The notes under the pieces were generated by a model. That model ran no database searches, was not told the DNA's origin, and was given only the letters and a program-made list of their open reading frames with translations. Below, piece by piece: positions 1-64,000 of a stretch of DNA of 64,000 bases. The number at the start of each line of letters is the position of its first letter. Positions within the stretch are counted from its first letter, which is position 1. Origin of the DNA: Pseudomaricurvus sp. (GTDB lineage Bacteria; Pseudomonadota; Gammaproteobacteria; Pseudomonadales; Cellvibrionaceae); the NCBI GenBank assembly GCA_965656525.1, contig CBFHKY010000017.1, positions 7,924-71,923 of the forward strand, written 5' to 3'. Both the position numbers and the translations under genes were made by a program.

Positions 1-1217
1 CCGTCCGTCAGAAACTGCGTATACGCGGTGGTTAGACGATAGGTAACGAAATCACCGAAGTCGTCATTATGATCATGACGCACGCCAGCACTGTAGAACC
101 AATGATTAAAAAAGTTACCGCGCCATTCGAGATAAACGCCTTTCTGGTCTTGATCCAGATTGTTAACCTCGTCTTCTTGCTGCTGCACATCGACACCGTA
201 AGACAGCGAATTAAGCGCTGATACATCTAGCGCGCCCATGTACTCAAACTGCTTTATTTGCCCTTTATATTTACCGCCATAGGGTGACAACGCGCCATCC
301 TCGTACAGTTGACGCTGAACATCGTTTTGCGACAGTGACAACTGCTGGCTCCAAGAGGCTTGCTCGTAAGTGGCTTTTAATTGCTTAGTGATTTGTTCAA
401 AATCCATCACTCTATCGCGGGTACCAAAACTGCTGTCGTACTCGTTGACCGCATCCACATCGCGGTAAATCGCATCAAAACGCAGCTCATCGGTTGCCTG
501 AAACCCCAAACGCGCATTGTAAGTTCTGTTGTCGTAGCCGTCGTCATCGGCCAGCACGGTGTCGTTATCCATGGCGTTAAAACCATCAGTGGAGAAATCA
601 CTGCCACTCAACGCATAGGTCAGACGATCCAACTTGCCTCTTAGCGCACCCGATATTCTTTGCGTGTCGTAACGACCCGCTTCGAGGTTGAGTCCACCTT
701 CAAGTGCTTCGGTAGGCTGTTTAGTGGTGATATTAACCACACCACCTGCATCCGCACCGTACATCATGCCCTGCGGGCCACGCAGTACCTCAATGCTTTC
801 AATGTCGCCAGACATCAAGTGCGCCAGGCGCGGTGATATTTGTGTGCCGGTAGGATCTGATATTTTAACCCCGTCTACGTACACGACAGTGCGGTAACCT
901 TCTTCACCCCGAATGCGCAGTGAGGTTGCCTTGCCGAGTCCACCGTTTCTACTAACCGCAACACCGGGTACAGAACGCAGTAAGTCAGCGACATTCACCT
1001 GCCCTTTGGCTTCGATGTCCGTTGCATTCAAAACACTAACCGACGAACCAATACGATACGCAGGTACTGGTGTACGGTGTGCGGTAACGACCATTTCTTC
1101 GCTGATGGATAATTTATGAGAGGCCGTTGCAACCGGTGCTGAGCCAACAGGTTGCGCCGCTAAGGGCACTGATAAAATGCCGGCTAAAGAAGCAAGACAA
1201 TAAGCTTGGTGTTTCAT
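1..1217 (-). CDS. btuB: TonB-dependent receptor, vitamin B12 (BtuB-like); 3' end runs off the window
   Basis: Hand translation from ATG 1217: MKHQAYCLASLAG..., TonB box EEMVVTAHR, plug motifs LLRSVPGV, IRGEE, VYVDGV, IEVLRGPQGMMYGADAGGVVNITT. Cobalamin riboswitch upstream. Missing from the ORF track because there is no stop in the window. Confidence 0.85.
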   Translation of the reverse strand, partial: MKHQAYCLASLAGILSVPLAAQPVGSAPVATASHKLSISEEMVVTAHRTPVPAYRIGSSVSVLNATDIEAKGQVNVADLLRSVPGVAVSRNGGLGKATSLRIRGEEGYRTVVYVDGVKISDPTGTQISPRLAHLMSGDIESIEVLRGPQGMMYGADAGGVVNITTKQPTEALEGGLNLEAGRYDTQRISGALRGKLDRLTYALSGSDFSTDGFNAMDNDTVLADDDGYDNRTYNARLGFQATDELRFDAIYRDVDAVNEYDSSFGTRDRVMDFEQITKQLKATYEQASWSQQLSLSQNDVQRQLYEDGALSPYGGKYKGQIKQFEYMGALDVSALNSLSYGVDVQQQEDEVNNLDQDQKGVYLEWRGNFFNHWFYSAGVRHDHNDDFGDFVTYRLTTAYTQFLTD

Positions 1218-1222
1218 GGATT

Positions 1223-1274
1223 TCCCCAATCGTATTCCAGCAATGCGCTGGTGACATTCAAAGTGATTGAGGGA
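1223..1274 (-). promoter_or_regulatory. SD-sequestering hairpin (riboswitch expression platform) for btuB
   Basis: TCCC(T)CAATC can pair with GATTGGGGA, which contains the btuB ribosome-binding site. Confidence 0.5.
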
Positions 1275-1411
1275 GGACAAAAAGCAGGTGAGAAGAAATG
1301 CACGGAGCATGTCTGCAGGTTCCTACCGATAAAGCCCTCCGCTTCATCGTTAAGCGTGTGCTATCGATAGTGCTGTATCAGAAACAGCAATAAAGTAGCA
1401 GTCACACGCGT

Positions 1412-1585
1412 TGTCCAAGGCCGGTATCGGGCTTATTGTTTCGAAGAACAAAGACATTTTGTTCGTCTATACAAATCACCGTTGCGGGGGCAGCGTTGGT
1501 TTCACCTGAACAACTCAGGCTCACCACTCTTCCCGTTTACCTTCTCACAGTTGCGAAACAACCATTCGAAGCACCTTTGACAACG
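1412..1585 (-). ncRNA. Cobalamin (AdoCbl) riboswitch
   Basis: Minus strand reads AGGTGC...AACGGGAAGAGTGGTG...AACCAACGCTGCCCCCGCAACGGTGA...AAGCCCGATACCGGCC (B12 box at 1419-1434), upstream of a BtuB-like gene. Confidence 0.9.
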
Positions 1586-1761
1586 GCGCGCAGACTAAGT
1601 CTGAACCGAGTAGGCGTCAAGAGTTTATGAGCGTTTTACCGTCATACACCGTGGTTTTCTCACAAAAACAGACAATTCCGCTCACCAATGTTGTTGCATA
1701 CTGGAGAATTGCTCTGCCCGCTTCTACACTTTCAACAAGGTAATATTCAAGAGCAGTCATT

Positions 1762-2142
1762 ATGGTATCCACTCACGATAGGCGTCGTTTCAGCCGCGTC
1801 CCTTTTCATACCAATGCCATCGTCTCTCAAGATGCTAAGCAATGGTCTTGCTCTGTATGGGACATCTCTCTAAAAGGCATTCTTGTCAGCAATACTTGCG
1901 AAGGAGGGCTATCCCCCAATAGCGACATTAAAGTAGTAGTGCCACTTTCAGATGCGTCTCAAATTGTCATGACGACTCAGCTCGCCAGAGAAGAAGGTGA
2001 CCACCTCGCTTTAGAGTGCACAGAAATTGATATGGACAGCATCACACACTTGCGCCGGTTATTAGACTTGAACTTGGGAGATCCTGAAGCTTGTCACCGT
2101 GAGCTATCCATATTAATCGAAGATGCATTAGCACCCGAGTGA
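1762..2142 (+). CDS. PilZ domain protein (c-di-GMP receptor)
   Basis: RxxxR (RRFSR) and DxSxxG (DISLKG) motifs; single-domain size. Confidence 0.9.
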   Translation: MVSTHDRRRFSRVPFHTNAIVSQDAKQWSCSVWDISLKGILVSNTCEGGLSPNSDIKVVVPLSDASQIVMTTQLAREEGDHLALECTEIDMDSITHLRRLLDLNLGDPEACHRELSILIEDALAPE

Positions 2143-2218
2143 CAAGCACTTCAGGACCACAGTCACTCTCGCTAGCGGTGAGCGTTATGCTGTGCGCAGA
2201 GGTTATGAGGAAAACATT

Positions 2219-2587
2219 ATGAATTTGAGTCAAGCTAACGAAAGGCGCCACTGCCAAAGGATGCTTTTTCGTAGCCACGCCAATCTTGTTACACCTCACC
2301 ATACGTGGCCGGTGCACGTTATTGATATTTCGTTCAACGGCGCTTTGGTTGCCCTGATACAACACCATCATTTGGATCCCCATGAAGAGATCATGCTGAA
2401 CTTGGAGGTCGGCAAAAATGAGCACATAAAGATGCAAGGTCGCATCGCCCATCAAAAAGAACATTATATTGGCTTAGAGTGTTTCCCTGTGGATGACGAA
2501 CAGAAAGCGCGGCTACAGGAATTGGTGCGTCGATTAGAACCCGTACCGGAGATGGATCGTTCTTTAAATACACTTTTGAATGGATAA
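2219..2587 (+). CDS. PilZ domain protein (c-di-GMP receptor)
   Basis: RRHCQR and DISFNG motifs; start set at the ATG after a GAGG RBS. Confidence 0.88.
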   Translation: MNLSQANERRHCQRMLFRSHANLVTPHHTWPVHVIDISFNGALVALIQHHHLDPHEEIMLNLEVGKNEHIKMQGRIAHQKEHYIGLECFPVDDEQKARLQELVRRLEPVPEMDRSLNTLLNG

Positions 2588-2694
2588 CTTACAAGACCCG
2601 TCCTATTACTCGGTTAAAACCGAGTTTTAAGCGGCCCAAAACGATCAAAAGGCCGCCGATACACATACGGAGGCCTACTGATCTAACAAGGTTT

Positions 2695-3087
2695 TTAAAG
2701 CACCTTGATCAACAAAGTCACACACAAAATAGCCCCGAAAATAAACGTTCCCAGAGCCCCTACAAACCGCATGGGGTTCGGTTTAGCCAAAGTAGCTGGC
2801 AACGCCAAACCGAGCGCGCTCAGATAACGACAAAGAGTGACGGCCACCATGCACCACACTACCCAGCCGCTCACTTGCAACTGCCCTAACGCGTAGATAA
2901 TAATCATTAAAGCGGGTGCATACTCTACGGTAATCCCGTGCGCACGAATCCATTTGTAGAGCGTACTCTCTGGATCTTCTTTATAACCGTACATACGCTT
3001 TTCTTTGCCGCGGTTCATGCTCACGCCAAAGCCCATCGCAATGACCAGAAACCCCAGCAAAGCGACACAAATTATTGGTATGTTCAT
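2695..3087 (-). CDS. MAPEG family membrane protein
   Basis: 130 aa with several TM segments; RAHGITVEY resembles the MAPEG RAHGNxxEY motif. Confidence 0.8.
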   Translation of the reverse strand: MNIPIICVALLGFLVIAMGFGVSMNRGKEKRMYGYKEDPESTLYKWIRAHGITVEYAPALMIIIYALGQLQVSGWVVWCMVAVTLCRYLSALGLALPATLAKPNPMRFVGALGTFIFGAILCVTLLIKVL

Positions 3088-3152
3088 CGTTTTCTCCTGT
3101 TATTGTTTATTTTTACGTTGTCGATCATCAATAAAAAATTTAAGGCATCGAA

Positions 3153-4571
3153 TCACAGTGCCTGTGCATACTCCCATAGGTCATCGAGTATTTTCTGCTG
3201 TGCGGCACTCAGACCGCCCTGATTTTTCAGTGCTTCTATACGGTCTTGCAGCTGCGTGATTGTAATCCCTGCTCCAGCGTCTGGGTTGGTCAACCAATCT
3301 TTGCGCCACTGCTCCCATTCTTCCTGTTCTATCGCAGAAAGCGTATCGGGAAAGTATCGCGCCCGATAGCGGAACAACATGGTATTTAGGCGATCATCCT
3401 CAAAGACAAACATCGATTGCTGTAATTGTTCGCCGCTGGCACCACGAACCTTAGCACAGGTCCGCTTATCGGCATCGGTTAAAAATCCATTGTAGAGCTG
3501 CTGCTCTACATCCGTAGACTTTTTGAAGACTTCGCCCTTGAATACCTGCTGCAGCTTGGCTTTCAAGTCAGCATTTTTTAATACCTGCCAATGCTGCTCA
3601 CATAACGCTTTATCAATGTTTAAACGCTGTGCACTGGTATCGTCCAATAGCTTTACCGTCGTTAATACAGGGCATTTATTGATGTGCACCAGCTTAAGAG
3701 GGATACGCGCTTCGCCTTCGACCAAATCGTCTGTTCGAGTGTATAACTTCTCGCGGATCTCGTCGGCGGATAAACGCAACAGCGGTTCTGGGTCTACCGA
3801 CAAATTACACACGATCACCGCGTTTTTATTGGTGGGGTGCATGGCCAGTGGTGCAACAATGGCAGTGCATCCGTTTTCAGCAGGGAACATGGAAGACACA
3901 TGCAGCAGCGGCTTACAATTCATGACATCAATTAACGCCGATACTTTTTGTTTGCTGCGCAGCTGATAAAGGTGGTTGTAAAGTGCAGGTTGCTTTTCCT
4001 TGATAAGCCGAGCCACTGCAATGGTTGCATGTACATCCGATAACGCATCATGAGCGCTTTCATGGCCAATATCATTCGCCGCTGTAATGTGCTCTAGCTT
4101 AAAGCTTGGGTTGCCGTCTTCGTGATTGGGCCACTGAATGCCCTCCGGCCGGAGCGCTCGAGTTAAGCGAACCATATCAATAATATCCCAACGAGAATTG
4201 CCATTGCGCCACTCTCGCTCGTAGGGATCATAAAAATTGCGATACAAACTGTAACGGGTGACTTCGTCATCAAAGCGCAACGAATTATAGCCCACTCCGC
4301 AAGTGCCAGGCATGGACAACTCTGCGTGGATAGCGGCTATGAATTCAGGCTCGGACAAGCCTTCGGCCAATGCTTTTTGTGGTGCAAGCCCTGTCACCAA
4401 ACACGCCTCTGGCTTGGGCAATACATCCGCAGTTGGTTTGCAGTAAATCACCAAGGGTGCGCCAATGATGTTTAAATCTTCATCGGTTCGTATGCCTGCA
4501 AATTGTGAAGGGCGATCTTTTGCGGGAACTTCCCCCCACGTTTCATAATCGTGCCAATACAATGTTTTCAT
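3153..4571 (-). CDS. sbcB: Exodeoxyribonuclease I
   Basis: WHDYETWG, DRPSQFAGIRTD, GYNSLRFDDE, AHDALSDV DEDDh motifs; HINKCP. Confidence 0.97.
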   Translation of the reverse strand: MKTLYWHDYETWGEVPAKDRPSQFAGIRTDEDLNIIGAPLVIYCKPTADVLPKPEACLVTGLAPQKALAEGLSEPEFIAAIHAELSMPGTCGVGYNSLRFDDEVTRYSLYRNFYDPYEREWRNGNSRWDIIDMVRLTRALRPEGIQWPNHEDGNPSFKLEHITAANDIGHESAHDALSDVHATIAVARLIKEKQPALYNHLYQLRSKQKVSALIDVMNCKPLLHVSSMFPAENGCTAIVAPLAMHPTNKNAVIVCNLSVDPEPLLRLSADEIREKLYTRTDDLVEGEARIPLKLVHINKCPVLTTVKLLDDTSAQRLNIDKALCEQHWQVLKNADLKAKLQQVFKGEVFKKSTDVEQQLYNGFLTDADKRTCAKVRGASGEQLQQSMFVFEDDRLNTMLFRYRARYFPDTLSAIEQEEWEQWRKDWLTNPDAGAGITITQLQDRIEALKNQGGLSAAQQKILDDLWEYAQAL

Positions 4572-4790
4572 GATGCCCCAGCTCCTTTGGGTTGAGTGTA
4601 ACACAGCCGCATATGACAGCTGTTTTGTGTTTTCAATCTATGATGAACGGTACACCTGCGACACTCTGCCACATTTAAACGCATCCCAAAACACGCTAAT
4701 CTGGATAGAACAAATGACTCTACGCTGAAGCTAAGAGCTCCACTGAAGCAAAGCATTGGCCAAACCCCTCACCCACTACAGCACTCTTTT

Positions 4791-6110
4791 ATGCCAACCA
4801 CTCACTTGACCACATCAGCTCCAGAACGCAATCTGAGACGCTTGGTTGTTATTCGCAGCCTTTTATTGGGCGTGCTCTGCACCTCGTTGATCATCGCATA
4901 CAGCGGGCTGCATCTCGCGCTACCCTACGGCGCGCTAGTGTGGGTGCTGAGCGGCATGACGCTTGCCAGCGTAGCCATTGTCGTACAGCTTAATTTACGG
5001 CAGCGCCCTTCTCAGCGAGCATTTTTTCTGCAATTGCTCCTCGATATTATCGCTCTGAGTTTATTGCTGTTTTTTACCGGCGGCGCCAATAATCCTTTTG
5101 TCCCTTATTATTTGGTCCCACTGTGCATCGCCGCCGCCACTTTACCGTGGTTTTACACTTGGCCACTGCTGATAAGCTCTCTGGTTCTGTACAGCAGTTT
5201 ATTTTTCTTGTATTTGCCTTTGCCAGCCTTATCCCCTCACGCCGCCACCGAGGCTTTACACACCATGCATGGCGGCGCACTGTCTCTAGGCCACACCTCT
5301 CATACCATCAGTTTGCATACGTTGGGCATGTGGATTAATTTTGTGATCAGCGCATTACTGGTGACCATATTCGTAGGTCGTATGGCCAATTCATTGCGAC
5401 AGCAAGATGAGGCTCTCGCACAACTGAGGGAAGAGCAGCTTCGTGATGAACAGTTGATGGCACTCGCCACACTCGCTGCTGGCACGGCTCACGAGCTGGG
5501 AACCCCGCTCACCACCATTCGTACTTTATTGGCGGAACTGCAACAAGACTGCGCCGAAAATACCGTCAACCCCGCAACCCTCAGTACCGATATACAGCTG
5601 CTGCAACATCAAGCAAACCATTGCTCACAAGCACTTCAATCACTGAGCCAACATGCAGGCCACCTACAACAAGGCACAACCCCCAATCAACCCATACGGC
5701 AATTGTGCCAGAGCGTGATCGACGACTGGCTGTTATTACGACCAGAGGTCAGCGCCACCGTTTTGATGCCTGATGAACTGCCTTCACTTGAAGTGGCTTG
5801 GCCAGCCACCATCACACAGGCGATGGGAAATTTACTGAATAATGCCGCCGATGCTTGCCCCAAAGACATTCACGTCGATTTCCACTGGGATCAACGGCAG
5901 CTTACCTTAACACTCCACGATCAGGGTGCGGGCATTGATCCTCAAGTGGCCAATCATTTACACGAACCGTTTGTCACTCAAAAAGGGGAAGGTCGCGGTC
6001 TAGGGCTCTTTCTAACCGACGCTGTGATACGACGATTTGGAGGTCAATTGATGCTAAAACCACATCCAAAGTGCGGTACAATCACGCAATTAACCCTTCC
6101 GTTACATTAA
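4791..6110 (+). CDS. regB: RegB/PrrB/RoxS-type redox sensor histidine kinase
   Basis: Multi-TM N-terminus with quinone-binding GGANNPF, H-box AHELGTPL, N/G boxes (NLLNNA, DQGAG, GLGL); upstream of a RegA homolog. Confidence 0.9.
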   Translation: MPTTHLTTSAPERNLRRLVVIRSLLLGVLCTSLIIAYSGLHLALPYGALVWVLSGMTLASVAIVVQLNLRQRPSQRAFFLQLLLDIIALSLLLFFTGGANNPFVPYYLVPLCIAAATLPWFYTWPLLISSLVLYSSLFFLYLPLPALSPHAATEALHTMHGGALSLGHTSHTISLHTLGMWINFVISALLVTIFVGRMANSLRQQDEALAQLREEQLRDEQLMALATLAAGTAHELGTPLTTIRTLLAELQQDCAENTVNPATLSTDIQLLQHQANHCSQALQSLSQHAGHLQQGTTPNQPIRQLCQSVIDDWLLLRPEVSATVLMPDELPSLEVAWPATITQAMGNLLNNAADACPKDIHVDFHWDQRQLTLTLHDQGAGIDPQVANHLHEPFVTQKGEGRGLGLFLTDAVIRRFGGQLMLKPHPKCGTITQLTLPLH

Positions 6111-6178
6111 ACTCCTGTATTCATGCTGACCAAATACCTTCTTCGCCCCCCCAAAAGCCGCTTTAGCAATGAAACGCC

Positions 6179-6712
6179 ATGTGTAACAAAACACTATTGA
6201 TTGTTGATGATGATGACGCACTGACTCAGGTTTTAGCGCGAGCGTTTAAGCGCCGTGGCTTTGAGGCATTCACGGCGCATACTGGCCAGCAAGCTCTGGA
6301 GCTATGCCAGCTTCAGCAACCCAATTTTTGCATTCTGGATTTGAAAATCGCACAGGAGTCAGGCCTGAACCTGATTCCACAGTTACTGGCAGTACAATCA
6401 CACATCAATATTGTGATGCTAACAGGCTATTCCAGTATCAATACCGCTGTCGAGGCTATTAAACTGGGGGCTAACCACTACTTGTGTAAGCCCGCCGACG
6501 CTGATGAAATAGAACAGGCATTTTCTCGTGCAGTAGGCGATCCTAACGCCAATGTTCACAACACGCCCCCCTCGGTGAATCGCCTAGAGTGGGAGCACAT
6601 ACAAAAAGTATTGGCCGATCACGAAGGGAATGTTTCAGCCACGGCCAGAGCTTTGGGAATGCACCGCCGTACATTGCAAAGAAAACTGCAAAAAAAGCCC
6701 GTTCGTTCTTAA
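6179..6712 (+). CDS. regA: RegA/PrrA/RoxR response regulator
   Basis: Receiver domain plus the conserved SVNRLEWEHIQKVL...SATARALGMHRRTLQRKLQK HTH. Confidence 0.95.
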   Translation: MCNKTLLIVDDDDALTQVLARAFKRRGFEAFTAHTGQQALELCQLQQPNFCILDLKIAQESGLNLIPQLLAVQSHINIVMLTGYSSINTAVEAIKLGANHYLCKPADADEIEQAFSRAVGDPNANVHNTPPSVNRLEWEHIQKVLADHEGNVSATARALGMHRRTLQRKLQKKPVRS

Positions 6713-6942
6713 GCAGCGGTTGCCTGTTTTCTCAAATCGCGCGACTATGGGCTTTGATCCAACCACTGTTGTTTGCACCACAACGCACGGTTTGCACTGC
6801 GGTACTCACTTTGGCTTTAATGCCTGTTATATAGCGCAGCTGTAGTGTTTGTCATGGCACATCCAAGACGCCTCGGAGCTTCTACCTTTTTGTAGGCAAA
6901 GCCTACGGTGTGCAGTATTCACTTTTTGCTTTAGGGTTTGGC

Positions 6943-7833
6943 ATGATTGAGATTTCGGCTTTTTTTGATTTTTTAGAGCAGCATCGTCTACCGGACAGTT
7001 ATGTCCCAGTCATTGAACAGAATGTTATTCCCATCGCACAAGCTCTAGCGGAAAATAGAAACCAGCGTGACGACACACTCTTGGTCGGCATTAACGGCAG
7101 CCAAGGATCAGGCAAAACCACCTTAGGTGATGCTTTAGTGGTTGCGTTTAAAGAGCTGGGTTTGGAAGCGGTTGCGATATCGATTGATGATTTTTACTTG
7201 ACCAAGCAAGCCCGTGAGCATCTTGCCCAACAAGTGCATCCGTTATTAAAAACCAGAGGGGTGCCCGGCACTCACGATACCGTTCTTGCCAACCTGACGT
7301 TAGATCAATTGACTTCGGCCCAAGGAGAGGTTGCTATCCCACGGTTCGATAAATCGGTGGACGATCGCCTGCCGATGGAGCAATGGGATCGCTGCCAAGC
7401 ACCTGTAGATGTCGTTATTTTAGAGGGCTGGTGTGTAGGTGCAAAACCCCAGCCAGATGATAAGTTGGCCGAACCTTGCAACCCACTTGAAGAACTGGAA
7501 GATACTGCAGGTCAATGGCGAGGCTACGCCAATGACAATCTTAAGCACAGTTACGCGGATTTATTTGGGCGCTTCGACGCGCAGATCATGCTCAAAGCCC
7601 CCTCATTTGAATGCGTCTTTAAATGGCGGCTAGAGCAAGAAAACAAGCTGCGAGAGAAAGTGGGCAATCAAGGCGAAGGTCTGATGTCAGGGGAACAAAT
7701 CAGTCGTTTTATCCAACACTATCAACGCATCACAGAAAATAACTTGCAGGCACTGCCGTCACAGGTACATTTTTTACTGACTCTCGATCAAGAGCGGCGC
7801 ATCACCCAGTTTAGCCGCCCAGTCCCGCTGTAA
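6943..7833 (+). CDS. D-glycerate 3-kinase (GLYK)-like P-loop kinase
   Basis: GINGSQGSGKTT, SIDDFYLT, RGVPGTHD, PRFDKSVDDR, LEGWCVG motifs. Confidence 0.75.
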   Translation: MIEISAFFDFLEQHRLPDSYVPVIEQNVIPIAQALAENRNQRDDTLLVGINGSQGSGKTTLGDALVVAFKELGLEAVAISIDDFYLTKQAREHLAQQVHPLLKTRGVPGTHDTVLANLTLDQLTSAQGEVAIPRFDKSVDDRLPMEQWDRCQAPVDVVILEGWCVGAKPQPDDKLAEPCNPLEELEDTAGQWRGYANDNLKHSYADLFGRFDAQIMLKAPSFECVFKWRLEQENKLREKVGNQGEGLMSGEQISRFIQHYQRITENNLQALPSQVHFLLTLDQERRITQFSRPVPL

Positions 7834-7904
7834 TGTAAGCACAGTTATACTTTTGTGGTGGCGCTTTGTGCAAATCGCTAGCGCTGCTGAAAGCTAGGGC
7901 GCGA

Positions 7905-8942
7905 CTACCCTTGATCGTCTTCTGGCCACAACGTGTCGTGCAGCATTTCGATGTGCCTCGCCACCCGCTCTTCTTCCGAAAAGAAAGCGATATGGTACAT
8001 AGCATCTCCTTCGTGTACCAAAGGGATGTTTTGCTTACCGATGATAATCCCCGCTCTGCTGGCCACAATCACATCAATTTTTTCACCAAATGGGCTGCCA
8101 ATTTCGGCCAGCACATCGCCTTTTTGTACATAATCACCTAAGTTTTTAATGCTGTGCACGATGCCACTGGCGCTACCACGAACCCAAGCGCTGTTATTTG
8201 CGGTAAACGGAGTGAATTTCTTCGACGATGTACGGCGCGTACGAGTCATACCTAAATGCGATAAAACGTTTAAGATTCCTTTCAACCCTGCACGTATCGA
8301 AAACTCATCAAAGCGCAGCGCTTCACCCGCTTCATACAATAAGATTCTTGTGCCGGATTCCACCGCCGCTTGCCGTAAAGACCCCTCTAGAATGCCCGAA
8401 TTCAAAAGCACGGGCACCCCAAAGCTTTCAGCCATATCACGTGTTGTTTGATCGTCTAGATCCGCACGAATCTGCGGTAAATTGGAGCGATGGATGGCTC
8501 CTGTGTGCAGGTCGATCCCATAATCGCAAAGACTGACAACGTCTTTCAAAAATGTAGAGGCCACACGTCCGGCCAGTGAACCTTTGGTAGAACCAGGGAA
8601 GGAACGGTTCAGATCGCGCCGGTCTGGCATATAGCGACTCTGATTCAAGACACCATAGACATTGACCATATGCACAAGAATTAAAGTGCCCCTACTTAAA
8701 CGAAAGTTTTTTAACGTTACAAGGCGACGCAGTATTTCAATACCATTGAGCTCATCACCGTGCACCGCCGCACTCACAAACATCGTGGGGCCCGGCTTTT
8801 TTGCCCGAATCACCGTGATGGGAAGGTGAATATCTGTGTCGGAATAGAGCTTGATCACTGGAATTTCAATCTGTACGCGGGCCCCTAATGGTATTCGCGT
8901 ACCGCCAATTTCAAACTCTGATTTAAATTCTTTTTCACTCAC
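7905..8942 (-). CDS. Succinylglutamate desuccinylase/aspartoacylase family (M14) hydrolase
   Basis: AAVHGDELNG, RDLNRSFPGS, IDLHTG, YEAG motifs; GTG start. Confidence 0.88.
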   Translation of the reverse strand: MSEKEFKSEFEIGGTRIPLGARVQIEIPVIKLYSDTDIHLPITVIRAKKPGPTMFVSAAVHGDELNGIEILRRLVTLKNFRLSRGTLILVHMVNVYGVLNQSRYMPDRRDLNRSFPGSTKGSLAGRVASTFLKDVVSLCDYGIDLHTGAIHRSNLPQIRADLDDQTTRDMAESFGVPVLLNSGILEGSLRQAAVESGTRILLYEAGEALRFDEFSIRAGLKGILNVLSHLGMTRTRRTSSKKFTPFTANNSAWVRGSASGIVHSIKNLGDYVQKGDVLAEIGSPFGEKIDVIVASRAGIIIGKQNIPLVHEGDAMYHIAFFSEEERVARHIEMLHDTLWPEDDQG

Positions 8943-9094
8943 GTAGAAAGCGCCTTAGTTCGTAATCATAGGCCAAGCATTCAGGCAACAACCTACTTTT
9001 GAACAGGTTAGCACAAGGCTTACATATCGTGTATTTTGTTTACTCCTTTATGAGCAAGCGTCTACTTATTCAACATTTACGATTACGCCAGCAA

Positions 9095-9131
9095 TAAAAA
9101 AGGCGACTCATTGATAGAGCCGCCTTTTTTA
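9095..9131. terminator. Bidirectional intrinsic terminator ending the nitrate-uptake operon
   Basis: TAAAAAAGGCG...CGCCTTTTTTA inverted repeat with A/T tails. Confidence 0.8.
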
Positions 9132-9187
9132 TGTTGTGCTAAGGTCACCGATAGGGAATCCAGCGAACCAAGTTGTGAAGGATGCCC

Positions 9188-10399
9188 TTAAAAACTTGCA
9201 CCAACCCATACCCACAATTTGTCCGTATCGGTTTTAATATCCTCTGCTGAATAAGCGGCATATTTAATGCCGGCATTGTAATGCTTGCCAAACTTCATGC
9301 CGTATACAACGTCCAGCTCACTGCCAAAATTATCAGCACCAGATGCACCATCATTCGCCGTAAAGTCATGATAGACAACCGTCAACTTACCTGGGCCCAC
9401 TTTACCGCTGGCAGATACAAACATATCTTCTAGGCCTTGTGGTGGTGTTGCTAAAAATAAATCCGCCCAGCCATTAAATTTGTGCATGGTCGCCAATGGC
9501 GTTGCAAAACCATAGTTGCCATCGTCAGAACCTAATACCTCCAAGCCAATTTTTGCCGTTACACCATTTACGACAGCACCTACAGAGGCTAAGTAATAGT
9601 CGGCTTCGTAATCACTGGCACCTTCGGATTCCTGAGTAGCGTACTCCAGTTCATACAAAAAAGTGACACTGTCGGTTTTCGCTTTACCAGCAAAACGTAA
9701 GCCGTAAGTATCCAGCGCATTATCGCTTCCATTATCCATCTCTAGCATATAGCTATAGCCAGTTAACTTACCCAACGACGTGTCATAAGAGACATTCAAC
9801 AAGTGATCTTTGGAATCAATATCAGCATCTTCGGCAAAAATGCGATTACGCTGGTCTAAGTAGGCGTATGTAAACGTTAAACCTTTAGCTGGGCTCGCAA
9901 TAAAAGTAACACCATCAAAGGTTTGACGGTCTTGACGCCATCCAACATGGCCCACAAAACGATGATTATCCAACGTTAATACCTGACGCCCCAACTTAGC
10001 GCTAAAGCCATCCGTTTTGTATTGTAAAAAAGCTTGATCCAGCTCTGTCGTTTCAGGATCAGCAATCACTGAGTACTCACCGGGGTTATACCCACTTGGC
10101 CCAACGGTATAATCACCCATGCCAGCAACAATACGATTATCTTCAAATTCGACAGTGGCCGAGAACCCACTGATGTCAGCAGTGGTATAGCCTAGTCGTG
10201 AACGCAGGGTTAATGCATCGGCATCTTTGTTGATCTTATCTTGATCTACAGATTCGTAGCGCAGACGAAAGTCTCCATAAGCCTTACCACCTTTAAGCGC
10301 TTCAGCAATCGAATCTGCCGCAAAAGTAGGCACAGAACTACAAGCTAGAGCAACTGCTACGGACAGCACATTCATTTTTACTTGTTTCACAGGTTTCAT
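9188..10399 (-). CDS. Alginate-export-family outer-membrane beta-barrel (porin)
   Basis: Signal peptide, DFRLRYESVD...TLRSRLGY, GWRQDRQTFD, PLATMHKFNGWAD, C-terminal Phe; AGGAG RBS. Confidence 0.8.
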   Translation of the reverse strand: MKPVKQVKMNVLSVAVALACSSVPTFAADSIAEALKGGKAYGDFRLRYESVDQDKINKDADALTLRSRLGYTTADISGFSATVEFEDNRIVAGMGDYTVGPSGYNPGEYSVIADPETTELDQAFLQYKTDGFSAKLGRQVLTLDNHRFVGHVGWRQDRQTFDGVTFIASPAKGLTFTYAYLDQRNRIFAEDADIDSKDHLLNVSYDTSLGKLTGYSYMLEMDNGSDNALDTYGLRFAGKAKTDSVTFLYELEYATQESEGASDYEADYYLASVGAVVNGVTAKIGLEVLGSDDGNYGFATPLATMHKFNGWADLFLATPPQGLEDMFVSASGKVGPGKLTVVYHDFTANDGASGADNFGSELDVVYGMKFGKHYNAGIKYAAYSAEDIKTDTDKLWVWVGASF

Positions 10400-10432
10400 C
10401 TCCTAAATCTTAAATGTTTCATTCATAGTTTT

Positions 10433-11272
10433 TTAAGCCGCGGCGTTTTTTTTGTTGCTCGCTTTTTTCGACTTAGAACTTAAGGGCTCTACTTTTCTCT
10501 GCTTTTCGTACAAAAACTTCAGAACTTCGGAACGCAAATGGGTGTATTCAGGATCTTCCGCTAATTCGAGACGATGTCGTGGTCGTTCGAGTTTTACATC
10601 CAGAATTTCGCCAACCGTAGCTGATGGACCGTTAGTCATCATGACAATACGATCAGACAGCAGTACGGCTTCATCCACGTCGTGAGTAATCATAATCACG
10701 GTGTTATTCAGTTCGGCTTGAATCTCCATCAATGAATCCTGCATGTGGGCTCGTGTCAAAGCGTCGAGCGCACCGAAAGGTTCATCCATCAACAAGACCT
10801 CTGGCTCCATAGCCAATGCGCGAGCAATTCCTACGCGTTGCTTCATGCCACCAGAGATTTCGTCGGGGCGTTTGTGCATGGCATGATCCATGTGCACCAA
10901 ATTCAAATTGTGCTCGATCCATTCTTTCTTTTCAGTTTTGCTTTTGCTCTTACCGAACACTTGATTAACCGCCAATTCAACATTTTCATAAGCTGTTAAC
11001 CAGGGCAGCAAAGAGTGATTCTGAAACACTACCGCCCTTTCAGGGCCGGGCTCGTTCACTTCTCTTCCATTCAAAAGCACCCCACCTGTGGAGGCTTGAT
11101 ACAAACCCGCTACGACGTTTAAAACAGTCGACTTACCACAGCCAGAGTGTCCGATCAAAGAGACAAATTCACCTTTATCAATTTTCAAACTGACATCTTT
11201 AAGTGCCGTAAATGGCCCCTTCGGTGTGGGGAAAACCATGTCGATTCGGCTGATATCTAAGAAAGCATTCAT
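10433..11272 (-). CDS. Nitrate/nitrite ABC transporter ATP-binding protein (NrtD/NasD)
   Basis: Walker A GHSGCGKS, ISGGMKQR, DEPFGALDALTR; operon context. Confidence 0.92.
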   Translation of the reverse strand: MNAFLDISRIDMVFPTPKGPFTALKDVSLKIDKGEFVSLIGHSGCGKSTVLNVVAGLYQASTGGVLLNGREVNEPGPERAVVFQNHSLLPWLTAYENVELAVNQVFGKSKSKTEKKEWIEHNLNLVHMDHAMHKRPDEISGGMKQRVGIARALAMEPEVLLMDEPFGALDALTRAHMQDSLMEIQAELNNTVIMITHDVDEAVLLSDRIVMMTNGPSATVGEILDVKLERPRHRLELAEDPEYTHLRSEVLKFLYEKQRKVEPLSSKSKKASNKKNAAA

Positions 11273-11291
11273 ATTTTTCGTCTCCGTTGAA

Positions 11292-12287
11292 TCAGCGCTC
11301 AGCGCTGGATTTGTCCCAAGAAACCACACGCTGAATTTGTAGCATGCCGCGATCTAACAGGAAGCCAATAAAGCCAATCACCAACACAGCGGCCATGATT
11401 CGAGCCAAAGAATTGGAGCTGCCATTTTGAAATTCATCCCAAACAAATTTACCTAAACCTGGACTTTGGGCCAGCATTTCCGCTGCGATTAATACCATCC
11501 ACGCAATACCAAGGGACAAACGCATGCCGGTAAAAATCATAGGAATGGATGCGGGAAGAACAATTTTTCGAACATGAGTTAACGCTGGCAGACGCAAAAC
11601 TTTGCTGACGTTAACCAAATCGCTATCGATGGAAGCCACACCAACCGAGGTATTAATCACCATTGGCCACAAACAACATAAAGTGACAGTAATCATCGAA
11701 TTTAAAAAAGACTTGGCGATCATTGGGTCTGGAGACACATAGACAGCACTGACCACCATCGTCACTAATGGCAACCAAGCCAAAGGGGATACAGGTTTAA
11801 ATATTTGAACGATTGGATTGATTGCTGAGTTCAACGTTTTACTTAAACCCACGGCAATGCCTAAAGGTATCGCTATTATGGCGGCGACAAGAAAGCCGCT
11901 CATCACCGTAATCAAACTCGTTACAATTTGATCACCAAAAGTTTCTTTACCTGTATAGTCGCGAATTTTTGCATCGTAAGTTGGGTCTTGAGCTAGACGA
12001 GCAGCGTTACGCTTTTCTTGACGGAGATAAAATTTAGATTCTTTTTCTCTCTCGGCGGTATGCTCATTATACAGCGTACCAAATTGCTCCCAAACCGCCG
12101 ACGGTCCAGGAAACTTACCAAGAGAAGTATCAATATTTTGTGAGGCCACAGACCACAACAACAAGAAACCAAGAATTCCAATTAAAGGGATTACCACCCA
12201 TTTTGTTGCATCAGATACCGCACCCTTTACTTTGTCGGGCAGCAACTCGCTGCCACTGATTTTTTGAATTAATGTTGTCGTAGTCAT
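11292..12287 (-). CDS. Nitrate/nitrite ABC transporter permease (NrtB/NasE)
   Basis: FKPVSPLAWLP, WMVLIAAEML, GLGKFVWDEFQNG motifs. Confidence 0.92.
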   Translation of the reverse strand: MTTTTLIQKISGSELLPDKVKGAVSDATKWVVIPLIGILGFLLLWSVASQNIDTSLGKFPGPSAVWEQFGTLYNEHTAEREKESKFYLRQEKRNAARLAQDPTYDAKIRDYTGKETFGDQIVTSLITVMSGFLVAAIIAIPLGIAVGLSKTLNSAINPIVQIFKPVSPLAWLPLVTMVVSAVYVSPDPMIAKSFLNSMITVTLCCLWPMVINTSVGVASIDSDLVNVSKVLRLPALTHVRKIVLPASIPMIFTGMRLSLGIAWMVLIAAEMLAQSPGLGKFVWDEFQNGSSNSLARIMAAVLVIGFIGFLLDRGMLQIQRVVSWDKSSAER

Positions 12288-12314
12288 CGCCTATTACCTC
12301 TCTAGTGGTATTCG

Positions 12315-13691
12315 TTACAGTTTGTCGCCGGCTTTCAGACCAATTGAGAACTTATTGATGTACTCATTGGGTTTAGTGCCGTCATAAACGATGCCGTCGA
12401 TAAAGTGCGTTTGTGGATCTCTAAAGCCATCTTCGTCTGCGGCTGGGAAATCTTTTGCATCCGCAAGACCTTCTGCGACTAAAGATTCAGCAGCTTTGAC
12501 GTAAATATCGGGACGGTATACTTTAGCCGCTAGCTCTTTGTACCAGCTGTCAGGTTTATCATCTGGGATTTGTCCCCAGCGACGCATTTGTGTCATATAC
12601 CAGATAGCATCGGAATAGTACGGATAGGTGGCAAAGTAACGGAAGAATACGTTGAAATCGGGAACGTCACGCTTGTCACCTTTCTCATATTCAAAAGTGC
12701 CTGTCATAGAGTTAGCAATGACATCGTAATCCGCACCAACATAGTTGGATTGAGATAAGATTTTTACCGCTTCGGGACGATTGGCATTGTTGTTTTCATC
12801 CAACCACATGGCTGCGCGAATCATGGCGCGAGTTAGTCGAATGGTCGTGTTCGGGTATTGCTCCGCAAATTCGGCGGTAATACCAAACACTTTCTCTGGA
12901 TTGTTTTTCCAAATTTCATAGTCGGTTACCACCGGTACACCAATACCTTTAAAAACGGCTTGCTGGTTCCAAGGTTCACCCACGCAGTAACCATAAATCG
13001 TGCCGGCTTCTAAAGTGGCAGGCATTTGAGGCGGTGGAGTAACGGACAACAAAGCATCGGCATCGATATAACCGGAAGTATCGCCTTTATGAGGAGCGTA
13101 GTAGCCTGGGTGGATACCGCCTGCTGCCAACCAATAGCGCAGCTCGTAGTTGTGTGTAGATACAGGGAAAACCATGCCCATTTTGAAGGGCTTCCCTTCG
13201 GCTTTATACTTTTCAACAACCGGCTTTAATGCATCGGCTTTAATTGGATGAACAGGACGACCATCAGCCATTTTAGGAATATTGGGTTTCATTTGATCCC
13301 AAATTTCATTAGAAACGGTAATACCGTTACCATTTAAATCCATCGAGAAAGGCGTGATGATGTGAGCTTCGGTACCGAAACCCATGGTCGCTGCAATCGG
13401 CTGGCCTGCTAGCATATGCGCGCCGTCTAAACGACCATCAATAACGCCGTCCAACAAGACTTTCCAGTTGGCTTGCGCTTCGATCGTGACGTACAGGCCT
13501 TCATCTTCAAAATAACCTTGCTCGTAAGCCACAGCAATGGGTGCCATATCAGTCAGTTTAATAAAACCAAATGTCAGTTCTTCTTTTTCTGGCCAGCCAA
13601 GTTCTTTGGCTTGTACCGCTGCAGTGCTCATACCAGCACTCACAACAACCGTAGTTATCACGGCTTGCTTGAAAGTTTTTAGCCACTTCAT
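12315..13691 (-). CDS. CmpA/NrtA-family nitrate ABC substrate-binding protein (NasF)
   Basis: Signal peptide; [38 protein letters not shown]-like motif, [11 protein letters not shown]. Confidence 0.92.
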
Positions 13692-13820
13692 GGGGTTTCC
13701 TCGCTAACAGGTAAATGGGGCACTGCTTTATAGAGCCAGCTATGAATCATCGCTTTATTGAATCGAGTGCCTTGCGCTTTTGGGACAGCTGATAAAGATA
13801 TCTCTGTGTGTTGCCTAACC

Positions 13821-13832
13821 ATCGCCTTTGAT
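13821..13832 (-). promoter_or_regulatory. ANTAR-type RNA hairpin (NasT/NasR target) in the nasF leader
   Basis: ATC-AAAGGC-GAT: 3-bp stem with C-G closing pair and a hexaloop with A1/G4; degenerate copy at 13745-13760. Confidence 0.5.
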
Positions 13833-13863
13833 TGCTGGGCACGAGTACAGATGACAGTGATAA

Positions 13864-13879
13864 TGCATCGAGCATGCCA
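13864..13879 (-). promoter_or_regulatory. Sigma54 (-24/-12) promoter of the nitrate ABC operon
   Basis: TGGCATGCTCGATGCA: GG-N10-GC spacing, about 170 nt upstream of nasF. Confidence 0.65.
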
Positions 13880-14300
13880 ACACCATTAATGCACTAAAAT
13901 TTATGGGCCCAGCAGCCAAATACAGATAAAACGCACCACAAAAATACAAAACAACACCAAAATGAATCACAAAAAGTTGTATTTTCTTTTGCCGACCTTT
14001 ACGTGCCACACAAAACCCACCCCAAAACTGTGCGTAAAGCACTAACTTGAAGCGTAAAACCGAAAAAAGGGTATTTATTCATCAAAACTGAAGAGAAATA
14101 AAAAATGAAGAAAAAGCGAACGGAACGAGAAAAGAGCCAGACACCATAATGATGCAGAACCCCAATATCGTAAAAATCAAACTCTCGCAGACGCACAAAC
14201 ATCTTGAACGACAGGGTTATATAAAAATCATCAAAAGGTAGGTAAACGAGCGAGACCTAAAGGTTGCTAAAGCCTCGTAGCCATCAGAAAAGCCGGTCAG

Positions 14301-15122
14301 TTAATGCCACTGTAGCTCTTTTACCAGCTGATCAAACTTAGCCAACAGCCCATCCAGCGCATCGGTGGCAATACGGAAGAAGACATTTGGGTCAATGTCT
14401 GGGGAATCCACGATCAGCTGCTCCTGGATACACGTGATCAAGACAGAAATTTTGGCAGACTGCTCTGAGTCGACACCGATCTCCTTCCACAATCTCTGTA
14501 CATTATTCTCAATCTGCTGGCATAAGAAATTCAGCCGAATGCGCGACACACTGTCACAGTGTGCTGCCGCTGAAACACCGGTACCAATGGCACGTGCTTG
14601 CCCGATATGCTCAGCGGCCGCCAGCAGTTCACGCCAATACAAATGCAAAGGTCTGTTTGAAGCACTTTTCAATAACAGAAGCTCGCAGTCTTGAGCAAGG
14701 TCATCAATCAAATACAAAATATTTTTGATCAAGTGGTTGTGCTGACTTAAATTATTTTCAACGCCGGTTGTTTTGTAGTTACCCGCAAGACGAGCCCAAT
14801 GCTGGGTAATACCCTGCCAACGAGAGTTTTCTTCGATAACCTCGTCCACGTTCGCTATGCTGGCAATATCACGGCTCACCAATTGCTGTAGGCTTGCGAT
14901 ATCTCGCTCCAGATGCCCCCCTCCATTTAGGTATCCTGTTGATAGACCGCGGTGTTTCTGCACATTCGCCAATAGCACACGCAAACTGAACAACCACTGC
15001 AACCCCTTTTCTTGGTTTAGTTTGCGATTCCGACCTTGCTGGGTACGAATCACCAGCATCAATACAACTAAGCAGCCACCCACGATCGCAACCGTTCCCA
15101 AGGGCGAGTATACATCCGTCAT
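14301..15122 (-). CDS. Stand-alone nitrate/nitrite-sensing (NIT) domain protein with one N-terminal TM
   Basis: N-terminal hydrophobic helix, then an all-helical domain with [12 protein letters not shown] and [11 protein letters not shown] (NIT QxERG / E..GxERA-like motifs); ATGA overlap with the MCP stop. Confidence 0.7.
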
Positions 15123-16261
15123 TGTTGTGCTCCTTGGCGCTGGCAAAGCCCATAAAGATGTGAAGCGATCGCTGAAGAGCGCTCAGCCACAGTTGAATTT
15201 TCAGTGGCCCCAAGAGCGACTTCCTCAACTTGAGAAGACATATCACGAGCCGCATCGCTTTGCTGGCCGGCAGCATCAGTAATCATTTGCACCATTGATG
15301 ATACCGTTTGTGTATGCTCCGCTATTTCCATTAAAACCCCTTCCGCTTCCTCGGCATCCACCAACGTCAATCGAGTCGCACTGAGAACGCCATCCATGCT
15401 GCTTTTCAATGCCGCCATTTGGGTTTGCATTTGATCGAGAATCTGAGAAATCTCTTGAGATGAGTCATAGCTGCGACTTGCCAGCGCCCTGACTTCATCG
15501 GCGACGACAGCAAAACCTCTGCCTTGATCTCCTGCTCGTGCGGCCTCGATAGCCGCGTTTAAAGCTAATAAATTGGTTTGTTCCGCAATAGCACGAATCA
15601 TAGACGACACCGATGACACCGTAGTGGTTTTTTCATCCAACATGCCCAGCTGCTCATAGGCCCCGTCAACGCAATCGCCTACCTCACGCATGTGCTCGCG
15701 CACCTCGCTGATTCTCTCTCGCCCTTTTTCACCGGCGTGATAGCTCTGTAAGGCAGACTGCTGCGTTTCCTGCATGCGCATGCTGACCTCTTCAATACTG
15801 TGGCTGATTTCAGTCACCGCCGCTGCGATCGATGCCGTAGCCTGTGACTGTAACGATGTATTGGCCGCCAATGTATCAGATGTTTCCGACAGTTCTTTAG
15901 CCGAGTAGCCAATTTCGGTAACAACTTGGTGGAAACCATCAACCTGACGGCGGCCTTTAGTCGCCAAATGAAACACCTCTACGCCGCCCTCAGCAACAAG
16001 CTGCTCTACAGCATCCACCAACTGTTGCTGGTTCATCAGGTCTAGGTGGTTAAGCACGCCATACAATTGCTTTTGGTCTTGCTGTAAAAGCCATAGACTT
16101 CCTAAAGATACATACGCTACAAAAACCAGCGCAAGAACACTCCAAACGATTGGCATCTGCGCAACGATGCTCGCAGCCGCCAGCAAAAACAACAATAAAA
16201 GACTGCAAACGGAGCCCTTAGGACCCACTAACTTTAACCATGTGCGAAGTGCACTTAACAT
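15119..16261 (-). CDS. Methyl-accepting chemotaxis protein lacking a ligand-binding domain
   Basis: Signalling hairpin [37 protein letters not shown]; two closely spaced N-terminal TMs with no periplasmic domain. Confidence 0.92.
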
Positions 16262-16479
16262 GATAATCCTTTCATATCTTCATCGGTGAACAGAGGTCGA
16301 GCCACACTTAAACACGTATACCGCTCACGATGCGTCAAGTATTCGCCCCCAAATAAACACGAGAGTGTTTTACTTCTTTTGCGGCCAAAATAAAAAAAAC
16401 TGAAAAGACTTTTTATGCCAAGCAGTGACCATGAAATGAAACCCCACCGACCTAAGCCTACTGAGTTATGCTTACGTAC

Positions 16480-17076
16480 CTAACGTGCTTTGGGATAAGA
16501 TTCTGACACAAGCTCGATAACTCTATGAGCAATGACCACCAACGACTTGCCTTGGTTCATGGCCATTTTTCTTAGAGTGGCGTAAGCGTCTTGCTCACTC
16601 AACCCCTGAGTCTGCATCAATAAACCCTTGGCCTGATCAATGATTTTACGCTCTGCAAGTTTATTTTTTGTCTGCACCAATTCGTGACGCAAGGCTTCCT
16701 GTGCTTGAAAGCGAGTAACTGCCTCAGAGATCAGACTGTATAAGCGGTGCTGACGACGATCATCCACAACATAAGCGCTGACACCAGCACGAACCATAGA
16801 CTCAATCAGTTCAGGGGTGTCTTCAGTCACAAAAACCACTACCGCTAACGGGCAAATATCATGAATACTTTTAAACAGGTGTATCAAGGAAGGTTTTAAG
16901 GTCGCGGTGTTCACGACTAAGCAATCGGGGCGATGAAGATCAAGTTGCAACAACAATTTGTCATCGTTTCTTAGTGTTTCCAGAACATTAAACGTGCACA
17001 ACTGTAAATCAGGATACAGCTGTGCACTGCTTCCAAGTTCCGTATCTAGCAGCAGTAATGTTTTGCACTCTCTCAT
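16480..17076 (-). CDS. nasT: NasT-like ANTAR antiterminator (pseudo-receiver + ANTAR)
   Basis: RAGVSAYVVD and LAERKIIDQAKGLLMQTQGLSEQDAYATLRKMAMNQ ANTAR motif; nitrate cluster context. Confidence 0.85.
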   Translation of the reverse strand: MRECKTLLLLDTELGSSAQLYPDLQLCTFNVLETLRNDDKLLLQLDLHRPDCLVVNTATLKPSLIHLFKSIHDICPLAVVVFVTEDTPELIESMVRAGVSAYVVDDRRQHRLYSLISEAVTRFQAQEALRHELVQTKNKLAERKIIDQAKGLLMQTQGLSEQDAYATLRKMAMNQGKSLVVIAHRVIELVSESYPKAR

Positions 17077-17149
17077 GTGTCGTCCTTCACTCTAGTCATC
17101 CTATCTGGAGCTTTCTGAACGTTACAACTTGACGAACAGTAGAAACCAC

Positions 17150-17165
17150 AGCGAAAAACATGCCA
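17150..17165 (-). promoter_or_regulatory. Sigma54 (-24/-12) promoter upstream of nasT
   Basis: TGGCATGTTTTTCGCT: GG-N10-GC, about 75 nt before the ATG. Confidence 0.55.
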
Positions 17166-17381
17166 TTCGAACGCTCACCGAAGAGTTTTATCCAAATATC
17201 AGATCAGACTGACAAAAAATACCTCATGAACCAGCAAACCGATCAATACGATACAATAAGATGACAAGCAGAGGGAAAAGAACGGTGCGGCTGACGGGAA
17301 ATCTAAGCACCACAGATTACCATTAAGTCACGACGTCGAATAAATCGCACCTCAAAATGGCAACTGGAAGCAATGTGACAA

Positions 17382-17921
17382 TCACACCGAGGGAAACAAC
17401 TCCATCGCCATGAGAAGCGCGTCTTCTCCGCCGGTGTCTGATGGGTAATAATTGGGTCTTACTCCGATTTCTGAAAAACCGGCGTTTTCGTAAAGAGTGA
17501 TGGCCGGCGTGTTAGAAGCCCTGACCTCCAAAAACATACGCTCAGCGTGGCTTGCAAGTTGCTGTAGAACTTTATCCAGAACCCGGCCACCAATGCCTGC
17601 ACCCTGCCAAGCCGGCGAGACCACAAAATTGATAAGCTCTGACTCTCCCGCCACCAGCGACACCAATGCAAACATGACTAATTCATCATCAATACAGCCC
17701 TGTACAGCGTGGTAACGGGACAAACATGACACCAGTTGCTTACGACTCATAGGGTGCGAATGCGCCGCCTGCTCGATTGAGTACAGCGCACTTAATAAGC
17801 CTCCCTGTGCAGATTGAGTCTCGGGATCAGCATTGGGAAATCGGTCAATAGACGTTAACTCAACCTGGCGGCCATCGATCAAACTCACAGGACAAGCATG
17901 GGGAAACAACACGTCCATCAT
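17382..17921 (-). CDS. rimI: Ribosomal protein S18-alanine N-acetyltransferase
   Basis: NFVVSPAWQGAGIG, FLEVRASNTPAITLYENAGF, IGVRPNYY, EDALLM. Confidence 0.92.
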   Translation of the reverse strand: MMDVLFPHACPVSLIDGRQVELTSIDRFPNADPETQSAQGGLLSALYSIEQAAHSHPMSRKQLVSCLSRYHAVQGCIDDELVMFALVSLVAGESELINFVVSPAWQGAGIGGRVLDKVLQQLASHAERMFLEVRASNTPAITLYENAGFSEIGVRPNYYPSDTGGEDALLMAMELFPSV

Positions 17922-18889
17922 ACACGCCGCAAAAACTGAATCGATTCCCACACACGAGCTTTGACAGTGGGCTGTAATAACATGTCCGACAACGAAGGAA
18001 CAACAACGCCTTTCACATTGGTATCCGCAACGTTCACCAACTGCCCTATACTCGACTCCAGCGATTCTAGAGGCGACCCATTACTATCAATAGATGACCC
18101 GCGACTGTCTTCAGGAGTCACCCCAGCCGCCATTAAGTAGTGACAGGCGTCCTCCCCCATTAGCATGACATGCTGGAGAGGCTTGCTCTCGTGCATCGCC
18201 TCTAGCATCGCCCATGAACTTTCGCGGGCCTCGGTTTCACCTTGGGGGGTGTAGCGATCTTGCGTCATTGGCCAGCGTAAAATATCCGGTTGTGGCAATG
18301 CATCCACTGGGACACCTAAAGCACGCAATATATTGAGTAACAACGTATCTGTCGGCAATGCCAGTTCTGCACGACGACTGTCTACCACCAGCAGAGCTTC
18401 ATCCACACGCCAAAATGTGAGCGCAAATCGTGGTGTCGATGCCGTGTTTGCAACGGGCTTTTTCGACGGTGCGGGCTCACGCCTCAGTGCATCTTGACTT
18501 GGTATTGAACGGTCTTGTTCTGGGCGGCTCTGCAGAGGGCTATGTTCAGATGCTTTCTGCATTGCATGAGGCTTTGCAGTTGAACTGCTGAGTGCCTCTA
18601 ATACAGAACTGCTTGGGCTGCGGGGCGCAGGAGTTACTGATGGCGAGACTGGCATCCCTTCCACTGAAGCGCTCTGCGGCTTGACGACAGAGCGGCTCAC
18701 TTGTGAGTCCGTATCTGAGGTCACCAAAGGGGGCGTGGCAGGAGAAGAACCAAGAGCAGCAGGCGGTATTGACACTGGCCTGACGGGTGCGCAGGCGACT
18801 GAAGGTCGTGCCGCCACCAATTGCAGCCTCGGCATATAAGAATCCACCCCCAAAGCCTCAAGGTATTGCATGCGTTGCTGCTCGTTCAT
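17918..18889 (-). CDS. Conserved protein upstream of rimI; probable Pseudomonas-type DNA Pol III psi (HolD) analogue
   Basis: N-terminal QYLEALGVDSYMPR, long Pro/Ser linker, C-terminal PSLSDMLLQPTVKARVW; sits in the holD position, coupled to rimI. Confidence 0.55.
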   Translation of the reverse strand: MNEQQRMQYLEALGVDSYMPRLQLVAARPSVACAPVRPVSIPPAALGSSPATPPLVTSDTDSQVSRSVVKPQSASVEGMPVSPSVTPAPRSPSSSVLEALSSSTAKPHAMQKASEHSPLQSRPEQDRSIPSQDALRREPAPSKKPVANTASTPRFALTFWRVDEALLVVDSRRAELALPTDTLLLNILRALGVPVDALPQPDILRWPMTQDRYTPQGETEARESSWAMLEAMHESKPLQHVMLMGEDACHYLMAAGVTPEDSRGSSIDSNGSPLESLESSIGQLVNVADTNVKGVVVPSLSDMLLQPTVKARVWESIQFLRRV

Positions 18890-18940
18890 GAATCCCTCAA
18901 GGTTGTTGCCTAGATCGGCAATCAGGGTGGATTAAATTAT

Positions 18941-20488
18941 TTACACACCGTCGTGCTGAGGATGTGCTTTGGCTCCCGATTCTAACAGATTCAGCGCATC
19001 CAAATAGGCTTTTGCAGAAGCCGCAATAATATCGGTATCCGCACCAACACCATTTACAATCACCCCATTGCGAGACAAGCGAACCGTGACATCGCCTTGA
19101 GCTTCCGTGCCTGCAGTAATGGCATTCACAGAGTAAAGTGCCAACTCCGCCTTGCTGTTAACCACTTTCTCTATCGCTTTAAAAGCAGCGTCCACAGGGC
19201 CGCCACCTTTCGCTTCGGAGACCACGGCCTCACCGCGACACTGAAAGCTCAAGCGTGCTACCGGTTTTTGGCCTGTCTTGCAGGTCACTTCCATCTCACT
19301 AAAGCGGTAGATCTCAGGACGTTGTGCATTTTCCACACCGGACACCAAAGCCTGCAAATCTTCATCAAAGACTTCGTGTTTCTTATCTGCCAACTCTTTA
19401 AAGCGAGCAAAGGTTTCGGCCAACGCCTCAGGCGTTTTGAAGGTAATACCAAGCTCTTCCATACGAGCGCGAACCGCTGCGCGACCAGAGTGTTTACCCA
19501 ACACCAATTTGTTGGCATTCCAGCCTACATCTTCGGCCTTCATGATTTCGTAGGTTTCGCGGTTTTTCAATATACCGTCTTGATGAATACCCGATTCATG
19601 AGCAAATGCATTTGCCCCCACAATGGCCTTATTGGGCTGAACAGGAAATCCGGTTACCGTTGACACCAAGCGTGATGTTGGAACAATGTGAGAAGAGTCG
19701 ACACCGGTTGTGACAGGGTAAAAATCTTTACGGGTTTTCACCGCCATAACAATTTCCTCTAACGAGGCGTTACCAGCACGTTCACCCAAACCGTTAATTG
19801 TACATTCAACTTGACGGACACCGTTCATGACTGCCGACAAGGAGTTTGCCACGGCCAACCCCAAATCGTTATGGCAGTGCGTAGAAAAAATAGCTTTGTC
19901 AGAGTTCGGGACATTTTCAATCACGTGTTTAAACATAGCCCCGTACTCTTCTGGCGCACCATACCCGACTGTATCCGGAATATTGATGGTGCCAGCGCCG
20001 GCGTTGATCACTGCCTCAATGATGCGATACATAAACTCTGGCTCGGTGCGACTGCCATCTTCCAATGAAAATTCCACGTCTGGACACAGATTGCGGGCCA
20101 ATTTTACCGCTTCGACGGCCTGCTCCAACACTTGCTCAGGCGACATTTGCAACTTGTATTTCATATGAATGGGGGACGTCGCAATAAACGTGTGTATACG
20201 ACCTGAGTTAGCAGGGCGTAACGCCTCAGCAGCGCGTTCGATATCTGGACGTACCGCTCGGGCCAAGCTGCAGATCGTGGAACCTTTCACCGCACCAGCA
20301 ACAGCTTTAACAGCCTCGAAGTCGCCGGGGCTCGCAATAGCAAAGCCCGCTTCAATGACGTCCACACGCATTTTTTCCAGCATTTTTGCAATACGAACCT
20401 TCTCATCCAAAGTCATGGATGCGCCCGGGCTTTGTTCACCGTCACGCAAAGTCGTATCAAAAATAATCAATTGGTTTTCTTTCATCAT
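18941..20488 (-). CDS. leuA: 2-isopropylmalate synthase
   Basis: [43 protein letters not shown]-terminal regulatory domain. Confidence 0.97.
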
Positions 20489-20547
20489 AGCCTCTCAGGC
20501 AGCCCCTTCATTCAAGGAGCTTCTCTATACGTTATATACATTAGGGG

Positions 20548-20706
20548 TTAGAAACGGCTGGCCAAACGCCAGTATAGAAAAACGATACTGCCTAAGGCAG
20601 TCGTAATAATTGCGCTAGGCACCACGACAGACAAAAGCTGGAGCTGCAACGGCCAACAGAGAACTGTGAGGAAATTGTGTGGAAGTTCATAAGGTAATCC
20701 GTGCAT
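20548..20706 (-). other. Candidate leuA leader ORF (52 aa, Leu/Val/Ile-rich) with overlapping terminator-like hairpin
   Basis: MHGLPYELPHNFLTVLCWPLQLQLLSVVVPSAIITTALGSIVFLYWRLASRF*; hairpin plus U5 at 20578-20603; alternative-frame 32-aa ORF at 20592-20690. Confidence 0.35.
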
Positions 20707-21164
20707 TCATTTATGCAAAGCCGCGATCAATAACTGTCAGTCAGCCTAGCCAACCACCATTTGTGATTCACGATGACTTTAACTAAAGACCACTATAACT
20801 CGCCCAAAACCACCAATCAATATTCATCCTAAATTAATCAATTAATTAGGATTAAATAACAAAATAAGACACCGTAAACCCAAAAAACAAAACAAACATC
20901 CTATTTTTATAGCGTTCTGTGTAATTACTCGCGCAAATCGTTTTATTGATGTGTCGCTTTAGCGTGCAAAACACTCAGACCAGCCTTCATTTACTTACAA
21001 ATACGAGCCCGCGGCCTTACCAGCACAGCAAATCAAGAGAGCAACGCTCAATCGGGTCGCTGAAATAAAAGAAACACCCCAGCAAGGTAGAAACAAAGAA
21101 AGGAGCTGCAAAAAGCTAGTCTAATGCCTAAAAATCACTAGCCCTAAACAACCGTAGCTTATGG

Positions 21165-22127
21165 TTAAACAACTTTGATGTGCCAAGGCTCAAAACGAAC
21201 ACCTAGGCGATTGTCCTCGGTGTAGCGAATTTTAACGTAACCAAGATCTTGCATACGCTTATATTCATCTGTCGCAGCAAATTCATCAGAGAAGTTTTGT
21301 GTACCCCAACCCACTCGACCAACATCAAAGTCACCGATGCCATGGTAAGAGTGCCCGGGGGGGGCTAGTGAGCGAGAGGCTTTTGATAGGTTATAAGACA
21401 CACTACTGGCTTTCGCCAAAAACAAATAGAGCTGCTTAACATTGCTACGGATCCCAGATGTGAGTACCACGTTAGAACCAATGTCTTGTTTGAGCTTCTG
21501 GTAATAAGCCTCAGAGTGTCCTTTAAACAGGTAGTGCCCAGAATGAGGGATCTTGATGATATCTTTATTATTGATGGCACTTGTCAGCTGATCGGTGACT
21601 CGAGAACCAAAGAAACCGTATTCGCTCGCCTGTGCAAAGAAGATTTTTTCTATGAAGTCGAGCTCTGCTCGCGAAAATGCACCCACATCCTCATAAGCAT
21701 TGGCGTATTTCAATAACTCATCAAAACCCAGCACATTGAAATTACCGTGCCCGACCAAGCGCTGGGCTCGATGCAAGCGGGAAAAAACCGACTCTAAGGT
21801 CAGGTGCTCAGCTTCAGGTAAAAACACATCGTCGGAGAAGTCGTGCGCAAAATAACGCACTTTGTCTTGCGGGTCGCCAGAAGGAACCACCACACCATCG
21901 GTGCTCGTATCATCAACACCTAAGTCTTCCAGCATCGCAGGTGATTCACTGTCCTGCCAAGCGCTTAACTGCAGCTCACTAGGCTTTAAAAAAGGCGCTT
22001 CAGTGGCGTGATCAGCCAAATCGACTTCCGGCTTACGACTGGATATCAAACCACTATGCTTATAGGACGCTACTGCACTCAACCCCAGTAGCGCACCTGC
22101 CAAGAAATTTCGTCTTTTTATTCTCAC
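21165..22127 (-). CDS. Tat-exported M15B D-Ala-D-Ala carboxypeptidase (VanY-like)
   Basis: RRNFL Tat motif; SGIRS, APPGHSYHGIGDFD, FEPWH zinc-peptidase motifs. Confidence 0.85.
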   Translation of the reverse strand: MRIKRRNFLAGALLGLSAVASYKHSGLISSRKPEVDLADHATEAPFLKPSELQLSAWQDSESPAMLEDLGVDDTSTDGVVVPSGDPQDKVRYFAHDFSDDVFLPEAEHLTLESVFSRLHRAQRLVGHGNFNVLGFDELLKYANAYEDVGAFSRAELDFIEKIFFAQASEYGFFGSRVTDQLTSAINNKDIIKIPHSGHYLFKGHSEAYYQKLKQDIGSNVVLTSGIRSNVKQLYLFLAKASSVSYNLSKASRSLAPPGHSYHGIGDFDVGRVGWGTQNFSDEFAATDEYKRMQDLGYVKIRYTEDNRLGVRFEPWHIKVV

Positions 22128-22281
22128 CGATCAAGCTCTCAAACTGACTAGAAGACACTGCGCAAAGACCTTACTGGCTGAATTGTAACCTTAGCGGTTA
22201 AAAAACAACAATCAGTAACCATCTTAAGTGTAGCAAGAACTCAGCAATGTGCCGCCATCAGCTTTAATCGCGACTTAAAAA

Positions 22282-23847
22282 TTACCCTAATTCGTCAGAA
22301 ACTACAGAATACTTGGGGTCTTCCAGTACGTTCACTTCACACAGATCGCCAGCTTTTTTCAACAGTTTCCGACACTCTGGGCTCAAGTGACGCAAATGCA
22401 GCGTTTTACCCAAGGCTTTGTATTTTTCAGCCAAGTTGTCTACCGCTTCAATACCTGAATGATCACTGATGCGCGAACGCTTAAATTCAAGCACGACATG
22501 CTCTGGATCGTCCTCTGGATTAAACAGATCTTTGAAATTGCTGACCGAACCAAAAAAGACCGGCCCTCTCAGGTCGTAAATCTTATAGCCGTTTTCATCC
22601 ACATAAGTGTCCACAAGAATCTGCTGAGCGTGCTTCCAAGCGAATACCAGCGCCGACACAATAACCCCAACCAAAACGGCAATCGCTAAGTCGAAAACCA
22701 CCGTAATGGCAGAAACCAAAATAATGATAAAGGCATCAGACAGCGGCACTTTGCGCATTTGACGGAAAGAGGACCATTCAAAGGTACCCAAAACCACCAT
22801 AAACATAATGCCGACCAATGCCCCTAAAGGAATAATTTCAATTAAGTTCGCGCCGAATAAAATGAACCCCAGCAAAACCAAAGCCGCTGTAATTCCAGAC
22901 AAGCGGCCGCGGCCACCGGAATTAATATTGATCATTGATTGACCAATCATGGCACACCCCCCCATACCCCCAAAAAAACCATTGGTGGTATTAGCGATAC
23001 CCTGGCCAATACACTCACGGTTACCTCGACCGCGGGTATTCGTAAGTTCATCAATCAACGTGAGTGTTAACAAAGACTCAATTAGACCAATAGAAGCGAT
23101 GACCAAAGCAAAAGGAAAGATGATACTGAGTGTTTCCCAGTTAAAAGGGACCGCTGGAATAGCAAAGGAAGGCAGCTCGCCTTTCAAGGTGGCGCTCGCC
23201 GCTTGATCCATAGGCAGCATGTCACGCACATAGTCAATCACCGTGCGAGCTTCAAGGTCCAAACCCAAAACAGCCAACGTCACCACGACAATAGCCACCA
23301 AGCCAGAAGGCACCGCAGTGGTCAGTTTGGGCAAGAAATGCATGATCAACATGGTTACAAAAATCAAAATCCCCATGGTATAAAGCATGCTGCCTTGCAT
23401 CCAATCGAAAACGCCTTCACTGACCTCGACTTTAAATTGCCCTAGTTGAGCCAAGAAAATCACAATCGCCAAACCGTTTACAAAACCCAGCATGACCGGA
23501 TGAGGCACCATACGTATGAACTTACCCAGCTTAAAGATGCCCGCCAAAATTTGTAGCACACCCGCCAACACGACCGTCGCAAACAAATATTGAACACCGT
23601 GCAAGGCTACCAATGAGACCATCACTACCGCTGTCGCGCCTGTTGCACCTGAGATCATGCCCGGGCGGCCACCGAAAATCGATGTCAGCAAGCCCATCAT
23701 AAATGCGGCATACAGGCCAACCATAGGCTCCACCCCTGCCACAAAAGCAAAGGCCACAGCTTCTGGCACCAGCGCCAGCGCAACGGTGATGCCTGAAAGT
23801 ACGTCATTTTTAACGTTGTATTGATTCGAAGTAATCAGCTTAAACAT
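22282..23847 (-). CDS. SulP/SLC26 inorganic anion transporter with STAS domain
   Basis: [38 protein letters not shown]-terminal STAS (GPVFFGS). Confidence 0.93.
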
Positions 23848-23995
23848 GAAACATCTCGTTTTGTGCGGCGTGTGCAAAACGCGCGATACTAGCAGAAGGG
23901 GTAGCGAGCTCCAAGAGCGCTGTACAAAAAACAGTCCAAAAGTCATGCCAAATCAGCATGGTAGGGTTTTGAAAGAACGCGAAGCACCCTCGGTT

Positions 23996-24625
23996 TTAGC
24001 TTACTGAAGAGCCTTCCAGCCAGTTGAGCAGATCTTGCCACTGGGCCATATCCGTTTTCACGCGGCTGGGGGGTAAATCGAATATACTGACGCCACTGTC
24101 CATAGCGCGAATATAATTCTGAGTATCGCGGATGCTGGTAATTAGCGGCATGTTGACCTGTTCAAGAAACGCCACCAAGGTTTTGTAATAGTTTGTATTT
24201 GCACGAACTCTATTGGCCACCAAAGCTACCTGAACATCGTTTTCAAGCAACCACGATTGACGGTTCAGCCCCATAAGAAAACGAACACCCGCTTTAATAT
24301 CTGTTGGTGAAGGCAAGACAGGTATAATGAGGCGCATACCCTGTGCAGAGCACGCCTCTAGTTCTGACATACTACAAGCCGCAGGCATGTCATGAACAAC
24401 TACATCTAAGTGGGCGGGTATTTTATCTCCTCGAAAAGCAGCTATAGGTGTGATTTCCGCACAAGCCTTAGGCCGCGCTTTAAGCCAGTCCAGTGCAGAT
24501 TGTTGAATGTCGTGGTCTGCCAACCCCACCGAATAGCCTTTATCAGACCAATAGCTCGCCAACTGTGAGGCCAGTGTCGTTTTGCCACACCCTCCCTTCG
24601 GATTGGCAATTACTATTTGTAGCAT
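23996..24625 (-). CDS. Orphan ParA/Soj-family ATPase
   Basis: NPKGGCGKTT deviant Walker A; DHDIQQS; no parB nearby. Confidence 0.88.
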   Translation of the reverse strand: MLQIVIANPKGGCGKTTLASQLASYWSDKGYSVGLADHDIQQSALDWLKARPKACAEITPIAAFRGDKIPAHLDVVVHDMPAACSMSELEACSAQGMRLIIPVLPSPTDIKAGVRFLMGLNRQSWLLENDVQVALVANRVRANTNYYKTLVAFLEQVNMPLITSIRDTQNYIRAMDSGVSIFDLPPSRVKTDMAQWQDLLNWLEGSSVS

Positions 24626-24870
24626 ATGAGAAGGTGCTCCAAGCAAGCTATGTGGCCAAATATACGCAGGTGCCTTAGGCAATAGGGTAATTCCCTTACA
24701 ACATAAATACTTAACCTCTGTGGTGCCAGAGACTAGGGTATTCAGTAATCGTTACCTCAAGCTTCTCTATCGGCGGTATGGGGAAAAGCTGAAAGCCCGC
24801 CCCCACACTCTCACTCAAAACCATCGCTGTATCGGGTATTCGTTGCCGTGAATGTGCATCCGGCACTTTA

Positions 24871-25395
24871 TTAATAAGCAAGAATGCCTTCAACAACAGA
24901 CGAAGGGCAGTGACGCAAGCAGGCGCGCAGCTGCTCATTGGTTTTAAACAAGCGACGACAGCTTTCTCTGGCAATGTTTAGCACCAGCATGGCGAACAAC
25001 TCTTGATCCTCCAGCATCAGATCATTGAGCGCACCGCCGGACAACACCAAAAGCTCAAGCTTCTGTTCAGCAATAGCAGTAACCGAATGCGGCTGTATGC
25101 CGATTAAAGAGGTTTCACCAAAACAATTGCCAGGGCCAAGCATCGCTTTTAATAGCGCATCTTGTTTCGCATCAAATACCAAGCGTACGGCACCGGACTG
25201 CACAATATAGATGTAGGATGCCGAATCTCCCTCTTCGAACACCACTTCATTGGGCTCGTAATGTATCTGCTTTAATTGCTTAAAAACTTTATAAAGCTGT
25301 GATTCGGTCAAACCACCAAACACAGCGATTTTATCAAGGATAGGCAAGACTTTTTCAACGGCTAGCAGAGGTTCCTGTGGCTTACGCTCAGTCAT
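24871..25395 (-). CDS. Stand-alone cyclic-nucleotide-binding domain protein (no HTH)
   Basis: VFEEGDSASYIYIVQSGAV...GNCFGETSL; 174 aa. Confidence 0.85.
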   Translation of the reverse strand: MTERKPQEPLLAVEKVLPILDKIAVFGGLTESQLYKVFKQLKQIHYEPNEVVFEEGDSASYIYIVQSGAVRLVFDAKQDALLKAMLGPGNCFGETSLIGIQPHSVTAIAEQKLELLVLSGGALNDLMLEDQELFAMLVLNIARESCRRLFKTNEQLRACLRHCPSSVVEGILAY

Positions 25396-25463
25396 AACTT
25401 CATATTCCGGCCAGACGAGCTATGAAAACTCGAATGACGCAATCATTGAGTAATTGTCGTTCG

Positions 25464-26234
25464 TTAGTGGTGATGATGATGCATTGAATCGGTTTCATCT
25501 TGTAACATGTGGCCTTCATTCATGGCAGCATGCTCACTGTGATTAGCGTGCTTCAGCGCTAACCCTACAGTCCACCCGCCAAACAACATTAACAAAATAC
25601 CCATCCAAATGCGCAGCTCACGCGCTTGTAAAATAGTTTTTAATCGTTCAGCAAAAAAGCCACTGCCCAACACCGCAGGTAGTGTACCGACCCCAAATGC
25701 CACCATAACACCCGCAGCACGAACACCATCGGCTTGAGAAAGCGCATAAGCCAAGGCTGAATAGACCAACCCGCAGGGGAGCCATCCCCATATCGCACCC
25801 AATAAAATTGCACTGCGCGCATTACGGGCGGGCAAAAATCGATTGCCCAACGGCTGAATATAACGCCAAAGATAGTTACCCACTCGTTCAAGGTAGGTCA
25901 GACCTCGCCACCAATCCGCGATGTACAAACCCATGGCAATCAGCAGCAAGCCTGCAATAATTCGCATTACACTCACACCACCACTCAGCGCCACCTGCTG
26001 GCCCAGAAGCCCAAAAGCTGCACCGATAGCACCGTAACTGGCGATTCGCCCAACGTTATAGGCAAGTAATATGCGCATACGGCTATACAATGAAACGTTG
26101 GGCACAGAAAACCCTAATGCCGCCACAATACCACCGCACATACCAACGCAGTGTGCGCCGCCTAACAGCCCCATAGTGAATGCAGAAATATAAGGCAACC
26201 ACATAATCGAGGGTGTCCACCAGCCTTCAAACAT
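25464..26234 (-). CDS. TauE/SafE (DsbD_2/UreH-like) membrane protein associated with cbb3 assembly
   Basis: GGAHCVGMCGG, YNVGRI, GWLPCGLVY, FGVGTLP; His/Met-rich C-terminal tail. Confidence 0.85.
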   Translation of the reverse strand: MFEGWWTPSIMWLPYISAFTMGLLGGAHCVGMCGGIVAALGFSVPNVSLYSRMRILLAYNVGRIASYGAIGAAFGLLGQQVALSGGVSVMRIIAGLLLIAMGLYIADWWRGLTYLERVGNYLWRYIQPLGNRFLPARNARSAILLGAIWGWLPCGLVYSALAYALSQADGVRAAGVMVAFGVGTLPAVLGSGFFAERLKTILQARELRIWMGILLMLFGGWTVGLALKHANHSEHAAMNEGHMLQDETDSMHHHHH

Positions 26235-26261
26235 ACGTCTTACTCTTGTGATAACCGAGCT

Positions 26262-26516
26262 TTATTGCCCGGTGTGTTTTTGAGATTCTTGTGCTTCATT
26301 GACGTCAGACGTACAGCCCCCGCCCTTCATCTCAGACTTTGAATGGGGTTCGATTGAATCGGATTTTGTTGCTGAGGTTTTTTCATCAAAAAGGATACGA
26401 TGCCCTTCTGTGTTCAAGTCTTCGTATTGACCACTATTTACTGCCCAAAAAAGCAATCGAATGGCCAACACAAGAAATATCAACGCCAACGGCACTAGCA
26501 AATACAAGCTTTCCAA
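26262..26516 (-). CDS. ccoS: cbb3 oxidase assembly protein CcoS
   Basis: (M)ESLYLLVPLALI...WAVNSGQYEDL...RILFDE; TTG start chosen from GGGAG spacing. Confidence 0.88.
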   Translation of the reverse strand: MESLYLLVPLALIFLVLAIRLLFWAVNSGQYEDLNTEGHRILFDEKTSATKSDSIEPHSKSEMKGGGCTSDVNEAQESQKHTGQ

Positions 26517-26578
26517 AACCATTGCTCCCGAATGAATAAAATCATCATCTGCCCAGCGTCTCACCCAGACCGCTATTG

Positions 26579-28960
26579 TCAGGCAATACGACCAATGCGC
26601 AAGGCGTTTAGCACCACAATCAATGAGCTGGCCGACATACCAATAGCCGCCGCCCAAGGTGGAATCCAGCCCATGGCTGCCGCGGGTAAAGCCACTAGAT
26701 TGTAACCTAATGCCCAAGTGAAATTCTGGCGAATAACCTTTTGCGTAATGCTCGCACAACGCATCGATTGAGTAAGCAGCGTCAGGTCACTGCCCAATAA
26801 CACGCTGTCAGCACGAGTTTGCGCCAGGTCGGTTGCGCCGCCCATCGCCACCGAGACAAACGCTCCGCTCAGCACAGGGACATCATTAATACCGTCACCA
26901 ACCATCAAAACACGCTCACCCTGTTGCTGGTAACACTCTACACGGTCCAGTTTTTGCTGAGGTGATTGATCGCCGTACCAGCAATCAATATTCAACTTCC
27001 CGGCTACGCGCGAAACTTCTTGCGCGCTGTCTCCGCTCAACAGTTCTACAGCAATACCTGCACGGCGCAACTGGTTTACCGCGGCAGGTGCCGAATCTCG
27101 CAACTGATCGCTCAAACAAATCCAAGCCAGCAAACCGTCAGTATTTTTTAAAGCCAACCATTGACCAACATCTTTTGGCACAGTCTGATCCGGCACAACA
27201 AAACTGGGCTTGCCCAAACAATAGTATTGTTGGTTGATGTACCCGTCGACACCTTTTGCCGTATGTTGCTTCACCTCTGTTGCTGATAACGTCTGATCGT
27301 AAGGCGCAAACGCTTTAGCCAAGGGGTGCCGCGACCCAGTTTCTAGCGCCGCACAAATAGATAACCATTCACTGGTTTCTAGCGAGGCTGCTGGTAGGCC
27401 TTGTCGGTCGAGCACACTGACCACCTGTGGCGCACCAACCGTTAATGTACCGGTTTTATCAAAAATGACTCGTGTAACTTTTGGCAGGGCTTCCAGCACA
27501 TGGTCACCTGTAATCAATAGTCCTTTTTTGCGCAACCAAGTAACCGCAGTGGTAATTGCAGTCGGCGATGCCAGCGACAACGCACATGGACAGGTGACCA
27601 CTAAAATAGAAAGCACCACCCAAAAAGCCTGATCAGGTGCTTTGAACCACCAAAAACTCCCCACCACTGCCGACACCAACAACACTGCCGCGACAAAATA
27701 ACCCGCTAAGCGATCTGCTACCGCCACTTGTCTTGGCTTATTTTGTTGAGCTTGCTCAACCATGCGCTCAATGGCGGACAACGTGGTATCACGGCCTACA
27801 GCTGAAACTTGTATGTGCAACGCACTGTCAGTGTTCATCGAACCAGCAATCACGTCATCGCCCACACCCTTTTCTACCGCATCAGGCTCGCCTGTCAGCA
27901 GCGACTCCACCACGCCACTGCTTCCGCTCACAACTAACCCATCACAAGGTATGGTGCTACCACTGGCTACCAAAATTTTATCGCCAGCACGGATTTGTTT
28001 TAAGGTCACCGTTTGCCATTGCCCATCACACCACAATTCGGCTGTTGCGGGTAACAGTTGCGCCATACGGTCGGCATCAAGGCCATTACGGTGACGGGCC
28101 TGCATTTCTAAGTAGCGGCCCAATAACAAAAAGAAAGTAAACATGGAGACCGAGTCAAAATAGACTTCGCCCCCACCAAAAATAGTCGCCCAGACACTGG
28201 CCAAGTAAGCACCACCAATAGCCAGTGAAACGGGGACATCCATGGTTAGATGACGAGTGCGCAGAGCACGCAGTGCCGCATTAAAGAAGGGACGCGCACT
28301 GAAGAGCACGACAGGGGTAGCAATAATAAAGCTGAGCCAGCGAAAGTAGGCATCCCAACCAGCGTCCGCCCCTGCATACAGGAGCACCGCCACCATGCCC
28401 ACCTGCATCATGCCAAATCCCGCTACAGCCAAACGCATCAGCGCTGTACGACTTTCTTTTTCCCGCAACCGCTGCTGTTGCATGTCCGTTCCCGGAACAG
28501 GGTCATAACCAATATCAGCGATGGCTCGCATCAATTGACTCAATCGCACTTGCTCTGGCTGCCAGCGGATCAAGGCGCGATGAGTCGTCGCATTCACCCG
28601 TATTGATAGCACACCTTCAATTTTGCTCAACCGCTGTTCAATTAACCAGACACATGCAGCACAACTGATGCCACCTAACAGCAACTGAATCTGAAACTGG
28701 CCGTCGTCCAGTGCGTCAACCAGTTCTGCTTGCACATCAGTAACATCATAAATAGAAAAGTCGATTTTGTGATCACTGGGTTTAGCGCTGCGAGCGTCAC
28801 GGAATTGATAGAAGTGAGATAACCCTCCGGCGTGAATAGCCCCAGCTACCGCTTGGCAGCCAGGGCAGCAAAACTGACGCCATTCGCCATCTAACTGAGA
28901 AGAAAAGTCGCTGCCTGCAGGCACGTTCAACCCGCAGTGAAAGCAAGACGATGACATCAC
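26579..28960 (-). CDS. ccoI: Cu-translocating P1B ATPase CcoI/FixI
   Basis: CFHCG...FCCPGC, CAAC, TGE, CPCAL, DKTGT, GDGIND motifs. Confidence 0.95.
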   Translation of the reverse strand: MMSSSCFHCGLNVPAGSDFSSQLDGEWRQFCCPGCQAVAGAIHAGGLSHFYQFRDARSAKPSDHKIDFSIYDVTDVQAELVDALDDGQFQIQLLLGGISCAACVWLIEQRLSKIEGVLSIRVNATTHRALIRWQPEQVRLSQLMRAIADIGYDPVPGTDMQQQRLREKESRTALMRLAVAGFGMMQVGMVAVLLYAGADAGWDAYFRWLSFIIATPVVLFSARPFFNAALRALRTRHLTMDVPVSLAIGGAYLASVWATIFGGGEVYFDSVSMFTFFLLLGRYLEMQARHRNGLDADRMAQLLPATAELWCDGQWQTVTLKQIRAGDKILVASGSTIPCDGLVVSGSSGVVESLLTGEPDAVEKGVGDDVIAGSMNTDSALHIQVSAVGRDTTLSAIERMVEQAQQNKPRQVAVADRLAGYFVAAVLLVSAVVGSFWWFKAPDQAFWVVLSILVVTCPCALSLASPTAITTAVTWLRKKGLLITGDHVLEALPKVTRVIFDKTGTLTVGAPQVVSVLDRQGLPAASLETSEWLSICAALETGSRHPLAKAFAPYDQTLSATEVKQHTAKGVDGYINQQYYCLGKPSFVVPDQTVPKDVGQWLALKNTDGLLAWICLSDQLRDSAPAAVNQLRRAGIAVELLSGDSAQEVSRVAGKLNIDCWYGDQSPQQKLDRVECYQQQGERVLMVGDGINDVPVLSGAFVSVAMGGATDLAQTRADSVLLGSDLTLLTQSMRCASITQKVIRQNFTWALGYNLVALPAAAMGWIPPWAAAIGMSASSLIVVLNALRIGRIA

Positions 28961-29520
28961 TCTTGCGAACCGAAACTCAACGTATTTGTGTCAGTGAAGT
29001 TCACTTCGCTAACCACACGCCATGCAGGTGCTTGATCAGCAGGCGCTTCTGAAGATTTGTCAGACGCCTCTGGAAGTGTCATCAAACGAACATACCAGTG
29101 GTATTCCAAAGGCTGCAATAACTCACCCTGATAACGCCCTGCGACAACTTTGGTCAGCACCACTTTTAAATCGTTATCTTCTTCTACGGGATGATCCAGA
29201 GCCAATAGCAGTTGATCAGGCAACGTATAGGAAGTGTCTGCCGTGTCGATTTTTAAAACAATATCACCAACCTGCATATCAAACCGAATTTGCCCGTTTA
29301 AGCCTAATCGTTTGGCGGTTCGATCTTCGTCCACGCGAACGTTGATCATCTTCCCTTCTTTGTAGTAATTATCGATGACTTCATCATCAGCATCTTTAAC
29401 GATGATGGTTAAAAAAGGGATCCAGATAATCATAATGGTGATTAACGGTGCCAGCACAATCCAAGCCCACAACTGTTTATACCATGGGCCAATATCGTGT
29501 TCTTGCAGGGGATTATTCAT
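28957..29520 (-). CDS. ccoH: FixH/CcoH family protein
   Basis: PWYKQLWAW N-terminal TM, DNYYKEGK; located between ccoG and ccoI. Confidence 0.88.
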   Translation of the reverse strand: MNNPLQEHDIGPWYKQLWAWIVLAPLITIMIIWIPFLTIIVKDADDEVIDNYYKEGKMINVRVDEDRTAKRLGLNGQIRFDMQVGDIVLKIDTADTSYTLPDQLLLALDHPVEEDNDLKVVLTKVVAGRYQGELLQPLEYHWYVRLMTLPEASDKSSEAPADQAPAWRVVSEVNFTDTNTLSFGSQE

Positions 29521-29643
29521 AGACAGCGTATTCTTAACTAAAAAATATCAACGTTTAGGCATGCCTCAGTTCTAACAAATTGGGCACCGATTAAGGTGCC
29601 CATACTATCATTATACTCTGCGGCTCGCGCTATGGTTTCACCG

Positions 29644-31080
29644 CTAGTGACTTGGGCCTATAAAGCTGGTTTCCTCCTCAGCATTGATATTTTCATCGTC
29701 TATCGCCGATACATTAAAGCGGATTGTCGCCTTAGAAGATGTTAACTGGTCTTTTGGTACAGATACCCTCACCGGTATGGTGAACACTTCTCCAGCTTCT
29801 AGCTCTAATGCGCGGTAGCCCTTAAGTTTATAATCGCCATCCCCCTCTACTTCAATGCGATAACTGTGTGGCCGCTCATCCATATTGTTGATTTTCACGG
29901 TATACACATTTTGCACCTGATCGTTGCGCAAACGGTACATATTCGCACCTCGATCACGAATAACGTCCACCGACACTGGCTGACGCGTACCAACGGTGTA
30001 GGCAAAAGCCATAATCATGGCCAATACGGCAAATGAGTAACCGAATAAGCGCGGCCGTAAAAAGTGAGTTTTCCCGTTTTCGAGCTCATCTTCCGACGTA
30101 TACCGGATCAAGCCTCGCTCATAACCCATTTTGTCCATCACTTGATTACACGCATCCACACAGAGCCCACAGTTAATACAGTCGTACTGAAGGCCATCGC
30201 GGATATCAATATCTACCGGACACACCTGCACACACCAAGAGCAATCAATGCAATCCCCTTTACCTGCAGCCTTGTAATCCTCATGAGCTTTGCGTGGTCC
30301 GCGAGCTTCACCTCGCGCACGGTCATAATGAACAGCCAGCGTATCAGTATCGTACATCACAGACTGAAAACGCGCGTATGGGCACATGTACTTACACACC
30401 TGTTCGCGCAGCCAGCCCGCATTCATGTATGTCATAACCGTAAAAAACAGCGTCCAAAACGCCGCTACAGGGTGCACGCCGAAAGTGACATAACCGTTAT
30501 CCCCGACGGAGGGCAGAAACCCTAAAAGTAGCTCTCTCACTGGAGTAAAATAGCCTACAAAAGTGATCCCAGTGACAAAAGCGATCAATAGCCAGAGAAA
30601 GTGCTTGGCGCCTTTTCGCCCCACTTTTTCTAAGCTCCAACCCTGTTTATCAAGCTTGATCATTTTGTTGCGATCGCCCTCGCAAACATGCTCGGCCCAA
30701 ATAAACATCAGGGTCCAGACAGTTTGTGGGCATGTAAAACCACACCACACTCGGCCAACCAACACAGTAACCGTGAACAAGGTGAAGGCTGCAATGATCA
30801 GTAGCCACGCTAATAACATGCCGTCCTGCGGCCAGAAGGTCATCCAGAGGATGTGGAATTTTCGCGCGGGAAGGTCAAACAGCATCGCAGGGCGGCCATC
30901 AATGACCAACCAAGGCATCAGGATAAAACCTATCAGTAAAGGCAACCCGGTATAACGACGGATCTTTTGAAAAAAACCTGAGATTTTGCGTGTGTACACG
31001 CGGCCATTGCTGTCGTAGAGCATCCTATAACGAACTTGCTCGCTATCATTGGCTTCTACGGTCGGGATTTTATCTCCCAT
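29644..31080 (-). CDS. ccoG: cbb3 accessory protein CcoG (4Fe-4S, cupric reductase)
   Basis: GRVWCGFTCPQTVW, CKYMCPY, CIDCSWCVQVCP, CINCGLCVDAC. Confidence 0.96.
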   Translation of the reverse strand: MGDKIPTVEANDSEQVRYRMLYDSNGRVYTRKISGFFQKIRRYTGLPLLIGFILMPWLVIDGRPAMLFDLPARKFHILWMTFWPQDGMLLAWLLIIAAFTLFTVTVLVGRVWCGFTCPQTVWTLMFIWAEHVCEGDRNKMIKLDKQGWSLEKVGRKGAKHFLWLLIAFVTGITFVGYFTPVRELLLGFLPSVGDNGYVTFGVHPVAAFWTLFFTVMTYMNAGWLREQVCKYMCPYARFQSVMYDTDTLAVHYDRARGEARGPRKAHEDYKAAGKGDCIDCSWCVQVCPVDIDIRDGLQYDCINCGLCVDACNQVMDKMGYERGLIRYTSEDELENGKTHFLRPRLFGYSFAVLAMIMAFAYTVGTRQPVSVDVIRDRGANMYRLRNDQVQNVYTVKINNMDERPHSYRIEVEGDGDYKLKGYRALELEAGEVFTIPVRVSVPKDQLTSSKATIRFNVSAIDDENINAEEETSFIGPSH

Positions 31081-31333
31081 TGTCTCTGCTCCTGTCCAAA
31101 CGGCTAAAATTGAGACTCTCCGGCCCCTTCAGCTGGTTTTATCGACCTACGTTGATTCAGTGGTAAAAACATCCAGTTGAGTGATCATTGTAACGCCCTC
31201 CTGTTGTCCTTGATTTGACCAAACGCAAATCGACTGCAATTTACCTTGTTTGCTTCAATGTGCGTAACGCGCATTTCCGAATAGGTTTAACAGTGAATAC
31301 CATGACGACTCTGAGCGACCAATGGTAAGCCAC

Positions 31334-31373
31334 AGACACAAAAAAGCCCCAGTAGTGGGGCTTTTTTGTGTCT
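31334..31373. terminator. Intrinsic terminator after ccoP
   Basis: AGACACAAAAAAGCCCC-agtagt-GGGGCTTTTTTGTGTCT perfect inverted repeat. Confidence 0.9.
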
Positions 31374-31400
31374 TAATCGTTCATGTTTACCAGCAACACA

Positions 31401-32315
31401 TTACTCATCATCCATCGACAAGCTGTAGACATACGCGGCTAATAAATGAATTTTATCTTCACGTAATTTATCTTGTTGTGCGGGCATCTGATTAGCACGA
31501 CCGTTGCGAATAGAATGGCGTATTTCTGAACGCAATTCTTCAGGGTCGCCATTACTGTACAGCCAGATGTTATCCGTTAAGTTCGGTGCTCCAAGCGCAT
31601 GCAAACCCTTGCCATCAGCGCCGTGACAAACCGCGCAGTTTTGAGCAAACACACCACTGCCCTTCTCCGCTAAAGCTTCATCGTGTTCATTGCCCGACAT
31701 CTTTAAAACATACTCGGCCGATGCCACTACATTCGCTTCACCGATGATAGGCCCCCACGCTGGCATATTACCGTTGCGACCATAAACCAAGGTTTGCTTA
31801 ATCGTCGCGGGGCTACCACCGTACAACCAGTCATTGTCGGTCAAGTTAGGGAAACCATAACCACCACTGCCGTCGGCGCCATGACAAACTGCACAGTTAT
31901 TGGCAAACAAACGAACACCCATCTTTAAAGCAGCTGGGTCTTGAGCAACCTCTTCAATGGGCATGTCTGCATATTTCGCGAACATGGGGCCAAACTTTTC
32001 TCGCGCATCCTGCTGACGACTTTCTAACTGGTTAACAGACGTCCAGCCCAACAAGCCTTTCCAATTCCCCAACCCTGGGTACAGAGCCAAATAGATCAAC
32101 CCAAAAATAAACGTGATGATAAACATCATAAACCACCATTTAGGCAGAGGGTTGTCGTACTCCTCAATGCCATCATAAACATGGCCGGTGGTTTTATTTT
32201 CTGGGTCAGCTTCATCATCGACAGCCACTTTGCGGTTGGCCATCAGCACCCAGAAGATCAATGCTAGGTTAATCGCCGTTAACCCTGTAATCCAAAGGCT
32301 CCAAAAAGTACTCAT
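31401..32315 (-). CDS. ccoP: cbb3 cytochrome c oxidase subunit III
   Basis: TTGHVYDGIEEYDNPLPKWW; two CAVCH haem motifs. Confidence 0.97.
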   Translation of the reverse strand: MSTFWSLWITGLTAINLALIFWVLMANRKVAVDDEADPENKTTGHVYDGIEEYDNPLPKWWFMMFIITFIFGLIYLALYPGLGNWKGLLGWTSVNQLESRQQDAREKFGPMFAKYADMPIEEVAQDPAALKMGVRLFANNCAVCHGADGSGGYGFPNLTDNDWLYGGSPATIKQTLVYGRNGNMPAWGPIIGEANVVASAEYVLKMSGNEHDEALAEKGSGVFAQNCAVCHGADGKGLHALGAPNLTDNIWLYSNGDPEELRSEIRHSIRNGRANQMPAQQDKLREDKIHLLAAYVYSLSMDDE

Positions 32316-32318
32316 AAT

Positions 32319-32510
32319 TTATCCTGCCTTGTCTTCATCTTTTTTAGGATGAAGTTCTTGGTGTTGTGGATCGGCATCATCGGCAAATGGCAGTTTAGCC
32401 GCCTCATCAAACTGTTTACGGCGGCTAGGCGAAAAAGCCCACCAGCAGATTCCCAAAAAGGCAATCATGACGAAAACCGTCCCTAAACCTCTTAATGTAT
32501 TTATATCCAT
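32319..32510 (-). CDS. ccoQ: cbb3 oxidase subunit CcoQ
   Basis: MDINTLRG...FDEAAKLPF. Confidence 0.93.
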   Translation of the reverse strand: MDINTLRGLGTVFVMIAFLGICWWAFSPSRRKQFDEAAKLPFADDADPQHQELHPKKDEDKAG

Positions 32511-32557
32511 GATGTCGCTCCCTTCTCTTACTCGCTTAGGCTTTCACTAAAAAGCGA

Positions 32558-33169
32558 TTAACGTTTCTGTTGCAACAACGTTCCAAGCTGCTGTAAATAC
32601 GCCACCAAAGCATCCAGTTCAGTAACACCTTTCACAGCCTCTTGCGCACCAGCAATGTCTTCGTCGGTATAAGGCACACCCACAGAACGCAGTGCAGCCA
32701 TCTTCTTACCGGTATCCTCACCATCAAGAACATTATCAAACAGCCAAGGGAAAGCAGGCATGTTAGATTCTGGAACAACGTTACGAGGGTTATACAAATG
32801 CGCTTTGTGCCACGCATCTGAGTAACGTCCACCTACGCGAGCAAGGTCAGGACCAGTACGCTTAGACCCCCACAAGAACGGATGGTCATAAACCGACTCA
32901 CCCGCTACAGAGTAGTGACCGTAACGCTCCACTTCGGCACGCAGGGGGCGAATCATTTGCGTGTGACACACGTGACAACCTTCACGGATATAGATGTCAC
33001 GCCCTTCCAGCTCTACAGCAGTCCAAGGCTCCAAACCTTCCACAGGTTCAGTGGTTTCTTTGAGAAAAAACTGAGGAACGATTTCTACCAGCCCGCCAAA
33101 ACTGATGGCCACAACCGCCAGAACCATCAACAGGCCAATGTTTTTTTCTACGATATCATGATTTTTCAC
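32558..33169 (-). CDS. ccoO: cbb3 oxidase subunit II
   Basis: [34 protein letters not shown]. Confidence 0.97.
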
Positions 33170-33184
33170 AGTCGCTCTCCCCCC

Positions 33185-34627
33185 TTACGCCGTTTGCGGC
33201 TGTGTTTGAACAGACTCTTCTTTAGAGCCTGCCATGGTTTTATAGGTGTTCAGCGCCATTAGCAACATACCGGCAAGGAAGAAGGCACCACCAAGCACTC
33301 GAACAAAGTAACCCGGATAACTCGCTTCAACCGCCTCTGCGAAACTGTATGTCAATGTTCCATCGGTGTTGAATGCGCGCCACATCAAACCTTGCATAAT
33401 GCCGTTCACCCACATAGCAGCGATATAAAGAACAGTACCAATCGTCGCCAACCAAAAATGCACGTTAATCAGCTTGGTGCTCCACATTGATTGACGCCCT
33501 GCCAATATAGGCAACAAATGGTAAATAGAGCCAATAGAAATCATCGCTACCCAACCCAACGCGCCAGAGTGCACGTGACCAATGGTCCAGTCAGTATTGT
33601 GTGACAATGCATTAACGGTTTTGATGGCCATCATCGGGCCTTCAAAAGTAGACATGCCGTAGAATGACAAAGAAACCACCAAGAAGCGCAAGGTTGGATC
33701 GGTACGCAACTTATGCCAAGCACCAGAAAGCGTCATGATGCCATTGATCATGCCGCCCCAAGACGGTGCTAACAAAATCAAAGACATTACCATGCCTAAA
33801 CTCTGTGCCCAGTCAGGCAGTGCAGAGTAATGCAAGTGGTGAGAACCTGCCCAAATGTACAAGCTGATCAGTGCCCAGAAATGCACGATAGACAGCTGAT
33901 AGGAATAAACGGGGCGACCCGCTTGCTTAGGCACAAAGTAGTACATCATGCCCAAAAATCCTGCCGTCAGGAAGAAACCCACAGCGTTATGGCCGTACCA
34001 CCATTGAATCATCGCGTCCATCGCACCGGAGTATGCGGAATAAGACTTCGTCAGCGTGACCGGCACCGACATACTGTTAACGATGTGCAGCAGTGCAATG
34101 GTGATAATAAACGCACCAAAGAACCAGTTCGCCACGTAAATGTGTGAGGTTTTGCGCTTCACAATTGTGCCAAAAAACACAATCGCGTAGGAAATCCACA
34201 CCACAGCCAAGAGAATATCAATGGGCCACTCTAGCTCGGCATACTCTTTCGCGGAGGTATAACCCAAAGGCAAGGTAATTGCGGCTAGCACAATAACCAG
34301 CTGCCATCCCCAAAAGGTAAAAGGCACCAACCAGCCACCAAATAATGGCGCTTGGCAGGTTCTTTGAACAACATAGTAAGACGTCGCGAACAGCGCACTG
34401 CCACCAAACGCAAAAATAACAGCGTTAGTGTGCAAAGGACGCAGACGCCCAAAGTGAGAGTACGGCTGAAACAAATCATTCAACTGCGGCCATACCAGCT
34501 GTGAAGCGATCAGCACCCCAACAGCCATTCCGACTACGCCCCAAACGACGGTCATTACGGCAAATTGGCGTACTACGTTGTAGTCATATGCGGGCTGTTC
34601 GCCAGCCGCGGCCAGATTACTACTCAT
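33185..34627 (-). CDS. ccoN: cbb3 oxidase subunit I
   Basis: [41 protein letters not shown]. Confidence 0.98.
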
Positions 34628-34752
34628 AGTGACGTTCCTAAATGGTTTTTAATGATAAAAATAAAACTACTGAAACCCATTAACCCAGCTTGTTAGCACC
34701 AACCCCGATGGTGAGTAATGCAGCAGTGTGCCGCAACATCAGACCCAGTTGT

Positions 34753-34766
34753 TTGACGCGCATCAA
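34753..34766. promoter_or_regulatory. FNR/Anr box upstream of ccoN
   Basis: TTGAC-GCGC-ATCAA versus consensus TTGAT-N4-ATCAA. Confidence 0.7.
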
Positions 34767-34921
34767 CGAGTTTGTCATTGATGCGCGCGCAAATCAGAAA
34801 CACTCAATCAGCTTAGGCCATTTGACAGAATTATCTCTCAAATTGCCTATTTAAGCGACGCCTTCAAACCTATGAGCAACCTCAAAGCATTCTGAAATAC
34901 ACAATGCTTATAGGTTACCAA

Positions 34922-36145
34922 TCAACGTAAATTACGGCCTTTTTGTGCCGCTATACGCATACGCAGTGCATTCAACTTAATAAAACCTGCCGCGTCTTTT
35001 TGATCGTAGGCGCCTGCATCGTCTTCAAAAGTTGCAACTTTCTCGTCAAAGAGACTATCTTCAGAGCGTCGACCTACAACGCTCACGGCACCTTTATACA
35101 ACTTCACGCGGACATCGCCATTAACATTGCTCTGTGACTCATCAATCGCTGCTTGCAACATTTTACGCTCTGGGCTCCACCAATAGCCGTTATAGACTAG
35201 TTTGGCGTACTTAGGCATCAATTCATCTTTCAAGTGTGCCGCCTCGCGATCCAAAGTCAGTGACTCAATACCGCGGTGCGCTTTCATCATTACCGTGCCT
35301 GCAGGGGTTTCGTAGCAACCGCGAGATTTCATTCCCACATAACGGTTTTCGACGATATCCAAACGACCCACACCATTAGCACCGGCCACTTTGTTCAAAT
35401 ATTCCATGACGGTTGCTGGACTCATTGACTCACCATCAATAGCAACGATGTCGCCCTTTTCATACGTTAGAACAAGGTAAGTTGGCTCATCGGGAGCCTC
35501 TTCAGGCGTGACCGTCCAGCGCCACATTTCAGGATCGTTGGCCTCCCACCAAGGGTCTTCAAGATTGCCGCCTTCGTAAGAAATATGCAGCAAGTTGGCA
35601 TCCATAGAATAGGGTGATTTTTTCTTTGATGTCGAAAAGTCCACGGGGATTTGGCGGTCTTCACAATACTTCATCAGTGTTTCACGAGACGTCAGATCCC
35701 ATTCGCGCCAGGGCGCTATCACCTGAATACCAGGCATTAACGCATAAGCACCCAGCTCAAATCGAACTTGGTCATTACCTTTACCCGTAGCGCCGTGCGA
35801 AATCGCATCAGCCCCTGTTTCTTCGGCAATTTCGACCAAACGCTTAGCAATCAATGGACGTGCAATCGAGGTACCTAACAGGTATTCACCCTCATAAATG
35901 GCATTGGCGCGAAACATGGGGAACACGAAATCACGTGCAAACTCTTCGCGGAGGTCATCGATGTAAATTTCTTTTACACCCATAGCCTCAGCCTTCGCTC
36001 TGGCAGGTGCAACCTCTTCACCTTGACCGATATCAGCAGTGAAGGTCACCACTTCGCAGTCATAAGTTTCTTGAAGCCATTTGACAATAACCGAGGTATC
36101 TAGACCGCCGGAATAGGCCAAAACTACTTTATTGATCGATGACAT
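34922..36145 (-). CDS. argG: Argininosuccinate synthase
   Basis: [41 protein letters not shown]. Confidence 0.98.
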
Positions 36146-36345
36146 ATGCATCTCCACGAAACAACGATTGAAATGCCTTTCCCATAAATAAGAAGGGACG
36201 CGGTTTTTTGGGCGCGAATTGTAGCTTTTCTTGAGGATAAATCCCAGCAGATTGCAGGGTCTTTTAGGCAGGAATTAAGAACTGCAATACCGACAGTGCT
36301 TAAATTGACCGTCCAAAATACAAGATGGTTAGATTGTAACCCAGT

Positions 36346-37311
36346 TTAAGTGTCTGATGCAGGCTTTGCGGCCACCGGAGAAGACTTAACCGGCACAGTT
36401 TTTTCTAGCCGAACGGTGACCCGTCGGTTTTTCTCCCGCCCACTGGCGCTGCGATTAGAGGCCACCGGATAGCGCTCGCCGTGCCAACGCACAACAATTT
36501 TGTCTTTTGATATACCTCTTTCAACCAGCTGACGCATAATAAACTCAGCCCGCTGCTGAGATAAATCAAGATTTTCTGTGCGCGTGCCTGAACTGTCTGT
36601 ATGGCCATCAATATAAAATGCCTTTATGGATTTGTCGGCTTTCACATAGGTGGCTATATGATCCAGCTTTTGAACCTCGGCTTTGGGCAAATCATCTATA
36701 CCCGCCTGAAAATAAATAGCGGTGCGATTGATTTGGTCGAAATTTACTGGCAACAGCCCCGTCAAGCACCCTTGATACTCTTCATAAGCGCCGCGAAAGT
36801 TAATCGGACTCAGCACCACATCCATATCGCGCTCTGACTCAAACCAAGCTTTACGGCTAAACACCAATTGCTGACCAGCAAAGAGCTCTTCTAACATGCC
36901 TGCGGACTCTTTAGAGCCCACATTGATCATGCTAACCCCCTTCTTGACCTTAACCATCCCCAGGGTGCGCTCCAGCCCAGAGTGCTTCCAAAGCGGCATT
37001 TGAGACATCAGTTTAGCCTCACCGGCCGCTAATTTTGTGTCCTGTGGGATTAACTGAAACATGCCATCTTCACCAGCCTCATGCACAAATGCCGCCGCCC
37101 CATAAAAAGGGATTTCATGACTTAAGCGGCATTCAAATACTGAGCTTTTGGCCGCCCAGCTGGAGAGGTCAAGGGGCGCCTGATAGCGACTCGTCGCGGC
37201 ATCTACCGACACACAAAGCGCCCACAAAACCACGCCAAAACCGACACCCCCTAAGCTGCGCCCACGCAATACCACTAAAAAATGTAAGTACTTGCAAACC
37301 CACATACGCAA
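36346..37311 (-). CDS. motY: Flagellar stator-associated protein MotY (OmpA C-terminal domain); start uncertain
   Basis: MotY_N-like YQAPLDLSSW...ECRLSHEIPFYG; OmpA motifs DGHTDSSG, NLDLSQQRA, NRRV. Confidence 0.8.
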   Translation of the reverse strand: MRMWVCKYLHFLVVLRGRSLGGVGFGVVLWALCVSVDAATSRYQAPLDLSSWAAKSSVFECRLSHEIPFYGAAAFVHEAGEDGMFQLIPQDTKLAAGEAKLMSQMPLWKHSGLERTLGMVKVKKGVSMINVGSKESAGMLEELFAGQQLVFSRKAWFESERDMDVVLSPINFRGAYEEYQGCLTGLLPVNFDQINRTAIYFQAGIDDLPKAEVQKLDHIATYVKADKSIKAFYIDGHTDSSGTRTENLDLSQQRAEFIMRQLVERGISKDKIVVRWHGERYPVASNRSASGREKNRRVTVRLEKTVPVKSSPVAAKPASDT

Positions 37312-37423
37312 ACATTAACCTCACTTAGAACTTCTCGTAACAGTTATCGGCCTATTCGAGCTGTGCTTTAACCCCTTTTTTCGGTAGCATTCCCTCCCTG
37401 CCGATCGTTTTTTGGAGCTACCA

Positions 37424-38476
37424 ATGCCTGAACCGACATCCACTGTCGACACTTTAACCATTACCCGACCTGATGACTGGCATATCCACCTACGTGACGG
37501 TGACGCTCTGGGCAGTACCGTCCCAGATGTGGCAAACACTTTTGGCCGCGCCATTATCATGCCAAACTTGGTGCCACCGGTTTTAAATGCTGAACAAATC
37601 ACGCAATACCGTGAACGTATTTTAGCTCAAAAACCTGCCAACTCAGTATTTGAGCCCCTGATGGTGATGTACTTAACCGACAACACAACACCGGCCGATA
37701 TCGCCGCCGCTAGCCAAGCAGGTGCGGTTGCTTGCAAGCTGTACCCTGCAGGTGCCACAACCAATTCTGACTCAGGCGTTACCGATCTGCGTAAAGTTTA
37801 CCCAGCATTGGAAGCCATGCAGGCCAATAACATGCGGTTTTTAATGCACGGCGAGGTGACCGACAGCAACATCGATATTTTTGACCGCGAAAAGGTTTTC
37901 ATTGATCGCACTTTGGTAAATTTGACCAAAGATTTTCCAGAGCTGCGCATGGTGCTAGAGCACATTACCACGAAAGACTCTGCCGATTTTGTGGCTCAAT
38001 CAAGCACGCCTATTGCGGCCACTATTACGGCGCACCACCTGCTTTTCAATCGCAATCATATGCTGGCAGGGGGCATTCGACCGCACTATTATTGCCTGCC
38101 AATCCTTAAACGTAACACCCATCAAGAAGCGCTAATTGCTGCAGCGACCAGCGGCAACCACAAGTTTTTTCTAGGTACCGACTCCGCTCCTCACGCACGC
38201 AATAAAAAAGAAGCCGCCTGTGGCTGCGCCGGCGCCTACACCGCATTTCATGGCATCGAACTTTATGCCGAAGTGTTTGATAGAGCCGGTGCTCTGGATA
38301 AGCTGGAAAACTTTGCCAGCGTATTTGGGCCTGCATTTTATGACTTACCACAAAACACTGACACCATCACTCTGAGCCGCGAATCGTGGCAGATTCCAGA
38401 CCGCTTATCCTTGGGTAATGAAGAACTCACCCCTCTGATGGCAGGAGAAACTCTCCATTGGCGTCGTACAGCCTAA
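37424..38476 (+). CDS. pyrC: Dihydroorotase
   Basis: [35 protein letters not shown]. Confidence 0.97.
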
Positions 38477-38492
38477 GCTTAAGGAGCTCCAA

Positions 38493-39185
38493 ATGAGCAC
38501 TATGGAACCAGCCGTCACTCTTGATAAAGATCACAGCAAGTCGGCTCTTGCTATGCGTTTTAGAGGCTTTCTGCCGGTCATCGTGGACGTGGAGACGGGC
38601 GGTTTCGAATCCGAGACTGATGCACTTCTAGAAATTGCCGCCGTCACTCTAGAGATTGACGACAACGGTTTGCTTAGCCGAGGAGAAACCTTCGATTACC
38701 ACATCGAACCGTTTGAAGGCGCCAACATTGAGCAGTCTGCATTAGATTTCACTGGAATCGACCTAGAAAGCCCTGATCGTCCTGCTATGCCTGAATTCAT
38801 CGCATTGCCCGAACTGTTTCGCGATATTCGACGCGCAGTCAAACAGCATGGCTGTACTCGGGCTGTTATGGTTGCTCACAACGCTCATTTCGATTTAGGG
38901 TTTGTGAATGCCGCCGCTAACCGCTGCGAGATCAAACGTAATCCCTTCCACCCTTTTAGCTGTTTCGACACCGCGACCTTAAGCGGCTTGGCCTTTGGCC
39001 AAACCGTGCTGGCCAAGACCTGCCAACTGGCAGGGATTGAGTTTTCCAACAGCGAAGCACACTCAGCCGCTTACGATGCTGAAAAAACGGCCGATCTGTT
39101 CTGCTTGATTGTCAATCGCTGGCAAACCTTAGGCGGCTGGCCATTACAAGAACCTACGCCGGCGGATGACAAGCCCGCCCAGTGA
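38493..39185 (+). CDS. rnt: Ribonuclease T
   Basis: RFRGFLPVIVDVETGGF, AHNAHFD, NPFHPFS, AHSAAYD. Confidence 0.97.
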   Translation: MSTMEPAVTLDKDHSKSALAMRFRGFLPVIVDVETGGFESETDALLEIAAVTLEIDDNGLLSRGETFDYHIEPFEGANIEQSALDFTGIDLESPDRPAMPEFIALPELFRDIRRAVKQHGCTRAVMVAHNAHFDLGFVNAAANRCEIKRNPFHPFSCFDTATLSGLAFGQTVLAKTCQLAGIEFSNSEAHSAAYDAEKTADLFCLIVNRWQTLGGWPLQEPTPADDKPAQ

Positions 39186-39214
39186 AGCAGTGAAGCCATT
39201 TACAAAACCAAGCC

Positions 39215-39244
39215 AAAAAAAAGGGCCGCCCTTCGGCGACCCTT
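39215..39244 (-). terminator. Intrinsic terminator between convergent rnt and peroxiredoxin
   Basis: AAGGG(C)CGCC-cttc-GGCG(A)CCCTT stem with a minus-strand U-tract. Confidence 0.75.
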
Positions 39245-39264
39245 CTCTATAACAACCTTAGAAA

Positions 39265-39867
39265 TTACAAGTTGTCAGCATTCTCGCTCAGGTAAGCGGC
39301 CACACCGTCTGGTGAAGCGGTCATACCTTTGTCGCCCTTGTTCCAACCGGCAGGGCATACTTCACCGTGCTCTTGGTGGAATGCCAAAGCATCAACCATA
39401 CGCAGCATTTCATCAACGTTACGACCCAGTGGCAAATCGTTAACCACTTGGTGACGAACAACACCTTCTTCGTCAATCAGGAAAGAACCACGGAAAGCAA
39501 CACCACCTGCAGATTCAACATCGTAGGCTTGGCAAATTTCGTGTTTGGTGTCTGCAACCAAAGTGTATTTAACAGGACCGATGCCGCCAGCGTTAACGGG
39601 GGTGTTACGCCATGCGTTGTGAGAAAACTGAGAATCGATAGAAACACCGATAACCTCTACACCGCGCTGCTGGAATTCTTCAAAGCGGTGATCAAAGGCC
39701 AACAGCTCAGAAGGACAAACAAAAGTGAAGTCCAGAGGGTAGAAGAAGATGACAGCTTTCTTGCCTTTTATGGCTTCTGACAGCGTGTATGAGTCTACAA
39801 TTTCGCCACTGCCTAGAACAGCTGCAGCGGTAAAGTCTGGAGCTGGTTTGCTTACTAATACGCCCAT
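39265..39867 (-). CDS. 2-Cys peroxiredoxin (AhpC/TsaA)
   Basis: FYPLDFTFVCP and GEVCPAGW. Confidence 0.95.
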   Translation of the reverse strand: MGVLVSKPAPDFTAAAVLGSGEIVDSYTLSEAIKGKKAVIFFYPLDFTFVCPSELLAFDHRFEEFQQRGVEVIGVSIDSQFSHNAWRNTPVNAGGIGPVKYTLVADTKHEICQAYDVESAGGVAFRGSFLIDEEGVVRHQVVNDLPLGRNVDEMLRMVDALAFHQEHGEVCPAGWNKGDKGMTASPDGVAAYLSENADNL

Positions 39868-40147
39868 AGAAAATCTCCCTTAGAATAGTATTTTGAAGGT
39901 GCAAAAGAATCACCGTAACGAACGGCTACAGCAAAGAATTGGGGCCAACGAGCTCGAAATTCAAGGGTATACCTATGAGAATAATCATGCCCAATAGCAG
40001 TGAGCTATACTACACCGCCTATATACCGAATCACATTAAATTTTTAAATCACCCTGATTGCTCACTTTTAGCTGTAAAACCCACCCGACGCCATCCACTG
40101 AAAAGTTTTGACCTGCATCAAATACAAACGACAATCGATCCCAACTG

Positions 40148-40170
40148 TTATTGACAACAATTCTCGTTAG
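40148..40170. promoter_or_regulatory. Putative Fur box upstream of bfd
   Basis: TGACAACAATTCTCG resembles the Fur 7-1-7 inverted repeat; bfd genes are typically Fur-repressed. Confidence 0.5.
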
Positions 40171-40334
40171 CACTACTATGATTACACGCTCTTATGAACT
40201 CAACTCTCTCAGTAACTGACTACCAAGCGACAGAAGTTGAATTCAGTAATCGTAAGACGGGTTACCCAGCAATCGCTGCCAGACATTAGCCACACACCTG
40301 ACAATGTCGGCAATTGTTTACGAGGTTTTCACTC

Positions 40335-40547
40335 ATGTATGTATGTTTGTGCAAAGGCATTACCGACACGCACATCAAAGATGCGATCTATGGCGGAGCA
40401 ACGACCTTGCGCCAAGTACGCAATGAGCTTGGCGTCATGAGCCAATGTGGGCGCTGTGGCGTAACCACAAAAAAGATCATTGATGACACGCTGGCATCAT
40501 CCGAGATGAACCTGCAAGAACCGGCTTTGTTTTACGCCGCTAGCTAA
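40335..40547 (+). CDS. bfd: Bacterioferritin-associated ferredoxin
   Basis: MYVCLCKGITD...QCGRC 2Fe-2S motif. Confidence 0.92.
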   Translation: MYVCLCKGITDTHIKDAIYGGATTLRQVRNELGVMSQCGRCGVTTKKIIDDTLASSEMNLQEPALFYAAS

Positions 40548-40751
40548 CCTCAAGGGGGTACCTCTCAGTTTTGGTGCCCAACGCCCTCCTAATCAGTTAC
40601 TGAGCGCCCGTTTGGCGAGCCTCAACTTACTCTGTTGATTTCTTCCTCTGAGATCACTTTCTACCCGAGTTTACTGCAGGTATAATCATACCTTCTACAA
40701 TCACCCACGCGCGTTTCAGGCTCCTGAAACCACACTCCGAGGATATACACC

Positions 40752-42029
40752 TTGCAACTGGATCAAGCCACCACTGAACAACTGCAACAATGGGAAACCG
40801 AGCTGAGCAATCAATATCAAACCTTGCAAGCCCAATCCCTGAGTTTGGATTTAACTCGTGGCAAACCTTCAGCTGAACAGCTGAGTTTGTCCGATGCACT
40901 AGATGGTATTCTCAAAGGTGAATACCTCGCCAAAGATGGCACAGATGTGCGTAATTATGGCGGGCTAGAAGGCATCGCCGAGGCTCGCCAGCTGGGTGCA
41001 GAAATGCTAGGCACAACGCCGGATCAAGTGTTCGCTGGCGGCAACAGCAGCCTGACATTGATGTTCCAAGCCGTACAGTTTGCTTTCGAATACGGACTCA
41101 CAGGCCCTGAGTCAGCCTGGAAGAGATTAAAGAGCCCCAAATTTCTTTGCCCTGTGCCTGGATATGATCGACATTTCTCGGTATGCGAGCAGGTAGGCAT
41201 CGAGCTCATCACGGTTCCTATGCTGGCAACTGGCCCAGACATGGATCAAGTGGAGTCCATGATTTCAGCTGATCCGTCTATTGTGGGCATGTGGTGTGTT
41301 CCAAAATATTCCAACCCTACCGGCGTTGTGTACAGCGATGAAACCGTAGAGCGAATTGCTAAGTTGGGCAAAATTGCTAACGCGCATTTCCGTGTGTTTT
41401 GGGATAATGCCTATGCGGTACATGACTTAGTAGAAAATCCGCCGCAGCTGGCCAATATTGCTCAAGCTTGTGCAGCCTGTGGCACCGAAGACAGTGTGCT
41501 TCAGTTTGCGTCGACATCGAAAATTACTCACGCTGGCGCTGGTGTTGCATTCTTATCGGCCTCAATGAAAAACCTAGATGGATTCAAAAAAATTCTATCG
41601 AATGGCACCATTGGCCCCGATAAAGTTAACCAGTTGCGCCACTGTAAACTCATTCCTGATGTCGATGCCTTGATGGCCCATATGAAAAAACACGCCGGCA
41701 TCATCAACCCACGCTTCAGCTGTGTGCTCGACAACTTATCTCGCGCTTTCGACGGGACGGATTTGGGCAATTGGGAAACACCTGAAGGGGGCTATTTTAT
41801 ATCGTTCGATACTCGCCCTGGTTGCGCCAAAGCGGTGGTAAAGCTGGCCGCTGAAGCTGGTGTCAAACTGACACCAGCAGGCGCAACATTTCCTTATGGC
41901 AATGACCCAGAAGACCGCAATATCCGCATTGCACCCACTGTACCCTCAGAAGGTGATGTGGATAAAGCCATGAAAGTTTTTGAGGTCTGCGTGAAACTGG
42001 CATCAGTAAAGGAACAACTGAACCGGTAG
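40752..42029 (+). CDS. PLP-dependent class I/II aminotransferase (actinobacterial AspAT-like family)
   Basis: LDLTRGKP, RNYGGLEG, VPGYDRHF, WDNAY, FASTSKIT, IRIAP; TTG start. Confidence 0.88.
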   Translation: MQLDQATTEQLQQWETELSNQYQTLQAQSLSLDLTRGKPSAEQLSLSDALDGILKGEYLAKDGTDVRNYGGLEGIAEARQLGAEMLGTTPDQVFAGGNSSLTLMFQAVQFAFEYGLTGPESAWKRLKSPKFLCPVPGYDRHFSVCEQVGIELITVPMLATGPDMDQVESMISADPSIVGMWCVPKYSNPTGVVYSDETVERIAKLGKIANAHFRVFWDNAYAVHDLVENPPQLANIAQACAACGTEDSVLQFASTSKITHAGAGVAFLSASMKNLDGFKKILSNGTIGPDKVNQLRHCKLIPDVDALMAHMKKHAGIINPRFSCVLDNLSRAFDGTDLGNWETPEGGYFISFDTRPGCAKAVVKLAAEAGVKLTPAGATFPYGNDPEDRNIRIAPTVPSEGDVDKAMKVFEVCVKLASVKEQLNR

Positions 42030-42050
42030 TAGGCGTTCACGAGTCATAAC

Positions 42051-42085
42051 GCGACAATCGGCAGCTTCTTGCTGGCGATTGTCGC
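42051..42085. terminator. Stem-loop between convergent genes
   Basis: GCGACAATCG...CGATTGTCGC 10-bp perfect stem; no U-tract. Confidence 0.55.
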
Positions 42086-42149
42086 CTCAATAAATGAATG
42101 TCCCCTCGGTAACGGAATAATAACTAGAAGCTGCTTTTTTACGGATTCT

Positions 42150-42770
42150 TTAACCAAGCTTTGATAAGCGCTGAAGAATAACCGCTTGTATCCCTTTTCG
42201 TTCCATTACTGACAAGTGATCCAACTTATGCACCTGTATCGTGTGAAGGTGCAAAAATGGGGTCTTTGCATTCATTTCGCGCAGATCTCCTTTTTTCAGC
42301 ACCGGCAGTAGCGGCCGCCCCTCTGGACGCCGCTGGTTAACCACCCTTAAGCCCACGTGCAGCGGCACCGTGCGATAGCGAGTTTTGCCACTCTTAAAAG
42401 GGATCAACAGATGCATGCCCTCCTTTCCAATCGCACTGCCAGAAATAACGCTCAGCCCTGTCGGTGCAACCGCCTGTTCAGGTAAGCCGTGAAAAATATC
42501 GTGATGAGCATAAGGGTTAGGGAGGATAACCAAGCGACGATCTTCTTCTTTTGGGAAAAAAATATTGTAGTTAGTGTAGAGCTGCTGAACAGAATCGGAA
42601 AACACACAAAGCTTGTTCTCAAACCCCATCACGAAATCAATAGCCCGTTGACGTTGTTTGAACGAGTCTAGATCCCAGACTAGGTCATTGTTCTCAAACG
42701 CCAATTCCACTGACTCCTCACAAGATGAGCAACATTGCTCGTTAACGACAAAACGTCGTCTTTCGTACAC
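42150..42770 (-). CDS. Hypothetical protein (206 aa); start uncertain
   Basis: Long ORF filling the gap between genes, with globular composition; no motif recognised. Confidence 0.7.
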   Translation of the reverse strand: MYERRRFVVNEQCCSSCEESVELAFENNDLVWDLDSFKQRQRAIDFVMGFENKLCVFSDSVQQLYTNYNIFFPKEEDRRLVILPNPYAHHDIFHGLPEQAVAPTGLSVISGSAIGKEGMHLLIPFKSGKTRYRTVPLHVGLRVVNQRRPEGRPLLPVLKKGDLREMNAKTPFLHLHTIQVHKLDHLSVMERKGIQAVILQRLSKLG

Positions 42771-43056
42771 ATCATCAAAACGAGATCATTCTAAAAAGTA
42801 TCTTCAATTATGAACATAAGTACAACACGGGAACATAAGTTAATTCACTCAAAACGCTAAGATGATCAATTTTGACAGCCAACTCGCCGTATTTCACAAC
42901 ACTAGAGGCCTAAAAGCCTACCAGCCTAGACCATAGATTGTTGCATGTGCTCTATTAGTTATAGACGATTCCCACTGTTGCTGCAGAAGTCATGGGTGAA
43001 TCGGCCATTAGTTTTTGCTATGCTCCTTGGCCGATTAAATCTCTACTGGAGCGGAC

Positions 43057-43401
43057 ATGACCACGCTTTACGGCATTAGCAATTGTGACACGGTGAAAAA
43101 AGCTCGTAACTGGCTTGACGAAGCGGGCGTAACATTCACCTTTCACGATTTCCGCAAAGACGGCTTAACCTCCCAGCAGGTTGAAGGGTGGATCAAGTCA
43201 CTCGGCTGGGAAACATTAGTGAATAAGCGCAGCACAACTTGGAAAGGTTTAAGCGAAGAGGCTAAAGCCTCCCTTAACGATGAGTCTGTTATTGCACTGA
43301 TTGTAGAGCAGCCTACTCTGGTCAAACGCCCTCTGCTAGAACATAACGACCACATCGGCGTGGGTTTCAAAAGCGCTGATTACCAAGCTGTGTTTCGCTA
43401 A
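43057..43401 (+). CDS. ArsC/Spx-family protein (YffB-like)
   Basis: YGISNCDTVKKA, HDFRKDG, PTLVKRP; linked to dapD/dapE. Confidence 0.92.
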   Translation: MTTLYGISNCDTVKKARNWLDEAGVTFTFHDFRKDGLTSQQVEGWIKSLGWETLVNKRSTTWKGLSEEAKASLNDESVIALIVEQPTLVKRPLLEHNDHIGVGFKSADYQAVFR

Positions 43402-43461
43402 GGTTTGTGTTTTTATTTTAGCGTTATTTTTTTGCTCAATTTTGATGACATGGATTAACCA

Positions 43462-44496
43462 ATGACTGAACTTTTCTCTCTCGGCCTCGGTGTAGGCACA
43501 CACAATGCGCAAGGTGAATGGCTGGAAGTGTTCTACCCCCAGCCGCTGTTACAACCAGACACCTCCACCGCTGCAGCCATTGCTGAAGCTATTGGCTTTT
43601 CGGGCGGCAATACCGCGATCCAACTGGACGCCGCAAAACTCGACGCATTAGCGGATGCTCTCGATGCTGCAGGCGATAAAGAGCAAGCGTCTATTGTTCA
43701 ATCGTTCCAAAATAGCCAACGCCCCCTAGTCGCAACACTTTTAGAAACCGACACTGCACCGAGTTCGGTGCCAGAGGTTTACCTGAAATTACACTTGCTG
43801 TCCCACCGCTTGGTCAAACCACATACCATTACTTTAGATGGCATGTTCGGCGCACTACCCAATGTAGCTTGGACCAACCAAGGTGCTATCGATCTTGCCG
43901 AATTACCTGAGCGCCAACTAAAAGCTCGTCTAGTAGGTGAATTACTGGATGTAGACTGCGTCGATAAGTTTCCCAAAATGACCAACTACGTGGTTCCCAA
44001 AGGTGTACGCATCGCACATACCGCTCGTGTACGCTTAGGTGCATACATTGGTGAAGGCACCACCGTCATGCACGAAGGATTTGTGAACTTTAATGCTGGC
44101 ACCGAAGGCCCTGGTATGATCGAAGGTCGTATTTCGGCCGGCGTATTTGTGGGTAAAGGTTCAGACTTAGGTGGCGGTTGTTCCACTATGGGCACCCTGT
44201 CTGGCGGCGGTAACATTGTGATCTCCGTTGGTGACGAGTGCTTATTGGGCGCCAATGCGGGTATCGGCATTCCGCTTGGGGATCGCTGCACTGTCGAAGC
44301 GGGCTTATACATTACGGCTGGTAGCCGTGTGGCCGTACTTGACGATCAAGGCCAAGCCGTCGAAACCGTGAAAGCGCGTGATCTAGCGAGCAAGTCCGAT
44401 CTGCTGTTCCGCCGCAACTCTGTATCCGGTGCTATTGAATGCAAAACCAATAAGAGTGCCATTGCGCTTAACGAAGAGCTACACGCCAATAACTGA
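43462..44496 (+). CDS. dapD: Tetrahydrodipicolinate N-succinyltransferase (Pseudomonas type)
   Basis: YLKLHLLSHR, DKFPKMTNYVVP, RLGAY, EGRISAGV, LHANN C-terminus. Confidence 0.96.
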   Translation: MTELFSLGLGVGTHNAQGEWLEVFYPQPLLQPDTSTAAAIAEAIGFSGGNTAIQLDAAKLDALADALDAAGDKEQASIVQSFQNSQRPLVATLLETDTAPSSVPEVYLKLHLLSHRLVKPHTITLDGMFGALPNVAWTNQGAIDLAELPERQLKARLVGELLDVDCVDKFPKMTNYVVPKGVRIAHTARVRLGAYIGEGTTVMHEGFVNFNAGTEGPGMIEGRISAGVFVGKGSDLGGGCSTMGTLSGGGNIVISVGDECLLGANAGIGIPLGDRCTVEAGLYITAGSRVAVLDDQGQAVETVKARDLASKSDLLFRRNSVSGAIECKTNKSAIALNEELHANN

Positions 44497-44522
44497 TTCA
44501 AGCCAGCTTATTGACCGTGAGT

Positions 44523-44550
44523 CTGAGAGGGCTAAACAAAGCCCCCTCAG
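44523..44550. other. Intergenic hairpin after dapD
   Basis: CTGAG(A)GGGCT...AGCCC(C)CTCAG stem; no U-tract. Confidence 0.4.
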
Positions 44551-44694
44551 GCTTACCTTATCTTCACAAACGTCTTGAGGACTGCGCGTCTAATCAATGA
44601 CGACTCTTTTTGATGTTTTGCACACACGCCTTCTGAATGGCCCCCATTACACCTTTGCGCTAGAATGCCTGCTTTTACTGAAAAGCGGTGCCCC

Positions 44695-45831
44695 ATGAAT
44701 GCCCTGACCCCCACTTTGCAACTGACTTGTGACCTGATTGAGCGCTATTCTGTCACACCGGAAGACGCCGGTTGCCAACAGTTAATCGCCGATCGCTTAG
44801 AGGCGATAGGTTTCCACATCGAGCATTTACGTTTTGGTGAGGTCGATAATTTATGGGCTATCCGTGGCACCGAAGGCCCTATACTGTGTTTTGCTGGTCA
44901 TACCGATGTGGTGCCCACAGGGCCAGAAAACCAATGGCAACACCCGCCTTTCGAACCCGTTATTGAGAACGGTATGATCTATGGCCGTGGCGCTGCAGAC
45001 ATGAAAGGTAGCTTGGCTGCTATGGTGGTTGCCTGTGAACAATTTATTACTGAGCATCCAAAGCACTCTGGTCGTATTGCCTTCTTGCTGACCAGCGACG
45101 AGGAAGGCCCGGCCATCAATGGCACGGTCAAAGTCGTAGAGTGGCTGGAAGCTCGAAATGAAAAAATCACTTGGTGTGTAGTAGGCGAACCTTCAAGCAC
45201 GGAGAAAACCGGAGACACCATTAAAAACGGACGCCGCGGCTCACTTGGCTGCTGGCTTACCGTACATGGTGTTCAAGGACATGTTGCCTACCCCCACCTA
45301 GCTGAAAATCCTATCCACCGCTTTGCCCCTGCGCTGGCTGAACTGAGCGGCCAAGAGTGGGACAAAGGTAACGATTTTTTCCCTGCCACCAGCTTTCAGG
45401 TATCTAACATCAACAGCGGTACTGGTGCTACCAATGTTATCCCCGGTGATGCCGAAGTAATCTTTAATTTTCGCTTTTCCACCGAGGTCACAGAAACACA
45501 ATTGCGTGAACGTACCGAAGCCATTCTGAATAAACACGGCATTAATTACACCATCGATTGGCGTCTAAGCGGCCAGCCATTCCTCACGTCTGAAGGTCCA
45601 TTGGTAGACGCCGCTATTGCCGCAATCAGAAACGCGACCGGTATAGACACCGAGCTGTCTACCGCCGGCGGTACGTCTGATGGACGTTTTATTGCTCCGA
45701 CTGGTGCCCAAGTCGTCGAATTAGGCCCCGTGAATGCGACTATCCACAAGATTGACGAGTGTGTCGATGCCGCCGAGCTGGACGACCTAACCAATATGTA
45801 CCAAGGCATTTTGTCTCATTTGTTGAGCTGA
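44695..45831 (+). CDS. dapE: Succinyl-diaminopimelate desuccinylase
   Basis: [43 protein letters not shown]. Confidence 0.97.
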
Positions 45832-45836
45832 TAGCG

Positions 45837-46274
45837 ATGGAAACCCCTGCTGGCGAAATAATCGTCTGCCACTTTCATGAAAGGCACAGTGATCTGCGAC
45901 AACTGCGCACAGCAGTTTTCATTCGAGAGCAACAGGTGTCAGAAGCTGAAGAGTGGGACGACAGAGACAAACACTGTGTGCACGTAGTGGTGCAGCGCAA
46001 CGGACAAGCCATTGCTTGCGGTCGGTTAGATCATAAATACGAAGGTAAAATAGGAAGAGTAGCTGTTCTAAAAGCTTTCCGTCGGCAGGGTTACGGCCTT
46101 GCCGTGATGCAAGCCCTAGAACAACGAGCCCATGTGCTGGGACTTCACACCGTTCACCTGAATGCTCAGACGGCGGCACTGCCGTTTTATGTACAACAAG
46201 GCTATATCAGCGAAGGCGATACCTTCCTCGAAGCGGGCATTGCCCACTGTAAAATGAAAAAAAGATTAGCCTGA
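45837..46274 (+). CDS. GNAT N-acetyltransferase (ElaA/YjcF-like)
   Basis: LRTAVFIREQ, IGRVAV...RRQGYG, LNAQ, FLEAGIAH. Confidence 0.88.
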   Translation: METPAGEIIVCHFHERHSDLRQLRTAVFIREQQVSEAEEWDDRDKHCVHVVVQRNGQAIACGRLDHKYEGKIGRVAVLKAFRRQGYGLAVMQALEQRAHVLGLHTVHLNAQTAALPFYVQQGYISEGDTFLEAGIAHCKMKKRLA

Positions 46275-48356
46275 AATCATCTCAGGCGCTCGATTCTGAC
46301 GTTGCGCCATCTCTAAGAGTTCTTGTAAAACAACCGGCTTGCCAAAACGGTACCCTTGCACCACATCACAACCGTGACGGCACACAAAATCGTATTGCTC
46401 AGCGGTTTCGACGCCCTCAGCCACCACTTTTAAATTCATATTATGTGCCATTACGATAATGGTTTTTACTAAGGTTTCATCGTCGCTATTTCGGTCTAAA
46501 TCCTGAATAAAAGAGCGATCAATTTTTAATGTGTGCAATGGCAATTGCTTTAAACGACTTAAAGATGAGTAGCCCGTACCGAAATCATCAATAGAGATTT
46601 CTACCCCTAGTTGATTAACCTCTTTCAACTGTTCCAGAACGTTATCCACCTCTGGACCAATCAAACTTTCGGTGATTTCCAGCTCCAATCGATGCCCTGG
46701 AAATCCAGTTCGAGTTAAAGCCTTCTCTACATCCAAAGACGCTCGGTTACGAGAAAAGTGGGACGGAGAGTAATTCACCGACAACTGCAGCTGATCAAAG
46801 CCCTGTTCATGTAAAGTCAGAATATCTCGGCAAGCGTGCTCCAGCACCCACAAGTCAATATCCGCAATCAACCCACACTCTTCTGCCAAAGGGATAAACT
46901 CTTCCGGCGACATCTCACCCTCTTCCGGGTCCAACCAGCGCAACAGCACCTCTACGCCTATCAATCGCTGATCGATACAGGACCACTTAGGTTGATACAC
47001 TCGCGTAAATATAGATTCATCCACAGCCCGTCGAAGTTTATTTTCTAATATTAAGCGCCGCTCAACTCGTGCGTTCATATCTGGAGCAAAGAAAGTAAAC
47101 CGATCACGGCCTCGATCTTTTGAGCGATACATAGCGGTGTCGGCGTTTTTTAGCAACTCATCAGCGCTGTCACCATCGGTGGGAAACACACTAATACCAA
47201 TACTCGCGGTCAATTGTAAGATATGGCCATTGAGCTGCATTGGACGCCGAACTTCAGCGATCATTGCGGCGGCTAGATCCCCTGTCGCTCCGGGGGTAAT
47301 ATCCACCAAAAGAACCGCAAACTCATCGCCACCCAGTCGCGCTAAAGTATCACCCTTGCGCAGGCAGGTTTTGAGACGCTCAGCGGTTTCTTCCAATAAA
47401 AGGTCACCAATGCCGTGCCCTAACGTATCGTTCACCACTTTAAAGCGATCCACATCCAAGAATAAAACCGACAGCGATTCATTGTGTAAACGCACATGAG
47501 CAATACCATCTTGCAAGCACCGATCAAAGGTTACACGGTTCGCTAGACCAGTGAGGGCATCGTGAAAAGCTTGATGCTCGAAACGACGGGCCAACAACTT
47601 TAACTCTTTTGTGCGCTCAGCCACCTTGTCTTCTAGCTGTTCTTGAGCCTGCCGCAACCCTGCATCACGAAGCTGAATTTCGTTCAACATCGCATTAAAG
47701 TCATTCGCCAGCAAGCCAATTTCATCTTGTGATTGCACCTCTGCCCGCAAACTGTAATCGCGGCTCTGAGTGATTCGGCGAGCGGTTTTGGTCAAGTTCA
47801 ATAGCGGCCGAGTCACCAGGCCTTGTAATCGCGAAGAAATAAACAAAGCCCAAAGTAAAGACAAAGCAAATAACGTTAACGCCATAACAATGCGGATACG
47901 TTGCTGCTCTTGCCACTCAGAATTGTCAGCAAGCAATAAAATAGAACCCACTAGCTCACCCTGTGCACGAATGGGCATCTGGGCGTAAAGCAATCCTTGA
48001 TATTTTCCTTGTGAGTTGGGTAACGGCTTTTCGGGTAGCGGCTGGGACGTATTCTGATAAAACGCAAATAGACGATCTGCTTTATCATAAATAGCAGCAC
48101 CAACAACACTGCCCTCACCAGTAAGACTAAACAAAGTGCGATTAGCCGCCTCAACGTCATCAAATAATAATGCGGCCTGCGTGTTGTGTCCGATAATCAA
48201 CGCATCCGATAACAACTGACTCATGAGTTGCGCTCGAGAAGAAAACCAATCATTGGCGGCAAAACCAGCGGTAGCAAGCAATAAGGCCGTACTACTGGCC
48301 ACAAGGATAACCAGCTGCAAGGTTTTTCCAATAGAGTCACAGACAATGAATTTCAT
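46266..48356 (-). CDS. Membrane diguanylate cyclase/phosphodiesterase: periplasmic CHASE8-like sensor, HAMP, GGDEF, EAL (YfiN-like)
   Basis: Two TMs flanking a sensor (ALLFDDVEAA), HAMP (DEIGLLANDFN), RKGD I-site, GGDEF, EVLLR, DDFGTGYSS, EGVE. Confidence 0.93.
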   Translation of the reverse strand: MKFIVCDSIGKTLQLVILVASSTALLLATAGFAANDWFSSRAQLMSQLLSDALIIGHNTQAALLFDDVEAANRTLFSLTGEGSVVGAAIYDKADRLFAFYQNTSQPLPEKPLPNSQGKYQGLLYAQMPIRAQGELVGSILLLADNSEWQEQQRIRIVMALTLFALSLLWALFISSRLQGLVTRPLLNLTKTARRITQSRDYSLRAEVQSQDEIGLLANDFNAMLNEIQLRDAGLRQAQEQLEDKVAERTKELKLLARRFEHQAFHDALTGLANRVTFDRCLQDGIAHVRLHNESLSVLFLDVDRFKVVNDTLGHGIGDLLLEETAERLKTCLRKGDTLARLGGDEFAVLLVDITPGATGDLAAAMIAEVRRPMQLNGHILQLTASIGISVFPTDGDSADELLKNADTAMYRSKDRGRDRFTFFAPDMNARVERRLILENKLRRAVDESIFTRVYQPKWSCIDQRLIGVEVLLRWLDPEEGEMSPEEFIPLAEECGLIADIDLWVLEHACRDILTLHEQGFDQLQLSVNYSPSHFSRNRASLDVEKALTRTGFPGHRLELEITESLIGPEVDNVLEQLKEVNQLGVEISIDDFGTGYSSLSRLKQLPLHTLKIDRSFIQDLDRNSDDETLVKTIIVMAHNMNLKVVAEGVETAEQYDFVCRHGCDVVQGYRFGKPVVLQELLEMAQRQNRAPEMISG

Positions 48357-48359
48357 GGT

Positions 48360-48989
48360 TTAAAATCGGTCTCCGACAATGCGCGCCAGCTTCAATAGCT
48401 CAGAGCTGGCCCTTAGGTTGTCTTTCAACAACTCTGCTAGATGAATTTCAAAGCCAATCCTTTTGCCTTTGCGAACTAAAGCGATGTGAACATTGTCGTG
48501 AGCAATACCTGTTCTCGGATTATCCGTTAAGTCAGCAACAACCAGTACCGACTCTGTATAAAAATCTTTTGCCTCAAGCTTGTAAGAGGCCAATTCACTG
48601 TCTGCAACCAACAGTAAATGACAACCGGCTAATGGAAAGGGCCAACGGTCCACTTCTTGTATTTTCAGCCTACGGCCTGAGATACGCTTGTGGGCAAATG
48701 GAGCAATGGCTCGCCCCAAAATATCACGCCGGTAATAACAGAGCTTAAACGGAGCTTGAGGGGTCTCGAAACGATCACTAGGCCAAACAATAAACTTAGC
48801 AACATTCAGCACAAAGGCCGTTTTAATCGACTTCTGCTGCAGTGTTGTTTCCGCTTGGCTCCATAGGCTGACACACAATCCCAGTACGATAATCAGAATA
48901 CGTACCGCTGTGACAGCCTTCACAGGGTTCTCAGAGTTATAGAAAATCGAGTATCTCGCCATTTGGTTTTTTTGTTTCAAATACAGCAA
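48360..48989 (-). CDS. YfiR/HmsC family periplasmic protein; start uncertain
   Basis: IKTAFVLNVAKFIVWP, two mature Cys, FEIHL...SSELLKLARIV. Confidence 0.85.
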   Translation of the reverse strand: MLYLKQKNQMARYSIFYNSENPVKAVTAVRILIIVLGLCVSLWSQAETTLQQKSIKTAFVLNVAKFIVWPSDRFETPQAPFKLCYYRRDILGRAIAPFAHKRISGRRLKIQEVDRWPFPLAGCHLLLVADSELASYKLEAKDFYTESVLVVADLTDNPRTGIAHDNVHIALVRKGKRIGFEIHLAELLKDNLRASSELLKLARIVGDRF

Positions 48990-48996
48990 GGCAACC

Positions 48997-51048
48997 TCAT
49001 CGCATTGGCGACCATGTCAGAGTTAACCAAAGGCTACGACGTTCTTTTTCTGTGTTGTACTGAGAACCAAAATCGGCCGCGAGATCCATCACTCGATCAT
49101 CCAAGACATTACTCACGCCCACCTGATAACTGAGTTGTTTGTGCAGGTCACCCTGTAAAAAGACACTCATCAAAGCAAAACGCTCTGCATCATCATCCGT
49201 TCGGGCATTCAGATCTTCGCGGTCATCATTAAACACGATGGACATACCTAGCTGATGACGAGGCAGCCACTGATAAGCCACATTGAAACTGCCACTCAAC
49301 TTAGCAATATAAGGAAGACGATAACCGCTCGATGTCAGTGAATCCACATAAGACAAGCCCAACCTTGTGGAAAGGCGATCATTCATGTGCAGCCCGAATA
49401 CGGCTTCAACACCATTGATTGTGAGATCGTAATCGGTGTTTCCATAATACTCGTCACGTCCATCTGGGGTCGGCATTTCAACAATATAGTCATCTATGTA
49501 ATTGTGATAAGCCGTGAAACTGACATCCCAGCGCGCCTGCTGATAACGGTAACTGGCTTCCAGCGATTGCAGTGTTTCTGCATCCAATTCACTGGGAGTA
49601 AAGTTGGAGGTATCCAACACCTTTAAGTATTCGCGTAAAGTGGGTGTGCGAATAGCGGTTCCGTAAAGCAACTTCCAAGTGTGCTCTTGTGCGGGTGAAT
49701 AAACCGCGGCAATACGATAATTAAAATAATTATCAAAATGTTCAAATACGTCGTAGCGTATGCCCGCGGTAAGTTTTAGTGCTGGAGTCCAGCTCCAGAC
49801 ATCCTGCAAAAAAACGCCGTAATCCTGCTTGCGGACGTCTGAATCTATTAACAGCGAGCCCGTGTTTGTTTGCGAAAGAAAACCTCTCGCAAAATGAAAG
49901 TCACGCTGGTAATCCATGTCACCCGCGGCTTCATAGCGCCATGTAGCGCCTAAAGCCCAAATGTGATTGCCAGTTTGCTGCAGCCCCGTAACGGACAAAC
50001 CTGCCATGGTGCCATTTTGCTGTTCTTCGTAACCTAAACGGTTGGTAAGCTGCTCTGTCTCATATTCAAGGATATTGTCTTGCTGATAATACAAATTAGT
50101 TTCAAGCCGCCCCGACTCGACCTCGCCCACATCATAAGACAAAGCCAACGACCAACTTTCGCTGTCTATATAAGCATCTTGAGTGGGAGGGATAAACAAA
50201 AACGGCGTCTCGGCAGCGCTGTAGTTAGCTGCCAAAGTCAAACCGGGCAATAGCTGCCCCTTTAAAGATAACGTGGTGTATTGTTCATCCAATGATTGCA
50301 GTACTTGATTGCCAATAAAGCTATAACGGTTATTGCTATAGGCGGCTTCGTGTTCAAGATAACTGCCAAAAGCCGTCATTTTTTCACTGCTGTAGTGAAG
50401 CGTGGACTTTGCTCGGTCGCCGCTACCGCTCTCTAGAGTGATAGCTAGGTTAGGGTCGGCGGTAAAACCTTTGGTGGTGATTGAGATCAAACCACTGAAC
50501 GCACTAGCACCATAAAGACTCGATGCAGGCCCAAGAATCACTTCAACTTTTTCAATCTGCTCCAAAGGCCATTCTTCACCCAAAGCAAAATGACCGTAAT
50601 ATAAGTGCTGACGCCGTACGCCGTCCACCAGTAGGATAAGCTTATCGTTATATCGGCTGACACTGCCTCGTGCCCATAAGGACTGATGGTTTTTACGGTA
50701 TTGATTCAACTGAAAGCCAGGGATAAACGGCAACAAATCCTCTACGCGACGCACACCAAAGCGCTTAAAATCGGCTTGATCAAAACTGTAAACTGTACCG
50801 GGTGCCTTCGCGGGTTGCTCGGGCAACAAGTTGGCGGACTCAAACACCTCTAGGGCAACCAAGTCTTGCAAAGACATACTCACCAACGACTCAGGAGGTG
50901 CAGCTACTGCCCGCACTTCCAGTTTCTCACCCTGTGCTCTGCTGGCAAAAATAAGAGGCAACAGGATAAGAAACACAGCGGCCCAATAATGCACTCTGAT
51001 TCCATTGCCTCCACTCCCCCCCATGTGCGGCGGCCAAAATGAACTCAT
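48997..51048 (-). CDS. TonB-dependent receptor-like protein (signalling subfamily)
   Basis: Signal peptide; MSLQDLVALEV, KAPGTV, LLVDG, IEKVEVILGPASSLYGASAFSGLISI plug; beta-barrel C-terminus. Confidence 0.88.
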   Translation of the reverse strand: MSSFWPPHMGGSGGNGIRVHYWAAVFLILLPLIFASRAQGEKLEVRAVAAPPESLVSMSLQDLVALEVFESANLLPEQPAKAPGTVYSFDQADFKRFGVRRVEDLLPFIPGFQLNQYRKNHQSLWARGSVSRYNDKLILLVDGVRRQHLYYGHFALGEEWPLEQIEKVEVILGPASSLYGASAFSGLISITTKGFTADPNLAITLESGSGDRAKSTLHYSSEKMTAFGSYLEHEAAYSNNRYSFIGNQVLQSLDEQYTTLSLKGQLLPGLTLAANYSAAETPFLFIPPTQDAYIDSESWSLALSYDVGEVESGRLETNLYYQQDNILEYETEQLTNRLGYEEQQNGTMAGLSVTGLQQTGNHIWALGATWRYEAAGDMDYQRDFHFARGFLSQTNTGSLLIDSDVRKQDYGVFLQDVWSWTPALKLTAGIRYDVFEHFDNYFNYRIAAVYSPAQEHTWKLLYGTAIRTPTLREYLKVLDTSNFTPSELDAETLQSLEASYRYQQARWDVSFTAYHNYIDDYIVEMPTPDGRDEYYGNTDYDLTINGVEAVFGLHMNDRLSTRLGLSYVDSLTSSGYRLPYIAKLSGSFNVAYQWLPRHQLGMSIVFNDDREDLNARTDDDAERFALMSVFLQGDLHKQLSYQVGVSNVLDDRVMDLAADFGSQYNTEKERRSLWLTLTWSPMR

Positions 51049-51333
51049 GCTTCCCCCAATAATAAACTCGTATCACAGACACAAGTTGGCAGCCCCACCT
51101 GCCATCGAACAGGAATTATAAAGGAAAAAAGCGCCAAAATGCTGACTTAAGCTGCTCAAACCCAAATAACTGGCAGAAATAAGCACTGCTCACAACCAAA
51201 GCTAGGGTAATTTACGACTGAAAATAAGATGTTACCGCTTAGAGGAACACATAGACTCACAGCACCCCCAAAGGATCAACCTCTGGGTGTGCTTACTTGA
51301 GAACAGAGAGGTCAGGCAAAATAATGGCAGCAT

Positions 51334-52530
51334 TTATTGTGAGCGGTGCTCGCGAAACTTTTGCAAACGCTCTTGAGTAGGCGGGTGTGACGACAAATAA
51401 CCACTGATATTCTTCACCCCACTGTCTTCACCATCGGGTATTTTATCAGCACCAGATAACGAGGAATCACTGCTTGCCAGCTCTCGGTAACACTCAAGCC
51501 CGGCCTTTGAACCCCGACCTTCACTTTCTGTATTGGGTGTTTCAGAGCGCGACCAAGAGGCATATGTACATTCTGAAGACAGCTCTAGCCGACTCATCAA
51601 TGCCACAAAATTGGAAGGCGAGATATCGGCACTCGTTAAATATTGCAGCGCAAAATCATCTGCCTGACGCTCAAAGCCCCGCGAGTGTGACAACTCCAGC
51701 AGAACGACCGGTGCGGTTAAAAACCAGCTGGACGAAGCCGAAACATCTCCGGTAAATACCAGCAACACCCCAGCCATCAGAGAGCTTCGTACCATAGCTT
51801 GCAGGCTGTGCTTTTCAGCCACATGGCCGACTTCGTGTGCCAATACGGCCAATAACTCATCGTCATGACGAGATAGCGCCACCATCTGATCTGTAAATAT
51901 CAGAGTGCCATCGGGCAGCGCGAAAGCGTTAGCACCAATAGGCCCGCCATCGCGAAACAACACTTTTATTGTCAATTCAGGATAACGGCTCAGCAACGAT
52001 TGAAAATGTGTTTGGATTCTCTGCTGTTCAGAATTCGATAGCTGTGAGGGCTTGAAGAATTGCTCATTCAGTGTCGATAGCGTGTGCTCACTGATCACTT
52101 CAGCCACCTTATCCGGCAGCATAAAAGCCACTGGTTTTGCCAAAGCCGGCACACCATACACGACAAGTGCCCACACCAACGCCGCCACAGAAATCAAAGA
52201 CAGCGCCACAAAGTGCCAGTGGGATTCCAGCTTATGCACCCACATGTCCCATACAGAGCCATGCCACTGACTGACCCACTGATCCAACTGCTCGTTATCG
52301 CGTGTTTCGAATTTCCCACCATCGCTAAAATCGATACAGCGCGGTGTTTGCCCTAACCGTGGCGACACCTTTAGCTCAGTAAATAACTGCTTGCAGACTT
52401 TTTGGCCCGCCACATAGATCCGAGCGCAACCCTCATCATCCACATTGAGAGTTGCACCTCGTGCCTGAGACGTTTTGCCGTCGAAATATTGCCCACTGAT
52501 ACTGTTGCCACGAAAAGAACGGCCGCTCAT
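51334..52530 (-). CDS. M48 family zinc metalloprotease (YjgN partner)
   Basis: GQYFDGKTS N-terminal domain, TM, ANAFALPDG, HEVGH, FERQAD, SSHPPT. Confidence 0.9.
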   Translation of the reverse strand: MSGRSFRGNSISGQYFDGKTSQARGATLNVDDEGCARIYVAGQKVCKQLFTELKVSPRLGQTPRCIDFSDGGKFETRDNEQLDQWVSQWHGSVWDMWVHKLESHWHFVALSLISVAALVWALVVYGVPALAKPVAFMLPDKVAEVISEHTLSTLNEQFFKPSQLSNSEQQRIQTHFQSLLSRYPELTIKVLFRDGGPIGANAFALPDGTLIFTDQMVALSRHDDELLAVLAHEVGHVAEKHSLQAMVRSSLMAGVLLVFTGDVSASSSWFLTAPVVLLELSHSRGFERQADDFALQYLTSADISPSNFVALMSRLELSSECTYASWSRSETPNTESEGRGSKAGLECYRELASSDSSLSGADKIPDGEDSGVKNISGYLSSHPPTQERLQKFREHRSQ

Positions 52531-52544
52531 ATTGTTGTCATACT

Positions 52545-54149
52545 TTAAAATCCAAAATCAAGATCGTACAGCTCACCCAGCTCTTCACCCAGCGCACTCA
52601 CGTGTTCGGATTCGGACGCAACAAACTGATCCATAGAAGCGGTCGCGTTAACACGCATATGATCAGCGCGATATTGGGCCGTTCTTACCAGTGCCCAAGG
52701 CCGGTAAAGCCCTAAGGTGAGTATCGTTAATAGCGTATTCACGAATACTAACTTGCCGTAAGACACCAAGGCATAATTGGCTTCTAGCTGGAAGCCATCA
52801 ATACTTGCATTGTTGTACACCAAATTATTCATTCTCACTTGGTAGTACACCAGCGGAAACAAATAAACGATACCCATGATCAGGTAAGTACTAATCAATA
52901 TAGGAACCATAGCCCCCGCCCATAGCTCTGGATTATCTTGAGCACTACTCAACATGCCCATCGACACACCAAAAAGAGCCATAACCAGCACCAGTAAACC
53001 AATGGCTAAGGCAAAAGCGATCACAGAAAAGAAAACCAATTTGCCCCATAAGCGATAAAAATCGTGTGATGTCACGTCCAGTTCAAAGCAACTGGTGCCG
53101 TACAAGGAATTATCGATGAAGAAGCGCTTTTGTTGGTACAAGAAAAAGGGCACACCCACACCAAAAACGATCAAGATAGGCAGCAGCATTAACCAAAACC
53201 ATGATGTTGCAGCCACTACCCCACCACCAACCGCAAAGGTTAAACCAAATAAAATGGGTATACCGGCAAAAATCAGTGCTGACTCTTTAAATGTGCCTTC
53301 AAAGTTAAAGCGCACGCTTCGGTAGGCGCTGTTACGAGCATTAAACATCAATGATCGCTGTACAAAAAAGGGAGACGCCAAGAGCACAATCCCCAATGCC
53401 ATCAACGACACCCACCAAATAGGCACGTTACTCATTAAGGAATACCCAATAAACAATGCCACCGCGATCACTCGCCCCTTAAGAATGGCAATGGGGCTGG
53501 CTAGGTAAGAAAATGTGGAACCATCCAGTTCGGTGTTTCCGTAAAAATATTGCTTGTTACGGACCTTAGCCCACGCCGAATAAATGCCGAGTGTCACCAC
53601 TGACAAAAGAATATTAACAATCCAGATGCGAAAATATTCGCTGCCACTGCCATGAAAAAGAAATGGCAGTGTGCGCTCAGACTCTTCTGATCGATGACTG
53701 GCCGGCGGAACTGTTGGTCTTGCTGGCGAAACAGTGTCCTGCTTAGCCATCGACACTTCTTGGGGTGAAACTTGCGGGGCAATGGCTTGAACGCCAGCTG
53801 TCGCGGTCTGAGTAACATCCACCTCAGAACTCTTATCGGAAGACGTGACAGAAGGGATAGGAGATACGGTTTCAATAACCCCTAGCGCGCCAAGCTGTTC
53901 TAATTGACGCTGATAATGACGAGCGGCGACCTCATCAAGGTTGGATTTGAGTGTGATTTTACTGGCCAAAAAGATCTGTTCGACCCTTTCCGGGCTCAAT
54001 TTAAAAGCTTTAGTGAAGTTCTGTTTCACACGCTCGGGGGAAGCACCAGACAATACCTCACCATAAAAGACAACTTTATAGCGTACTTTTTTTCTAGCTT
54101 CCGTTTTTTCCGGCTGCTCACCCTTCGATGACATCATCATATGATCCAT
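52545..54149 (-). CDS. YjgN (DUF898) membrane protein with an extra N-terminal soluble domain
   Basis: FHGSGSEYFRIWIVNILLSVVTLGIYSAWAKVR, TLGLYRPWA, ALGEE...DLDFGF. Confidence 0.88.
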   Translation of the reverse strand: MDHMMMSSKGEQPEKTEARKKVRYKVVFYGEVLSGASPERVKQNFTKAFKLSPERVEQIFLASKITLKSNLDEVAARHYQRQLEQLGALGVIETVSPIPSVTSSDKSSEVDVTQTATAGVQAIAPQVSPQEVSMAKQDTVSPARPTVPPASHRSEESERTLPFLFHGSGSEYFRIWIVNILLSVVTLGIYSAWAKVRNKQYFYGNTELDGSTFSYLASPIAILKGRVIAVALFIGYSLMSNVPIWWVSLMALGIVLLASPFFVQRSLMFNARNSAYRSVRFNFEGTFKESALIFAGIPILFGLTFAVGGGVVAATSWFWLMLLPILIVFGVGVPFFLYQQKRFFIDNSLYGTSCFELDVTSHDFYRLWGKLVFFSVIAFALAIGLLVLVMALFGVSMGMLSSAQDNPELWAGAMVPILISTYLIMGIVYLFPLVYYQVRMNNLVYNNASIDGFQLEANYALVSYGKLVFVNTLLTILTLGLYRPWALVRTAQYRADHMRVNATASMDQFVASESEHVSALGEELGELYDLDFGF

Positions 54150-54392
54150 TTCCTCTGCAGTGCATTCCTTTGATTAACCCTTGGCGAAGGGCAACCGGAC
54201 AAGCATACCGCAGCTTTACCTTAAGACCAAAGCCCAGACACAGAAAACGAACTCATGACTTCCTTATGTGGATACCAAGTGTGCAAAAAATCATGCACAC
54301 GGGGCGACTCAATGGCAACATGAATACACGGGCCGGTGAGCCTAGTCGTACTCACCCTTCCCGCGCTAGTACCAAACGAATCTTACTTCTGT

Positions 54393-56234
54393 TCAATGAG
54401 CAGCAGCTGCCATATACGCTCGCCAACCGCCAAACCGAGTGATATCTTCAGCGTCTTCCACACCGTAAGGCTCACAGATAAACCCCGTTACCATCGTCCC
54501 GCTCGATGTTTTTACTTTGCCGATACCCAGCGGTGCCGGAATACCCGCTACAAAACTGCCAAATTGATCCGCCGGTACCGACCAGACTTCCACTTCCAAC
54601 GCCGCGCCGTGTGCCTCATCCATCACTAAACCGGGGCGATAAGGCGGCCCTCCGGCCAATGCATACATGCGATAGATCGGCGCGGTTGTGGTTTTTTCCT
54701 TCAATACCGCCCCGCGTTCAGTAAGCTGCCAGTTCAAAGCCAACCCCTCTAAATGCGCACCACACACCAACACATCAATCGTCATCAGTGGCTGAGTAAT
54801 GGCAACATCAGCGAAAGAGGACGCAAAACTAGACGCGCCCAATGGCAGAGAGAATTGTTTTTGGATACGACGTGCAATCGACAGTAACTGACGATCGGTA
54901 AACTTATCCCCCACCACCGACACCCCAAATGGCATCTTATTACTGGCAATTTGAGTCGGCACAGCCACGGCCGCATAATCCAGAAGGTTCATAAAGTTGG
55001 TGTAATAACCCAGCTGGCTGTTATGCAGGATCGGTTCGGCCAGCATCTCTTGAATGGTAAACGTACGTCCTGCCGTTGGCGTCAGCAGGCAATCCACCTG
55101 TGCCAATTGATCATCACAACGGGTTTTCAATGCTTTTAGGCGATACTGAGCCTTGAACAATTCACTGGCCATGGCTTTGCCGCCGGGCTCAATGATTTCG
55201 CGCACCACGGGAAACATCAGTTCTGGCGTGTCATCAATAAAAGGCTGCGTGGCGATATAGCGCTCGGTCACCCACGGCCCCTCATACAACAGTTTGGCGG
55301 CTTCATCAAATGGGGCGTAGTCCACTTCGACAAACTCAAAACCCTCTCCCGCTAAGGAATTTAGCGTACTTTGGTAAGCTTGAGCATAGGCCTCATCACC
55401 AAAGAACTCTAACTGTGAAGGTGGAATCACACCCACTTTCAAAGGCTCCGCTCTTTCACCATAATGACGGCTCCGGTTTTGAAACGGATTATGACGGCTA
55501 TAAGCATCGCTGGCATCAAAACCTTCGGCAGCCGTCAGTACAGCATTGGCATCATCGGTGTTCAGCGCAAAAATAGTGATGCAATCTAAACTGCGACACG
55601 CCGGCAACATACCGGTGGCCGACAATAAACCAATGGAGGGCTTCACCCCCACCAAGTTATTAAAACACGCGGGAATTCGCCCCGAACCAGCGGTATCCGT
55701 ACCCAGGCTGAAGCTGGCCAAGCCCAGTGCTACCGCAACCGATGACCCCGAGCTAGAACCACCACTGATGTATTCAGGGTTAAAAGAGTTTTTACACGCC
55801 CCCCAAGGCGAACGGGTACCATTAATACCCGTAGCAAACTGATCCAGATTGGTTTTGCCTACAGGAACCGCCCCTGCAGCCAACAAGTTCTGCACCACGG
55901 TCGCAGATGTTTCAGGAGTAAAAGCAAATTCTACACAGGCTGCTGTCGTGGGTATCCCTGCTAGGTCAATATTGTCTTTAATTGCAAACGGGATACCCCA
56001 CAAAGGGTGATCATTGATGTCTTTGTCTTTTAAAGCCGCGAGATAAGGCGATTGTTCAGCCTCCGACAACAGGTGTATCCAAATATTATAATCACTACAA
56101 CTGATCGCTTTTTCGCGAATGTCAGAAAATAAAGTTTCAGGGGTGAGGCTGCCGTCTTGATAGGCCGCACGCAAAGTGGCAATGGATACATTTTTATCAA
56201 CGCTAATGTTTTGAGTTATCGAGTGGGTCATCAT
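54393..56234 (-). CDS. atzF: Allophanate hydrolase
   Basis: FAIKDNID, GKTNLDQFATG, GGSSSGS, GTDTAGSGR; C-terminal VCGAHLEG domain. Confidence 0.95.
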   Translation of the reverse strand: MMTHSITQNISVDKNVSIATLRAAYQDGSLTPETLFSDIREKAISCSDYNIWIHLLSEAEQSPYLAALKDKDINDHPLWGIPFAIKDNIDLAGIPTTAACVEFAFTPETSATVVQNLLAAGAVPVGKTNLDQFATGINGTRSPWGACKNSFNPEYISGGSSSGSSVAVALGLASFSLGTDTAGSGRIPACFNNLVGVKPSIGLLSATGMLPACRSLDCITIFALNTDDANAVLTAAEGFDASDAYSRHNPFQNRSRHYGERAEPLKVGVIPPSQLEFFGDEAYAQAYQSTLNSLAGEGFEFVEVDYAPFDEAAKLLYEGPWVTERYIATQPFIDDTPELMFPVVREIIEPGGKAMASELFKAQYRLKALKTRCDDQLAQVDCLLTPTAGRTFTIQEMLAEPILHNSQLGYYTNFMNLLDYAAVAVPTQIASNKMPFGVSVVGDKFTDRQLLSIARRIQKQFSLPLGASSFASSFADVAITQPLMTIDVLVCGAHLEGLALNWQLTERGAVLKEKTTTAPIYRMYALAGGPPYRPGLVMDEAHGAALEVEVWSVPADQFGSFVAGIPAPLGIGKVKTSSGTMVTGFICEPYGVEDAEDITRFGGWRAYMAAAAH

Positions 56235-56295
56235 TCCATCCTACAATTCTTTAATCGGTTTGATTTCTATCGGTGTAGAAAAACAGTAAAGGCGA

Positions 56296-59200
56296 CTATT
56301 GATCTGGCTGAGCAATCACGACTAGGGCTTGCCCCGCGTGCACACGCTGCCCATCAGCCAGCAACACATGTGTGACCGTGCCCGAGGTGGTTGCTTGCAG
56401 AGGGATTTCCATTTTCATGGATTCCAATACCATCAATACCTCACCCGCTTTCACTTGGTCGCCAACACTGACGTTGGTCTGCCACACACTGCCGGATACA
56501 GAGCTGTCCATCACCGCGCTGTCCTCGGGCCAGTCCACTTCTGTACTAACGGTAACCTGCTCTTGCGCTTCAAAATTAAATTGCCCTGTGGCGTGCCACT
56601 GTGCCAGCTCTTCCTCGAAAGCGTGGTGACGAGACTGACGAAACGACTCGATGCCCTCTTCGTGCTGTTGCAGGTAGGCTTGATATTCTGAAAGGCTGAA
56701 ACTGCTGTCTTCAATGCGCAGCGGGTATTGACCCAAAGGAAATTGTTGCCGGATATCGGCCAACTCTTGATGGCTGACTTCATAAAAACGGATCTGATCA
56801 AAAAAGCGCAGTAACCAAGGCTGCTCAAACTCTTTTGTTTGACGATAACGGTTCCACATTTGCAGTGTGCGACCCACAAACTGGTAACCACCTGGGCCTT
56901 CCATGCCGTACACGCAAAGATAAGAACCACCAATCCCCACGGAGTTCTCGGCTGTCCATGTGCGCGCTGGGTTGTATTTGGTGGTCACCAAACGGTGACG
57001 TGGGTCCACTGGTGTCGCAACCGGTGCGCCCAGATACACATCGCCCAAGCCCATCACCAAGTAAGACGCATCAAACACTATTTGCTTTACATCATCGATG
57101 CTGTCGAGCCCATTAATACGGCGAATAAACTCAAGATTACTGGGGCACCAAGGTGCATTTTTACGTACCGATTGCTCGTACTTTTCAGTAGCCAGGCGAC
57201 ACGCTTCGTCATCCCAAGACAACGGGATATGCACAATTCGCGAAGGCACTCGTAGCTCATCCAGTTGCGTAATCAGGTAGCGCTCGCCTTGCTGTAGGTG
57301 CTCAATCAACCGATCACAAGACAATACCTGACTGTCGTAATGCACTTGCAACGATCGTATGCCTGGCGTCAACTCGCGGATACCTGTTTGTGTATGTTGC
57401 TGCAGCCACTGCATTAACGCATGAGCACGAAAGCGCAATTCAATATCCAGTATTTGCTCGCCGTATTCCACCAACAAAAAATGATCGCCCGCAGCACGAT
57501 AAATGACATTCACTCCAAATTCGGCTTGCGTTAGATGAGAAACAATTGGTGATATTAATGGTGCGCTCTGATAGCTTGACGCTTGCATCTGTAACTGCGT
57601 CACACGATGAATTTGATCCGCTTCCAGTTGCACGGCATCGTTCATTAACACGGGTACAAAACGAAGAGTATCGCCGGCTCGCAACTGACCGAGTTTCCAT
57701 AGGTCGGCCTGAATGACCGTTGCTGGACACACAAAACCACCTAATGAGGGGCCATCTGGGCCAAGAATCACGGGCATGTCGCCAGTGAAATCCACAGTAC
57801 CAAATGCATACGCATTGTCGTGAATGTTAGAAGGGTGTAGGCCTGCTTCGCCACCGTCTTTGCGAGCCCATTCTGGTTTCGGGCCAATCAAACGCACACC
57901 TGTGCGACTGGAGTTGTAATGCACCTCCCACGCGTGCTCAAAAAATATTGCCATATCGCTGTTAGTGAAAAAATCTGGCGCACCATGAGGCCCGTAGATC
58001 ACTCGCAGCTCCCAGTGATTTTGGATACTTGGTAACAACTCCTGAGCCAATGTTTGCGCTTCAACGGGGCTGGCAGAATCGTTCAGATGCAACACATCAC
58101 CGGTGCGTAGGGCTCGGCCATTGTGACCCCCAAACTGGCCTAAGGTGAATGTGGAGCGCGACCCTAAATACGCTGGGCATTGGACCCCACCGCGTACACA
58201 AAGATACGTTCTGGCACCTTGATCTTTAATACGGCCTAATGTCAGTGTTTGACCAGCTTTAATGTCAATCACCGTCCATGATTCAACAGGGACATCATCC
58301 ACACTGGCATCTATGGCGGCACCGGCAATCACCACTTGCGATGCGGTACTGAACAGTAATGTGGGCCCTTGCATGGTGATTTCTAAACCCGCGGCGCTTT
58401 CTTCGTTCATCAATAAGCGATTGGCTAAGCGGAAAGAATAACTATCGAACGGGCCTGACGGCGGTACCCCTACACTCCAATAACCAACACGAGAAGGAAA
58501 ATCTTGAACGGTGGTTTGTGTTCCGCCTTGCAGCACATCCATACGTGCTGGGGCAAAGGCAAAATCATTCAGGTAGCGGGTTGTCACCTGTCCTGCGATC
58601 AACGTCGTATCACAAATCAACGCTCTTAAATACGCAAGGTTGGTTTCAGTACCATAAAGCTGAGTTTCATTCAGTACACGCTGTAATTTTGCCAAGGCTT
58701 GTGTGCGATCGGCGTCGTGCACGATCACCTTGGCGAGCATGGGATCAAAATAGGGTGGAACCTCAATCCCCGACTCAATCCAGCGATCGATTCGCACACC
58801 GATGTTTTCAGACTGCGAAGTTTCGGGAAAACACACATGGCTGAGTAAGCCCGGACAAGGCTGGAAATCTCGATAGGGGTCTTCCGCATAGATGCGCACT
58901 TGCAGTGCATGCCCCTGTGGTTTTAATTGCGCTCTTTTTTCATCTAGGGCGATACATTCACCAGCCGCCAAACGCACCATCCACTCGACAAGATCGACGT
59001 CGTACACCATTTCGGTAACGCCGTGCTCAACTTGCAAACGGGTATTCACTTCTAAGAAATAAAAGTCGCTGGTATCGGCATCTACAATAAATTCTACGGT
59101 GCCAGCATTGCGATAGTTAACACTAGCCAACAACGCTTCTGCTGTTGTATGCAGTTGCTGACGTACGTTATCGGTTAAATTAGGTGCAGGGCATTCTTCA

Positions 59201-59913
59201 ACCACTTTTTGGTTGCGTCTCTGACTGGAACAGTCTCGCTCGCCAATGGCAAGGGCACCACCAGTGCCGTTACCAAACACTTGCACTTCGATATGTCGCG
59301 CACGAGCAATAAACTTTTCAATAAACACCCCGTCGTCCGCAAAGTTATTCGCTCCCAGACGTTTGACCGAATCAAAAGCACCTTCCAGCTCTGCTTGCGT
59401 GTGGCATAACTGCATACCAATGCCGCCACCGCCAGCTGTACTTTTTAACATCACGGGGTAGCCAATTGATGAGGCCGCCAAAACGGCCGCATTCAAATCA
59501 GTGAGCAGGTCAGTACCGGGTGACAGTGGCACTCCCGCATTTTGCGCTAATTCGCGCGCTTTGTGCTTTAAACCAAATACCTGCATCTGCTCAGCAGTTG
59601 GGCCAATGAACGCGATCCCCTGAGCTTCACAACGTTTTACAAATGCTGAATTTTCACTCAAAAATCCATAGCCCGGATGAATCGCTTGCGCCCCTGACTG
59701 CTTGGCAATGGCCAGTATTTTATCCACATCCAAATAAGTTAGTGCCGCCGACCCCTCCCCTAGACTGTAGGCTTCATCGGCGTGTCGAACGTGTAAACTC
59801 TCTGCATCGCTTGACGCATACACCGCGACAGTGCCGACACCCATTGAGTGAAGCGTACGAATGATTCGTGTGGCAATAGCACCACGGTTGGCAATCAAAA
59901 CTTTGCTAAACAT
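56296..59913 (-). CDS. uca: Urea/guanidine carboxylase (biotin-dependent), probably guanidine-preferring
   Basis: Biotin carboxylase (IANRG, FLEVNTRLQVEH), carboxyltransferase (HPSNIHDNAY, GGYQFVGRT), biotinyl ESMKM. Confidence 0.95.
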   Translation of the reverse strand: MFSKVLIANRGAIATRIIRTLHSMGVGTVAVYASSDAESLHVRHADEAYSLGEGSAALTYLDVDKILAIAKQSGAQAIHPGYGFLSENSAFVKRCEAQGIAFIGPTAEQMQVFGLKHKARELAQNAGVPLSPGTDLLTDLNAAVLAASSIGYPVMLKSTAGGGGIGMQLCHTQAELEGAFDSVKRLGANNFADDGVFIEKFIARARHIEVQVFGNGTGGALAIGERDCSSQRRNQKVVEECPAPNLTDNVRQQLHTTAEALLASVNYRNAGTVEFIVDADTSDFYFLEVNTRLQVEHGVTEMVYDVDLVEWMVRLAAGECIALDEKRAQLKPQGHALQVRIYAEDPYRDFQPCPGLLSHVCFPETSQSENIGVRIDRWIESGIEVPPYFDPMLAKVIVHDADRTQALAKLQRVLNETQLYGTETNLAYLRALICDTTLIAGQVTTRYLNDFAFAPARMDVLQGGTQTTVQDFPSRVGYWSVGVPPSGPFDSYSFRLANRLLMNEESAAGLEITMQGPTLLFSTASQVVIAGAAIDASVDDVPVESWTVIDIKAGQTLTLGRIKDQGARTYLCVRGGVQCPAYLGSRSTFTLGQFGGHNGRALRTGDVLHLNDSASPVEAQTLAQELLPSIQNHWELRVIYGPHGAPDFFTNSDMAIFFEHAWEVHYNSSRTGVRLIGPKPEWARKDGGEAGLHPSNIHDNAYAFGTVDFTGDMPVILGPDGPSLGGFVCPATVIQADLWKLGQLRAGDTLRFVPVLMNDAVQLEADQIHRVTQLQMQASSYQSAPLISPIVSHLTQAEFGVNVIYRAAGDHFLLVEYGEQILDIELRFRAHALMQWLQQHTQTGIRELTPGIRSLQVHYDSQVLSCDRLIEHLQQGERYLITQLDELRVPSRIVHIPLSWDDEACRLATEKYEQSVRKNAPWCPSNLEFIRRINGLDSIDDVKQIVFDASYLVMGLGDVYLGAPVATPVDPRHRLVTTKYNPARTWTAENSVGIGGSYLCVYGMEGPGGYQFVGRTLQMWNRYRQTKEFEQPWLLRFFDQIRFYEVSHQELADIRQQFPLGQYPLRIEDSSFSLSEYQAYLQQHEEGIESFRQSRHHAFEEELAQWHATGQFNFEAQEQVTVSTEVDWPEDSAVMDSSVSGSVWQTNVSVGDQVKAGEVLMVLESMKMEIPLQATTSGTVTHVLLADGQRVHAGQALVVIAQPDQ

Positions 59914-59925
59914 GATCAACCTGAG

Positions 59926-59967
59926 CTGGGTCGTCCCAGTGTCTGTTGCAACGGTGGCCGTCCACCG
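59926..59967 (-). ncRNA. Guanidine-II (mini-ykkC) riboswitch
   Basis: CGGTGG-ACGG-CCACCG, 12-nt linker, CTGGG-ACGA-CCCAG: two perfect stems with ACGR loops, 12 nt before the carboxylase ATG. Confidence 0.9.
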
Positions 59968-59996
59968 AGGTGTGTGTAAAAAACGGTGTTACAACG

Positions 59997-60665
59997 TCAA
60001 TCCCAGATGAAATATTCTACCGGTGTCGGGTTGTAACCATTACAAGGGTTGTTCAATTGTGGGCAGTTGGAAATCAATACCACGACATCCATCATGGCCC
60101 TCAGCTCGACGTATTTTCCTGGGGCAGAAATGCCGTCGGCAAAGGTTAGCTCTCCTGCAGAGGTCACTGGAACGTTCATAAAGAAATTAATATTGTGGGA
60201 AATATCACGTTTATGGATACCGTATTCCGGATGCTCAGCAATGGCCAGCATCCAACTATCGCGGCAAGCGTGCATACAACGCTTTTCGAGGTCGTAACGC
60301 ACAGTATTACTTTCCGTGGCACAGGCACCACCGAGTGTATCGTGTCGGCCGCAGGTATCCGCCACAATTTCCAACATCACATTGTTGAGGTTTGACCGAA
60401 GCTTCGACCCCGTAGTGAGATAGACGTTACCTTGCTCTCGAATGGTATCCGTTGCGCTGTAACGCTCGGCAGGATGCCCGGCTGCATAAAACAGTGTGTC
60501 TGCCGCTTGGTTTCCTTCCGTATCTAAAATACGAAAGGTCTGACCCGCATTAACAACGCCGATAAAATAGTCACCCGCGTCTACCGTTCCGCGATTCACA
60601 GCGTTCACAGGGTCAAGTGCAGAAAACTGTAAGGCGCTTTGCTCTATCGTCTTATTTTGCAACAT
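59997..60665 (-). CDS. DUF1989 urea-carboxylase-associated protein (UAAP2; carboxyguanidine deiminase subunit)
   Basis: [51 protein letters not shown]. Confidence 0.9.
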
Positions 60666-60668
60666 ACA

Positions 60669-61403
60669 TCAAGCTCCCAAACCTAAATGATACAGTGCGT
60701 TATTTTGAAAGCCGCGGCTGTTTTCAGGACGAAAGTTTTTACAGAAATCATCATCGCTTACAGAATGAGCCACGCCCAGTTCCAGTTGAATGTCTTTTCT
60801 TGGGTAGTGTTCAGTTTGATCCAGTGGGTGTGGGCAAGTGTGCAACAACACCAAGGTGTCCATTTCAAACCGCAGCGTCACTTGACTGCCTGCAACAGCA
60901 CTGGATGCATCAAGCTGCATATCACCACAATCATTAACGGCAACTTTACTGAACCAATTCATATTGGCCGCCATATCGGCCGGCCCCAAACCGTACTTAA
61001 CCAACTCAACTAAAAACGCATCATTGCCATTTTGATACCAGCGGTTGTGATCATTCTGGTAATCCCGTTTCCCCCAGCGCGCTTTAATATGACTGGCGTG
61101 AGAATTACCACAAACCGTTTCATGCCAACCAAATGTGTCGTCCACAATAGACGCAAAAATTCGCCCCATATCTGAATATAAACAGTTGCCCTTACTCAGC
61201 TTAAACGTATGCTGACATTTCAGAGTATCGGGGGCATTGTAGCGCTCCAATAAGTTTTCTGGGTTGTAAAACAACATGCCTACGTTAGCACCGCCCGCTA
61301 TATCTGTTAGGCGTAAAACAGTGCCTTTGCGAACTCTTAAAGACCAGTGTGCACCAGACGATACGGTGGTGGTGTAATCCATTGAATGGATTATGTCACT
61401 CAT
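60669..61403 (-). CDS. DUF1989 urea-carboxylase-associated protein (UAAP1; carboxyguanidine deiminase subunit)
   Basis: WSLRVRKG..LRLTDIAGGANVGMLFY, ERYNAPDTLKCQ, CPHPLD; start after a GGGAG RBS. Confidence 0.9.
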   Translation of the reverse strand: MSDIIHSMDYTTTVSSGAHWSLRVRKGTVLRLTDIAGGANVGMLFYNPENLLERYNAPDTLKCQHTFKLSKGNCLYSDMGRIFASIVDDTFGWHETVCGNSHASHIKARWGKRDYQNDHNRWYQNGNDAFLVELVKYGLGPADMAANMNWFSKVAVNDCGDMQLDASSAVAGSQVTLRFEMDTLVLLHTCPHPLDQTEHYPRKDIQLELGVAHSVSDDDFCKNFRPENSRGFQNNALYHLGLGA

Positions 61404-61419
61404 AATTAACTCCCATAAA

Positions 61420-62214
61420 TCACACTGCTGGCTCAACAATAGGCCGCAACGTGTCATCAATTTCTTTGTAAATAGAATGATCGGTTTTGCCCACCGATAG
61501 ATCGTAGGTAATCCCTGCGCCAAAGCGCTGAGGGGAATGTGGATCGTGTCGCAACTTATCAAAGACCCAAAGACGAGTTCCAAGATAAAACCCTTCTTTC
61601 AAATCGTGCGTCACCATAAAAACCGTCAGGTTATGCTCTTTCCACAAGCTTAAAACTAACTCATGCATATCAGCCCGAATGCCAGGGTCTAGCGCACCAA
61701 AGGGTTCATCCAACAACAAAATTCGTGGTCGACCTAACAACGCCTGTGCGATCGCTAAACGCTGCTTCATGCCGCCAGAAAGTTCATGTGGGTATTTATG
61801 CAAGGCGTGGCTCAAACCCACTTGATCCAATATCGCTGTCGCCGCATCACGGGCTTCACGCCGCGCACGCCCAAACAAATACCCCGTGACACCTTTACGC
61901 TCAAAACCTTTAGTTGCCATCACGTTTTCAAGCACCGTCATATGCGGAAAAACAGAGTATTGCTGAAACACAATGCCGCGATCTGGCCCTGGCTCATCTG
62001 GGATTGGTTTGCCATCCAAAAGAATTTCACCCTTACTTGGCGTTACCGTACCCAGCAGCATATTCAGAAACGTACTTTTCCCGCAGCCAGATGTCCCCAC
62101 TAGCGTTACGAATTCACCTTCGTTTACGGTGATGCTGAGGTTCTCCAACACCACGTTATCACCGTACTGCATCCAAACATTATTGACCTGTAACATAGGT
62201 GCCGATTCCGTCAT
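61420..62214 (-). CDS. ABC transporter ATP-binding protein (guanidine/urea uptake)
   Basis: GTSGCGKST, LSGGMKQR, DEPFGALDPGIR. Confidence 0.92.
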   Translation of the reverse strand: MTESAPMLQVNNVWMQYGDNVVLENLSITVNEGEFVTLVGTSGCGKSTFLNMLLGTVTPSKGEILLDGKPIPDEPGPDRGIVFQQYSVFPHMTVLENVMATKGFERKGVTGYLFGRARREARDAATAILDQVGLSHALHKYPHELSGGMKQRLAIAQALLGRPRILLLDEPFGALDPGIRADMHELVLSLWKEHNLTVFMVTHDLKEGFYLGTRLWVFDKLRHDPHSPQRFGAGITYDLSVGKTDHSIYKEIDDTLRPIVEPAV

Positions 62215-63032
62215 CACTTGTCCCCCTGTGCATACCAAGGAAACAGCCAACGATTCAGCTCGCGCAGCCCCCAATCAATAAAAAAGGCCAGCAGTGTAAT
62301 CCAAGCCACGTACGGTAAGATCACATCCATTGCCATGTAACGACGCACCAAAAAAATCCGGTACCCAAGACCATCCGTAGCCGCCACGGCTTCAGCGGCA
62401 ATCAAGAATAACCAGCCGGCACCCAGCGACAACCGAATCGCATCAAACAGTTTAGGCATGACCTGTGGCAGCAGGACGCGCAACATAATTTGCGACGTAC
62501 TAGCGCCAAGTGTTTGTGCTTTTACCAGTTGCTCCATAGGCACTTCGCGAGTTCGAGCAAGAATATCGCGAGCAATAAAGGGCGCGATACCAATGGCAAT
62601 CAGCGCCACTTTAGACACTTCGCCCAATCCAAAAACGATGAATAAAATGGGCAGTAAAGCTAGCGGCGGAATCAATGACACCACGGTTAACAGCGGTGAA
62701 AGCCAAGCAGAAAATAACGGCAAGCCGCCTGCTAGCATACCGATGATAAGGCCAAAAATGGCGGCGATACCGACCCCCATAGCCAAGCGACTTAAGCTGC
62801 TGGCAGTGTCTTGCCAAAAAAGGTAGTCACCTGAACGCTTACTCGGCTCGAACGCCATTCGCGTAAAGCCATCACTCAGCTGCGAAAAACTGGGGAGTAA
62901 CTTATCATTCGGATTTTCTTTTAAACGCTCGTTGGAATTCACCGCGTATAAGATGATTAACAATACAAACGGCAGTAGCCCTAAAAACAGTTTCAACGAT
63001 TTTTTCGGTGTTTGATTGATCAGCTTTTTCAT
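62214..63032 (-). CDS. ABC transporter permease (guanidine/urea uptake)
   Basis: IPPLALLPILFI, WLFLIAAE, GLGYRIFLVRRY. Confidence 0.92.
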   Translation of the reverse strand: MKKLINQTPKKSLKLFLGLLPFVLLIILYAVNSNERLKENPNDKLLPSFSQLSDGFTRMAFEPSKRSGDYLFWQDTASSLSRLAMGVGIAAIFGLIIGMLAGGLPLFSAWLSPLLTVVSLIPPLALLPILFIVFGLGEVSKVALIAIGIAPFIARDILARTREVPMEQLVKAQTLGASTSQIMLRVLLPQVMPKLFDAIRLSLGAGWLFLIAAEAVAATDGLGYRIFLVRRYMAMDVILPYVAWITLLAFFIDWGLRELNRWLFPWYAQGDK

Positions 63033-63193
63033 GTTTCTTCTTCATATCCGAGGATTGATTGAAACACTCTTGCCGCTACTGTGAGATCGAAGTATTGCAA
63101 TGGTCGACAGTAGCCACTAAAGCGATGGCCTTGCTCTGTAAATGGATAAGCTGGGAGCCATGTTCGCGCCCCCAGACTTATCACGATGGAATC

Positions 63194-64000
63194 TTACAGT
63201 TTGCCGTCTTCAGCCATTTGCATGTAAGTGGGGTCGAAGCGAAATTGGACATTACTGCTATCACCGAAAGTGCCCGCAGGCATTTCAATACCGATGAATC
63301 CAGCATCCGGTGCACCATCCCCCAACAAACCGTGCTCAAAAGAAAATTCAGCAACGTGTTCCATGGTTTTCAACAAGGCTTCGCTGTTAGTAAGCTCTAG
63401 CGCAGACGCAGGGGAATAAAACATTTCAGTGCTCGCTAGCTGAGACTCATAACCCGCCAAATCGGTGCCAGAAGCTTCGGCCATATAGGTTTTGGCTTCG
63501 GTAGCTGCAGCATTGTCGCCGCTCATGATAGACATGATTTCATACCAAGCGCCCACCAATGCCTTACCCAGTTTAGGGTTTGCTTTAAGTGTGTCGGTAT
63601 TCACTACCAGCAGGTCGATAATCTCACCAGGAATTTGTGAAGAATCAAATACCTTATGGCTATCCGGCATGGATTCGATTTCGCTCAGCAGTGGATTCCA
63701 AGTCGCAACAGCCGTCACATCATCGGTGCCATAAATCGCCACCATATCAGCGTCAGAAGTGTTGACCACCGTTAAGTCTCTTTCGCTTAGACCAACACCA
63801 TCCAGACCGCGCGCCAGTAAGTAATGAGAGACACTGAGTTCAACTAGGTTGACACTTTGACCTTTGATATCAGCCAATGACTTTTTGCCTTTCAAGACAA
63901 CGCCATCATTACCGTTAGAAAAATCACCCACGACCAACGCAGTACTATCCACACCACCGGCCGCAGGAATTGTCAGGGCATCCATATTGGTCATAGTGCA
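63194..64000 (-). CDS. ABC substrate-binding protein ('putative urea ABC' / guanidine-binding); 5' end outside the window
   Basis: TNMDAL, DFSNGNDG, LVELSVSHYLLAR, TWNP, FDSSQIPGEIIDL. Confidence 0.88.
   Translation of the reverse strand, partial: CTMTNMDALTIPAAGGVDSTALVVGDFSNGNDGVVLKGKKSLADIKGQSVNLVELSVSHYLLARGLDGVGLSERDLTVVNTSDADMVAIYGTDDVTAVATWNPLLSEIESMPDSHKVFDSSQIPGEIIDLLVVNTDTLKANPKLGKALVGAWYEIMSIMSGDNAAATEAKTYMAEASGTDLAGYESQLASTEMFYSPASALELTNSEALLKTMEHVAEFSFEHGLLGDGAPDAGFIGIEMPAGTFGDSSNVQFRFDPTYMQMAEDGKL

Follow-up and report, generated by a model that had tools for sequence, protein, structure and literature searches.

Periplasmic relays in described systems

YfiBNR is the textbook case of a periplasmic repressor that controls c-di-GMP. 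This system (TpbB/DgcN-YfiR-YfiB in Pseudomonas aeruginosa and Escherichia coli) and HmsCDE from Yersinia pestis place a gene of the DUF4154/YfiR fold beside a CHASE8-HAMP-GGDEF membrane enzyme and encode an outer-membrane protein in the same operon. The locus described here shares these properties, together with the β7 strand, the hydrophobic pocket, and the first cysteine pair of YfiR. It differs in the outer-membrane component, which is an OmpA-like lipoprotein encoded downstream in YfiBNR/HmsCDE and a TonB-dependent receptor (TBDR) encoded upstream here. Furthermore, the YfiR equivalog of NCBIfam does not match the YfiR-like protein, in which the C145/C152 disulfide is absent, and the enzyme bears an added intact EAL domain. 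A first-pass annotation of the DNA had taken the TBDR as a replacement for YfiB and had named a yfiB elsewhere in the genome as a possible controller of this YfiR. No yfiB was found in the operon or in the 91%-complete genome, where the best match to NF053585 reaches 97.8 bits versus a cut-off of 128 and all matches span the generic OmpA domain only. The missing yfiB was thus described correctly, but the proportions are backwards, as the canonical yfiR-yfiN-yfiB arrangement accounts for 1 of 87 DUF4154 loci in a census of Gammaproteobacteria.

NCBIfam already models a trio with kinase output, which consists of NF053590 (TOL_0244 family TBDR), NF053591 (TOL_0243 family YfiR-like protein), and NF053592 (YfiR-like-associated sensor kinase), all of them families that are defined by gene context only. 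The gene order TBDR > YfiR-like > CHASE8-HAMP sensor is shared with the present locus. The models are among the top matches for the receptor (P0001) and for the N-terminal module of the enzyme (P0003), and NF053591 is the sole match for the YfiR-like protein (P0002). The scores nevertheless stay below the cut-offs (97.8 versus 645 for P0001, 70.2 versus 125 for P0002, and 184 versus 194 for P0003). The match of the “HK near YfiR-like” model in P0003 covers residues 8–228, and the output is a histidine kinase there and a GGDEF-EAL module here. No paper on the kinase version was found in the literature. The earlier statement that such a route lacks mechanistic characterization agrees with the literature, in which no mechanistic paper was found, but the association itself had already been catalogued under these three accessions.

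The FecA/FpvA-type transducers, which work with FecR/FecI, differ from P0001, which comes with no STN domain (no Pfam match), anti-sigma factor, or sigma factor. Here, a soluble protein of the periplasm would act as the relay, with c-di-GMP as the output. The distinction from FecIRA that was drawn in the first pass is borne out by the lack of an STN domain and of a FecIR-type partner. Pfam searches of the neighboring genes likewise agree with its reading that the trio adjoins neither a sigma/anti-sigma pair nor genes for uptake, ABC or other, and they find no adjoining inner-membrane transporter gene.

In LuxP-LuxQ, TorT-TorS, and ChvE-VirA, a membrane sensor is modulated through its periplasmic domain by a soluble protein of the periplasm, as is proposed here. 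The binding proteins of these modules take on two lobes with a defined ligand cleft, and the modules contain no dedicated outer-membrane receptor. OmpS of Alcanivorax dieselolei was reportedly presented by Wang and Shao in 2014 as an alkane-sensing receptor.

Organization of the locus

The three genes lie codirectionally on the minus strand of the window, the whole 64,000-nt stretch of DNA that was analyzed (Table 1). The ORFs are located exactly where the first pass had placed them, with intergenic gaps of 7 nt (48990–48996) and 3 nt (48357–48359) if the TTG at 48989 is taken as the start of the YfiR gene. A GAGG Shine-Dalgarno sequence is found 5 nt 5′ of this TTG and overlaps the stop codon of the TBDR gene, and the start codon of the third gene follows 3 nt past the YfiR stop in the identical frame. 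An operon is therefore predicted from the short gaps, the Shine-Dalgarno sequence over the upstream stop, and the terminator-like hairpin after the third gene. A scan of the presumed promoter region with the sigma-70 consensus gave no match above chance. Upstream, the trio is flanked by genes for an M48 peptidase and a DUF898 protein. The convergent neighbors downstream encode a GNAT acetyltransferase, an M20 peptidase, a tetrahydrodipicolinate succinyltransferase-like protein (THDPS and hexapeptide domains), and ArsC (all by Pfam).

Table 1 Features of the receptor–YfiR–enzyme locus, in window positions
Feature	Position	Strand	Basis
Presumed promoter region of the operon, 285 nt intergenic	51049..51333	-	Between M48 peptidase stop and TBDR start
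TonB-dependent receptor P0001, 683 aa, YfiR-linked TBDR clade	48997..51048	-	Pfam, model, tree
N-terminal periplasmic motif of the receptor, aa 52-72, PESLVSMSLQDLVALEVFES	50833..50895	-	Alignment of 38 linked TBDRs and motif profile
Plug domain, aa 80-186	50491..50811	-	Pfam PF07715, 58 bits; pLDDT about 85-93
Periplasmic YfiR-like protein P0002, 209 aa, signal peptide, one conserved Cys pair C84/C123	48360..48989	-	Pfam, profile, model
Inner-membrane CHASE8-HAMP-GGDEF-EAL protein P0003, 696 aa	46266..48356	-	Pfam
Periplasmic CHASE8 sensor domain, aa 42-141	47934..48233	-	Pfam PF17152, 60 bits
GGDEF domain, aa 263-419, RKGD I-site and intact GGDEF	47100..47570	-	Pfam, motif reading
EAL domain, aa 439-674, all catalytic residues present	46335..47042	-	Pfam, motif reading
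Terminator-like hairpin and T-run at the end of the third gene	46259..46287	-	Consensus scan, pattern match only: GCCTGAGATGATTTCAGGC then TAATCTTTTT

The YfiR-like protein and its predicted partner enzyme

P0002 is the sole DUF4154 protein encoded in the host genome (91% complete) and matches the Pfam family DUF4154 (PF13689, YfiR/HmsC-like) with 88 bits. As a single-sequence query of the PDB it finds YfiR at E=1 only, and a family profile is needed to reach the solved YfiR (4zhu, E=3.6e-19). Superposed on solved structures of YfiR, the AlphaFold2 model (pLDDT 87.8) reaches TM scores of 0.70–0.75, and the top 15 Foldseek matches are all YfiR. The curated YfiR equivalog NF053586, which gives 168 bits for E. 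coli YfiR, does not match P0002 at E≤0.01. P0002 retains strand β7 of YfiR and its hydrophobic pocket for partner binding. YfiR binds its partners by strand addition at this β7/pocket face (PMC4655355). The face is needed for binding of the sensor anyway, and its conservation is therefore no argument for binding of the receptor.

The single cysteine pair that had been noted in the mature protein is C84/C123, which corresponds to C71/C110 of P. aeruginosa YfiR and is at least 90% conserved. The positions of the second pair are occupied by P158 and A170. C39 lies inside the signal peptide; P0002 was considered as a lipoprotein, and the idea was rejected because the residue preceding C39 is a leucine (lipobox misfit, judged by eye). 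The match of C84/C123 to the redox-sensitive C71/C110 pair (PMC4655355; PMC8846402 for HmsC) speaks for a reading in which the YfiR-like protein and the sensor constitute, by themselves, a periplasmic detector of redox or envelope stress, as has been proposed for HmsC/HmsD. The receptor would then have no input role and would be coexpressed cargo or a target of the pathway. This reading is improbable for reasons that lie in the recurrence of the trio and in the receptor.

P0003 carries CHASE8 (60 bits), HAMP (43), GGDEF (162), and EAL (235) domains in Pfam. The architecture proposed in the first pass stands, although “CHASE8-like” understates the sensor domain, which is CHASE8 proper. This domain is the expected docking site of the YfiR-like protein. 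The NCBIfam DgcN/YfiN model matches P0003 with 260 bits, below its cut-off of 325, and P0003 has the extra EAL domain after GGDEF. The translation contains RKGD-x5-GGDEF at residues 333–346, EVL at 469–471, and the N, ExxE, DD, K, E, and Q of the EAL domain, which agrees with the intact GGDEF, RxxD I-site, and EAL catalytic motifs described before. Conservation among 32 YfiR-linked homologs is about 100%: the I-site arginine is found in 30/32 and the aspartate in 32/32, GGDEF in 31–32/32, and E, L, R, N, ExxE, DD, K, E, and Q of the EAL side in 32/32 each. With active-site, I-site, and EAL residues intact, P0003 is predicted to be a bifunctional GGDEF-EAL enzyme.

Recurrence of the trio

The census covers 400 sampled Gammaproteobacteria with 87 DUF4154 genes. 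A TBDR adjoins about 58 of these genes, and in 48 cases it is codirectional and immediately upstream; a CHASE8-HAMP sensor follows 58 of the 87. Complete TBDR > YfiR > CHASE8-sensor trios number 35, with a kinase as output in 26, GGDEF-EAL in eight, and GGDEF in one, and each of the 39 kinase-type partners that accompany YfiR-like genes contains CHASE8. Linkage to a TBDR is the context in which most DUF4154 genes occur, the YfiB version is rare, and the trio is not exceptional among the sampled Gammaproteobacteria. Across this class and the wider phylum, YfiR-like proteins are most often partnered with a dedicated TBDR, and the YfiB version is the exception.

The first-pass annotation had expected the trio to recur and had suggested such a synteny census. 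Besides the 35 census loci, the order TBDR > YfiR > CHASE8-HAMP-GGDEF-EAL is kept in 17 of 19 close relatives from named genomes (28–53% identity) in Pseudomaricurvus, Halioxenophilus, Pontibacterium, Amphritea, and Methylococcaceae, and the flanking genes differ. The trio has been inherited together across orders. In 41 trios the three proteins codiverge with Mantel r values of 0.70–0.74, correlations that report coinheritance only and do not separate mechanisms. These observations support the view that the three genes are one conserved functional unit.

About 20 of the 87 DUF4154 loci are YfiR-sensor pairs without an adjoining receptor, as would be expected if the pair were a self-contained stress sensor. 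Such a sensor would, however, leave unexplained the receptor-first order at translational-coupling distances in 48 of 87 loci, the codivergence of all three proteins, and the tandem TBDR-YfiR-TBDR-YfiR-kinase loci (L024 and L055), in which each receptor is paired with its own YfiR. In-frame read-through fusions of receptor and YfiR occur in L024, L063, and L064.

The receptor and its N-terminal motif

P0001 matches the Plug (58 bits) and TonB_dep_Rec_b-barrel (127 bits) families of Pfam. Its AlphaFold2 model (pLDDT 76.7, pTM 0.81) superposes on Cir and BtuB with TM scores of 0.79–0.87 (Foldseek), and the TBDR-like barrel seen in the first pass is thereby substantiated. According to Pfam and the predicted model, the transporter fold is complete with a plug and a 22-strand barrel. 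Only about 40 residues separate the signal peptide from the plug, and the extension, predicted to be flexible, measures roughly 35 residues.

The main new result is the motif in this N-terminal extension together with the clade that the YfiR-linked TBDRs form. In a FastTree phylogeny with the paralogs of the window's own genome as the only outgroup, 56 of 58 TBDRs that neighbor a YfiR gene group in a clade of their own (SH-like support 93, the only kind of support available for this tree), apart from the 24 paralogs of the genome. P0001 is located on a long branch inside this 56-member clade. The family motif, (L/M)SLE(E/D)Lxx(I/V)EVTS, spans the position of the TonB box and recurs in all 38 linked TBDRs that were aligned, with L63 invariant. 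The copy in P0001 is diverged (SLQDLVALEVFES), with VFES in place of VTSV, and the variant ALEVFES occupies the TonB-box position as a putative TonB box. The motif profile still matches this site at E=2.4e-11, and none of the remaining 26 TBDRs of the host genome (0/26) contains the motif. As pLDDT is below 50 across the motif, the segment is predicted to be flexible.

The motif also tracks DUF4154 at the level of whole genomes. A census with the full-length receptor profile (best three scored matches per genome) is partly circular, as the training sequences score highest, and the short motif profile is therefore relied on. In the class sample, DUF4154 is present in 47/47 genomes with the motif, and the motif occurs in 0/343 genomes without DUF4154; in the phylum sample, DUF4154 is present in 70/74 motif genomes. 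Linked receptors served as the training set of the motif profile, and the Fisher test of the association ignores phylogeny. Two real exceptions are G620, which has the motif and lacks DUF4154, and G703, in which the motif lies beside an unrelated protein of 280 aa and a sensor of the sCache_4-GGDEF type. No YfiR gene adjoins 38 of the 88 motif-bearing receptors. Some genomes with expansions contain 7–10 motif TBDRs versus 2–9 YfiR genes (for example 8 versus 2, 7 versus 2, and 8 versus 5), and these many-to-few numbers fit a common handle that is read by a shared partner.

The dedicated clade and a motif that predicts DUF4154 in the genome support a receptor–YfiR link that is stronger than synteny alone. 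Both findings also weigh against a receptor that is cargo or target of an independent redox sensor. The co-occurrence of motif and YfiR could instead stem from shared descent of the cassette and not from a physical interface.

Proposed signaling mechanism

The operon may encode a signaling chain across the envelope, in which the N-terminus of the receptor captures the YfiR-like protein upon ligand binding; a probability of about 40% is assigned to this reading. By homology to YfiBNR/HmsCDE, the YfiR-like protein would bind CHASE8 through its β7 and hydrophobic-pocket face and hold the enzyme in one output state. In the step that is preferred here, binding of a ligand would release the N-terminal segment of the receptor (SLxDLxxLEV and the TonB-box position) into the periplasm. 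The released segment would capture the YfiR-like protein by strand addition, comparable to the unwound YfiB in the solved complex or to TonB with the TonB box. Upon loss of YfiR from the sensor, the HAMP-GGDEF-EAL module would flip and the level of c-di-GMP would be altered. The predicted flexibility of the N-terminal segment, the conserved β7/pocket face of P0002, and the nine TonB_C matches of the host genome are compatible with this reading.

Alternatively, the receptor could be a TonB-driven transporter of the ordinary kind that takes up a compound which is scarce or bulky. In the periplasm, this compound would be bound by YfiR and would shift the hold of YfiR on CHASE8, without any contact between receptor and YfiR. 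This alternative is rather unlikely, but several observations fit it: the plug-and-barrel fold of P0001 is close to Cir and BtuB, the host genome holds nine TonB_C matches, and the absence of an adjoining inner-membrane transporter suits a ligand that needs to reach the periplasm only. A sister cassette found with relatives of the receptor (TBDR > PF04392 binding protein > sCache_4-HAMP kinase in L100, L112, and L103) has the classic layout in which a sensor receives its ligand from a binding protein. In its fold, YfiR is similar to the N-terminal lobe of substrate-binding proteins (Foldseek ranks 16–20; PMC4655355), and a 7-fold rise on n-C28 alkane is on record for the prototype TOL_0244, which was read as an uptake protein by the authors (PMC6304351). 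What import followed by sensing leaves unexplained is the flexible, subfamily-specific N-terminal motif that tracks DUF4154 (47/47 and 70/74) and the many motif-bearing receptors that face few YfiR genes. To our knowledge, no ligand pocket has been described in the single-lobe YfiR-like proteins of this clade, which also argues against it. The co-occurrence of motif and DUF4154 favors, without proving, direct coupling of the receptor to YfiR over import and subsequent sensing.

A broader version of direct coupling is possible, if doubtful. The cassette would then be a third general route of TBDR signaling beside FecA-type sigma regulation and import followed by sensing, in which a handle (SLEEL and the TonB-box position) that is exposed on ligand binding titrates the YfiR-like repressor off CHASE8 sensors with interchangeable outputs (kinase, GGDEF-EAL, or chemoreceptor). 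A generic handle of this kind would allow several receptors for different ligands to converge on a single YfiR-sensor pair.

If the receptor reports ligand occupancy via the YfiR-like protein, the trio would represent a widespread and unstudied way of relaying the presence of an extracellular compound to c-di-GMP, and its sister versions would feed phosphorelays. Such a route would matter for how marine and methane-oxidizing bacteria decide on biofilm and motility. The co-occurrence of motif and YfiR sharpens a vague neighborhood observation into the question of whether a peptide of ~30 residues binds a YfiR-like protein. The identical trio also occurs in culturable relatives that could serve as experimental hosts, among them Pseudomaricurvus, Halioxenophilus aromaticivorans, and Methylotuvimicrobium.

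Gene layout

The cassette comprises a TonB-dependent receptor (TBDR), a YfiR-like protein and a GGDEF-EAL sensor, whose co-directional ORFs were found exactly where the first-pass annotation had placed them (see table). The YfiR-like ORF starts with a TTG codon (48989), which a gap of 7 nt separates from the TGA of the receptor gene; its GAGG Shine-Dalgarno sequence overlaps this TGA. Between the YfiR-like TAA and the ATG of the sensor gene the gap is 3 nt.

Features of the cassette and its surroundings
Feature	Coordinates	Strand	Basis or remark
Protein 1, TBDR, 683 aa	48997-51048	minus	Pfam: Plug + TonB-dependent-receptor barrel
Protein 2, YfiR-like, 209 aa	48360-48989	minus	Pfam: DUF4154 (YfiR/HmsC-like)
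Protein 3, sensor, 696 aa	46266-48356	minus	Pfam: CHASE8, HAMP, GGDEF, EAL
Terminator-like hairpin	46287-46269	minus	Pattern scan; extreme end of gene 3
DUF898 membrane protein (534 aa), then DUF7092-M48 peptidase (398 aa)	51334-54149	minus	Upstream pair
Receptor C-terminus	48997-49011		...LWLTLTWSPMR
Receptor aa 41-49	50902-50928		EKLEVRAVA
YfiR-like aa 157-166	48492-48521		NPRTGIAHDN

By Pfam, the trio is flanked by unrelated genes on both sides: a DUF898 protein and an M48 peptidase upstream and, convergent with the trio downstream, a GNAT acetyltransferase, an M20 peptidase, a tetrahydrodipicolinate succinyltransferase-like protein (THDPS and hexapeptide domains) and ArsC. As annotated, no sigma/anti-sigma pair is found among these flanking genes, nor do they include an inner-membrane transporter. 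The upstream pair is co-directional with the trio across a 285-nt spacer, in which no candidate stood out in a promoter scan.

The genome (3.4 Mb, 71 contigs, 91% complete) holds 27 TBDRs, nine TonB_C matches and a single DUF4154 gene, that of the trio. Control of this YfiR by a yfiB elsewhere had been named as a test of the proposal; none was found in the 91%-complete genome, where queries with E. coli YfiB and with the YfiB model of NCBIfam recovered only generic OmpA-domain proteins, the best of which reaches 97.8 bits against the model's cut-off of 128.

Distribution of the arrangement

A PF13689 search over 400 evenly sampled genomes of Gammaproteobacteria yielded 87 genes in 57 genomes, and the neighbours of these genes within 6 kb on each side were classified with purpose-built HMMs. 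A TBDR lies directly upstream and co-directional at 48 of the 87 loci and adjoins otherwise in about 10 more, and a CHASE8-HAMP sensor follows the YfiR-like gene directly at 58. The canonical yfiR-yfiN-yfiB order occurs at a single locus (L084). A TBDR where YfiB would be expected is therefore the majority form and not an oddity.

Full trios number 35 in the census; the output is a hybrid histidine kinase in 26, GGDEF-EAL as in the window in eight and GGDEF alone in one. Among the 39 kinase-type partners, a set that includes loci with and without an adjoining receptor, Pfam finds CHASE8 in 39, HATPase_c in 38, HisKA in 37, REC in 27 and Hpt in 18, and a separate GGDEF-EAL gene lies 3′ of many kinase versions. 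The expected recurrence of the trio is also borne out by close relatives, at 28-53% identity (Pseudomaricurvus species, other Cellvibrionaceae, Halioxenophilus, Pontibacterium, Amphritea, Methylotuvimicrobium and Methylomicrobium), 17 of 19 of which carry an identical trio in differing genomic surroundings. Pairwise distances are correlated among the three proteins (Mantel r 0.70-0.74).

Two loci from other genomes (L024:5989-11248 and L055:4398-10280) contain a tandemly duplicated input pair, TBDR>YfiR>TBDR>YfiR, each receptor having its own YfiR; at L024 a single CHASE8 kinase follows. At three others (L075, L078 and L088) a DAHL-domain histidine kinase lies directly upstream of the YfiR-like gene, and TBDR and CHASE8 sensor are absent.

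NCBIfam holds three models named from this context: 'TOL_0244 family TonB-dependent receptor', 'TOL_0243 family YfiR-like periplasmic protein' (NF053591) and 'sensor histidine kinase, YfiR-like protein-associated'. These models are among the top matches for the receptor and the N-terminal module of the sensor, and NF053591 is the sole NCBIfam match of the YfiR-like protein, which does not match the true YfiR equivalog; all scores lie below the cut-offs (receptor 98/645, YfiR-like 70/125, sensor 184/194). A full-text literature search found no paper describing or testing a YfiR-TBDR link. The only experimental datum found for the cassette is a 7-fold increase of the TOL_0244 protein on n-C28 alkane in Thalassolituus oleivorans, read by its authors as an uptake protein (PMC6304351). 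The cassette is already catalogued but uncharacterised, and the window's copy, with GGDEF-EAL output, belongs to a diverged branch.

Receptor clade and N-terminal motif

In a FastTree phylogeny of 82 TBDRs, one clade (SH-like 93) unites 56 of 58 YfiR-neighbour receptors, with that of the window on a long branch within it; the 24 further TBDRs from the window's genome fall outside this clade. Directly past the signal peptide, these linked receptors share the motif (L/M)SLE(E/D)L(M/L)x(I/V)EVTSVSKK, whose second half takes the TonB-box position and whose copy in the window reads SLQDLVALEVFES. The motif is found in none of the genome's other 26 TBDRs, most readable ones of which carry a classical EEVVVTA-type box.

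A 40-column motif profile was searched over the same 400 genomes and gave 88 matches that span the SLEEL stretch, spread over 47 genomes from 43 genera. DUF4154 is present in 47 of these 47 genomes, SLEEL-spanning matches occur in 0 of 343 DUF4154-negative genomes and, among a further 391 genomes sampled phylum-wide, DUF4154 is present in 70 of 74 motif-positive genomes (base rate 93/391), all counted with a profile trained on linked receptors and with statistics that ignore phylogeny. The same pattern could arise by shared descent of the cassette. The four exceptions are a false positive, a 451-bp contig, one real exception in a fragmented genome (G620) and G703, whose motif receptor adjoins an unrelated 280-aa protein and a sCache_4-GGDEF sensor. 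The G703 locus (L134:1969-10461) reads CHASE8-like-GGDEF-EAL > TBDR > SLEEQ-motif TBDR > 280-aa protein > sCache_4-GGDEF; the 280-aa protein has no Pfam match and may stand in for YfiR.

A YfiR gene adjoins 50 of the 88 motif receptors. The other 38 are concentrated in few genomes, in which there are at least as many motif receptors as YfiR genes (10 to 9, 8 to 2, 7 to 2, 8 to 5) and which also carry YfiR-sensor pairs with no adjoining receptor.

Predicted structures and the sensor enzyme

The receptor model shows a plug within a full barrel (pLDDT 76.7, pTM 0.81) and superposes on Cir and BtuB with TM 0.79-0.87. Residues 36-72, between signal peptide and plug, have pLDDT below 50 and are predicted to be flexible. 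Directly past the predicted cleavage site and upstream of SLxDL, EKLEVRAVA forms a second TonB-box-like alternating hydrophobic stretch that is absent in most relatives. A terminal aromatic residue normally closes the TBDR barrel; the window's receptor runs four residues past it, and the family consensus ends in F.

For the YfiR-like model (pLDDT 87.8), the top 15 Foldseek matches are all solved structures of YfiR, and the linked-family profile matches PDB YfiR at E=3.6e-19. In the solved complex, the β7 strand and a hydrophobic pocket of YfiR pair with unwound YfiB (PMC4655355). The linked family keeps β7 as R/K-I/V-R-F-E-I/V-N-L and I/V/L at the pocket residues. C84/C123 correspond to C71/C110 of PaYfiR and are at least 90% conserved, and the C145/C152 pair is absent. 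The conserved pair would fit a reading in which YfiR and the sensor detect redox state or stress and the receptor is a bystander; this reading is improbable and misfits the receptor-specific evidence. NPRTGIAHDN marks a loop insertion of about five residues common to the window's YfiR-like protein and its GGDEF-EAL-linked relatives (Pseudomaricurvus and others) and missing from the kinase-linked majority.

The catalytic motifs of the sensor are intact, as first annotated: RKGD-x5-GGDEF, EVL and the EAL-domain N, ExxE, DD, K, E and Q are present, and these signatures are essentially invariant across 32 YfiR-linked GGDEF-EAL homologues. Elsewhere in the genome (contig C16:12949-14496), a second CHASE8-like/HAMP module (162 bits with the purpose-built sensor HMM) belongs to a 515-aa methyl-accepting chemotaxis protein adjoined by neither YfiR nor TBDR, on which the sole YfiR-like protein might act too. 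An ORF-level HMM search counts about 38 ORFs with GGDEF and 18 with EAL, which suggests that the c-di-GMP network is very rich for a genome of 3.4 Mb.

Proposed mechanism and sister cassettes

The first-pass interpretation, in which a ligand would act through the TBDR and YfiR on c-di-GMP, is supported in part: the evidence is good for the module and for a coupling of receptor and YfiR, and their contact and the control by a ligand are hypothetical. Homology with YfiBNR/HmsCDE and the conserved YfiR binding face suggest that the signal would pass from the YfiR-like protein through CHASE8 and HAMP to GGDEF-EAL. For the input step, it is tentatively preferred (probability about 0.4) that ligand binding would release the flexible N-terminal handle of the receptor, which would then directly capture the YfiR-like protein. 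Direct capture is favored because the handle, which contains the SLEEL motif, is subfamily-specific, tracks YfiR across genomes and is common to receptors with diverged barrels, and because YfiR is known to strand-add onto the unwound N-terminal segment of a partner.

The main rival, import through the receptor followed by sensing by the YfiR-like protein, is somewhat less probable; it draws on the intact transporter fold of the receptor, the descent of the YfiR fold from binding proteins and a sister cassette in other genomes. This cassette (L100:1452-6449, L112:4968-9464 and L103:3983-7088) has the order TBDR > PF04392 'ABC_sub_bind' periplasmic binding protein (~320 aa) > sCache_4-HAMP histidine kinase. 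Its TBDRs are kin of the YfiR-linked clade and lack the SLEEL motif. Two of the three cassettes lie in DUF4154-free genomes, and the genome of L100 (G397) has DUF4154. YfiR resembles a single lobe of the PF04392 binding-protein fold.

Follow-up and report, generated by a model that had tools for sequence, protein, structure and literature searches.

A predicted guanidine-II riboswitch ahead of the carboxylase gene in a guanidine-assimilation operon of a marine gammaproteobacterium

The guanidine carboxylase pathway comprises a carboxylase, the carboxyguanidine deiminase CgdAB, and an allophanate hydrolase (PMC12186494, PMC12508155). A split layout of guanidine-I and guanidine-II riboswitches was described by Sherlock 2017, as cited in Reiss & Strobel 2017 (PMC5558903), and a 2025 review gives the same layout for Raoultella, Erwinia, and Klebsiella (PMC12186494). 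Vreelandella boliviensis has a guanidine-I (Gd-I) riboswitch in the leader and an internal guanidine-II (Gd-II) riboswitch "between cgdB and gca", "like in several other bacteria" (Sinn 2025, PMC12508155). In this species the whole operon is induced on guanidine, Gd-I has a KD of 44 µM and is specific for guanidine, and in-line probing of Gd-II gave KD values of 93 µM for guanidine and 83 µM for methylguanidine (PMC12508155). The affinities for guanidine in this pair, the only one measured for such an operon, differ just two-fold (44 vs 93 µM; PMC12508155). Why the same ligand is sensed twice is a question that was explicitly left open by Sinn et al. 2025 (PMC12508155).

We analyzed a stretch of 64,000 nucleotides from Pseudomaricurvus sp. 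that we call the window, which corresponds to positions 7924-71923 of contig C17. The block from 54.4 to 64.5 kb is predicted to be a complete, doubly riboswitch-controlled guanidine-assimilation operon in an uncharacterised marine gammaproteobacterium. We consider it very likely that a guanidine-II riboswitch controls translation initiation of the carboxylase inside this operon, which is headed by a guanidine-I leader.

Pathway genes and the guanidine-I leader

The pathway set is complete, with all of its genes adjacent and on one strand and with matches to TIGR02712, TIGR03424, TIGR03425, TIGR02713, and TIGR03427 that are all above cut-offs. From these family assignments the gene cluster is that of the guanidine carboxylase pathway, with guanidine rather than urea as the predicted substrate. 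The parts of the operon are as follows.

64305-64455 in window-equivalent coordinates (C17:72228-72378; L004 729-879), minus strand: guanidine-I aptamer (RF00442, 76.1 bits)
63194 to beyond 64000, minus strand: uca-type ABC substrate-binding protein, cut by the window end and starting at window-equivalent 64234 (TIGR03427, 434 bits)
62214-63032, minus strand: ABC permease (NCBIfam nitrate/taurine-type ABC matches)
61420-62214, minus strand: ABC ATPase (NCBIfam nitrate/taurine-type ABC matches)
60669-61403, minus strand: first DUF1989 gene, UAAP1, cgdA-like (TIGR03425, 320 bits)
59997-60665, minus strand: second DUF1989 gene, UAAP2, cgdB-like carboxyguanidine deiminase subunit (TIGR03424, 327.6 bits)
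56296-59913, minus strand: guanidine carboxylase gene, annotated as urea carboxylase, 1205 aa (TIGR02712, 1842.6 bits)
54393-56234, minus strand: allophanate hydrolase gene (TIGR02713, 766.5 bits)

The stop of the permease gene and the start of the ATPase gene overlap by 1 nt. The initial annotation had taken the genes ahead of the internal switch to be uptake genes; this does not hold for the two DUF1989 proteins, which are carboxyguanidine deiminase and act after the carboxylase. The hydrolase gene begins 61 nt past the carboxylase stop and has its own Shine-Dalgarno (SD) sequence (UAGGAUGG), so that any control of the hydrolase by the guanidine-II switch would be indirect.

Other features were observed in and around these genes. 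The 161-nt gap between the binding-protein and permease genes (63033-63193, minus strand) contains two strong stem-loops (-56.8 kcal/mol, z = -3.1, with 0/200 shuffles as stable) and had no match when compared with Rfam. As modeled, these stem-loops are probably a stabiliser or an attenuator that sets the ratio of binding protein to permease. Codon 57790-57792 (minus strand) of the carboxylase gene encodes Asp in the context ...AYAFGTVDFTGD..., and a cobalamin riboswitch (RF00174; 1402-1581, minus strand; 48.7 bits vs a cut-off of 31.5) is the sole Rfam match in the window above its gathering score.

The suggestion that a guanidine-I switch lies beyond position 64000 was borne out by a single RF00442 (Guanidine-I, ykkC) match in the assembly, which is full length (1-107), exceeds the cut-off of 63 bits, and is in the leader of the operon. 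The aptamer is approximately 300 nt outside the window end and terminates approximately 70 nt upstream of the ATG of the binding-protein gene. Folding of window-equivalent positions 64234-64455 showed that the 3' part of the aptamer, GGUUACACGG, is able to pair with the downstream sequence CCGUGUAAC, which is followed by CUUUUG. In this model the alternative helix and CUUUUG form a terminator-like expression platform for the guanidine-I leader. A simple terminator scan of the leader did not pick up the GGUUACACGG/CCGUGUAAC helix; a leader without a terminator was rejected because folding gave this long alternative helix and then CUUUUG. Three conserved guanidine-I core segments were located approximately 3.6 kb upstream in 67/81 loci, a count that comes from a regex proxy with an Infernal check in the window's genome only; many of the loci in which they were not located lie on truncated contigs.

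The element between cgdB and the carboxylase gene

The gap that separates the cgdB-like gene from the carboxylase gene contains the following features.

59914-59996, minus strand: gap between the stop of the second DUF1989 gene and the carboxylase ATG, 83 nt
59952-59967, minus strand: P1 hairpin of the guanidine-II aptamer, CGGUGG / ACGG loop (59961-59958) / CCACCG, 6 perfect pairs (sequence, RF01068 alignment, covariation)
59940-59951, minus strand: linker UUGCAACAGACA, 12 nt (sequence)
59926-59939, minus strand: P2 hairpin, CUGGG / ACGA loop (59934-59931) / CCCAG, 5 perfect pairs (sequence, RF01068 alignment, compensatory changes)
Between P2 and the carboxylase ATG, minus strand: tail CUCAGGUUGAUC, which contains AGGU (sequence)
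59919-59922, minus strand: SD core AGGU, 3 nt past P2 and 5 nt ahead of the ATG (sequence)
59913-59911, minus strand: carboxylase ATG (conserved MF.KVLIANRG start in homologues)

The list of open reading frames placed the start of the carboxylase at TTG 59919. This start was rejected because all homologues begin with MF.KVLIANRG at the ATG, and the gap is therefore 59914-59996. The TGA of the cgdB-like gene is at 59999-59997, P1 begins 29 nt further downstream, and the carboxylase ATG is 12 nt past the end of P2. Two perfect hairpins with ACGG and ACGA loops had been reported in this gap, and we found them as described on the minus strand; they do not "fill" it, as had also been stated, since they occupy only 42/83 nt. 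Both GG-ACGG-CC and GG-ACGA-CC are present, so two G-C pairs close each tetraloop. The double core motif GGACGRCC-N8-38-GGACGRCC has 1 match in the 64-kb window when both strands are searched and occurs in 0/100 dinucleotide-preserving shuffles, which excludes chance.

Guanidine-II (mini-ykkC) riboswitches are recognized by two tandem hairpins with ACGR tetraloops (PMC1950547, PMC5558903), two conserved G-C pairs per tetraloop with 16 conserved nucleotides, and a linker of 7-40 nt (PMC5558903). They are found near the SD of the regulated gene, with 90% of them within 33 nt (PMC1950547). The element in the window has tandem ACGR hairpins with two G-C closing pairs per loop, a 12-nt linker, and a P2 hairpin that ends 3 nt ahead of AGGU. 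Association with guanidine genes (carboxylase, Gdx/SugE, ABC importers) is seen in the TIGR02712 carboxylase gene directly downstream of the element, and in the alignment of homologous copies the stems covary and the loops are fixed. On these sequence features, the two-hairpin element before the carboxylase gene is a genuine member of the guanidine-II class.

The assignment made in the initial annotation also stood in a comparison with the guanidine-II covariance model (RF01068), which aligned end to end with the element (27.0 bits, E=0.0011 in a 301-nt search) and had its top match in the 3.4-Mb genome here (E=0.0028); where it fell short was the Rfam gathering score of 32 bits, which is an operational annotation threshold and not a structural definition. 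Because of this cut-off a default Rfam scan of the window missed the element, and it was found at a relaxed threshold. The shortfall is largely because P1 has 6 pairs vs 8 in the model. Among 40 related genomes, RF01068 matches ranged from 24.6 to 43.9 bits, and in three genomes from the same genus the element, again at the cgdB-carboxylase junction, scored 28.4, 34.5, and 34.5 bits. The gathering score thus splits true members, and routine annotation is expected to under-report guanidine-II elements that are linked to carboxylase genes.

Using the UAAP2 (cgdB-like) protein as a query we collected 80 loci with 73-87% amino-acid identity from marine Gammaproteobacteria, including Marinobacterium, Neptuniibacter, Thalassolituus, Thiodiazotropha, Porticoccus, Zhongshania, Microbulbifer, Marinomonas, Halopseudomonas, Cellvibrio, Alcanivorax, Gilvimarinus, Vibrio, and others. 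The carboxylase gene directly follows cgdB in 79/80 loci, and the MF.KVLIANRG start is likewise conserved in 79/80. Exactly two hairpins with ACGR loops occur within the last 130 nt before the carboxylase ATG in 75/79 loci. As for the others, the second hairpin of L056 has one stem mismatch, no hairpin was found before the carboxylase ATG of L034, and in L076 (~5930-5945) and L077 (~5800-5815) the second loop is ACGU instead of ACGR within the hairpin GGGACGUCCC, a perfect palindrome. Judged by sequence, the ACGU hairpins may be a degenerate or variant guanidine-II P2. The cgdB-carboxylase gap varies from 41 to 300 nt across the relatives and the end of P2 is always 4-24 nt from the ATG, which ties the element to the start of the carboxylase gene and not to the end of the upstream gene. 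In 70 related elements the linker measures 10-23 nt, and there are relatives with AGG, GGAG, or AGGU at the SD position. All four loop combinations were found among the relatives, with the ACGG/ACGA combination of the window occurring 11 times.

An ungapped alignment of orthologous elements was built from 63 distinct hairpin pairs. Pairing was observed in 93.0% of cells vs 75.4% in shuffles, and the covariation score was 0.445 vs 0.129 shuffled (0/500 shuffles reach it), with slid-partner controls at or below 0.16. Compensatory changes were found in 9/12 pairs, including 5/6 pairs of helix 2; column pair 6/15, for example, is UA in 39 elements, GC in 12, AU in 6, and CG in 4. Helix 1 (P1) is paired in 97% across the 63 elements. 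Both loops have an invariant ACG and an invariant adjacent G-C pair, with A or G as the fourth loop base, and the second closing pair is G-C in 97-98%. The selection of hairpins required the three loop-adjacent pairs and not the outer pairs, so that only the outer pairs provide an unbiased test of covariation, and these do covary.

The P1 hairpin has a further property. Across 45 distinct loci whose P1 is of the CAGYGG type, identity is 94.5% for the 12 nucleotides of the stem and approximately 72% for the flanks of P1 (a 3-nt 5' flank of CUU/CCU and first five linker nucleotides of UCGUA/UUGUA). The same 45 loci show 62% identity in the outer P2 pairs, which covary freely, and 42.5% at third positions in the first 40 codons of the carboxylase gene. 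The consensus for P1 and its flanks, CYU-CAGUGG-ACGR-CCACUG-UCGUA, extends across many genera (L005-L084, e.g. L019, L048, L063), and the copy in the window (59940-59970) is a divergent version of it, CCU-CGGUGG...CCACCG-UUGCA. In this alignment, P1 and its flanks show much more sequence conservation than base pairing needs, an odd detail of the element. The ACGA loop has its complement in UCGU of the linker, and CUUC/CCUC resembles the anti-SD of 16S rRNA; an alternative ACGAC/GUCGU hairpin could hide loop 1 and free this anti-SD mimic at the 5' base of P1. We are doubtful that the marine-gammaproteobacterial elements linked to the carboxylase form a distinct subclass in which P1 and its flanks are under selection for an ACGAC/GUCGU OFF state or an extra partner. 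If they did, the P1 module would be a defined OFF state or a site for an extra binding partner not described for the guanidine-II class.

Some relatives have additional features. Four genomes of the same genus (G003, G004, G006, and G007; loci L107, L108, L111, and L113) carry a guanidine-II element ahead of a gene for a Gdx/SugE-like exporter. A second, exporter-linked copy of this kind was not found in the window's genome, which is 90.8% complete and contains only the carboxylase-linked copy. A genome of the same family (G016) has a guanidine-II element identical to that of L081 (Gilvimarinus agarilyticus JEA5). Large perfect palindromes that are REP-like or terminator-like occur upstream of P1 in L049, L057, L075, L043, and L077, which are relatives from Cellvibrio and Marinimicrobium with gaps of 180-300 nt. 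In those palindrome-bearing species the carboxylase gene may be a separate transcription unit.

Predicted translational control of the carboxylase

In the model for this class each ACGR loop binds guanidinium, the loops kiss through C-G pairs, and translation is turned ON; the proposed anti-SD is the linker or the 5' base of P1 (PMC5558903, PMC9094411). Other guanidine-II members have been shown to bind two guanidinium ions cooperatively and to form the loop-loop kissing complex in a ligand-dependent manner (PMC5558903, PMC12508155). By analogy with published structures and probing of these family members, each ACGR loop of the Pseudomaricurvus element would bind one guanidinium ion, and the C and G of the loops would pair between P1 and P2 to form a kissing complex. 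This complex would fix P1 and P2 head to head, exposing the SD and the start codon. In the ligand-free RNA, the SD region GGUUG would be paired either with CAAC of the linker or with CGACC from the loop and 3' arm of P2. An action on translation of the carboxylase fits both the published model and the anchoring of the element 4-24 nt from the start codon (PMC5558903, PMC12508155). The operon would then need guanidine twice, for read-through of the guanidine-I leader and again for guanidine-II-dependent translation of the ATP- and biotin-dependent carboxylase. The idea in the initial annotation that uptake would come first and the costly carboxylase later is a reasonable proposal that comes close to published comments, but it leaves out of account that CgdAB, encoded ahead of the switch, act after the carboxylase, and the two-fold difference in the affinities of the V. 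boliviensis pair is a further caveat on it.

We examined by folding how the SD might be masked. The structure with P1 and P2 only had a predicted energy of -17.1 kcal/mol. Adding linker:SD pairing, with CAAC:GUUG and GA:UC flanking P2, gave -21.1 kcal/mol. A structure with P2 opened and the SD masked by CGACC (59933-59929):GGUUG (59921-59917), with AGACA:UGUUU over the start codon and UUGC:GCAA, gave -21.8 kcal/mol. The two SD-masked states are nearly isoenergetic, and GGUUG is approximately 90% paired in the predicted ligand-free ensemble. Since this holds in either ensemble, an SD-masked OFF state that is released by the kissing complex is plausible. The 101-nt region around the element folds no better than shuffles (z = -0.48), a result that is expected for a 42-nt motif and is uninformative.

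The complementarity that had been pointed out between the SD region AGGUUG and both the linker CAAC (59948-59945, complementary to GUUG) and an upstream ACCU exists in the sequence. The masking suggested from it found no comparative support. In RNAduplex comparisons of the SD tail with six upstream segments (5' flank, P1 arms, linker, and P2 arms), no conserved anti-SD was detected, with energies equal to those of shuffled tails (mean z -0.19 to +0.38). Nor did shuffling the linker or the 5' flank raise the predicted accessibility of the SD (0.496 with the native sequence vs 0.478 and 0.485). Both conservation tests were thus negative, and we accept neither CAAC in the linker nor the upstream ACCU as the anti-SD. 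Because no conserved masking partner was detected, the SD-unmasking step rests on the family model, and unmasking by guanidine at this element is inferred by analogy.

These results bear on whether the aptamer acts on translation at all. It could act mainly on mRNA level, via Rho-dependent polarity or RNase protection, or as a ribosome standby site, with translation shifting only secondarily. This would agree with the lack of a detected conserved anti-SD and with the prediction that P1 and P2 are formed at approximately 87-91% even without ligand; furthermore, riboswitches can show a tight link between control of translation and mRNA levels (PMC12508155), and for guanidine-III an additional action via RNase E protection is reported (PMC12186494). 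However, in every relative the position of the element is tied to the SD and start codon rather than to the end of the upstream gene, P2 is not followed by a U-tract terminator, and the models published for this class place the control at translation (PMC5558903, PMC9094411). We therefore judge an action mainly on mRNA level or standby to be quite improbable. A more radical explanation is that the hairpins arose by chance or are intergenic structure of a generic kind (for example a REP-like sequence, an mRNA stabiliser, or a protein-binding site), unrelated to guanidine. The RF01068 score below the gathering threshold and the overall fold energy might be taken in this sense, but the loops are invariant while the outer stem pairs covary over 63 distinct sequences, and the element occurs exclusively together with a gene of the guanidine pathway. 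Together with the hairpins of the relatives and the absence of the double core motif from the shuffles, this effectively refutes a generic or chance structure, to which we assign almost no probability.

A different question is which transcript carries the element. The carboxylase and hydrolase genes could be transcribed as a separate unit, from a promoter within cgdB or directly behind it, and the guanidine-II element would then be an ordinary 5'-UTR switch. Two riboswitch-controlled gene groups have been described (PMC12186494), and the large palindromes in the 180-300 nt gaps of L049, L057, and L075 could terminate upstream transcription. By contrast, the gap in the window is 83 nt only, and the V. 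boliviensis genes are treated as one operon with an internal Gd-II, where the proteome shows the whole set induced together (PMC12508155). In a scan of 59500-61500 we found no minus-strand sigma-70-like promoter match, consensus scans being weak evidence either way, and no terminator between cgdB and the carboxylase gene. The sole "terminator" match, CGACC/GGUUG, overlaps P2 and the SD and was read as a possible OFF-state helix rather than a terminator. A separate unit is thus unlikely here, if somewhat less so than an effect mainly on mRNA level. The simplest reading of the sequence is that the carboxylase gene is predicted to be co-transcribed with the upstream genes from the guanidine-I leader.

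Comparison with described systems

The dual-riboswitch layout has been known since 2017 and was probed biochemically in 2025, and the copy in the window is an ordinary new example. Its novelty is low because this layout is already published, and it carries little weight as a discovery. The dual arrangement is near-universal (~95%) in the set of approximately 80 operons from many marine genera, making this set a good system for asking why one ligand is sensed twice.

The locus is most readily compared with the V. boliviensis operon, with which it shares the Gd-I leader, the ABC importer, cgdA/B, and a Gd-II element of the same motif class right before the carboxylase gene. Unlike that operon, the one in the window is without mgdH/mgdL between the carboxylase and hydrolase genes, its Gd-II stem and linker sequences differ, and it comes from a different host, placed at the level of Cellvibrionaceae. 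It also resembles the split operons of Enterobacterales described in 2017, where guanidine-I precedes the importer and carboxyguanidine deiminase genes and guanidine-II precedes the carboxylase and allophanate hydrolase genes. In contrast to the elements of those hosts, the element in the window is one of a group from marine Gammaproteobacteria in which the sequence of P1 is strongly conserved. Finally, guanidine-II riboswitches before gdx/sugE (E. coli sugE and P. aeruginosa; PMC5558903, PMC9094411) have the same ACGR hairpins, linker, and downstream SD and the same translational ON kissing model. Unlike the element described here, they are in the true 5' UTR of a small exporter gene.
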